Made by a program: the position numbers and the translations under genes
The notes under the pieces: model-generated
Seen by the model: only the letters and a program-made list of their open reading frames with translations
Database searches by the model: none
What the model was told of the DNA's origin: nothing
Source: Planctomycetaceae bacterium
GTDB taxonomy: Bacteria > Planctomycetota > Planctomycetia > Pirellulales > UBA1268
Direction: 5' to 3'
Length of the DNA: 32,087 nucleotides
NCBI GenBank assembly: GCA_046074885.1
Contig: JBJTPA010000014.1
Coordinates: forward strand, 1 to 32,087
Part shown: positions 1-32,087 of the stretch, one piece after another
How the letters are laid out: each line of letters opens with the position of its first letter
Numbering within the stretch: the stretch's first letter is position 1

Positions 1-2
1 AG

Positions 3-119
3 AACGCCACGAGCGTCTCCACGCTCCTCTTGACGAGCGACGCCCTGATCGCCGAGAAGCCCAAGGAGACGAAGGGCAAGGGCGGCGCCGGCCACGGCGG
101 CGACCACGACATGTATTGA
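3..119 (+). CDS. groEL: Chaperonin GroEL, C-terminal fragment (5' truncated by window edge)
   Basis: Frame from nt 3 reads [38 protein letters not shown], matching the GroEL C-terminal NAxSVxxLLLTxE/DxxIxEKP segment plus a Gly-rich tail. Confidence 0.9.
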
Positions 120-163
120 TGATTCGAGCCGCCTCGGCGGCGAGAATCATCACCGCACAGGAG

Positions 164-196
164 TCGGGGCGGCCTCAGGGCCGCCCCGATTTCTTT
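164..196 (+). terminator. Intrinsic terminator after groEL
   Basis: 11-bp stem TCGGGGCGGCC-tcag-GGCCGCCCCGA followed by TTTCTTT. A second hairpin TGATGATTC..GCCGCC-tc-GGCGGC..GAATCATCA lies at 117-151. Confidence 0.75.
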
Positions 197-348
197 GCGC
201 CGGCGAGGTCGCCGAGCGGCACGAAGCCGTCGGCGCCGGGCGGGGCGTCGGCCTTGCCGCACGACGGGGCGGCCAGTTGGCCCCACAGAGTCCGCACGAG
301 CCACAGTCCCGCGGCCACCGCGACGGCGATCGCGATCACGTCCTGCAT
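175..348 (-). CDS. Small FeoB-associated membrane protein
   Basis: MQDVIAIAVAVAAGLWLVRTLW..APSCG: one N-terminal TM helix then a Cys. ATG lies 1 nt after the feoB stop. Confidence 0.6.
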   Translation of the reverse strand: MQDVIAIAVAVAAGLWLVRTLWGQLAAPSCGKADAPPGADGFVPLGDLAGAKKSGRP

Positions 349-349
349 G

Positions 350-2320
350 TCACCAGCCGAGGGCGGTGCCAACCTGGAATGTGGCGAAGGCCGCGAGCCA
401 GGCCAGGGCGGTCATGTAGGAGAAGGTGACCAGCGGCCAGAGGCGGCTGCCGGTCTCGCGGCCGATGACGACGAGCGTGCTCATGCACTGCGCGCACAGC
501 GCGAAGAACACCATGATCGAGAGCGCCACCGGCAGCGTGAACACCTTCCGGTCGATGCCGTCCCAGGTGGCCGCCTGGAGCCGGCGGGCGAGCAGCGAGG
601 CTCCCTCATTGCCCCCCACGTCCACGTCGCCCAGGTTGTAGATCACGCCGAGCGTGCCGAGGACGACCTCGCGGGCCGGAAAGCTCGCGATTGCGGCGCA
701 GCCCAGCCGCCAGTCCCAGCCCAGGGGCTTCACGACCGGCTCGATCGCCCGGCCGGCCCGGCCCAGGACGCTCTGCCGCAGGGCCTCGCCGGCGATCTCC
801 GCCTCCGTCATGCCGTGGCCCTCGGGCAGCACGGGCTTCGGGTACGTGCCCAGCGCCCAGAGCACGATGCTCATCGCCACGATGAGCGTGCCGGCGTTTT
901 TGAGGAACGACAGCGACGCCTCGCGGACCCGCTCGAGCACCACGGCGGGCCGCGGCCACCGCCAGCCGGGCAGCTCCATCACGAACGGCTGCGGCGGCCC
1001 GCGGAACAGCGTCCGCGAGAGCACGAACGCCACGGCGGCGGCGACGATCACCCCGACCGCGTACATGCAGACGAGCACGACCGCCGGCAGGCGGATCCAG
1101 GAGAGCCCGACCGCGACGTCGGGCACGAAGGCGCCGCAGAAGAGCAGGTAGACCGGGAGGCGGGCCGAGCAGCTCATGAGCGGCGCGACGAGGATCGTCA
1201 GCAGCCGGTCGCGGCGGTTCTCGATCGTCCGCGTCGCCATGATGCCGGGGATCGCGCAGGCGAAGCTCGAAAGCAGGGGGATGAAGGACTTGCCGGAGAG
1301 CCCGGCGCCGACGAGCAGCCGGTCCATGAGGTAGGCCGCCCGCGCGAGATAGCCGCAGCCCTCGAGCACGGCCACGAACAGGAAGAGCAGGGCGATCTGC
1401 GGCAGGAACACGACGACGCCCCCGACGCCGGCGATCACGCCGTCCACGAGGAGCGACCGGATCGCCCCCTCGGGGAGCGCCGACTCGACGGCCGCGGCGA
1501 CGGCGTCCACGCCCGCGGAGATGAGGTCCATCAGCGGCGCCGCCAGCACGAAGATCGACGTGAAGAGCGCGAGCATCACGGCGACGAACGAGAGCGTGCC
1601 CCAGACGCGGTGGGTGAGCAGCGCATCGATCCGCTCGTCGAGCGTCCGGGCCGTCGTCTGCCGCCGGCTCACGATCCCGTCGAGCTGGGCCTCGACCCAG
1701 GCGTAGCGGGCGATCGCCTCCCGCTCGGCCCGCCCGTGGCCGGCGCCGCGGGCCAGGTGGGGTGCGAGGTCGGGCCGCGGCGGCGGCGGCTCCGCGGCGG
1801 CGGTGACGATCGCGTCGCGAAGCGCGGCCAGGCCGGCGCCCGTCGGCGCCGCCACGGGCACGACGGGGCAGCCCAGGCGGCGGGCGAGGGCGGCCGCATC
1901 GATGGCGATGCCCTTCGACGCCGCCACGTCGGAGAGCGTGAGGGCCACGACGACGGGCCGGCCGAGCTCGAGGGACAGGCTCGCGAGGTAGCAGTTCCGC
2001 TCCGGGTTCGTCGCGTCGGCCACGACGATCACGCAGTCGGGCGCGGCCACGCCCGGGAGCCGGCCGTGGAGGACGTCGATCGCCACCCGCTCGTCGGGGC
2101 TCTGCGGTGCGAAACTGTAGGTGCCCGGCAGATCCACGAGGTCGATCGCCCGGCCGGCGTGCGTGAACCGGCCCACCTTCTCCTCGACCGTGACGCCGGG
2201 ATAGTTGCCGACCCGCGTGGGGATGCCGGCGAGCGCCGAGAAGAGCGTGCTCTTGCCGGTGTTGGGATTGCCGAGGAGGACGGCGGTGAGGAGATCGCTG
2301 CCGGCGGGATTTTCGGGCAT
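350..2320 (-). CDS. feoB: Ferrous iron transport protein B
   Basis: G1 GNPNTGKS, VGNYPGVTVE, DLPGTYS, FLPQI, LEGCGYLARAA, SFACAIPGIMATR, PLMSCSARLPVY, CAQCMST. Confidence 0.97.
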   Translation of the reverse strand: MPENPAGSDLLTAVLLGNPNTGKSTLFSALAGIPTRVGNYPGVTVEEKVGRFTHAGRAIDLVDLPGTYSFAPQSPDERVAIDVLHGRLPGVAAPDCVIVVADATNPERNCYLASLSLELGRPVVVALTLSDVAASKGIAIDAAALARRLGCPVVPVAAPTGAGLAALRDAIVTAAAEPPPPRPDLAPHLARGAGHGRAEREAIARYAWVEAQLDGIVSRRQTTARTLDERIDALLTHRVWGTLSFVAVMLALFTSIFVLAAPLMDLISAGVDAVAAAVESALPEGAIRSLLVDGVIAGVGGVVVFLPQIALLFLFVAVLEGCGYLARAAYLMDRLLVGAGLSGKSFIPLLSSFACAIPGIMATRTIENRRDRLLTILVAPLMSCSARLPVYLLFCGAFVPDVAVGLSWIRLPAVVLVCMYAVGVIVAAAVAFVLSRTLFRGPPQPFVMELPGWRWPRPAVVLERVREASLSFLKNAGTLIVAMSIVLWALGTYPKPVLPEGHGMTEAEIAGEALRQSVLGRAGRAIEPVVKPLGWDWRLGCAAIASFPAREVVLGTLGVIYNLGDVDVGGNEGASLLARRLQAATWDGIDRKVFTLPVALSIMVFFALCAQCMSTLVVIGRETGSRLWPLVTFSYMTALAWLAAFATFQVGTALGW

Positions 2321-2350
2321 CGGCGACGCGTGGAATCGCGCTCCGGCGGA

Positions 2351-2602
2351 CTACCGCGGCTCGAGCGTGACGCGGGCGGCCTCGGCCCGGCGGATCGAGA
2401 GCCGGTAGCCGCGAAGCTCGAGTTCGAGCGGATCGCCGAGCGGCGCCCGGCCGATCACGCGGATCGTCGCGCCCGGCGTGATCCCCATCTCGAGCAGCCG
2501 CAGCGACGTGGCGTCGGACCCCAGCACGTCGGCGACGCGGCCGGCCGCGCCCACGGCGAGGCCTTCGAGCCGCTCGATCGACGCACGGGTCGCGACAGCC
2601 AT
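2351..2602 (-). CDS. feoA: Ferrous iron transport protein A
   Basis: RLLEMGITPG..V..RAPLGDPLELELRGYRLSIRRAEA; directly upstream of feoB. Start chosen at ATG 2602. Confidence 0.93.
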   Translation of the reverse strand: MAVATRASIERLEGLAVGAAGRVADVLGSDATSLRLLEMGITPGATIRVIGRAPLGDPLELELRGYRLSIRRAEAARVTLEPR

Positions 2603-2632
2603 GCGAGCACCGGAAGGAGGTGAACGGGCGTT

Positions 2633-2651
2633 GTTGAGACTGATTCTCAAC
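2633..2651. promoter_or_regulatory. Putative Fur-family operator upstream of feoAB
   Basis: Palindrome GTTGAGA-CTGAT-TCTCAAC whose core TGAGACTgATTCTCA resembles the 7-1-7 Fur box TGATAATnATTATCA; about 30 nt upstream of feoA. Confidence 0.7.
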
Positions 2652-2724
2652 GACATCTCCAGTGTAGAACGCTTTCGCGGGCGAGGCAACGACCGCCAGG
2701 TTTTTCCGCACCATTGTCGCACCC

Positions 2725-3435
2725 ATGACCGCGCTCAACGGCAGGCTCACAGGCAAAGGCCTGTTCTTCGCCGGCACCGACACCGACGTCGGCAAGACGG
2801 CGGCGGCGGCGACGGCGGTCGCGGATCTCGCCGGCATGGGTGCGAGGGTGGGGATCTACAAGCCGGTCGCCAGCGGGGCGCGAGGCCCGGGCGGCGACGC
2901 GGACCGGCTGTGGCAGGCGGCGGGCCGGCCGCTCTCGCGCGCGGTCGTGTGCCCGCAATCCTTCGCCGCGGCGCTCGCGCCGGTGGATGCGGCGCGGGCC
3001 GAGGGCCGTGCGATCGACGAGGATCTCCTGCGGCGCGGCATCGAGCCCTGGCGGGCCGCGAGCGACCTCGTCGTCGTCGAGGGGGCGGGCGGATTGTTCT
3101 CGCCGGTCGGCCCGCGGACGCTCGTCGCCGACCTGGTCCGGGAGTTCGGCCTGCCGCTGGTGCTCGTGGACGCCGCGCGGCTCGGGCTCGTCGGCCGCAC
3201 GCTCATGGCCGTCCGCGCCGCCTGCGCCGAGGGTCTTCACGTGGCGGCGGTCGTCGTCTCGCAGACCGCGCCGCCGCGGGGCGAACCGGGTGATCCGACC
3301 GGCGACGCGGCGATCCTGCGGTCGGGGCTCGACGTGCTCCGCGCGCGTTTGTCACGCATCCCGGTCGGCGTCCTCGCCCACGGTGCCGCGCGGGTCGAGC
3401 CGGCGATCGACTGGATGGCCCTCGCGGGCGGATGA
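2725..3435 (+). CDS. bioD: Dethiobiotin synthase
   Basis: GTDTDVGKT P-loop, YKPVASG, VVEGAGGLFSP. Confidence 0.95.
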   Translation: MTALNGRLTGKGLFFAGTDTDVGKTAAAATAVADLAGMGARVGIYKPVASGARGPGGDADRLWQAAGRPLSRAVVCPQSFAAALAPVDAARAEGRAIDEDLLRRGIEPWRAASDLVVVEGAGGLFSPVGPRTLVADLVREFGLPLVLVDAARLGLVGRTLMAVRAACAEGLHVAAVVVSQTAPPRGEPGDPTGDAAILRSGLDVLRARLSRIPVGVLAHGAARVEPAIDWMALAGG

Positions 3436-3466
3436 GCCCCGTGTCCGTCCCGATCATCCCGCCCGG

Positions 3467-4468
3467 TCACCCGTCGCGGAGCAGCCGCGCCGCGTCCCGG
3501 GGCGCCATCACGGAGATGTGGCAGCCGGTCGCGAGCTCGAAACCGGCGAGCGGCGTGATACGCGGCAGGATCTCGAGGTGCCACCGCCAGCGGGCGGCGA
3601 GCGACTCGTGTCCGCGGAATGGAAACTGGTGGAGCCACCAGTTGTAGTCCGCGTCGGGGGCGAGTGCCGCGAGCCGCGCGACGAACCACCGCGTGAGGTC
3701 GGCCAGGGCCGCGACGCGCCCCGGTCGCGTGGCGTGGAAGAAGGCCTCGGCGTCCGTCGGCACGACCCAGGTCTCGAGCGGCTGCCGGGGCGCGTTGGGC
3801 ACGAGGGCCACGAGGTTGCCCGCCTCGCGGACGATCCTTCCCTCGCGGCGGGCGGCCGCGAGCAGGTCGCCAAAGGGATCGGAGGCCGCCGCGGCGGCGG
3901 CGAGTTCCGCCGCGACCGCCGGCGGCACGAGATCGAGGCCCACGAGCTGGCTGTGGAGGTGCTCGAGCGACGCGCCGGCGAGCGGCCCTGAGTTCTTGAA
4001 CACGCCGGCCCAGGCCAGGTCGCCGCGGCCGGAGAGGTCGGCGAGGCGGCGGCGGACGAGGTCCCAGACGTCGCGCCACGCGTCCGGCGCGACGTCGAGC
4101 ACCGACCGCTCGTGCGCGGCCGACTCGACGACGACGTCGTGGACGCCATGGGCGGCGCGGCACGCCACGGCGTCGTCCGGCACGCCGCCGACGTCCACCG
4201 CGACCGGATAGCGGTTGGGCACGATCCGCGCCCGCCAGGGGAGCGACTCGTCGGCGGGCACGCGGAGGCTGGCGGTGGGCGTCCGCGACTCGTTGCCGGC
4301 GCAGAACGGGCACCACGTCCGCGGGTCGCCGGCCTCGGCCCCGAGCGCGGCGTCGTCCGGCCGGTGGGCGCGGCCGGGCGCCACGAACACGCGGCGGTCG
4401 GCGAGCGGCTCGTGGTGGACGCGGGGCGCGAGGGGATCGGGATCCGACGGTGGCGAAGCGGACATCAT
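3467..4468 (-). CDS. galT: Galactose-1-phosphate uridylyltransferase (GalT-like, HIT superfamily)
   Basis: CPFCAGNE, VPNRYP, HGVHDVVVES, FKNSGPLAGASLEHLHSQ (HxHxQ), WHLEILPR..AGFE. Confidence 0.85.
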   Translation of the reverse strand: MMSASPPSDPDPLAPRVHHEPLADRRVFVAPGRAHRPDDAALGAEAGDPRTWCPFCAGNESRTPTASLRVPADESLPWRARIVPNRYPVAVDVGGVPDDAVACRAAHGVHDVVVESAAHERSVLDVAPDAWRDVWDLVRRRLADLSGRGDLAWAGVFKNSGPLAGASLEHLHSQLVGLDLVPPAVAAELAAAAAASDPFGDLLAAARREGRIVREAGNLVALVPNAPRQPLETWVVPTDAEAFFHATRPGRVAALADLTRWFVARLAALAPDADYNWWLHQFPFRGHESLAARWRWHLEILPRITPLAGFELATGCHISVMAPRDAARLLRDG

Positions 4469-4498
4469 CACCAGAGTATGCCGGATGCCACACGCATG

Positions 4499-4566
4499 AT
4501 CCCATCGCTCGCGCTCCGGGCTTCTTGGCCGCTTCGTCAGGAAGCCCTGAGCGCCAGCGAGGGGAT
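4499..4566. repeat. Repeat family E: inverted REP-like doublet
   Basis: ATCCCATCGCTCGCGCTCCGGGCTTCTTG is the imperfect reverse complement of CAGGAAGCCCTGAGCGCCAGCGAGGGGAT; one arm recurs at 29602-29630. Confidence 0.8.
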
Positions 4567-4691
4567 GAGCCCCCGCGTCACCCGCCCCCGTGCCGCGTTG
4601 CCGTGCGCGGGCGGGCAGGCGTAGACTCCGCGGTCGCGTCGCCGTCGCGGCGCCGGCACGGCGGCCGGTCGCGCCGGCACCGGAGCCCGCC

Positions 4692-5090
4692 GTGCCTCCT
4701 CCGCCGCGCAGCTGGCTCGGAAAATTCGCCGACGCGTTTCGCGGGCTCTTCCACGCGGTCTCGACGCAGTCGAGCTTCGCGGCCCATCTGCCCGTGGCGG
4801 CCCTGGCGGTCGCGGCCGGCGCCTGGTTCGGCCTCGCCACCGAGCACGGGCTCTCGTCCGGCGAATGGTGCCTGGTGGTCATGGCGATCGGCGGCGTGCT
4901 CGCCGCGGAGGTCTTCAACACGTCGCTCGAGGACCTCGCGCGGGCCGTCGGCCGCTACCCGGATCCCGGCATCCGCGACGCCCTCGACGCGGCGAGCGCC
5001 GGCGTGCTCGTGGCCGTGGGCACGGCGATCCTCGTGGGGATCGTGATATTCGGGCCCCGGGTGGCCGTGCTCCTCGGCTTCTGCGATTGA
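4692..5090 (+). CDS. dgkA: Prokaryotic diacylglycerol/undecaprenol kinase (DgkA family)
   Basis: FADAFRGL..QSSFAAH, VLAAEVFNTSLEDL, ALDAASAGVLV. Start uncertain; GTG 4692 follows GGAG. Confidence 0.82.
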   Translation: MPPPPRSWLGKFADAFRGLFHAVSTQSSFAAHLPVAALAVAAGAWFGLATEHGLSSGEWCLVVMAIGGVLAAEVFNTSLEDLARAVGRYPDPGIRDALDAASAGVLVAVGTAILVGIVIFGPRVAVLLGFCD

Positions 5091-5193
5091 CCCCGGCCGC
5101 CGCGGAGGCGTAGCGTTTGCAGCCGTGCGGGGAACGGCGGCTGCGGCCGCGCCCGCCCGGGCCACTCACCATTCCATTTGGGAGACACGAATC

Positions 5194-5901
5194 ATGGGCA
5201 AGCTGCTGGCGGAGGCGATCGGGACGTTCTGGCTCGTGTTGGCGGTGCTCGGCAGCGCCGTGTGGGCCGCCGGCCAACCGGACGTCGGCATCGGGTGGCT
5301 GGGCGTGGCGCTCGCGGTGGGCCTGTCCGTCCTCAGCATGGCCGCGGCGATCGGCCACGTCTCCGGCTGCCACCTCAATCCCGCCGTCACGATCTCGCTC
5401 GTCGGCAGCGGGCGGTTCCCCGCCAAGGACGCGATCGGCTACGTCGTGGCCCAGGTGGTGGGCGGCCTGGCGGCGGCCGGAGTCTTCTACCTCGCGGCCC
5501 GCGGCGTCGCGGGATTCGAGGCCGCCGCGGCCTTCGCGGGGGCCTCCAACGGCGTGGGCGAGCACTCGGCGATAAAGCTTCCCTGGCAGGGCGGCTTCAT
5601 CGTCGAGGCTGTGGTCACGGCGTTGTTCGTGTTCGTGATCCACGGTGCCACCGACAAGCGCGGGGCGGGCGTCATCGCCCCGATCGCGATCGGCCTCTGC
5701 CTCGTGCTCGCGCTCCTCGTCAGCATCCCGGCCACCAACGGCTCGTTGAATCCCGCGCGGAGCACGGCGACGGCGGTGATGGCGCAGGTCTGCGGCGAGG
5801 GCTGGCCGCTCAGGGAACTGTGGCTCTTCTGGGTGGCGCCGATCGTGGGCGGCATCGTCGGCGGCCTGGCCTACAAGACCGTCGCCGAGTGCTGCGACTG
5901 A
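5194..5901 (+). CDS. aqpZ: Aquaporin (MIP family, AqpZ-like)
   Basis: SGCHLNPAVT and NGSLNPARS NPA boxes; colinear with E. coli AqpZ (EAIGTFWLV, GRFPAK, HGATDK, LWLFWVAPIVGG); GGAG RBS. Confidence 0.9.
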   Translation: MGKLLAEAIGTFWLVLAVLGSAVWAAGQPDVGIGWLGVALAVGLSVLSMAAAIGHVSGCHLNPAVTISLVGSGRFPAKDAIGYVVAQVVGGLAAAGVFYLAARGVAGFEAAAAFAGASNGVGEHSAIKLPWQGGFIVEAVVTALFVFVIHGATDKRGAGVIAPIAIGLCLVLALLVSIPATNGSLNPARSTATAVMAQVCGEGWPLRELWLFWVAPIVGGIVGGLAYKTVAECCD

Positions 5902-5974
5902 ACGATCGCGGGCCGCCCTTGAGGGCGGAGGCCCGCGGCCAGCGCGGGCCCTGCCGGCGCGAGTCGCGACCGGA

Positions 5975-7243
5975 TCACTTCGCCCGCACGTCGTAGCAGA
6001 GGATCCCGTCTCCCTCGCGGAGATAGAGCCGGCCGTCGGCGATCACGGGATGCGACCAGCTCGGCCGGTCGCCGCTGCCGGGGATCTTGAACGACGAGAC
6101 CTCGCGGTAGCCCGCGGGGTCGGCCGGCACGAGCGCGAGCGTGCCGTCGGCGAACCTGGCGTAGAGGTGGCCGTCGGCGGCCGCGAGGGCCACCGAGTTC
6201 CTGCCGCTGCCCCGCTCCTTCCAGACGATCTCGCCCGTGAGCAGCGGGGCGCAGAACAGGATGGCCTGATCGTCGGCGCAGCCATAGAGGTGGTCTCCGA
6301 CGAGCACGATGCCGCCGTGCTTGTTGGCGAGCTCCGGCTTCATGCCCCAGACCTCCTTGACCGTCACCGTGCCGCCCGGGCCCGGCACCTGCCGCAGGAG
6401 GGCGCCGCCGCGCTTGTAGCCGGCCGCGATGAACACGAGGTCGTCCTTGACGATCGGCGTGGGGATGACGGCCGTCGTCTGCTCGATGGGGTGCGTCCAG
6501 AGCAGCGTGCCGGTCTTGGCGTCGATGCCAAGCGCGCCGGTGGCGGTCGTCTGCACGTAGATCTTCCGCCCCTTGACGTCGGCCGCGACGATCGACGCGT
6601 GTCCGGCGCCGCGCTCGTCGGGCGCCTGGCACTTCCACACGGGGCGGCCCGTCTTCGCGTCGAGCGCCACGACCGTGGCCTGCTCGCCGCCGGGCGTGCA
6701 GATGACGCGGTCGCCGTCGACCGTCACCGACTCGCTGTAGCCCCAGGAGTCGCCCTTCTTGCCGCCGAGCGAGGCCTTGACGTCCACGCGGAAGATCTCG
6801 CGACCGTCCTTCGTCGCGCAGGCCACGAGCTGGCCGAACGGCGAGAGCACGTAGACCATGTCGCCGGCCACGGTGGGCGTGCTCCGCGAACTCTGCCACG
6901 ACTCCTGGCCGTCGGTCCACGGCCCGCCGGTCTTCGTGTTCCAGAGCTGCTTCCCGGTCTCGCGGTCGAAGCAGGTGAGGTACTCGTCCTTGTCATCGGC
7001 CGTCGAGAGTCCGTCGCCGAGCGTGTAGATGCGGTCGCCGGCGACCGCGGGGCTGGCATAGCCGCGGCCGGCTCCGGCGGTCTTCCACACCAGCGGCGGC
7101 CCGTCGGCCGGCCAGGATTCGAGCAGATCGGTGTCGGGTGCCACGCCGGTGCGAGTGGCACCGCGGAACGTGGGCCAGTCGGCCGCGCGGGCTGCGCCGG
7201 CTGCCAGCAGGGCGAGCGAACAGGCCAGTCGCGTGGGCCGCAT
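5975..7243 (-). CDS. Secreted PQQ-binding-like beta-propeller repeat protein
   Basis: Signal peptide followed by ADWPTFRG, repeated 'D..TG..LW' blades, C-terminal [14 protein letters not shown]. Confidence 0.9.
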
Positions 7244-7379
7244 GGGACGTTCCTCGAGGGAAGAAGGGCGCGTGGAAGGTACGGCCGATCCGGCGGCGCG
7301 GTCAATGTGCCGCGGAGGCGGCCGGCGGCCGTCCGGGCGTGTGGTATTGTGGGGATTCCTCCTCCCGGAAACCAGCGTC

Positions 7380-7874
7380 GTGTCCGCCGTGCCGTCCACG
7401 CCCGACCCGCTCTTCGGCCGCCGCGACAGCGTGGAGCAGGTCGAGGAGGGCCGCGACCTCGCCCCCAAGTTCGACGCCCAGGGCCTCATTCCCTGCGTGA
7501 CCACCGACTTCGCCTCCGGGGAGGTGCTCATGGTGGCCGTGATGAACCGCGAGGCGCTCGCCAGGACGATCGAGACCGGCGAGGCCCACTACTGGAGCCG
7601 CAGCCGGCAGGTGCTCTGGCACAAGGGGGCCACGAGCGGCCTCGTCCAGAAGGTCGTGGAGATGCGCATCGACGACGACCAGGACTGCGTCTGGCTGCGG
7701 GTCGAGATTCCCGGCGGCGCCAGCTGCCACGTCGGCTACCGCTCGTGCTTCTACCGGAAGGTCCCGGTGGGCGCGGAGCGAAAGGCGGGCACGGCGCTCG
7801 AGTTCCTCGAGCACGAGAAGGCCTTCGACCCGAAGGCCGTCTACGGCGACGCGCCGAACCCGACGCAGTTGTGA
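7380..7874 (+). CDS. hisI: Phosphoribosyl-AMP cyclohydrolase
   Basis: [36 protein letters not shown]. Start approximate. Confidence 0.93.
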
Positions 7875-7919
7875 GTCGCGCCCTCGATCCCTGAGGTGCC
7901 GCTCGGCTCGTGCGGCTCC

Positions 7920-8052
7920 CACATGATCATCGCGCTGACGCGATCACCTCGTCTCGTGGTCCAGTCGCCTCGCGACTGGAATCCGGTCCCTGGATCGCCA
8001 GGGGAAATCCGGTTGCGAGGCAACCGGACCACGGGTTGGCCAGCGACCACAC
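7920..8052 (-). repeat. Repeat family A copy 1 (REPIN-like)
   Basis: Reverse complement closely matches 25376-25510; two inverted GTGG+hairpin units. Confidence 0.9.
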
Positions 8053-8103
8053 CTCGAGTTGGCGGCGGCGGATCACGCCCGAGGATCACGCGTGAGCCCC
8101 CGC

Positions 8104-8314
8104 CGAGCCCCCGTCTCACAGTTGGGGAGGTGAGGGGCCGACGAATGCCCTGAGAGCCGGCCTGTGCTGGCAAGCGCAGCCACGATGGCGAAGCGCAGGC
8201 AGCACGGAGTGAGCGAAGGGCAGGATGCCCGTAGCGAACGTCCGGCGACGGGGCAGCGGCGGTCCCGAACCGGCCACTCGTCCGGCGAGAGGGCGTGGGG
8301 AGCCCCGAGCCGGC
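8104..8314 (+). repeat. Repeat family B copy 1 (structured element with inserted hairpin and an extra 3' half)
   Basis: CAGTTGGGGAGGTGAGGGG..CCCTGAGAGCCGGC..GAGTGAGCGAAGGGCAGGATGCCCGtAGCGAACGTCCGGCGACGGGGC shared with 18640-18733. Confidence 0.85.
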
Positions 8315-8320
8315 GCCTCG

Positions 8321-9376
8321 TCACCGGTAGTGCTTCTGCACCCACTCCCGGTACGCGCCGCTCGTGACGTTCGCGACCCAGTCCTGGTGGTCGAGGTACC
8401 AGCGGACCGTCCTGCGGATGCCCGTCGCGAAGGTCTCCGCCGGCTTCCAGCCGAGGTCGCGGGCGATCTTGCGGGCGTCGATCGCGTAGCGGCGGTCGTG
8501 GCCGGGCCGGTCCGTGACGTAGGTGATCTGGTCCGCGTAGGGCCTTCGATCGGCCCGCGGCCGCTCCTCGTCGAGGATCGCGCACAGCGTGCGCACGACC
8601 TCGAGGTTGGGTTTTTCGCTGTCGCCGCCGACGTTGTAGACCTCGCCCGGGACGCCCGCCGCGAGGGCCCGGCGGATCGCGGCGCAGTGGTCGCCCACGT
8701 AGAGCCAGTCGCGGACCTGCATGCCGTCGCCGTAGATCGGCAGCGGCTTGCCTGCGAGCGCGTTGTGGATGACGAGCGGGATGAGCTTTTCCGGGAACTG
8801 GAAGGGGCCGTAATTGTTGGAGCAGTTCGTGGTCACCACCGGCAGGCCGTAGGTGTGGTGGTAGGCGCGGACGAGGTGGTCGCTGGCCGCCTTGCTCGCC
8901 GAGTAGGGGCTGTTGGGCTGGTACTGGTTGGTCTCCGCGAAGGCGGGGTCGCCGGGAGCGAGCGACCCGTAGACCTCGTCGGTCGAGACGTGGAGGAACC
9001 GGAAGGCGTCACGGGCGGCGCCGGCGAGCGAGCCCCAGTGGGTGCGGGCCGCCTCGAGCAGCCGGAAGGTCCCCACCACGTTGGTCGCGACGAAATCCTC
9101 GGGGCCGTGGATGGAGCGGTCCACGTGGCTCTCGGCGGCGAAGTGGACGACCGCGCGGACGGCGTGCTCGGCGAGCAGCCGCTCCACGAGGTCGCGGTCG
9201 CCGATGTCGCCGCGGACGAAGACGTGGCGGGCGTCGCCCTCGAGCGTGGCGAGGTTGGCGAGGTTGCCGGCGTAGGTGAGCTTGTCGAGGTTCACCACCG
9301 GCTCGCCGCCGCCGGCGAGCCAGTCGAGGACGAAGTTCGAGCCGATGAATCCGGCGCCGCCTGTGACGAGAATCAT
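8321..9376 (-). CDS. rfbB: dTDP-glucose 4,6-dehydratase
   Basis: ILVTGGAGFIGSNF, DKLTYAGN, HFAAESHVDRSI, STDEVYG, YSASKA, CSNNYGPFQFPEKLIP, DRPGHDRRYA. Confidence 0.97.
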   Translation of the reverse strand: MILVTGGAGFIGSNFVLDWLAGGGEPVVNLDKLTYAGNLANLATLEGDARHVFVRGDIGDRDLVERLLAEHAVRAVVHFAAESHVDRSIHGPEDFVATNVVGTFRLLEAARTHWGSLAGAARDAFRFLHVSTDEVYGSLAPGDPAFAETNQYQPNSPYSASKAASDHLVRAYHHTYGLPVVTTNCSNNYGPFQFPEKLIPLVIHNALAGKPLPIYGDGMQVRDWLYVGDHCAAIRRALAAGVPGEVYNVGGDSEKPNLEVVRTLCAILDEERPRADRRPYADQITYVTDRPGHDRRYAIDARKIARDLGWKPAETFATGIRRTVRWYLDHQDWVANVTSGAYREWVQKHYR

Positions 9377-9469
9377 GCTGGTTTTTCGCGGTTTTGGAGC
9401 CGCCGGGTCGGGCCCGGGGGCGCGGCTATAGTGGAGCATACGGCCGTGTCCCCGTTCCGTGGAACGTCC

Positions 9470-9724
9470 ATGCTCACCGCCCGGCAGACCGTCGAAACCT
9501 ACTTCCTCGAGGCGCGGCACATGCTCCTCGAGGTGGCGGCGCTCCTCGACCGCCACGACGCAGCCGCGGCCCGCGACGAGGCCCCGCGAACTGGCACCGC
9601 CGCCGGCGATGCGGCCGCCCGGGAGAAGCTGGCCATCCTGCGCGAGGCCCTCGCGGTCCTCGCCTCTGAGCCGTGCGACGGCGAGCGGACGGCGAGGCTC
9701 CTCGACCTCTTCGCGCGGGTCTAG
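9470..9724 (+). CDS. Small helical hypothetical protein (84 aa)
   Basis: MLTARQTVETYFLEARHMLLEVAALLDRHD...; high-GC3 codon usage; fills the gap immediately upstream of the TatD-like gene. Confidence 0.72.
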   Translation: MLTARQTVETYFLEARHMLLEVAALLDRHDAAAARDEAPRTGTAAGDAAAREKLAILREALAVLASEPCDGERTARLLDLFARV

Positions 9725-9746
9725 CCCCGGCGGGAGCACGACGACC

Positions 9747-10589
9747 ATGCAGATCATCCAGCCCCACTACCACGCGATCGCCCGCACCGCGCAGGACTAC
9801 GAGCGGATGGCGATGAGCGGCGTCGTGGCCGTCGCCGAGCCGGCCTTCTGGGCGGGCTTCGACCGGAACTATCCCGAGACCTTCATCGACTACTTTCGGC
9901 AGATCAGCGAGTTCGAGCCGACGCGGGCGGCGCAGTACGGCATCCGTCACTTCTCCTGGGTGGCCGTGAACCCGAAGGAGGCCGAGAACCCGCAGCTCAC
10001 CCGCGAGGTGCTCAAGACGTTCCCCGAATTCTTCGCCAAGCCGACCGTGCTCGGGGTTGGCGAGACCGGGCTGCACAAGTCCACGAAGAACGAGTGCGAC
10101 GCCCTCGAGGCCCACGTGGACATCGCCATGCGGCACGGCCAGCTCGTGCTCATCCACACGCCGCACCTGGCCGACAAGGCCCACGGTACGAGGCGGGTGC
10201 TCGAGGTGCTCGCCGGCATGGACGTGGACCGCGAGCGGATCTGGATCGACCACGTCGAGGAGCACACCATCAAGCCCTGCCTCGACGCCGGCTACTGGGT
10301 GGGCTTCACGCTCTATCCCATCACGAAGTGCTCGCCGAAGCGGGCCGTGGACATGCTCGAGAAGTACGGCACGGAGCGGATTCTCGTGAACTCCTCGGCC
10401 GACTGGGGGCCGAGTGACCCGTTCACGCTCCAGGAGTGCATCCTCGAGTTCCGCCGCCGGGGACACTCGCTCCAGGAGGCCGTCGAGGTGTTCCACAACA
10501 ACCCCTGCCGGTTCCTCGGGCAAAACCCCAAGTTCGACATCCGCCCGATCCGGATCGCGCCGGCCGACGAGCCCGTGCTCGCCGGCTGA
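9747..10589 (+). CDS. TatD-family metallo-hydrolase, EboB-like subgroup
   Basis: QPHYH, EPAFW, NPKEA, GVGETGL, IHTPH, IDH, NSSADWGPSDP. Confidence 0.85.
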   Translation: MQIIQPHYHAIARTAQDYERMAMSGVVAVAEPAFWAGFDRNYPETFIDYFRQISEFEPTRAAQYGIRHFSWVAVNPKEAENPQLTREVLKTFPEFFAKPTVLGVGETGLHKSTKNECDALEAHVDIAMRHGQLVLIHTPHLADKAHGTRRVLEVLAGMDVDRERIWIDHVEEHTIKPCLDAGYWVGFTLYPITKCSPKRAVDMLEKYGTERILVNSSADWGPSDPFTLQECILEFRRRGHSLQEAVEVFHNNPCRFLGQNPKFDIRPIRIAPADEPVLAG

Positions 10590-10663
10590 CCGCCGACACG
10601 ACGATCCCCATGGTCGATTCCGCCGTCGCCATCGGCGGCCGCTGAACCCCGGACGCCGCCTCG

Positions 10664-11662
10664 ATGCACGATTTCGGATCGTTCCCCTCGACCCGCCCGC
10701 GGCGGCTGCGGCGCCACGACTGGCTCCGCCGCGCCGTCGCCGAGACCGCGCTGGCGCCGGCCGACCTCGTCTGGCCGCTGTTCGTCCACGAGGGCCGATC
10801 TGCCACGCCCGTACCGAGCATGCCCGGCGTCGAGCGGCTGTCGGTGGAGGGGGCCGTGCGGGCCGCGGAGGAGGCGGCGAAACTCGGGATCCCCGCGGTG
10901 GCGCTGTTTCCCGTGACGGACCCGAGGCAGAAGACCGACGACGGCCGGCACGCGCTCGACCCGGAGAACCTCGTCTGTCGCGCGGTCCGCGCGATCCGCC
11001 GCCGGCTCGGCGACGACGTGGGCATCGTCTGCGACGTCGCGCTCGACCCCTACACGAGCCACGGCCACGACGGCCTCCTCCGCGACGCGCAGGTCCTCAA
11101 CGACGAGACGGTCGAGATCCTCTGCCGCCAGGCGGTGGTGCTCGCCGAGGCGGGCTGCCACGTGGTGGCCCCGTCGGACATGATGGACGGCCGGGTGGGA
11201 AAGATCCGCTGGGCGCTCGATGCGGCCGGCCGGCAGGACGTGGCGATCCTCGCCTACGCCGCCAAGTACGCCTCGGCCTTCTATGGGCCATTCCGCGACG
11301 CGGTGGGGAGCAAGGCGGCGCTCGGCGCCGGCGACAAGCGGACCTACCAGATGGACCCGGCCAACGCCGACGAGGCGATCCGCGAGGTGGCCCTCGACGT
11401 GGCCGAGGGGGCCGACATGGTGATGGTGAAGCCGGCCATGACGAGTCTCGACATCATCCACCGCGTGAAGCGGGAGTTCGGCGTGCCGACCTTCGCCTAC
11501 CAGGTGAGCGGCGAGTACTCGATGATCCGGGCGGCGGCCGCCAACGGCTGGCTCGACGGCCGCAGGGCGGCGCTCGAGAGCCTGCTCGTCATCAAGCGGG
11601 CCGGCGCCGACTGCATCCTCTCCTACTTCGCCCCCGAGATCGCCCGCGGCATGTCGGCCTGA
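10664..11662 (+). CDS. hemB: Porphobilinogen synthase (Asp-rich, non-Zn type)
   Basis: RPRRLR, DVALDPYTSHGHDG, APSDMMDGR, YASAFYGPFRDA, YQMDPAN, MVKP, AYQVSGEY. Confidence 0.97.
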   Translation: MHDFGSFPSTRPRRLRRHDWLRRAVAETALAPADLVWPLFVHEGRSATPVPSMPGVERLSVEGAVRAAEEAAKLGIPAVALFPVTDPRQKTDDGRHALDPENLVCRAVRAIRRRLGDDVGIVCDVALDPYTSHGHDGLLRDAQVLNDETVEILCRQAVVLAEAGCHVVAPSDMMDGRVGKIRWALDAAGRQDVAILAYAAKYASAFYGPFRDAVGSKAALGAGDKRTYQMDPANADEAIREVALDVAEGADMVMVKPAMTSLDIIHRVKREFGVPTFAYQVSGEYSMIRAAAANGWLDGRRAALESLLVIKRAGADCILSYFAPEIARGMSA

Positions 11663-12399
11663 TGCTGCGTCTTGGCGATGACGACCTGCGATCCGGCATG
11701 GATCAGGTCGTACGAGCCCTGCTTGAGCCGGAGGAACGCGTTGATCGCGGCGCCGGGGTTGTCCCCGGGCCGGTCGTAGTACTTCCAGAGGTAATCGTCG
11801 AGGATCATCACGCCGCCCACCGCGAGCGCCTCGAAGCCCAGCACGGCGTCGACCAGCACGTCGTCCGCGCGATGGGAACCGTCGATGTAGACGAGGTCGA
11901 AGCACTCCCGCGGCGTGCAGGCCGCGAAATAGGCCTGGGAGGTGCCCTTCCACTTCACCACCCGGTCGCCGTACCTCCGCGTATTGTGGTCGAACCGGGC
12001 CTCGAGTTCGTCGAGGGCGTCCGCCCGGCCGACGTGCTCGTCGGCCCCCTCCCAGGTGTCGACGCAGGTGATGACCGAGCCGGCGAGTTGGTCGAGGACG
12101 AACCGGCACGAGAGCCCCTCCCAGCTGCCAACTTCCAGCACGCGGATGCCCCGGCGCCCCGCGAGACCCTGCCGCTTGAAGATAGCCAGCCACATGGGGA
12201 CGTGTCGCAGGAACCACGTCTGGGAGATCCGCGCGGCGTCCAGGCTCGCCGCGAACCGCTCCCCGGCGTCGCGGTTCTCAGCCGCGGCGTGAGCGGCTTC
12301 GCGCCGGCCGCGCACCACGCGCCACATCATGAACCATGACATGCCCGATCGGCGCAGGAAGGCCACCGCCCCGAATTTTCGTATGATCGCGCGGAGCAT
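11623..12399 (-). CDS. Class I SAM-dependent methyltransferase (Methyltransf_24-like)
   Basis: LEVGSWEGLS, CVDTW, FDLVYIDGSH, GGVMILDDYLW. Start uncertain. Confidence 0.85.
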   Translation of the reverse strand: MLRAIIRKFGAVAFLRRSGMSWFMMWRVVRGRREAAHAAAENRDAGERFAASLDAARISQTWFLRHVPMWLAIFKRQGLAGRRGIRVLEVGSWEGLSCRFVLDQLAGSVITCVDTWEGADEHVGRADALDELEARFDHNTRRYGDRVVKWKGTSQAYFAACTPRECFDLVYIDGSHRADDVLVDAVLGFEALAVGGVMILDDYLWKYYDRPGDNPGAAINAFLRLKQGSYDLIHAGSQVVIAKTQHQADMPRAISGAK

Positions 12400-12475
12400 G
12401 GATTCGCCGATGGTTTTCCGATCGCCAGGCATGCGGTCGCTGTCGACACCTCGTGACCATCGTCCCGCCGCGGCG

Positions 12476-13024
12476 TCAGGCACGCGGCCGGAACGCCACG
12501 AGCCGCTCCGGCTTCGTCTCTAGTCGCGGCGGGCCGACGGCGCCGGTGTGGATGAGGTCGATGCAGTATGGGATGGCGGGAAAGACGGCGTCGAGGCATT
12601 CGCGGATACTCTTCGGCCGGCCCGGCAGGTTGACGACGAGCGCACGGCCACAGACGCCGGCCGTCTGCCGCGAGAGGATCGCCGTCGGCACGTGCGCGAG
12701 CGACACCTGCCGCATCCGCTCGCCGAAGCCGGGCAGGAGCTTCGCGCAGACGAGCTCCGTCGCCTCGGGTGTCACGTCGCGTGGCGCCGGCCCCGTGCCG
12801 CCGGTCGTCACGACCAGACACGAGCCCACGTCGGCCAGTTCGCGGATGGCGGCGGCGATCGCCTCGACCTCGTCGGGCACGAGTCGCTCACGAGCCTCCC
12901 AGGGCGAGGCGAGCACCTCGGCCAGGTAGGCCAGGATCGCCGGGCCGCCCTCGTCGGCGTAGACGCCGCTGCTGGCGCGGTCGGAGACGGTCACGATGCC
13001 GATGAGGGCCGGCGGCGGGTTCAT
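12476..13024 (-). CDS. mog: Molybdopterin adenylyltransferase
   Basis: TVSDRAS.G.Y.D..GP, TTGGTGPAPRDVTPEAT, PGFGE.MR, AILSRQ, NLPGRPKSI. Confidence 0.95.
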   Translation of the reverse strand: MNPPPALIGIVTVSDRASSGVYADEGGPAILAYLAEVLASPWEARERLVPDEVEAIAAAIRELADVGSCLVVTTGGTGPAPRDVTPEATELVCAKLLPGFGERMRQVSLAHVPTAILSRQTAGVCGRALVVNLPGRPKSIRECLDAVFPAIPYCIDLIHTGAVGPPRLETKPERLVAFRPRA

Positions 13025-13068
13025 GGCTGCGATAAGGTCCCGTGGTGTCTCGGCAGGGCCGCCGATGT

Positions 13069-13434
13069 TCAGTGCGGCCACTCGAACAGGCGGAGGCGGT
13101 TGCCGTCGGGGTCGGTGACGACGAGCTCGCGGAAGCCCTCGGGGTGGGCGGCGGGGGCGGCGACGTCGGCGCCCGAGCGGACGAGCCGCTCGTGGGCGGC
13201 TTCGAGGTCCGAGACCTCGAAGCCGAGGCTCCAGCGGCCGCTCGCCGGCGGGGCGGCCGGACGCGACAGGATCGCCAGCCGCGTGTCGCCGGCGGCGAGC
13301 AGCGCGTAACCGTCGTCGATGACGCGGACGAGCACCCGCAGGCCGACGACGTGGCGGTACCACTCGACGAGTTCGGCCCACCGCGCGGTCCGCAGTTCCA
13401 CGCTGAACAGCGACGGCTGGTCGGCGGTGGTCAC
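13069..13434 (-). CDS. VOC/glyoxalase family protein
   Basis: WYRHVVGL, LGFEVSDLEAAHERL, FRELVVTDPDGNRLRL. Start uncertain. Confidence 0.82.
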   Translation of the reverse strand: MTTADQPSLFSVELRTARWAELVEWYRHVVGLRVLVRVIDDGYALLAAGDTRLAILSRPAAPPASGRWSLGFEVSDLEAAHERLVRSGADVAAPAAHPEGFRELVVTDPDGNRLRLFEWPH

Positions 13435-13583
13435 GGGAAGCGCCTCTCGCACGGGGGCCGGCACACGCCGGCCGGCCGCGGGGATTCTACGCCCTCCACC
13501 CCTTCACCAAACCGGCCGGATGCCCGACAATCCCGCTCCCGCCGTCGGCGCCGCCGCCGGCCGGCCACGAGGTGCCGATTCGC

Positions 13584-15077
13584 ATGCCGACCCCGACCGA
13601 CCCCGCGCCGCGGCCCGCCGGCACCGGAGCGCAGCTCGAGCAGGCCCGCCGCGCGAAACTCGACCGGCTCGTCGCCCTCGGCGTCGATCCGTGGGGGGGC
13701 CGGTTCGACGGCGCCGCGGCGATCGCGGGCGTGCGGAGCCGTGGCGACGCCATCGACAAGGCGGCCGACGACGGGCCGACGGTCCGCGTCGCGGGGCGGA
13801 TCATGCTGCTCAGGAGCGCCGGCAGCCTCGTGTTCCTCGATCTCCACGACCGCACCGGGCGGATCCAGGTCATGCTCGGCAAGAAGCAGGTCGGGGCCGA
13901 CGCCTGGAAGATCGTGGACTGCCTCGACCTCGGCGATCTCGTCGGCATCGACGGCCGCCTCGGCTGGTCGAAGACGGGCGAGATGACGGTGTTCGCCTCG
14001 GGGATCACCTTCCTGGCGAAGAGCCTGGAGACGCCGCCGGACAAGTTCCACGGGCTCGTCGATGCCGACCTTCGCCAGCGGATGCGCTACCTCGACCTCA
14101 TCCACGGCGACGGGGTCCGCGAGCGGTTCGTGGCCAGAAGCAAGATCATCGAGGCGATCCGCCGCGTGCTCGCCGACCGCGGCTACCTCGAGGTCGAGGG
14201 GCCGACGCTCCAGGAGACCGCCGGCGGCGCGGCGGCCCGGCCCTTCACGACGCACCACAACGCGCTCGACATGCCGCTCGTGCTCCGGATCGCGCTCGAA
14301 CTGCACTTGAAGCGGCTGCTCGTCGGCGGGCTCGAGCGGGTCTTCGAGCTCGGCCGCGTCTACCGCAACGAAGGCGTGAGCCCCCGGCACAACCCCGAGT
14401 TCACGATGCTCGAGGCCTACGAGGCCTACGGCGACTATGGATCCATGATGGACCTCACCGAGGGGATCCTCGTCGCGGCGGCGGCTGCCGCGGGCACGCC
14501 CGCGCGGTTCGAGTGGATGGGGCACACGGTGGATCTCACGCCGCCGTTCCGCCGCGCGACGTACGACGACCTGCTTCGCGAGGTGACCGGCTGCGACCCC
14601 GCCGATCCCGCGAGCGTGGCGGCTGCCGCCGCGACGCAGGGCATCGAGGTCCAGGGCCGCCATCCCGACGTCGTGAAGAGCGACCTCTTCGAGGCGACGG
14701 TCGAGAAGACCCTCTCGGGCCCCGTGTTCGTCATCGACTATCCCGCCGCCGTCTGCCCGCTCACGAAGCGGAAGGCGGGACAGCCGCACGTGGCCGAGCG
14801 GTTCGAGCTCTACGTCGCGGGCATGGAGCTCGCCAACGCCTACACCGAGCTCAACGACCCCGACCTCCAGGAGGAGCTGTTCAGGACCCAGCTCGCGGGG
14901 CTGCCGGCGGAGGAGTCGATGGCGCGGATGGACCACGACTTCATCCGCGCGCTGCGGCACGGCATGCCGCCGGCCGGGGGGCTGGGCGTCGGGATCGACC
15001 GGCTCGTGATGTTCCTCACCGCCGCGCCGAGCATCCGCGACGTGATCCTGTTCCCGATCCACCGGCCCAAGGCGTAG
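13584..15077 (+). CDS. lysS: Lysine--tRNA ligase (class II)
   Basis: VAGRIM OB-fold, RMRYLDLI, GGAAARPF.THHNALD, YRNEG..RHNPEFTMLE, ELANAYTELNDP, GMPPAGGLGVGIDR. Confidence 0.97.
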   Translation: MPTPTDPAPRPAGTGAQLEQARRAKLDRLVALGVDPWGGRFDGAAAIAGVRSRGDAIDKAADDGPTVRVAGRIMLLRSAGSLVFLDLHDRTGRIQVMLGKKQVGADAWKIVDCLDLGDLVGIDGRLGWSKTGEMTVFASGITFLAKSLETPPDKFHGLVDADLRQRMRYLDLIHGDGVRERFVARSKIIEAIRRVLADRGYLEVEGPTLQETAGGAAARPFTTHHNALDMPLVLRIALELHLKRLLVGGLERVFELGRVYRNEGVSPRHNPEFTMLEAYEAYGDYGSMMDLTEGILVAAAAAAGTPARFEWMGHTVDLTPPFRRATYDDLLREVTGCDPADPASVAAAAATQGIEVQGRHPDVVKSDLFEATVEKTLSGPVFVIDYPAAVCPLTKRKAGQPHVAERFELYVAGMELANAYTELNDPDLQEELFRTQLAGLPAEESMARMDHDFIRALRHGMPPAGGLGVGIDRLVMFLTAAPSIRDVILFPIHRPKA

Positions 15078-15101
15078 GGCCGGCGGACGAGTCCGTGTCA
15101 T

Positions 15102-15199
15102 TCCCTCTCCCTTTGGGAGAGGGTGGCTGAAGGCCGGGTGAGGGTGCTCTGTGGCTTTCCCGAGGCACCCTCACCCCGGCCTTCTCCCAGAGGGAGAGA
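15102..15199. repeat. Repeat family D: purine/pyrimidine-asymmetric palindromic unit
   Basis: CCCTCTCCC-ttt-GGGAGAGGG..GAAGGCCGGGTGAGGGTGC..GCACCCTCACCCCGGCCTTC-TCCC..GGGAGAG: long hairpin with mini-hairpins at both ends. Confidence 0.8.
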
Positions 15200-15269
15200 T
15201 CGGCACTTTTTCGGCCTTCTTTCTGCCGGGCGACGCTGCTACCTTCCCCAGCCCGCGCAAGGCCCCTGC

Positions 15270-16901
15270 ATGTACAAGCTGCTGCTCTGCTGGCGCTACC
15301 TCCGCACCCGCTGGATTGCGCTGGCGAGCGTCGTGAGCGTGACGCTCGGCGTGGCCACGATGATCGTGGTGAACGCCGTGATGGCGGGCTTCTCCCACGA
15401 GATGCAGACGCGGATCCACGGGATCCTCTCCGACCTCGTCTTCGAGAGCCACACGCTCTCGGGCTTCCAGGATCCGGCCTTCCACATGGAGGAGATCAGG
15501 AAGGCGGCCGGCGACGAGATCGCCGGGATGACGTCCACCGTGGCCGTGCCGGCGATGCTCTCCTTCCAGGTTCGCGGCCAGTGGGTCACGCGGCAGGTCA
15601 TGTTCATCGGCATCGACGAGGCGACCCACGCGGGTGTCAGCGACTTCGGCCGCTACCTCCAGCACCCGGAGAACCGCCGCCAGCTCTCCTTCGACCTCAA
15701 GGACGGCGGCTACGACACGATCGACAGCCAGTCCGACGCGGCCACACCCCAGGTGACGCGGCCGGCGCTCGAGGGGGCCGGCTGGCAGCACCGGCGGATG
15801 CGGGTCGAGCGGGAACGTGCCTGGCGGGAGAAGCAGGCGGCCGACCACGCCCGGGCCGATGCCGCCGCCGAGGCCGAGCGTGCCCCCCCCGACGCGGCCG
15901 CGCCGCGCCCTCTCGACCAGCAGGTCGACGCGCTCCTGGCCGCCACGGCCCCGGCCGAGTCCGCCGCCGGCGCCGCGCCGCGGCCCGCCGACCCCTTCCG
16001 CGCGGCCCGGCCCGACGAGGGCCGCACGATGGACCCCGCGCGGGAGCAGTTCACCGGCATCGTGCCCGGCATCGGTCTGGCGAGCTTCCGCGACGCCTCC
16101 GGCGTGGACCGGTTCCTCGTCCTCCCCGGCGACGACGTGAAGGTGACGTTCCCCACCGCCGGCACGCCGCCGAAGGCGGTCAGCGACACGTTCACGATCG
16201 TGGATTTCTACGAGAGCAAGATGAGCGAGTACGACTCGAACTTCGTGTTCGTGCCGATCGCGGCCCTGCAGCGGATGCGGGGCATGATCGACCCGCAGAG
16301 CGGGATCGCGAGCGTGAACTCGATCCAGATCAGGCTCCGGGACGGAGCCGACCTCGAGGAGGTCCGCGACCGGATTCGCAAGGTCTTCCCCGCCGACCTC
16401 TATGCCGTCTCCACCTGGCGCGACAAGCAGGGCCCGCTGCTCTCGGCGGTGGACATGGAGATGTCGGTGCTCAACATCCTGCTGTTCCTCATCATCGCCG
16501 TGGCCGGCTTCGGGATTCTCGCCATCTTCTTCATGATCGTGGTCGAGAAGACGCGGGACATCGGCATCCTCAAGTCGCTCGGCGCCCGGGCCGCGGGGAT
16601 CGCGGGGATCTTCCTCGGCTACGGCCTGTTCCTCGGCCTCGTGGGGGCCGGGGCCGGCATGGGCCTGGGCCTCGCCATCGTCTGGAACATCAACCGCATC
16701 CGCGCGGGCGTCGAGTGGCTCACGGGCCAGCGGGTCTTCGACCCCACCATCTACTACTTCTTCAAGATCCCCACGATCGTCGAGCCCTCCACGATCGCCT
16801 GGATCGTTGCCGGCGCCGTCGCGATCGCCGTGGCCGCGAGCGTTTTGCCCGCCCTGCGGGCGGCCCGCCTGCACCCGGTGGAGGCCCTGCGGCATGAGTA
16901 G
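15270..16901 (+). CDS. Lipoprotein-releasing ABC transporter permease (LolC/E family)
   Basis: RYLRTR..ASVVSVTLGVATMIVVNAVMAGF, MIVVEKTRDIGILKSLGA, PALRAARLHPVEALRHE. Confidence 0.9.
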   Translation: MYKLLLCWRYLRTRWIALASVVSVTLGVATMIVVNAVMAGFSHEMQTRIHGILSDLVFESHTLSGFQDPAFHMEEIRKAAGDEIAGMTSTVAVPAMLSFQVRGQWVTRQVMFIGIDEATHAGVSDFGRYLQHPENRRQLSFDLKDGGYDTIDSQSDAATPQVTRPALEGAGWQHRRMRVERERAWREKQAADHARADAAAEAERAPPDAAAPRPLDQQVDALLAATAPAESAAGAAPRPADPFRAARPDEGRTMDPAREQFTGIVPGIGLASFRDASGVDRFLVLPGDDVKVTFPTAGTPPKAVSDTFTIVDFYESKMSEYDSNFVFVPIAALQRMRGMIDPQSGIASVNSIQIRLRDGADLEEVRDRIRKVFPADLYAVSTWRDKQGPLLSAVDMEMSVLNILLFLIIAVAGFGILAIFFMIVVEKTRDIGILKSLGARAAGIAGIFLGYGLFLGLVGAGAGMGLGLAIVWNINRIRAGVEWLTGQRVFDPTIYYFFKIPTIVEPSTIAWIVAGAVAIAVAASVLPALRAARLHPVEALRHE

Positions 16902-17637
16902 CGCCACGCTCGATCGCGCCGGCGCCCCCGCGGAGCCCGCGGCGGTGAGCCTCCTCCGCGTGCACGGCCTGCGGAAGCACTATCGCTCCGGCGACCGCGT
17001 GCTCGAGGTGCTGCGCGGGGTGGACTTCGCCGTGGACGCGGGGGAATTCGTGGCCGTCGTCGGCCAGAGCGGCTCCGGCAAGAGCACGCTGCTGCACCTC
17101 ATGGGCCTGCTCGACGCCCCTGCCGCCGGCACGATCGAGCTCGACGGGAGCCGCATCGACGACCTCTCCGCGGGCCGCCGCGACCGGCTGCGGAACACCG
17201 CCATCGGCATGGTGTTCCAGGCCTACCACCTCCTGCCCGAGCTCGACGCCCTCGAAAACGTCCTCGCGCCGCTCATGGTCCGCCACGGGATCCTGGAGTG
17301 GCTCCGCGTCCGCGGCGACTTGCGGTCGCGGGCCCGCGCGCTCCTCGAGCGGTTCGGGCTCGGCGGCCGGCTGCACCACAAGCCGCGGCAGCTCTCCGGC
17401 GGGGAGATGCAGCGGGTGGCGATCGCACGGGCGCTCGTGGGCCGGCCGCGGCTGCTCCTCGCCGACGAGCCGACGGGCAATCTCGACGAGGCGACCGGCG
17501 CCGAAATCCTCGACACCCTGTGCGATTTGAACCGCCGCGACGGGCTTTCTATAGTGCTCGTCACGCACGACGCGGCGATCGCCCGGCGGGCCGACCGGAT
17601 CGTGCGGCTGGCGGCGGGCCGCGTCGAAGACGCCTGA
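16894..17637 (+). CDS. lolD: Lipoprotein-releasing ABC transporter ATPase
   Basis: GQSGSGKST, LSGGEMQRVAIARAL, LLADEPTGNLD, VTHD; overlaps the permease stop. Confidence 0.9.
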   Translation: MSSATLDRAGAPAEPAAVSLLRVHGLRKHYRSGDRVLEVLRGVDFAVDAGEFVAVVGQSGSGKSTLLHLMGLLDAPAAGTIELDGSRIDDLSAGRRDRLRNTAIGMVFQAYHLLPELDALENVLAPLMVRHGILEWLRVRGDLRSRARALLERFGLGGRLHHKPRQLSGGEMQRVAIARALVGRPRLLLADEPTGNLDEATGAEILDTLCDLNRRDGLSIVLVTHDAAIARRADRIVRLAAGRVEDA

Positions 17638-17650
17638 CCGAGGTGCCCCC

Positions 17651-18508
17651 ATGCCACGGATCATCTTCATGAACGACCGCCTCGTCCCCGAGGACGAGGC
17701 CAAGGTGAGCGTCTTCGACCACGGCCTGCTCTACGGCGACGGCGTCTTCGAGGGCCTGCGAAGCTACGCCGGCAAGGTCTTCCGGCTCGACGCGCACCTC
17801 GACCGGCTCTACGCGAGCGCCCGGGCGATCTGCCTCGAGGTCCCGCTGCCGAAGGCGGCGGTGGCCACGGCGGTGATCGACACGCTCGCCGCCAACAAGC
17901 TCACCGACGGCTACGTCCGCCTCGTGGTCACCCGCGGCGCGGGCTCGCTCGGCCTCGACCCCAACCGCACGAAGAACCCGCAGGTGATCGTGATCGCCGA
18001 CACGATCGCCCTCTACCCGGCGGAGTTCTACGAGAAGGGCCTGCGGATCGTGACCGCAGCCACGCAGCGGACGCAGTCGGCCGCCCTCTCGCCGCGGATC
18101 AAGTCGCTCAACTACCTCAACAACATCATGGCCAAGCTCGAGGGCCTGCAGGCGGGCTGCGTCGAGGCCCTGATGCTCAACCACAAGGGCGAGGTGGCCG
18201 AGTGCACGGGCGACAACGTGTTCGTCGTGCGGAGCGGATCCCTCCTCACGCCGCCCCCCGACGCCGGCATCCTCGAGGGGATCACGCGGAACGCCGTCAT
18301 GGAACTCGCCCGGGCCGCGAAGATCGACTGCCGCGAGGCCACGCTCGTGCGGCACGACCTCTACACGGCCGACGAGTGCTTCCTCACCGGCACCGCCGCC
18401 GAGGTGATCCCGGTCGTGGAGATCGACGGCCGGAAGATCGGCACGGGCCTGCCCGGCCCCGTCACGAAGCGGCTCACGGCCGACTTCCACGCGCTCGTGC
18501 GGCGGTGA
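17651..18508 (+). CDS. ilvE: Branched-chain amino acid aminotransferase
   Basis: DHGLLYGDGVFEG, IKSLNYLNN (PLP Lys), ECTGDN, ILEGITR, FLTGTAAE. Confidence 0.95.
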   Translation: MPRIIFMNDRLVPEDEAKVSVFDHGLLYGDGVFEGLRSYAGKVFRLDAHLDRLYASARAICLEVPLPKAAVATAVIDTLAANKLTDGYVRLVVTRGAGSLGLDPNRTKNPQVIVIADTIALYPAEFYEKGLRIVTAATQRTQSAALSPRIKSLNYLNNIMAKLEGLQAGCVEALMLNHKGEVAECTGDNVFVVRSGSLLTPPPDAGILEGITRNAVMELARAAKIDCREATLVRHDLYTADECFLTGTAAEVIPVVEIDGRKIGTGLPGPVTKRLTADFHALVRR

Positions 18509-18612
18509 GTTGCCGGCGTATGCATGTCGCATGTCCGGCCCAAGCCGCTCGGCTTAGGGCCCGTACGAGTTGCGTTCGCTGCGGCGAAGCGCCGCGGCTC
18601 CGCATCCTCGTC

Positions 18613-18755
18613 CCGAGCCCCCGCCTACGCTCCCTGTGGCAGTTGGGGAGGTGAGGGGCTGCCCATAGCCCTGAGAGCCGGCATCGAGTGAGCGAAGGGC
18701 AGGATGCCCGAAGCGAACGTCCGGCGACGGGGCATGGGTAGCCCTGAATCGGCGG
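18613..18755 (+). repeat. Repeat family B copy 2
   Basis: Core shared with 8119-8254; closing stem GGGCTGCCCAT/ATGGGTAGCCC; preceded by a separate long hairpin at about 18565-18610. Confidence 0.85.
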
Positions 18756-18788
18756 CCTGTCAGCACCGAGCCTGCGGCAAACCCCGTC

Positions 18789-19223
18789 CTACCGCCGCGG
18801 GCGGTCCTCGTCGCCGAGGCCCTCGTAGCGGCTGACGTAGCCTGGCTCGCCTGCGCGGACGCGTTCGGTCTCGTACTCGCCCACGATCCGCCGCTGGAGC
18901 AGGTCGCGGCAGGCGGCGTTGATCGGGTGGGCGATGTCGGCGTAGAGCCGCACGCGGCCGTCGCCGTCGCGGGGCGGGTCGTCGCCGCCGAGCCGTCCGC
19001 CGCAGTGGTTGCAGAAGGCGGCCTTGAGCGGGTTCTTGTGGCCGCAGCCCCGGCAGGTGCCGCACAGCTTGCGGCTGGGCATGGCCACGAAGGGCCCCGT
19101 CGGCCCGCCGATGAGCTTGATGTCGCGGATCACGAACGCGTCGTCGATCGTGATCGAGCAGAACGCGAGCAGCCGCTCGGCCGCGCTCTCCACGAGCTTG
19201 ATGCGGACCTCGGTGATGTCCAT
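18789..19223 (-). CDS. spoVG: SpoVG family nucleic-acid-binding protein with Zn-ribbon insert
   Basis: MDITEVRI, FCSITIDDAFVIRDIKLI, FVAMPSRK, YADIAHPIN; CRGC..CNHC insert. Confidence 0.92.
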   Translation of the reverse strand: MDITEVRIKLVESAAERLLAFCSITIDDAFVIRDIKLIGGPTGPFVAMPSRKLCGTCRGCGHKNPLKAAFCNHCGGRLGGDDPPRDGDGRVRLYADIAHPINAACRDLLQRRIVGEYETERVRAGEPGYVSRYEGLGDEDRPRR

Positions 19224-19241
19224 GCGGCGGTCCTCCGGCGC

Positions 19242-20204
19242 CTACGCGTCCTGCCCGCGACCGCCGGGGGCGGGCACGAGCCGGACGGTGAACACGCCGG
19301 GCCAGAGCCGGCCGCCGTCGGGGCCGCGGACGGCGGCGAGGCGGGCGGCGATGCCGCGGGCCTCGGCCGCGGTGCGGGCCAGCGCGAAGCAGGCGCTGCC
19401 GCTGCCGGTGAGCCGCGGGCAGGACGCGCCGGCGGCCGCGAGCGCCGCGAGCAGTCGGTCCACGTCGGGACTCATCCGCCGCGCGGGCTCCTCGAGTGCG
19501 TTGTGCAGGAACGGCAGCGCGCCGCGGAGGCCGCCGCGGGCGAGCGCGGCGGCGAGCCGGGCGGCGTCGCCGCGGCGGGCGGCGTCGGGCGTGCAGGCGG
19601 CGTAGACCGCGGCGGTCGAGAGCCCGGCCGACGGGCAGGCGATCACGGCCGGCAGCGGCGGAACTCCGGCGACGGGCTCGAGCCGCTCGCCGCGGCCGCG
19701 GGCGATCGCGGGGCCGCCGGCAAAGAAGAAGGGCACGTCGCTGCCGATCGCAGCCCCCACCTCCGCGAGCCGCTCCGCGGACCAGTCGATGCCCCAGGCC
19801 GCGGCCGCGCCGCGGATCACGGCGGCCGCGTCGCTCGAGCCGCCGCCGAGGCCTGCGCCGGCCGGCACCCGCTTGACGAGCTCGATCTCGAGGCCCCGGT
19901 CCACGCCCGCCGCGACGGCGAGCGCCTCCGCCGCGCGGACCACGAGGTTGTCGGGCCCGGCGGGGACGTCGCGGGCGAGCGGCGTGCCGGCGAGCCCGGC
20001 GCCGTAGCGGAGCGAAAGCCGCACGCCCGGCCGGTCCGCGGCGCGGACCACGACGGCATCGGCCAGCGTCACCCCGACCATCAGCGACTCGATGTCGTGG
20101 TAGCCGTCGGCCCGCCGCGCCAGCACGGCCAGCGACAGGTTGAGCTTCGCGGGCGCACCGAGCGCGATCGACCGCTCGCTCGGTGCACGCATGAGGACGT
20201 TCAT
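19242..20204 (-). CDS. ispE: 4-diphosphocytidyl-2-C-methyl-D-erythritol kinase
   Basis: APAKLNLSL, DGYHDIES, KRVPAGAGLGGGSSDAA, IGSDVPFF, LTGSGSA. Confidence 0.96.
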   Translation of the reverse strand: MNVLMRAPSERSIALGAPAKLNLSLAVLARRADGYHDIESLMVGVTLADAVVVRAADRPGVRLSLRYGAGLAGTPLARDVPAGPDNLVVRAAEALAVAAGVDRGLEIELVKRVPAGAGLGGGSSDAAAVIRGAAAAWGIDWSAERLAEVGAAIGSDVPFFFAGGPAIARGRGERLEPVAGVPPLPAVIACPSAGLSTAAVYAACTPDAARRGDAARLAAALARGGLRGALPFLHNALEEPARRMSPDVDRLLAALAAAGASCPRLTGSGSACFALARTAAEARGIAARLAAVRGPDGGRLWPGVFTVRLVPAPGGRGQDA

Positions 20205-20272
20205 GGCCGCGGCCTGCCCGGGGACGGGCCCGGGAATCTCCCCCGGGCCGACCGGGCGGGCAGTCTAGTCAC

Positions 20273-20304
20273 GCCGGCAGGGGGGCTCAACCCCCCTGCT
20301 AGGC
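20273..20304. other. GC-rich hairpin (terminator or REP-like)
   Basis: GCAGGGGGG-ctcaa-CCCCCCTGC between the small ORF and ispE; no U-tract. Confidence 0.5.
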
Positions 20305-20313
20305 ATGGCTCGT

Positions 20314-20529
20314 TCACCGCCAGTTCATCACGAACACGAGCGTGACGAGCGAGAGCGTCAGGCCGATCGCCACCACTGCCGCGAGCAGGACCGCGATGCT
20401 GCGGCCCGCCCACAGGTCGTCGTCGATCATCTCCCGGCGCGAGTCCCGGTCGAAGGAGCCGTTCCAGACGGGGAAGGTGCGTTCGTCGTAGACCCAGCGG
20501 GTCCGGTCCTCGAGGCTTTTCTGGCTCAT
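20314..20529 (-). CDS. Small hypothetical protein with a C-terminal TM helix (71 aa)
   Basis: MSQKSLEDRTRWVYDERTFPVW..DDLWAGRSIAVLLAAVVAIGLTL; plausible composition; fills the gap. Confidence 0.65.
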   Translation of the reverse strand: MSQKSLEDRTRWVYDERTFPVWNGSFDRDSRREMIDDDLWAGRSIAVLLAAVVAIGLTLSLVTLVFVMNWR

Positions 20530-20658
20530 GGCGCGGGCGGGTCCCGGTCGTGGCCGGGGGTATGATGCGTGGGGTTCAGTGTCGGAAATCTACCCCATGG
20601 GCGGCCTCGCCGCCAGTGTGCCGGGCCGCTCCTGGTGCTGCCGCCGACCGCGAGAATC

Positions 20659-21753
20659 ATGAAAACCAGTCCCCCGCCGGTCACCTCGTCCGCCGCCCCG
20701 ATGCCGCACGCGCTCGAGCCCGGTGACGCCCTCGACCGGGCCGTCGCGGACCTGGGCCAGCCCGCGTGGCGTGCCGGCGCCGTCCGCCGCTGGCTGTTCG
20801 CGCGGCGGGCCGAATCCTTCGCCGACATGACCGACTTGCCTGCGGGCCTGCGCGACCAGCTCGCCGACCGGTTCGCGGTCTGGACGACCTCCGTCGCGGC
20901 CCACACCCGCGCCGACGACGGCACGGAGAAGCTCCTCCTCGAACTTGCCGACGGGCAGCGGATCGAGTGCGTGCTCCTGCGCGAGCGGCGGCCCGACGGC
21001 CAGCGCCGCACCGCCTGCATCAGCACGCAGGTCGGCTGCGCGATGGGCTGCGTGTTCTGCGCCAGCGGCATCGACGGCGTGGTCCGCAACCTCACGTCGG
21101 GCGAGATCCTCGAGCAGCTCCTGCGGCTCACGCGGCTCCTGCCGGCCGACGAGCGGCTCAGCCACGTGGTCGTGATGGGCATGGGCGAGCCGCTGGCGAA
21201 CCTCGACCGGCTCCTGCCCGCGCTCGCCGTGGCCCGCGATCCCGACGGCCTGGGCATCTCGCCGCGCCGGATCACGATCTCGACGGTGGGTTTGCCTCCG
21301 GCCATCGACCGCCTCGCGACCGAGGCCCCCGACTACCACCTCGCCGTCTCGCTCCACGCGGCCACCGACGAGCTCCGCACCCGGCTCGTGCCGGTGAACA
21401 AGTCGATCGGGATCGACGCGGTGCTCGCCGCGGCCGACCGCTACTGGGAGGCGTCGGGCCGGCGGCTGACGTTCGAGTACGTGCTCCTGGGCGGCGTCAA
21501 CGACGCGCCGGCCGACGCCGATTCGCTCGTGCGGCTGCTCGCGGGCCGCGCGCCGCTCGTCAACGTCATCCCCTACAACCCCGTCGCCGACATGCCCTGG
21601 CGGGAGCCCGCGGCCCACGACCGGGAGCGGTTCCTTGCCGCGCTCCGCGCGGCCGGGGTCAACGTGCAGGTGCGGCACCGCAAGGGGGCGCGGATCGATG
21701 CGGCCTGCGGCCAACTGCGGCGTCTCGCCGTGGTGCGGCCCGCGGCCACCTGA
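20659..21753 (+). CDS. rlmN: Dual-specificity RNA methyltransferase RlmN (radical SAM)
   Basis: CISTQVGCAMGCVFC, MGMGEPL, ISTVG, SLHA, FEYVLL, IDAACGQL. Start at 20659 or 20701. Confidence 0.96.
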   Translation: MKTSPPPVTSSAAPMPHALEPGDALDRAVADLGQPAWRAGAVRRWLFARRAESFADMTDLPAGLRDQLADRFAVWTTSVAAHTRADDGTEKLLLELADGQRIECVLLRERRPDGQRRTACISTQVGCAMGCVFCASGIDGVVRNLTSGEILEQLLRLTRLLPADERLSHVVVMGMGEPLANLDRLLPALAVARDPDGLGISPRRITISTVGLPPAIDRLATEAPDYHLAVSLHAATDELRTRLVPVNKSIGIDAVLAAADRYWEASGRRLTFEYVLLGGVNDAPADADSLVRLLAGRAPLVNVIPYNPVADMPWREPAAHDRERFLAALRAAGVNVQVRHRKGARIDAACGQLRRLAVVRPAAT

Positions 21754-21774
21754 CCCGCGGGCGCCGCCCGCCGC

Positions 21775-21852
21775 GTGGGCCGGTTGCCTCGCAACCGGTA
21801 GTCGCTGTCGATCCACGGGCCGGATTCCAGTCGCGAGCGACTGGGCCACGAG
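21775..21852 (+). repeat. Repeat family A copy 2
   Basis: GTGGGCCGGTTGCCTCGCAACCGG..TCGATCCA..CCGGATTCCAGTCGCGA-GCGACTGGGCCACGAG, matching copies 1 and 3. Confidence 0.9.
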
Positions 21853-21925
21853 AAGAGCCGATCATGCCTCGAGCGACTGGGCCACGAGAAGAGCCGATCA
21901 TGCCTCGAGCGACTGGGCCACGAGA
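21834..21925 (+). repeat. 36-bp tandem repeat, about 2.5 units
   Basis: Unit CGAGCGACTGGGCCACGAGAAGAGCCGATCATGCCT at 21834 and 21870, partial at 21906. Confidence 0.92.
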
Positions 21926-21944
21926 GGCTCATGCGGGAGCCGCG

Positions 21945-22178
21945 TCACGCCAGCCAGGCCAGGATCACGACCGCGGCGAGGACGACGCCCAGCACCCCCC
22001 CCAGCCAGCCGATCCATTCGAGCGCCGCGCGGCGGATCGCGGCCGGGTCCTCGTGCCTGGTGGCCGCGAACACGAGGCTCGCGACGAGGACGAGCGGCAG
22101 GCCGAGCACGAGGCCGGGCACGCGGTCGAGCGCGTGGGCGAGGAGGGCGACGGCGAGCGCGGGCGGCGGGGCGATCAT
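21945..22178 (-). CDS. Small hypothetical membrane protein
   Basis: LPLVLVASLVFAATRHED..WIGWLGG; ATGA overlap with the upstream gene. Confidence 0.75.
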   Translation of the reverse strand: MIAPPPALAVALLAHALDRVPGLVLGLPLVLVASLVFAATRHEDPAAIRRAALEWIGWLGGVLGVVLAAVVILAWLA

Positions 22179-22846
22179 GGGGCCGAACCCCGACGCCGGC
22201 CGCGGCCCGCGGCGGCGTCCTTGGCGGCGGGCTCCGATTCGTGGAGCGGGCCGGCCCAGGCGTCGTAGACGACGAGCATGTTGAGCAGCCCCGCGATCGT
22301 CACGTAGAGCGTTCCGATGTCGAAGAACCGGCCCAGCGCGAGGTACCACGCGGAGAGCTGGTCGCCGGCGCTGCGGAGCGTGCCGTCGCGGACGTCGCGG
22401 TAGAAGGAGAGGTCCGGCGCCGTTCGGCCGAGCCGGGCCGCGTAGGCCGGGGAGACCGGCTGGTGCTGCATGAGCGGCGGGACGAAGAGCCCGCCCGGCA
22501 GGAACGGCCGGCCGGTCGCCGACAGCGACCACGCCTGGATCACGGCCGGAATCGCCACCGCGCCGACGCCGGCCTGGCCCAGGAACTCGATGCGCCGCGA
22601 GCCGGTCCGCCATTGGCAGTAGGCCACCTTCCCGCCCCCGATCCACAGGCCCGCGACGAGCGTGCCGACGACCGCGGCCATGAACAGCAAGCCCTTGCGG
22701 CGACGCCCCTGCCAGAGCTGCCCGAGCCCCGGGGCCAGCCACGAGAGGAGGGCTGCCAGCGCCGGGTCGCGCAGGTCGATCGCCGCCCCGTCGTCGGGGG
22801 ACAGGGCGATCACCCGCTGCACCGTCGCCGGCTCCTGCCTGCCCAC
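22175..22846 (-). CDS. Membrane protein (DUF6677-like)
   Basis: LAALLSWLAPGLGQLWQGRRRKG and GTLYVTIAGLLNMLVVYDA; AGGAGG upstream of GTG. Confidence 0.75.
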   Translation of the reverse strand: MGRQEPATVQRVIALSPDDGAAIDLRDPALAALLSWLAPGLGQLWQGRRRKGLLFMAAVVGTLVAGLWIGGGKVAYCQWRTGSRRIEFLGQAGVGAVAIPAVIQAWSLSATGRPFLPGGLFVPPLMQHQPVSPAYAARLGRTAPDLSFYRDVRDGTLRSAGDQLSAWYLALGRFFDIGTLYVTIAGLLNMLVVYDAWAGPLHESEPAAKDAAAGRGRRRGSAP

Positions 22847-22988
22847 CGTGGTCGCCTCCTCGGACGCGTGAAGCCGACGAGTGTACGCGAGCGGACGGCG
22901 GCCGGAAATGAGCGGCGCGGAGGTTCGGCGGCCGGCGCGATCTGCTACCATGCGAAACATCGCCCGATTTCCCGGAGACGGCTCATCC

Positions 22989-23327
22989 ATGCGGCGCAGG
23001 CACTGGTTTGCGGCGGTCGCCCTCCTCGCGGCAGGTTGCTCGTCGTCCTCGTCCTCTGCGAAGAAGAAGAAGAAATCCGGCAAGGTCTCCGGCATCCAGC
23101 GGATGAAAGCGGGTCCGCAGGGCTTCGGGAACGTGCTCATCCCGGCGTACATCGACGACCTCAAGACGGGCTCGGCCGAGAAGAAGATCACCGCCGCCCA
23201 GGAGCTCGGCAACATGGGCTCGCGCGCGAAGGAGGCGCTGCCGGCGCTCGAGAAGCTCGTCTCCGACAAGAACCCGAAGGTCAGCGGGGCCGCGAAGGCG
23301 GCGGTGGCGGCGATCAAGAAGCGCTGA
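22989..23327 (+). CDS. Lys-rich lipoprotein with a HEAT-like repeat
   Basis: MRRRHWFAAVALLAAGC lipobox; AAQELGNMGSRAKEALPALEKLVSDKNPKV HEAT-like helix pair. Confidence 0.75.
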   Translation: MRRRHWFAAVALLAAGCSSSSSSAKKKKKSGKVSGIQRMKAGPQGFGNVLIPAYIDDLKTGSAEKKITAAQELGNMGSRAKEALPALEKLVSDKNPKVSGAAKAAVAAIKKR

Positions 23328-23428
23328 CTGTCCGTGGACAAAGCCCTCCGTGGCCTTCGTTTACGTGTTCGACCGCGCGACAAGCCGAGGTTTTCGCGGG
23401 TCGAAGGTCGCCGCATCGTGCGGCGGGC
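23327..23428 (+). repeat. Repeat family C, uninterrupted and 3'-truncated copy (MITE-like)
   Basis: Aligns with 25064-25090 joined to 25704-25780; hairpins TCGACC..GGTCGA and CGCCGC..GCGGCG. Confidence 0.8.
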
Positions 23429-23431
23429 GCG

Positions 23432-24280
23432 TCAGCCCCACGCCCTGTGCGCGGGCCGCGGCGCCTCGGCCGCCGGTCGCGACGGATCCTCCGGCGTGAG
23501 TTCCCGCCACGCCCGCTCGACCGTCGTGGCGTCCACGCTCTCGGCGCCGTCGCCCGCCGCGGCCGCCACCGCCAGCCGCGCGAGGCGGCAGACGTCGCGG
23601 GGCACGCCGCCGGTGAACCTCGCCAGCGTGCCGGCCGCGGCGGCCGTGAACACGTCGGCGCCGCGGCCGTGCCGCGCGAGTTCCCAGGCCATGTACGCAG
23701 CCGTCTCGTCCTCCGTCCACGGCGCGAGCTCGATCCGCACGGCCGCCCGCTGCCGCAGGGCGTCGGGCACGCGGTCGAGGCCCGCGGGCGTCGCGGTGGC
23801 GACGACAAGCGACCAGGCGAACCGCGGCTCGGCCGCGGCGGCGATCCGGGCGAGCCCCTCGGCCGCATCGGCCGGCCCGCGGTCGAGGTCGTCGCAGACG
23901 AGCACCGTGGGCCGCTCCATGAGCGCGTTCTCGCGGAGGCGGTTCTCGAGCTTCTGCCAGGGCCTCAGCGGCTCGTCCCGGCCGGCGGCGTCGAGCGGCA
24001 GCCGCTCGAGCAGGAGATCCAGCCACTCCCCCTCCGGCAGTCCGCCGAGCGAGAGCGACACGACCTCGCAGCCGAGGCCGCCGAGCCTGCGTGCGGCCGC
24101 GACGGCCAGGTGACTCTTGCCCGAGCCCGGGTTGCCGATCACGATCCCGCATCGCTGCCGCTCCGCGACGAGCCACTCGAGCCGCGCGAGGGCCTCCTCC
24201 TGCGTCGGTCCGCAATGGAACGCGGCCGGCTCGAGGCGGCCGGCGAACGGGGCGGCGGAGTCGGCGGTGTCGCGTACCAT
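23432..24280 (-). CDS. ExeA-like AAA ATPase
   Basis: QEEALARLEWLV, Walker A GNPGSGKS, Walker B VLVCDD, TGGVPRDVCRL. Confidence 0.8.
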   Translation of the reverse strand: MVRDTADSAAPFAGRLEPAAFHCGPTQEEALARLEWLVAERQRCGIVIGNPGSGKSHLAVAAARRLGGLGCEVVSLSLGGLPEGEWLDLLLERLPLDAAGRDEPLRPWQKLENRLRENALMERPTVLVCDDLDRGPADAAEGLARIAAAAEPRFAWSLVVATATPAGLDRVPDALRQRAAVRIELAPWTEDETAAYMAWELARHGRGADVFTAAAAGTLARFTGGVPRDVCRLARLAVAAAAGDGAESVDATTVERAWRELTPEDPSRPAAEAPRPAHRAWG

Positions 24281-24357
24281 CGGGGCGGAGTGTAGCGGCG
24301 GCCGCCCGCCGGGTCAGGACGAGGTTTTGCGAGACTTTTCCGGTACGGTGGCCGCCG

Positions 24358-25059
24358 ATGAGCGAGCGATTCTTCCTCCGATCCCCGCCCCGCGACGGCC
24401 GCGCCATCCTCGACGGCGACGAGGCCAGGCACCTCGTGCGGGTGCTCCGCGGCCGGGTCGGCGACGAGGTGCGCGTGTTCGACGGAACGGGGAGCGAGTG
24501 GCCCGCGCGGATCGCGGCGCTCGGCCGCGACGAGGTCGCGCTCGAGGTCGGCCCGCCGGTCGTGGCGGCGGAGGCGTCCGCGACGCCGCTGACGCTCGCC
24601 GTGGCGCTGCCCAAGGGGGAGCGGCAGAAGTGGCTCGTGGAGAAGCTCACCGAACTCGGCGTGGACCGGCTCGTGCCGCTCGTCGTCGAGCGGGGGGTGG
24701 CCGAGGCCACGCCGGCGGCGGTCGAGCGGCTCCGCCGCGGCGTGATCGAGGCCTGCAAGCAGTGCGGCCGAAACACGCTCATGGAGATCGGCGAGCCCGC
24801 GACGATCGCCGGGGCCTGCGCGGCGCCGCCCGCGGCGGGTGGCCGCGCGATCCTCTGCGACCCGGCCGGGCCGCCGCTCGAGGACTTCGCGCTCCGGGGC
24901 GCGACCGCGGTCGTCGGCCTCGTCGGCCCGGAGGGGGGCTTCACGGCCGAGGAGATCGCGGCGGCGGTGGCGGCCGGCGCCGTCCGCGCGAGCCTGGGGC
25001 CGCACGTGCTGCGGGTCGAAACGGCGGCGATCGCGCTCGCCGCGCGGCTGGCCCGCTAG
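24358..25059 (+). CDS. rsmE: 16S rRNA m3U1498 methyltransferase
   Basis: EARHLVRVLR, EKLTELGV, EACKQCGR, VGPEGGF, SLGPHVLRVETAA. Confidence 0.95.
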   Translation: MSERFFLRSPPRDGRAILDGDEARHLVRVLRGRVGDEVRVFDGTGSEWPARIAALGRDEVALEVGPPVVAAEASATPLTLAVALPKGERQKWLVEKLTELGVDRLVPLVVERGVAEATPAAVERLRRGVIEACKQCGRNTLMEIGEPATIAGACAAPPAAGGRAILCDPAGPPLEDFALRGATAVVGLVGPEGGFTAEEIAAAVAAGAVRASLGPHVLRVETAAIALAARLAR

Positions 25060-25189
25060 CGTAGCTGCCCGTGGAAGAAGCCCCCCATGGCAATCCTGTT
25101 CGGCACGGGATGTGCGCATCGGAAGCCGGACGATCCAGACGGACTGTGGCGAGGTGCGCCCTGGTCGGCGGAGCGGTACGGTGCCCGCC

Positions 25190-25370
25190 ATGGCCGGACC
25201 GACGAAGCGCGAGATCCGCTATCAGGACGTGCAGGGGCCGAAGTGCCTGCGGACGATGCGTCCGCTGCTTTCGCGACTGCGGAAGGTGGGTGCCGAACGC
25301 GACCGAGCCGGCAATCGGCGGCTGTTCATGGATCAGTACCGCGCACTGATCCTGATGTCGCCGTTCAGCC
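25190..25370 (+). pseudogene. Transposase N-terminal fragment (IS4-like)
   Basis: MAGPTKREIRYQDVQGPKCLRTMRPLLSRLRKVGAERDRAGNRRLFMDQYRALILMSPFS resembles, from recall, the N-terminus of planctomycete IS4 transposases (G.ERDRAGNR.LF.DQY). Similarity ends where repeat A starts; no DDE domain. Confidence 0.72.
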
Positions 25371-25375
25371 TTGAT

Positions 25376-25510
25376 GCGTGGTCGCAGGCCAACCCGTGGT
25401 CCGGTTGCCTCGCAACCGGATGTTCCCTGTCGATCCAAGAACCGGACTCCAGTCGCGAGGCGACTGGGCCACGAGGCGAGGTGATCACGTCAGCGCGAGG
25501 ATCAGGTGTG
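25376..25510 (+). repeat. Repeat family A copy 3
   Basis: Reverse complement of 7920-8052 with scattered substitutions. Confidence 0.9.
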
Positions 25511-25526
25511 ACCCGAAGAACTCAGC

Positions 25527-25625
25527 GAGGGGCCGCCCATCCCCTCGAGACGTCTTCGAGCGAGCGTAGCCCAGGATGACCGCAGCGAGCGTCCGGCGAG
25601 GGGGTGTGGGCAGCCCCGAGCCGGT
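25527..25625 (+). repeat. Repeat family B copy 3 (diverged)
   Basis: GGGGCCGCCCAT-CCCCTCG..GAGCGAGCGTAGCCCAGGATGACCGCAGCGAGCGTCCGG-CGAGGGG..GTGGGCAGCCCC-GAGCCGG. Confidence 0.7.
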
Positions 25626-25815
25626 TGGGCGAGTTGGCCAGGTTCACAAGGGAGCTTCCCCACGAGGAGGCAATCGCCGTGCCGAACAGGATTGCCTCCA
25701 TGGCCTTTTTTCACTTCATCGGCCGGTCGAAAAGCCGAGGTTTTCGACGGTCGATGATCGCCGCTTCCTGCGGCGGCGGACTTTTTCCACAGTCTGCTCG
25801 CGCGGGCGAACCGGC

Positions 25816-27006
25816 TCACGGCTCGGCGACCGGCTCGCCGCCGTCGATGCTGTGCAGGCCGCGGTGGAGCGTCGCGTCGGTCGCGTCCGAGAGGAAGGCG
25901 ACGTGGGCGTCGGCGAAGAGCACGTGCGCCCCGCCGCGATGAAAGCTCCGCGGGCCGAAAAAGCCGGTCCAGTGGACGACGTAGTCGGGGATCTCGCTGT
26001 TGGGGGTCAGGAAGCCGTTCGTGAGGCTGTTGCCCTGCGTCGTGGCGGCCCAGGAGACGCCCCGGGCCCGCATCGTGGGGCTGCTCGCGCCGCGCCAGCC
26101 GTAGGCGGGGCCGGTGCGGGTCCGCCAGGAGGCGAGGAGCGAGTCGATGTCGGCGGTCGAGGGCGTCGGGCTCGCCTTGAGCGAGGCATCGGCCGAGTTG
26201 AAGTCGTTGGAGCCATTGAAGGTGTAGCGGTACGGTGCCGGGGGCGGCGCGGCCGCGGAGAAGTCGCCGTCGCCGCCGACGCTCCGCACGGCCTCGCTGC
26301 CGACGATGCTCTTCGAGGCGCCGTCGGTGACCTGCGCCAGGCGGACGCGGGACCTCTCGTAGGCGATCCCGTCGGTGGGTCGCGCAAAGTTCCAGAGCAT
26401 GCGGCCGCGGCCGTCGGCGGTGCCGCTGCCGATGCTCACCATGAGGTTGGTGCCTCCGTAGGCGAAGCCGTTGGCCGTGGTCACGGTCGGCGCGCGGTCG
26501 CTGGGGCAGAGCAGGAAGGGGATCGGCGTGGCAAAGAGATCTGCGAACCGCGGGTTCGGCACCTGGCTCGCGTAGCCGCCCGTGAAGGCGGCCTGGCCGA
26601 AGTCGAAGCGGTCGGCGAGGGACCGCTCCTCGGCGTAGGGGAGGAGCCTTGCGTGCAGCGACCAGCCGCCGCTGGCGGTGCCGCTCGCGGCGGCGCTGCC
26701 CCGGGCGTCGGTCGGCGGGAACGCCCCGCGGGCCGACTCGTGGTGGAGGAGCGCGAGGCCGAACTGCCGGAGGTTGCTCGCGCACTGGCCGCGGCGGGCG
26801 GCCTCGCGGGCGGCCTGCACGGCGGGCAGCACGAGTCCCACGAGCACGCCGACGATCGCGACGACGACGAGCAACTCGACGAGCGAAAATCCACCGGCGG
26901 CTGCGATGACTCCGACCGGGGTTTTTTCGGTGCCGTCGCGGCGTGGCGCGGACGGCGCCCGCGACTCCTGTGGACAATCGAGCTCGTCACCTGGTGGCGT
27001 GCGCAT
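25816..27006 (-). CDS. DUF1559 domain protein with prepilin-type N-terminal cleavage/methylation motif
   Basis: GFSLVELLVVVAIVGVLVGLVLPAVQAAREAARRGQCASNLRQ; C-terminal SFHRGGAHVLFADAHV. Start uncertain. Confidence 0.93.
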   Translation of the reverse strand: MRTPPGDELDCPQESRAPSAPRRDGTEKTPVGVIAAAGGFSLVELLVVVAIVGVLVGLVLPAVQAAREAARRGQCASNLRQFGLALLHHESARGAFPPTDARGSAAASGTASGGWSLHARLLPYAEERSLADRFDFGQAAFTGGYASQVPNPRFADLFATPIPFLLCPSDRAPTVTTANGFAYGGTNLMVSIGSGTADGRGRMLWNFARPTDGIAYERSRVRLAQVTDGASKSIVGSEAVRSVGGDGDFSAAAPPPAPYRYTFNGSNDFNSADASLKASPTPSTADIDSLLASWRTRTGPAYGWRGASSPTMRARGVSWAATTQGNSLTNGFLTPNSEIPDYVVHWTGFFGPRSFHRGGAHVLFADAHVAFLSDATDATLHRGLHSIDGGEPVAEP

Positions 27007-27144
27007 GGGTGGCTCCGCGAAGGGTTGGGGGGTCGGCCGTCGGCGGAGTCCGCGCACGAGCACGGACCCGCGGACGGGCGACGGGATCGCGGCGGGCGCC
27101 GAGCGTGGGCCTCGGCCGCCGTGCCGCGCAGAACAAAGCCCTGG

Positions 27145-27846
27145 TCAGCCGACGCGGGGCGGAGGCGCGGAGAGGTCCGCGAAGACGGAGGACGCGAACT
27201 CGTCGCGCGGGGCGATCGCGCCCGCGGGCGCGTTGTGGACGGGGGGCTGGGTCCGCGGTGGCGGCGGTAGCGCCGTGCCGCAGGCGAGCCAGGCGGTCGC
27301 GATGCCGCCGCAGGCGAGCATGTCGCGGAGGATCACCGTGCGCGGGGCGGGACCTGCGGGCACGTCGTCGTCGGCCGGCGTCGGCGCCACGGCGGGCGGC
27401 GCCGCGGGGGCCGCCGCGAGCGACCGGTAGGCGCTGCACACGTCGGGCCCGTCGAGGCTCGGGGACGGCGTTTCGCGGGCGGCGCAGCACGAGGCGGCCG
27501 CGTGAGGTGCGTGGCCGCCAACGGTGGGCGTCGCGGCCCTCACCCGCCGCTCGAGCGCCGCGAGCACCGCGGGCTCGACGTCGCGGGCCCGCGCCCAGGC
27601 CAGCCGCTCCACCGGCGTGTGGCAGCAGCAGGCGGCGAAGCACTGCTCGGCCGACGCGCAGCCGCAGGGTTTGTCCATGCAGGGAAACGGCCGCGAGCGG
27701 TCCTTGGCGGCGAGCCGGGCCGCGGCGTCGCTGCCACCTTCGGGCGGCGTCACGGCCAGCGGCAGCGGCAGCCCGCTCGCCACGAGCACGTGGCAGGCGA
27801 GCGCGAGCCAGGCGACGCGACGGGTTGCCGACGGGGTGGGCCTCAT
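27145..27846 (-). CDS. Cys-rich hypothetical protein with N-terminal hydrophobic segment
   Basis: KDRSRPFPCMDKPCGCASAEQCFAACCCHT..LAWA, later SCC, and C-terminal APPPRVG. Confidence 0.8.
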   Translation of the reverse strand: MRPTPSATRRVAWLALACHVLVASGLPLPLAVTPPEGGSDAAARLAAKDRSRPFPCMDKPCGCASAEQCFAACCCHTPVERLAWARARDVEPAVLAALERRVRAATPTVGGHAPHAAASCCAARETPSPSLDGPDVCSAYRSLAAAPAAPPAVAPTPADDDVPAGPAPRTVILRDMLACGGIATAWLACGTALPPPPRTQPPVHNAPAGAIAPRDEFASSVFADLSAPPPRVG

Positions 27847-27897
27847 GGCGATGAGACTACGTCGGCAGGCCGCGCGGATCAAAGCCGTGCGGCGGGG

Positions 27898-28680
27898 TCA
27901 CAGCGCCCGCAGGTAGTCGAGCGCGGCCCGGAGTTCGGCCGCGGCGGTGCGGTCCTCGACGGGCTCGATCCCGATCCAGCCGCGATAGTCGCGCTCTTCG
28001 AGCGCCGCCAGCACGGCCGCCGCGTCAACCTGGCCGGTGCCGAGCTCGACCGCGCGGCCACGGCCGGCGAACGCGCCGGCCACGGCGTCGGTGACGTGGA
28101 CCGCCGCCACGTGCGTCGCGAGGTCGGCCACCGCGGCGACGGGGTCGTGGCCGTGGACCACGAGCGATCCCGTGACGACGTCGCAGGCGAGCGAACCCTC
28201 GGGCAGGGCTCCGACGAGCCGCACGAGGTCGGCCGGCGCGGCGCGGCCCGCCTCGGCGCAGAGCGTGGCGCCGGCGTGGTGGCCCCACCTCCCGATGTCG
28301 GCGAGTACGTCCACGAGCAGCCGCCACCGCGGCCCCTCGGACTCCGTCGGAATGTCGCCCACGTGGTTCAGGACGACGCCGCAGCCGAGCGCGTGCGCGA
28401 GATCGAGAGCCTTCTTCGTGGCGGCGATCCGCCCCTCGAGGCGGTCGGAGTCGGCGTAGCCGCCCCGGGTGCGGAAGGTGACGGCCGCCACCTCGACGCC
28501 CTCGTCGCCGAGCCACTTGCGGATCTGGCGGACGCCGGTTCGCGTCACCTCCTCGGGATGCAGGCCGCCCCGCGCGTCGACCTCGATGCCGCGGATGCCG
28601 AGGTCGCGGGCTCGCCGCAGCGCCGACCGCAGGTCGCGCGCGAGGCTCGCGGCGGGCGTCGAGATGCGGGCGATGTCCAT
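27898..28680 (-). CDS. Sugar phosphate isomerase/epimerase (xylose isomerase-like TIM barrel)
   Basis: LGIRGIEV, ALDLAHALG, VHVTDA, LGTGQVD, DYRGWIGIE. Confidence 0.85.
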   Translation of the reverse strand: MDIARISTPAASLARDLRSALRRARDLGIRGIEVDARGGLHPEEVTRTGVRQIRKWLGDEGVEVAAVTFRTRGGYADSDRLEGRIAATKKALDLAHALGCGVVLNHVGDIPTESEGPRWRLLVDVLADIGRWGHHAGATLCAEAGRAAPADLVRLVGALPEGSLACDVVTGSLVVHGHDPVAAVADLATHVAAVHVTDAVAGAFAGRGRAVELGTGQVDAAAVLAALEERDYRGWIGIEPVEDRTAAAELRAALDYLRAL

Positions 28681-28746
28681 GGGCGGGATGCTGTTCCGGC
28701 GGCGCGGGGCCGTCCCCGGGCGGGTAGGCGATAGTATGCTCCAGCC

Positions 28747-29535
28747 ATGCCCACGCTCGCGACGGTGACTTCCGCACTCGAAGGGATCGCGCCGTTGCGG
28801 CTGGCCGCCGCGTGGGACTCGGTCGGCCTGCTCGTGCAACCGCGGCGGGACACGATCGAGCGGGTGCTGACCTGCCTCACGCTCACGCCGGCGGTGGCCG
28901 CGGAGGCTGTGCGGGAGCGGATCGACCTGGTGGTCGCGCACCACCCGCTGCCGTTCCGCCCGGTCGCCCGGCTCACGGCCGACACCGGTGCGGGGGCGGC
29001 GCTCCTCGCGCTCGTCGGCGCGGGCGCCGGCGTGTGGAGCAGCCACACCGCGTGGGACTCGGCGGCCGGCGGAATCAACGACCAGATCGCCGCGCTCCTC
29101 GGGCTCGTGAACGTGACACCGATCGAGCCCGACGCGGAGACGCTGCTCGCGGGGTTCGGGCGGATGGGCCGCGCGGCGGCCGGCGACCCGGTCGACGGCA
29201 TCGCGCGGCGTGCCGCCGACCGGCTGGCGGCGCCGCACGTGCAGATCGTGGGCGACCCGGGCCGACCCGCGGGCCGCGTGGGCATCGTCTGCGGCTCCGG
29301 CGGCGACGCGATCGAGGCCGTCCGCCGGAGCGGCTGCGACACGCTCCTCACGGGCGAGATCAAGCTTCACCAGGCGACGGAGGCGCTCGCCGCCGGCCTG
29401 GCCGTGATCGCCGTGGGTCACCACGCCAGCGAGCATTTTGCGATGGCCGTGCTGGGGGACCGGCTGGCCGCCGCGGTGCCGGGCCTGTCGTGTCGGGCGA
29501 GCCGCGACGAGACCGACCCGATCGGCTGGCTGTGA
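28747..29535 (+). CDS. Nif3-like dinuclear metal center protein (YbgI family)
   Basis: WDSVGLLV, AHHPLPF, HTAWD, GSGG, TGEIKLH, GHHASE. Confidence 0.92.
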   Translation: MPTLATVTSALEGIAPLRLAAAWDSVGLLVQPRRDTIERVLTCLTLTPAVAAEAVRERIDLVVAHHPLPFRPVARLTADTGAGAALLALVGAGAGVWSSHTAWDSAAGGINDQIAALLGLVNVTPIEPDAETLLAGFGRMGRAAAGDPVDGIARRAADRLAAPHVQIVGDPGRPAGRVGIVCGSGGDAIEAVRRSGCDTLLTGEIKLHQATEALAAGLAVIAVGHHASEHFAMAVLGDRLAAAVPGLSCRASRDETDPIGWL

Positions 29536-29601
29536 CGGATGCGCCGGCGCGTTGCCCGGCAGTTTCCGTGCGCTACAATTGCGGGAACTATCGGCGCACG
29601 G

Positions 29602-29630
29602 TCCCGTCGCTCGCGCTCCGGGCTTCCTGG
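29602..29630. repeat. Repeat family E, single arm
   Basis: TCCCGTCGCTCGCGCTCCGGGCTTCCTGG nearly identical to 4500-4528. Confidence 0.8.
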
Positions 29631-29684
29631 GGTCGTCGCTCGGCCCGGTTGTTCCATCACGTCATCGATCCATCAGGCCGTCCG

Positions 29685-30404
29685 ATGCCCCGCTTCCTCA
29701 CCGCCCTGCCGGTCTATAACGAGGCCGCGCACGTCGCCGGCGTGCTCGACGAGGTGCGGAAGTTCTCCCCCGACGTGCTCGTCGTGGACGACGGATCGAC
29801 CGACGGCACCTCGGCCATCGTCTCCGCCCGTGGCGACGTGCGGGTCGTCCGCCATGCCGCCAACCGGGGATACGGCGCGGCGCTCGCGACGGCCTTCCGC
29901 GAGGCCCTCGCCGGCCCCTGGGACGTGCTCGTGACGATCGACTGCGACGGCCAGCACCAGCCGCGGCTGATTCCCGACTTTGTCGCCGCGGCCGGGCGGC
30001 ACGACCTCGTCAGCGGCAGCCGGTACCTCGTGCGGTTTCCCGGCGACAGCGAGCCGCCGGCCGCCCGCCGGCGGATCAACGCCGAGATCACCGCCGAGAT
30101 CAACGAGCGGCTGGGGCTCGCGCTCACCGACGCCTGCTGCGGGTTCAAGGCCTACTCGCGGCGGGCCCTCGAGCGGCTCCGCCCGACGGAGACGGGCTAC
30201 GCGATGCCGCTCGAGGCCTGGGTGCAGGCGGCCGCGGCGGGGCTCTCGATCGTGGAGTTGGCGGTGCCGCTGGTGTACCTCGACCTGGCGCGGAGTTTCG
30301 GGGGCGCACTGGACGATGCGGCGACCCGTCTGTCCTATTATCGCCGCGTCCTCGACCGGGCCGAGGCGGCCGTGGCCGCCGGCGCCGGCGTCGATGCGGG
30401 CTAG
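29685..30404 (+). CDS. Glycosyltransferase family 2 (DPM1-like)
   Basis: LPVYNE, VVDDGSTDGT, NRGYGAA, TIDCDGQH, SGSRY, TDACCGFKAY. Confidence 0.92.
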   Translation: MPRFLTALPVYNEAAHVAGVLDEVRKFSPDVLVVDDGSTDGTSAIVSARGDVRVVRHAANRGYGAALATAFREALAGPWDVLVTIDCDGQHQPRLIPDFVAAAGRHDLVSGSRYLVRFPGDSEPPAARRRINAEITAEINERLGLALTDACCGFKAYSRRALERLRPTETGYAMPLEAWVQAAAAGLSIVELAVPLVYLDLARSFGGALDDAATRLSYYRRVLDRAEAAVAAGAGVDAG

Positions 30405-30476
30405 GGCGCGGCGCCCCGGCCGGCGGCCCGGGGTCTCGTGTTCCAGGTCAGGTCAGGCGGGATGCCGCCTGCGGAC

Positions 30477-32087
30477 ATGCCTCCCTCCCGACGTTCCCAC
30501 CGCGCCCCCGAGGAATCGGGCGGACGGCTTCTCGACCCGCTGGTCGCGTCCGACTCGGGCGGCTCGATCGAGAGCCTCATCGACAACAACCGCCTCCTGC
30601 GGGCCGCGTTCGGCACGCGGGTCGGCGACCTCAGGCTTTGGGAACTCGTCGCCGCCGCCCGCCGCGAGGTGCTCACGGTGGCCGCGGAATACACCGGCTC
30701 CTACCGCGACGTCGTGCGGCCCGACGACGTCGCCGACTGGATCGCGCGGCCGGTGATCATGGGGGGCCATCAGCCCGAGCTCTTCCACCCGGGCGTGTGG
30801 CTCAAGAACGCGGCCCTCGACGCCTACGCCCGGCACGTCGGCGGCACCGCGATCAACCTCGTCGTCGATACCGACCGCTGCGCCGCCGCGACCGTGCCGG
30901 TGCCGGCGGGCACGCCGCGGTCGGCGCGGGTCGAGCATCTGGCCTTCGACGCGCCCGCGCCCGAGACCGCCTGGGAGGAGCGGGGCGTCATCGACGTGGA
31001 GTGCTTCGAGTCGTTCGGCGACCGGGCCGCCGACCTGCTCGCGCCGCTCGTGCCCGACGCGATCGTCCGGCGCTGGTGGCCGCTGGCCGTCGAGCGGGCG
31101 CACGAGTCGCACCGCCTCGGTCTCGGCCTCGCGCAGGGGCGGCACCTGCTCGAGGAGCGCTGGGGCCTCGAAACGCTCGAGCTGCCGGTGAGCGAGCTCG
31201 TGCGGCTGCCGACCGTGATGGTGTTCACGGGCTGGCTGCTCTCGCAGGCGCGGCAGCTGCACCACGCCTGCAACGAGGCGCTCGCCGCGCACCGCCGCGC
31301 GCACCGCGTCCGCGGCCGGGGCCGGCCGCTGCCCGACCTCGTGGCGCGGCACGACGAGGCCGGCGAGTGGCTCGAGGTGCCGTGGTGGCTCTGGTCGCGC
31401 GACGACCCGCGGCGGCGGCGGGTCTACGCCCTGCCAGGCTCGGGCGCGATGGCGCTCTCCGACCTCGAGACGGTGCGGGTGGAGCTGCCGATCGCCGCCG
31501 ACACGCCGCCGGAGCGGTGGATCGACGCGCTGACACGCATGGAGGAGCACGGCCTGCGGCTGCGGCCGCGGGCCATCGCGACCACGCTCGTGGCGCGGCT
31601 CCTCGTGGCCGACGCGTTCGTGCACGGCATCGGCGGGGCCGTCTACGACCGGATCACCGACGAGATCGTGCGGCGGCTCACCGGCTGCGACCCGCCACGT
31701 CATGCCGTGGTCTCCGGCACGCTGCGGCTCCCCGTCGAGCGGGCGTTTCCCGGCTTCACGGCCGACGATCCCGCGGCCCGGCTGGCGGCGGTGCGGCGCG
31801 AACTCCGCGACCTGGAGTACCACCCCGAGAAGCACCTCGGGCCACCCGCGGACGTGCCGGCGGAGCTCCGCGAGCTCGTGACCGAGAAGTGGCGCTGGAT
31901 CGACACTCACCCGACCGCGGCGCTCGCCCGCCGCCGCTGCCACGCGATCCGGGACGCCAACGCGCGGCTGGCCGCGCACCTCGCCGACCGGCGGCGCGAC
32001 CTCGCCGCGCGGATCGAGCCGCTCGCCACCGCGTGCGCGGCGCGCGAGGTACTCCGATCGCGCGACTATCCCTGGTGTTTTTTCCCG
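30477..32087 (+). CDS. Conserved hypothetical protein, distantly BshC-like (3' truncated by window; absent from ORF track)
   Basis: Frame from ATG 30477 spot-checked as in frame to the window end: MGGHQPELFHPGVWLKN, NLVVDTD, LRPRA, FVHGIGGAVYD, a coiled-coil-like stretch, LRSRDYPWCFFP. Confidence 0.75.
   Translation, partial: MPPSRRSHRAPEESGGRLLDPLVASDSGGSIESLIDNNRLLRAAFGTRVGDLRLWELVAAARREVLTVAAEYTGSYRDVVRPDDVADWIARPVIMGGHQPELFHPGVWLKNAALDAYARHVGGTAINLVVDTDRCAAATVPVPAGTPRSARVEHLAFDAPAPETAWEERGVIDVECFESFGDRAADLLAPLVPDAIVRRWWPLAVERAHESHRLGLGLAQGRHLLEERWGLETLELPVSELVRLPTVMVFTGWLLSQARQLHHACNEALAAHRRAHRVRGRGRPLPDLVARHDEAGEWLEVPWWLWSRDDPRRRRVYALPGSGAMALSDLETVRVELPIAADTPPERWIDALTRMEEHGLRLRPRAIATTLVARLLVADAFVHGIGGAVYDRITDEIVRRLTGCDPPRHAVVSGTLRLPVERAFPGFTADDPAARLAAVRRELRDLEYHPEKHLGPPADVPAELRELVTEKWRWIDTHPTAALARRRCHAIRDANARLAAHLADRRRDLAARIEPLATACAAREVLRSRDYPWCFFP

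Follow-up and report, generated by a model that had tools for sequence, protein, structure and literature searches.

The window (the whole 32,087-nt stretch analyzed) contained three copies of an intergenic repeat, here called family B. All three were located between convergent genes, as the first-pass annotation had claimed and our gene calls bore out: copy 1 in the spacer between hisI and a GDP-mannose dehydratase gene, copy 2 between a class IV aminotransferase gene and the SpoVG gene, and copy 3 between the RsmE gene and a DUF1559 gene. The positions first reported for them (8104-8275, 18613-18755, and 25527-25625) were also correct. Each was recovered, on the plus strand, by R1, the covariance model that the same annotation had proposed building from genomic copies and that we built from 58 full ones. 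According to R1, the structured cores were 8134-8266 (116.9 bits), 18655-18745 (82.0 bits), and 25529-25617 (67.5 bits); the best antisense match in the window scored 19.6 bits. The wider bounds given earlier for copies 1 and 2 took in a 40-nt 5′ leader common to both.

Copy 1 (8134..8266, plus strand; R1 E = 4.7e-21) was a full, three-armed form of 133 nt and supplied the first row of A1, the alignment of the 58 full copies (mean column identity, 75%). Its outer stem P1 was formed by 8134-8145 paired with 8255-8266. Arm 1 was a long stem with hairpin H1 at its tip (approximately 8174-8196, with the loop CGA at 8183-8185), and arm 2 was hairpin H2 (approximately 8209-8239, with the loop GGA at 8223-8225), all on the plus strand. 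The A1 columns also showed a near-invariant 15-nt 3′ box, GCGAACGTCCGGCGA (8234..8248, plus strand), positioned after H2 and before the outer stem's 3′ strand. The minimum free energy of copy 1 folded as RNA was -76.8 kcal/mol (z = -4.96), compared with -60.3 kcal/mol (z = -1.77) for the minus strand. Its 5′ leader (8094..8133, plus strand) was common to copies 1 and 2 and to other copies of the same subtype, and belonged to direct repeat D10 (8094-8161 vs. 18615-18682, 81% identical). Leaders of this type were also found 5′ of copies on contigs C328 and C145 and in the related genome G044.

The extra 3′ half reported at 8279-8314 was present as well. It was a solo 3′ arm of a different subtype (8279..8314, plus strand), located 12 nt past copy 1 and adjoining the dehydratase stop codon at 8321. 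Over 35 nt it shared 91% identity with 25590-25624, the 3′ arm of copy 3, and its identity to sequences on other contigs reached 97%. Solo 3′ arms starting at the 3′ box were found in contigs C144, C236, C249, and C327.

Copy 2 (18655..18745, plus strand) was a short form of 91 nt, consisting of the outer stem and H2 only; the H1 arm was missing, with 3 nt in place of 45 model positions. Its fold was nevertheless marked (RNA minimum free energy, -57.8 kcal/mol; z = -7.14). Its 5′ leader (18615..18654, plus strand) was the second member of D10, and a longer similar stretch started in the 18540s; the sequence 5′ of copy 2 was similar to that 5′ of the G044 copy after hisI. Copy 3 (25529..25617, plus strand) was a decayed short form of 89 nt. 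The first-pass annotation had listed it alongside the other copies. It was present and had a structured core, but the stem of H2, its apical hairpin, was broken, with non-standard pairs, and its plus strand folded no better than its minus strand (-49.7 vs. -51.8 kcal/mol). The 3′ tail of copy 3, which starts GAGCCGGTTGGGCGAG (25618..25640, plus strand), was common to its subtype in a flank listing of 70 copies. The same tail was found on both outer sides of the head-to-head dimers described below.

The claim that the element is multicopy was confirmed by an nhmmer search of the whole assembly (2.77 Mb, 344 contigs, 72.5% G+C, 86% completeness), which yielded 142 core matches on 96 of the 344 contigs, 70 on the plus strand and 72 on the minus strand. 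The assembly thus carries at least 142 family B copies, and many of the matches were at contig ends. Each element was delimited by its own outer stem. Lengths clustered at 130-133 nt, 89-91 nt, and approximately 156-158 nt; the short units of 89-91 nt were without one arm, and the longer units had an extra hairpin module.

A1 and the folds of single sequences agreed on a three-way junction. The outer stem was 12-16 bp or more and was followed by shorter inner helices, from which the long stem with H1 (arm 1) and H2 (arm 2) emerged. H1 and H2 were the same module: a G-C/C-G clamp, a 3 × 3 internal loop that was mostly GNA/GNA, a stem of 4-5 bp of free sequence, and a GGA loop. GGA was present in 107 of 116 loops; 68 fitted A(N)GGA, and 45 were CAGGATG. 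CGTC was invariant within the 3′ box, but it lay inside the element. The word CnGA was found 5′ of H2 in most subtypes, with low information content.

The compensatory stem changes first noticed in the window were real and general. RNAalifold applied to A1 gave 35 pairs, 18 of which showed double-sided changes that kept the pair. In a hand-drawn structure of 46 pairs, 92.2% of the cells of the 58 full copies were paired, compared with 80.2% after column shuffles and 32.8-40.4% in slid controls, in which the partners were moved by 1-3 columns. Both sides changed in 27 of the 46 pairs (16.0 ± 1.7 in shuffles), and 66 further pair types were observed (51.7 in shuffles). None of 500 shuffles reached the observed value for covarying pairs or for pair types. 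These two counts are the robust measures in A1, in which a single change can be counted many times because the rows are paralogues of few subfamilies. The covariation supports the proposal that selection acts on the fold rather than on the sequence.

The fold was also strand-specific. Wobble pairs were frequent, as had been noted, and they were one-sided (104 G.T cells vs. 16 A.C cells). In every one of the 58 copies, the sense strand was the more stable one whether RNA or DNA parameters were used, with mean energies for sense and antisense of -80.3 vs. -68.3 kcal/mol (RNA) and -40.5 vs. -35.2 kcal/mol (DNA). Selection on the fold of one strand is therefore supported.

CsrA sites are A(N)GGA motifs in hairpin loops, and CsrB carries CAGGAUG repeats. 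The constant loops on variable stems, the loop counts given above, and the large excess of G.U-type over A.C pairs would all be expected if family B worked as RNA, its sense hairpin loops (one to three per copy) binding or titrating CsrA/RsmA and tying 3′ UTRs to CsrA. All 31 genomes of the genus that were searched had CsrA (PF02599) above the cut-off, with 1-5 matches each and 3 in the assembly. The structural part of this argument does not discriminate, however, between the two nucleic acids: G.T pairs and GNA loops are stable in DNA too, and DNA parameters also favored the sense strand. In addition, neither a promoter nor a U-rich terminator was evident around the copies, their orientation was indifferent to the neighboring genes, and a given site could hold a copy in one species and lack it in another (both described below). 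We consider the CsrA reading unlikely. A long shot, less probable still, is that family B is a dispersed RNA module with CsrA-type A(N)GGA loops that has been conserved in uncultured Pirellulales-like planctomycetes of at least 11 genera. If that were true, hundreds of copies in transcribed spacers would make up a genome-wide layer of CsrA binding (a sponge or 3′-end control), and mobility would be a means of bringing genes under CsrA control.

The three CsrA genes of the assembly were located at C332 12847-13002, C171 13291-13437, and C272 15100-15273. From one to five CsrA genes per genome is many for genomes of 3-4 Mb.

Gene calls over the assembly, made with a codon-usage caller, comprised 2431 genes (88% coding). 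Among the 142 matches, 58 were in tandem, 44 in convergent, and 5 in divergent spacers; 3 were within called genes and 32 at contig edges. When matches were grouped, 88 clusters could be compared with expectation: 37 were convergent, 47 tandem, and 4 divergent (expected from how many spacers of each type there were, 14.4, 56.1, and 17.5, respectively; chi-square test, P = 5e-11). Family B copies favor convergent spacers and avoid divergent ones. Their orientation, however, is unrelated to the direction of transcription, as single copies between tandem genes were in the same direction as the genes in 19 cases and in the opposite direction in 17. Because of this ratio, about half of the copies in tandem spacers would be read antisense, which argues against a function in the transcript. 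Orientation was not linked to local GC skew either (22 of 48 plus copies and 29 of 46 minus copies in positive skew; Mann-Whitney test, P = 0.29); GC skew served as a proxy for replication direction, with which a mechanism based on the lagging-strand template would predict a link.

Clusters comprised 94 singles, 18 head-to-head dimers (-+), no tail-to-tail dimers (+-), and 6 combinations of a full and a partial copy. The dimers usually consisted of two different subtypes, with the same short tail at both outer ends. Family B copies also formed mosaics with other repeats. A search of the assembly with arm profiles gave 83 5′ arms and 140 3′ arms, and these numbers are unreliable as counts of solo arms because most apparent solo arms had a diverged 5′ arm on inspection; the evidence for solo or partial arms is thus limited to the six full-plus-partial clusters. 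In three arm pairs of the assembly, the two arms were separated by over 400 nt (1701, 4744, and 4778 nt).

The excess of convergent clusters could also mean that the host keeps the copies for a role at the DNA level, as sites for gyrase or nucleoid proteins or as barriers between convergent units, as has been proposed for REP/BIME. The invariant 15-nt box and the strong sequence conservation across 11 genera fit such a role. A site in duplex DNA, however, would not give the one-strand bias of G.T over A.C pairs, most relatives had the same spacers without the element, and the range of copy numbers within one family, from 0 to more than 56 per genome, argues against an essential general role. 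We regard this explanation as very unlikely.

All 24 other genomes examined in the genus had R1 matches. Within the taxonomic family, matches were found in 51 of the 60 other genomes, representing 11 of 12 genera. The number of matches per genome across the family ranged from 0 to at least 56. Scores in other genera were as high as those of the copies in the genome under study (up to 146 bits). In other families of the same order, R1 had no match in 16 genomes.

Related loci were compared for the three spacers. The aminotransferase-SpoVG pair was confirmed as convergent in 17 of 20 related loci. Its spacer was 3-45 nt in 15 related species and 280 nt in the window; it was 150 and 231 nt in two relatives with other inserts, and in genome G052 it held a family B copy in the opposite orientation, cut by the contig end. 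A metagenome scan for 20 nt taken from where the aminotransferase gene ends returned 40 loci, none of them homologous. Downstream of hisI, G044 had a family B copy 81% identical to copy 1, and contigs of G052 broke at a family B copy; the corresponding spacers of G024 and G056 (approximately 107 and 233 nt) had no family B match. The RsmE-DUF1559 spacer was 187 nt in G044 compared with 766 nt in the window. For copy 1, identity was higher within the genome than at the same site in another species: its nearest paralogue in the assembly was 91% identical to it, compared with 81% for the G044 copy in the same position. The median nearest-neighbor identity within the genome was 0.93, and 13 pairs were at least 95% identical. 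From the spacer differences, the hisI and RsmE loci, and the identities between paralogues, it follows that family B is gained and lost on the time scale of species divergence. Target-site duplications, excision footprints, and exact ends were not definable at these loci, where the spacers of the relatives were too diverged to align.

These comparisons also bear on whether family B is a dead relic that spread once and is now immobile, its similarity upheld only by gene conversion and recombination. Decayed copies such as copy 3, the mosaics and solo arms (which suggest recombination between copies), and the lack of a linked enzyme or an autonomous partner (see below) would agree with this explanation. 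It is countered by the close similarity of many copies (the 13 pairs and the median just given), by the differences among species in insertion sites and orientations, and by the double-sided stem changes across subfamilies, which imply continued selection on source copies. Of the readings weighed here, a dead relic is the least probable.

Copy 3 was enclosed, together with a copy of a second repeat, family A, by the terminal inverted repeats of a derivative of a separate insertion sequence. The left 20-nt terminal repeat was at 25089..25108 (plus strand) and the right one at 25677..25696 (minus strand), together forming inverted repeat I16. The 20-nt repeat occurred 14 times in the assembly (≤3 mismatches), and 10 of the 14 occurrences abutted a family B hairpin exactly at its loop. 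At these junctions, a loop of 4-5 nt was duplicated, with its letters on both junctions. The DDE insertion sequence inserts loop-specifically into the GGA loops of family B. On contig C213, the terminal repeat bounded a remnant of a DDE transposase that was itself interrupted by a family A copy. The terminal repeat was found on contigs C213, C52, C146, C225, C231, C233, C252, and C303.

Several other repeats were observed beside these elements. Family A was approximately 146 nt long, with three short hairpins, and was present in the window at 7913-8058 and 25370-25515 (mutually inverted) and at 21738-21837. It lay directly 5′ of family B copies 1 and 3, oppositely oriented at the two sites, which were 88% complementary. 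Family A also inserts, since its copy on C213 sits within the DDE transposase remnant. At 21834-21905, a 36-nt unit related to the end of family A (72% identity to 25457-25492) was perfectly duplicated in tandem. An 82-nt direct repeat (23345-23426 and 25695-25776, 79% identical), beginning where the insertion-sequence derivative ends on the right, may be a duplicated flank or represent yet another repeat family. On contig C227, a remnant of an IS4/IS701-like transposase (12229-13134) ran into a family B copy without a 5′ arm; this site is a junction of two mobile elements.

A linked HUH, reverse transcriptase, or nuclease gene, for which the first-pass annotation had suggested looking, was not found next to family B copies in the assembly, and none of the candidates for a linked gene was a regular neighbor of the copies. 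In this 86%-complete assembly there were no matches to RVT_1 or to the TnpB zinc-ribbon domain, and no autonomous partner with the same ends as family B was found. The single DDE_Tnp_1 match had two in-frame TGA codons, and its terminal repeat was unrelated to the family B ends.

The assembly had one Y1 HUH gene, on contig C250, with scores below the Pfam and NCBIfam cut-offs. Its motifs (HVH, WWT, and Y----Q) fit the class 3 Y1 proteins of Quentin et al. 2018, which that paper (PMC6006769) describes as occurring mainly in Planctomycetes and as flanked by atypical hairpins. Among 40 other genomes of the genus, the gene was detected in 17, at most twice in each and often at contig ends; gaps in the assemblies may explain part of the 23 genomes, out of the 41 searched in the genus, in which it was not detected. 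The gene was present in 3 of 5 genomes rich in family B and in none of 5 genomes free of it. Given the few genomes compared and their relatedness, this co-occurrence is no more than suggestive.

The Y1 gene was rejected as a neighbor of family B: its flanks hold another multicopy repeat. Both flanks of the C250 gene carried a unit of approximately 84 nt, with two inverted arms of approximately 26 nt, that is not family B. In 19 Y1 loci, R1 gave only three weak matches (E = 0.06-0.97). The C250 gene with its flanking repeat resembles the REPtrons of class 3 Y1 genes described by Quentin et al. 2018 (PMC6006769). The flanking repeat was located on C250 at 16-99 and 692-774 and in the window at 4493-4565 and 29595-29630, and it matched very many contigs. 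Related species had their own versions of it around the same Y1 gene. Among candidate enzymes for family B, the class 3 Y1 protein is ranked first, with low confidence.

The first-pass annotation had assigned family B to no named family, and this held: a scan of the whole window against Rfam (release 15) at gathering thresholds gave no matches, and an E-value scan of 7850-8400 gave five, all with E ≥ 1.4. Literature searches, outside which lay the supplementary per-genome tables of REP types, found no published description of family B. An intrinsic terminator was ruled out because no T-run followed the stem. Small-protein coding, a CRISPR array, and an attC array were ruled out on anatomy, and integron attC sites also because the copies were scattered over 96 contigs between housekeeping genes, as single units or dimers. 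A retron or group II intron RNA was rejected with the absence of RVT_1 from the 86%-complete assembly. For a REP of the CGTC-tagged type, composed of the 3′ arm with its own tail hairpin, pairing would lie within the 3′ arm; A1 columns 139/140 covaried with the 5′ arm instead.

The REP/BIME/REPIN elements of Proteobacteria, serviced by RAYT (TnpA-REP, a Y1 HUH protein), were compared with family B as they are described by Di Nocera et al. 2013 (PMC3733652) and Quentin et al. 2018 (PMC6006769). Family B resembles them in its high copy number, its extragenic location mostly 3′ of genes, its hairpins, and its confinement to a lineage, and also in the predominance of head-to-head dimers (18 vs. 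0), the mosaics, and the fixed box by the stem. Unlike REP/REPIN units, simple hairpins of 20-40 nt, family B units are 89-141 nt long and form a three-way junction. Unlike the repeats of a REPtron, family B does not flank the Y1 gene of the assembly. It also shows no evident GTAG foot, and its CGTC is not at the position that defines CGTC-tagged REPs. Unit size and location beside the Y1 gene both belong to the definition of REP/REPIN, and family B departs from it in both.

Family B also shares features with systems other than REPs. ERIC/IRU elements are imperfect palindromes of approximately 127 bp in enterobacteria, and pneumococcal BOX elements are modular, with a variable number of boxB units. 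Family B is like both in size class, long imperfect palindrome, shorter and longer variants through lost or gained internal modules, location in spacers by gene ends, and one-strand fold; it differs in host phylum, and the likeness drawn here is one of form and location. To our knowledge, ERIC elements do not have a three-way junction bearing two identical loop modules. As in MITEs, the element is non-autonomous, its inverted ends of 12-16 bp are the outer stem, and it is present or absent between related genomes. Unlike in MITEs, the interior is conserved and structured. Comparison with the diverged spacers of relatives gave no target-site duplication, and the 86%-complete assembly no parent insertion sequence with matching ends.

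IS1397 and ISKpn1 are insertion sequences of the IS3 group that insert into REP loops. The DDE insertion sequence behaves similarly toward family B, with 10 of its 14 ends in GGA loops and the loop duplicated, but it belongs to the DDE_Tnp_1 group, and family B is the target in this relation, not the mover. CsrB and RsmZ are single genes with a promoter and a terminator that titrate CsrA. Family B is like them in having several A(N)GGA hairpin loops in genomes with CsrA genes, but unlike them it is a dispersed repeat without orientation preference. Overall, family B is a well-structured, widespread repeat of a known kind, REP/BIME-, ERIC-, or BOX-like, and not a new principle.

We therefore read family B as a non-autonomous, structured, interspersed mobile repeat of the REP/BIME, ERIC, BOX, or MITE kind, with a folded form that is probably single-stranded DNA (probability of roughly 0.7). 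The earlier description as a structured RNA or single-stranded DNA element stands as far as the structured fold is concerned. Between its two options, mobility as single-stranded DNA is favored because orientation is indifferent, copies are present or absent at orthologous sites, and dimers and mosaics occur; the RNA alternative is kept at lower weight. We infer, rather than observe, both that DNA and not RNA is the selected form and which enzyme acts on it. Some points could reflect a function for the host, in particular the high R1 scores in other genera and the near-fixed GGA loops.

The mobile-repeat reading suggests the following mechanism. New copies would derive from source copies obliged to keep the fold, the loops, and the 15-nt 3′ box, and this is proposed as the reason why the stems covary while the loops and the box are fixed. 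The folded form would be single-stranded DNA handled by an enzyme acting in trans, possibly the class 3 Y1 HUH protein that is encoded in many of these genomes, possibly another. Copies survive 3′ of genes, singly or as head-to-head dimers, and their GGA loops are themselves used as targets by another insertion sequence.

Family B is a large, apparently unnamed repeat family whose fold is unusually elaborate and well supported. Its copies take up an appreciable part of the spacers across a whole family of uncultured planctomycetes, and numerous contigs in these assemblies terminate within or beside them. A model of the R1 type would let annotators mask the element, avoid repeated calls of new RNAs, and help to explain broken assemblies. 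The genomes also offer a system outside Proteobacteria in which a structured repeat, itself unlinked to any transposase found, occurs alongside a separate Y1 gene flanked by a repeat of its own and an insertion sequence that targets the loops of the structured repeat. That combination makes the spread of such repeats, and their reuse by the host, testable.

Follow-up and report, generated by a model that had tools for sequence, protein, structure and literature searches.

The 604-base segment at positions 25091-25694, bounded by inverted repeats, is in all likelihood a non-autonomous derivative, formed by internal deletion, of an IS4-family insertion sequence (IS) that is approximately 1.6 kb in length and widespread in the genus. 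The segment is located in the window, defined here as the whole stretch of DNA analyzed (contig C14, 32,087 nucleotides). This contig belongs to an assembly (G000) of 2.77 Mb and 344 contigs that is 86% complete. The derivative splits one copy of a repeat, designated C, and carries a transposase stub, a copy of repeat A, and a unit of repeat B between its ends. The features of the locus and of the uninterrupted C copy are as follows.

23318-23440, forward strand: uninterrupted paralogue of repeat C (empty site), with a single 9-mer (23345-23353) at the apex of hairpin 1
24358-25059: rsmE (Pfam PF04452 and PUA_4)
25062-25090, forward strand: left half of repeat C (left arm of hairpin 1), aligning with the C copies at 23318-23440 and on contig C193
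25091-25108, forward strand: left terminal inverted repeat (IRL), 18 bp, perfect complement of 25677-25694
25109-25369, forward strand: 5' region of the IS (IS positions ~20-281), including the transposase start and the stub at 25190-25369
25370-25517, forward strand: repeat A, REPIN-like, with two hairpins, 5'-truncated, at the IS deletion junction
25518-25676, forward strand: 3' non-coding region of the IS (from IS position ~1370), made up of the B unit (25518-25640) and a subterminal stretch (25641-25676)
25677-25694, reverse strand: right terminal inverted repeat (IRR), 18 bp, perfect complement of 25091-25108
25695-25798, forward strand: right half of repeat C, made up of the second duplication copy (25695-25703), the right arm of hairpin 1, and hairpins 2 and 3

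The filled C copy and the derivative within it lie between the 3' ends of rsmE and a convergent DUF1559 gene (PF07596), which is the right-hand neighbor. The uninterrupted C copy of the window is likewise found between two convergent genes, a HEAT-repeat ORF and an AAA ATPase. Because the derivative is situated between the 3' ends of convergent genes, an effect on the host is improbable, and the derivative is probably inert debris.

Ends, empty site, and parent element

The terminal inverted repeats were described in the initial annotation as perfect 18-bp sequences bracketing the transposase stub and the A and B repeats. Their complementarity is exact, and it reaches 19 bp (25090-25108 and 25677-25695) when the adjoining G/C is included. 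At up to two mismatches, the 19-mer occurs at two places in the window and has matches in none of 100 dinucleotide shuffles. The derivative is flanked by 9-mers at 25082-25090, the last nine nucleotides of the C left half, and at 25695-25703. These are identical at eight of nine positions, which agrees with the near-perfect target duplication noted earlier. For one fixed pair, this agreement has a chance of 4.7e-4; across the window, at least eight of nine positions agree in 21 of 31447 equally spaced 9-mer pairs. Beyond the 9-mers, the flanks are complementary over 38-nucleotide arms (79%), and the C left half forms an extended inverted repeat with 25696-25714. This complementarity places the derivative at the tip of a hairpin.

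The intact C copy, previously delimited as 23327-23428, had been proposed as the empty allele, and the alignment bears this out. The two flanks were aligned as separate rows with the copy at 23318-23440 and the copies on contigs C193 and C174. Each of these three uninterrupted copies contains the 9-mer once, at the split point, and the halves of the filled copy overlap by exactly nine duplicated columns. The C right half is 79% identical to window positions 23345-23426.

Full-length copies of the parent element are present in related genomes. They are 1569-1626 bp in length and end in the same inverted repeat that bounds the window derivative, as required of an IS4-family element. Intact transposase frames of 395-413 amino acids are found in five same-genus genomes, and the copies in G035 and G003 are examples of intact elements. 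The transposases of two full-length copies score 178.5 and 184.1 bits against the NCBIfam model for IS4-family transposases, NF033592 (cut-off 115), and match Pfam DDE_Tnp_1 at 1e-21, which assigns the parent to the DDE transposases of this family. The stub at 25190-25369 corresponds to residues 13-72 of a 411-amino-acid transposase from a same-genus genome (BLASTP 46/60 identities, 77%, E 5e-28). Pfam returned no family match for the stub or for other N-terminal fragments, and the homology was therefore drawn from the full-length proteins of the relatives. A transposase fragment was found in 21 of the 61 relatives searched, and G046 and G047 contain relatives of the element at 41-62% identity. 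Of the 68 genomes of the genus, 51 contain the 18-mer at no more than one mismatch; none contains the reversed control.

The left part of the derivative is 82-84% identical to IS positions 1-281 of the full-length copies in genomes G035 and G010. The right part, 25518-25676, aligns with the region past the transposase stop in the IS copies of G006, G035, G003, and contig C213. IS positions ~282-1370 (~1.1 kb) are missing, including the whole DDE/catalytic domain, and the derivative is therefore non-autonomous. Both ends are intact and the transposase is deleted, as in other non-autonomous derivatives. Relatives contain five comparable derivatives without A, 302-1175 bp in length. One of these, in G022 (contig C127), is 576 bp long, consists of IS positions 1-299 and 1272 to the end, and has a perfect duplication. 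The earlier reading of the segment as an IS4 deletion derivative inserted in repeat C is thus upheld, with the family assigned through the relatives' transposases.

In the favored reading, the parent IS has the 18-bp inverted repeats, the 411-amino-acid DDE transposase, and one B unit before the right end. Its preferred target is a 9-mer flanked by GC in the apex of an extragenic hairpin repeat, usually B and less frequently a C-like hairpin, and insertion produces a 9-bp duplication. The window copy has lost IS positions ~282-1370 and holds a 5'-truncated A at the junction. It would be mobile only with a transposase supplied in trans.

Repeat A and the IS remnants of this genome

Repeat A has 105 distinct loci in G000 (at least 80 bp aligned). 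Its fold has two stem-loops (9 and 8 bp) with complementary loops (z -2.5), and its opposite-strand self-matches are ~70% identical. It therefore has both the doublet structure and the high copy number of a REPIN. Its position between the inverted repeats of the derivative, given in the initial annotation, is unchanged. With the best 12 candidates per genome scored, A was matched in 11 of 67 other genomes of the genus, mostly as short fragments, and by these matches it is almost confined to G000 and appears lineage-specific. All eight IS elements examined in relatives lack A; the repeat is foreign to the IS and a later arrival. The window copy is without the left terminal module found in other copies, which indicates that a deletion followed the arrival of A. 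Further A copies are present in the window at 7913-8058 and 21756-21864.

No above-threshold Y1 transposase cognate to A was found in G000. A single sub-threshold match, a 222-amino-acid ORF at C250:5-673 (L067), is a candidate RAYT for repeat A. It scores 20.8 bits with Pfam Y1_Tnp (cut-off 23), 24.1 with NCBIfam IS200 (cut-off 55), and 17.4 with the REP-associated tyrosine transposase model (cut-off 80). A-like fragments are also present on this contig.

Every IS remnant in G000 is associated with A, and the position at which the IS sequence gives way to A differs between them.

Window: IS 281, then A
C52: IS 86, then A
C252 and C285: IS 537, then A
C213: A between IS 792 and IS 1046

The remnant at C213:1-1237 (L001) is the longest in G000 and comprises IS 1-429, IS 689-792, a copy of A, and IS 1046-1477. 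Just before the contig end, a second element end is located in the apex of the remnant's internal B unit; the IS's own B can thus serve as a target. The initial annotation had advised looking for a full-length IS copy. A tblastn search with two full-length transposases found no intact transposase in the 86%-complete assembly, with fragments on C213, C252, and C14, and the full-length copies lie instead in the same-genus genomes described above.

Contig C52 bears on the movement of the derivative. It has the left inverted repeat in a B apex, followed by 86 bp of IS sequence and then A and B, and it lacks a right end. C52 and the window have the same junction between A and the IS 3' region, with ~93% identity across A and B, and no other locus in G000 spans this junction. 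Since C52 shares a unique junction at a different target site, the A-bearing composite or its progenitor appears to have been copied to a second target at least once. No second complete copy of the derivative was found in the 86%-complete assembly, and C52 is the only other locus that shares the junction. Given the missing right end of C52, recombination, and not transposition, could account for the spread of the junction. The inverted repeats are perfect in 10 of the 13 ends found in G000, and the internal IS sequence differs by 6-11% between G000 copies. Perfect ends with a diverged interior would fit selection for mobility.

These data also bear on a different course of events, in which a full-length IS inserted in C and then decayed in place. 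A would have inserted and deletions would have followed there, the element would never have moved as a derivative, and the likeness of C52 would be due to recombination or gene conversion. This sequence of events is possible, though somewhat unlikely. It is favored by the 5' truncation of A, which suggests deletions after A arrived, by the missing right end of C52, and by the ~6-11% divergence of the G000 remnants, which indicates that they are old. It does not readily account for C52 having the unique A/IS-3' junction but its left end in a different target, nor for ends that remain perfect against ~10% internal divergence. Two points of the initial annotation are retained in part. A search for other units with A and B between the same ends was advised, and C52 supplies the shared junction at another target, but not a second complete copy. 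Mobilization of A and B in trans by the intact ends was also suggested; C52 points to past copying of the A-bearing composite, but B, as described below, is not acquired cargo.

Repeats B and C, target choice, and assembly support

Repeat B (25548-25640) has 80 loci in G000 (at least 60 bp aligned), and further copies are present in the window at 8207-8313 and 18653-18747. A and B adjoin at ~7.9-8.3 kb of the window. B, the 36-nucleotide subterminal stretch, and the right inverted repeat together occupy 25548-25696, and over this interval the window is collinear with the G006 copy of the IS at its right end (L007, 599-451; 88.6% identity over 149 bp). In five of five full-length copies (L011, L012, L059, L060, and L063), a B unit follows the transposase stop and precedes the right end. 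Five shorter derivatives in relatives also contain B, as judged from a direct match or from a position that maps to IS 1379-1532, and the 302-bp element of G062 consists of the inverted repeats and a B unit only. Three full-length IS references from three species were compared to G000 by BLAST. The ~160-bp block at IS 1361-1525 of each matches 70-117 places, and most of the neighboring IS sequence matches nine or fewer, with more in the bins at the block edges.

The window B was described in the initial annotation as a separately nested element and potential cargo. Based on the collinearity with the IS right end and the presence of B in all five full-length copies, that description is withdrawn: by sequence comparison, B is inherited from the parent IS and was not inserted into the remnant. 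The B region of the window lacks 28 nucleotides that are present in C52, and lacks more relative to the IS copies of relatives. B may have been captured once by the IS family, or it may have descended from the IS. For annotation, B-type repeats beside this inverted repeat are to be treated as part of the IS and not as separate features.

Repeat C has four copies in G000. Each copy starts a few bases past a stop codon and contains three hairpins. The alignment of the four copies shows no terminal repeats and no target duplication belonging to C itself. C is therefore not the MITE-like element that had been proposed; its closer likeness is to REP-like or terminator-like modules. Folding in isolation gives hairpin 1 of the empty copy a stability no greater than that of its shuffles (z 0.23), and gives the B unit a z of -1.2. 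The reading of the target as a hairpin is consequently drawn from the complementary flanks and from better-paired copies such as that on C193, and not from folding energies. No Rfam family was found in A, B, or C.

The gap between rsmE and the DUF1559 gene was compared with that of relatives, as the initial annotation had advised. The closest RsmE among the relatives is 79% identical. In 29 orthologous rsmE loci, a DUF1559 gene lies inside the locus in 12, the IS inverted repeat occurs no more than 700 nucleotides downstream of rsmE in one (G014, in B repeats), and C-like sequence occurs in the gap after rsmE in none. With no gap holding C and a best RsmE identity of 79%, an empty orthologous site could not be demonstrated, and the empty site is represented by the paralogues. 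In G014, another species of the genus, the locus (L098, contig C245) contains repeats of type B together with a single end of this IS family ~200 nucleotides 3' of rsmE; the family thus inserted independently into the corresponding intergenic region. Many relatives have a small convergent gene between rsmE and the DUF1559 gene (L074, L075, L090, L094, L097, L101, and others). This gene is absent in G000, where repeat C and the IS remnant occupy the gap.

Target choice was assessed from 61 distinct ends in G000 and in the loci of relatives, each with no more than one mismatch to the 18-mer and at least 30 nucleotides of flank. The loci were sampled as one per genome plus a few follow-ups, and the genomes are related and the ends not independent; the counts are thus offered as a description of the pattern rather than as a test of significance. 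Of the 61 ends, 35 adjoin the apical part of a B unit on one side or the other. C-like hairpins account for nine ends (six by pattern and three as partner halves), other sites for 12, and coding false positives for five. The latter come from a conserved coding sequence, found in five genomes of the genus, that matches the IS terminal repeat at 17 of 18 positions (L017, L030, L038, L040, and L045). In G000 alone, eight of 12 ends are in B by pattern, two are in C, and two are elsewhere. Insertions at the same position of a C-like hairpin are found in five other genomes (G072, G074, G007, G019, and G062).

Insertion at a fixed position in an extragenic palindromic repeat corresponds to type 1 of Tobes and Pareja. 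The target of the family, judged from these flanks, is a GC-ended 9-mer at hairpin apices, chiefly those of B and less often those of C-like repeats. The initial annotation had proposed that the IS targets repeat C and had advised checking for other insertions at the same position of C. The choice is indeed non-random and recurs at C-like hairpins in other genomes, but the target is wider than C, and most ends are in B.

Both flanks were available for ten elements, and the ends were taken as 18 bp when duplications were scored. A perfect 9-bp duplication flanks three elements (L012, L059, and L061); its two copies agree at eight of nine positions in three others (the window, L062, and L064) and at seven of nine in one (L060). 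The fixed length of 9 bp is in keeping with an IS4-family element. No 9-bp duplication is present in the other three (L011, L024, and L036). These three, together with the single mismatch in the window duplication, count against the preferred explanation, as does the want of a relative close enough to show an empty orthologous site. L011 (G010:C221, 1285-2853) is a full-length IS in which one 9-bp flank is the reverse complement of the other, the arrangement that recombination between two oppositely oriented copies, with inversion, would leave.

The built-in B unit and the target repeat being the same, each IS copy might also act as a landing pad for the next, so that the IS and B spread together. 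This is tentative and rather unlikely. If true, it would explain the second end in the B apex on C213 and the elements composed of the inverted repeats plus B, such as that of G062. The IS may then seed new B units throughout the genome, or its internal B may function in regulating or capturing targets.

The arrangement could also be explained by A and B being independent repeats that inserted in an IS remnant as cargo, with the IS specifically targeting a MITE, C. Both repeats are indeed high-copy and enclosed by the inverted repeats, A is not native to the IS and is absent from the relatives' elements, and the 302-bp G062 element demonstrates that these ends do carry B. This explanation is nonetheless very unlikely, since B and its IS-specific flank are collinear with the right end of the relatives' IS and B is in every full-length copy, C has only four copies with neither inverted repeats nor a duplication of its own, and the majority of insertions are found in B and not in C.

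Support for the assembled structure was taken from public contigs over 24700-26100, all from four runs of a single study whose sample may be the source of the assembly. A junction was counted as bridged when a contig extended at least 31 nucleotides across it. The right junction is bridged over 25607-25752 and 25604-25753 and the A-to-B join over 25457-25558. At the left junction contigs extend 28 nucleotides inside the element, and at the join of stub and A they cross by 22-29 nucleotides; both fall short of 31. The support is drawn from contigs of one study only, and the unbridged part is not evidence against the structure. Zero-mismatch contigs cover 25093-25370, 25457-25558, and 25607-25752, and no contig among the four runs joins across the element. 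Position 25372, the second base past the stub/A junction, is T in the window and C in all contigs covering the position in four of four runs; loose contig ends are found at 25373.

The start of contig C233 (1-291, L003) contains the IS right end and B in a perfect palindrome, with 119-nucleotide arms that are 100% complementary and 53 nucleotides apart. This 295-bp palindrome was considered as a MITE with two right ends and set aside, because perfect arms at a contig start may be an assembler artefact; it was left out of the evidence.

An assembly chimera of an unrelated inverted repeat with A and B copies, to which 80-105 copies of these repeats in 344 fragmented contigs, the two unbridged joins, the discordant base at 25372, and the artefact-like palindrome of C233 would lend themselves, is very improbable, since a single C copy supplies both flanks as its two halves, which overlap by the target duplication, zero-mismatch contigs cover three stretches of the locus, none joins across the element, and C52 independently shows the same A/IS-3' junction.

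Relation to known elements and significance

Classical members of the IS4 family generate target duplications of 9-12 bp. IS10 and IS50, the insertion sequences of Tn10 and Tn5, have a DDE_Tnp_1 transposase, short inverted repeats, a 9-bp duplication, and partly palindromic 9-bp targets with G/C ends. The present family shares these features, with relatedness at the HMM level only. Unlike the present family, IS10 and IS50 are not known to be restricted to hairpin repeats or to contain a repeat unit of their host. IS110 elements encode a DEDD recombinase guided by RNA. MITEs and other non-autonomous IS derivatives arise by internal deletion of an autonomous IS and retain intact inverted repeats and a duplication without a transposase. 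The window derivative differs from this class in having no second complete copy in the assembly, and hence no family of its own, and in carrying the foreign repeat A at its deletion junction.

REP hairpins are targeted by IS elements of five families, and IS4 elements are already among them in the form of ISRm22 (Tobes and Pareja 2006, PMC1525189). ISRm22 of Sinorhizobium meliloti is described there as having nine copies, all at the axis of a REP palindrome and with GC-ended direct repeats, and its imperfect repeats are attributed to recombination between copies (PMC1525189). It resembles the present family in being an IS4 element in a hairpin apex, and its imperfect repeats parallel L011, L024, and L036. 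The likeness drawn here is one of described insertion behavior, and the ISRm22 direct repeats are 6 bp as opposed to 9 bp here. The account of ISRm22 in that source does not mention a target repeat carried inside its ends, unlike the present family.

IS1397 and ISKpn1 (IS3 family) and ISPpu9, ISPpu10, and IS621 (IS110 family) also insert into REP or BIME palindromes, and the elements studied by experiment are IS1397/ISKpn1 and those of the IS110 type (PMC1525189). As described there, they are like the present family in being site-specific for the loop or axis of a palindrome. They are unlike it in belonging to other transposase families with other chemistry and in making short or no duplications. 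The same paper also comments on Tn5 (PMC1525189). An IS carrying its own target repeat is not among the cases that the consulted portions of PMC1525189 describe; the literature search was not aimed at this feature, and no novelty is claimed for it.

The window element is ordinary mobile-element debris, and it is the apex targeting and the built-in B of the wider family that are of modest interest. As a clear natural example of apex selection in extragenic hairpins by a DDE (IS4-type) transposase, the family offers dozens of insertion sites across the 51 genomes of one genus that contain its ends, and its element carries its own target repeat. It could serve as a model for the recognition of DNA structure or of short palindromic motifs by cut-and-paste transposases, and it could also reveal how an IS and a REP-like repeat shape each other's spread in repeat-rich genomes of the planctomycete type, in which DUF1559 genes are present.
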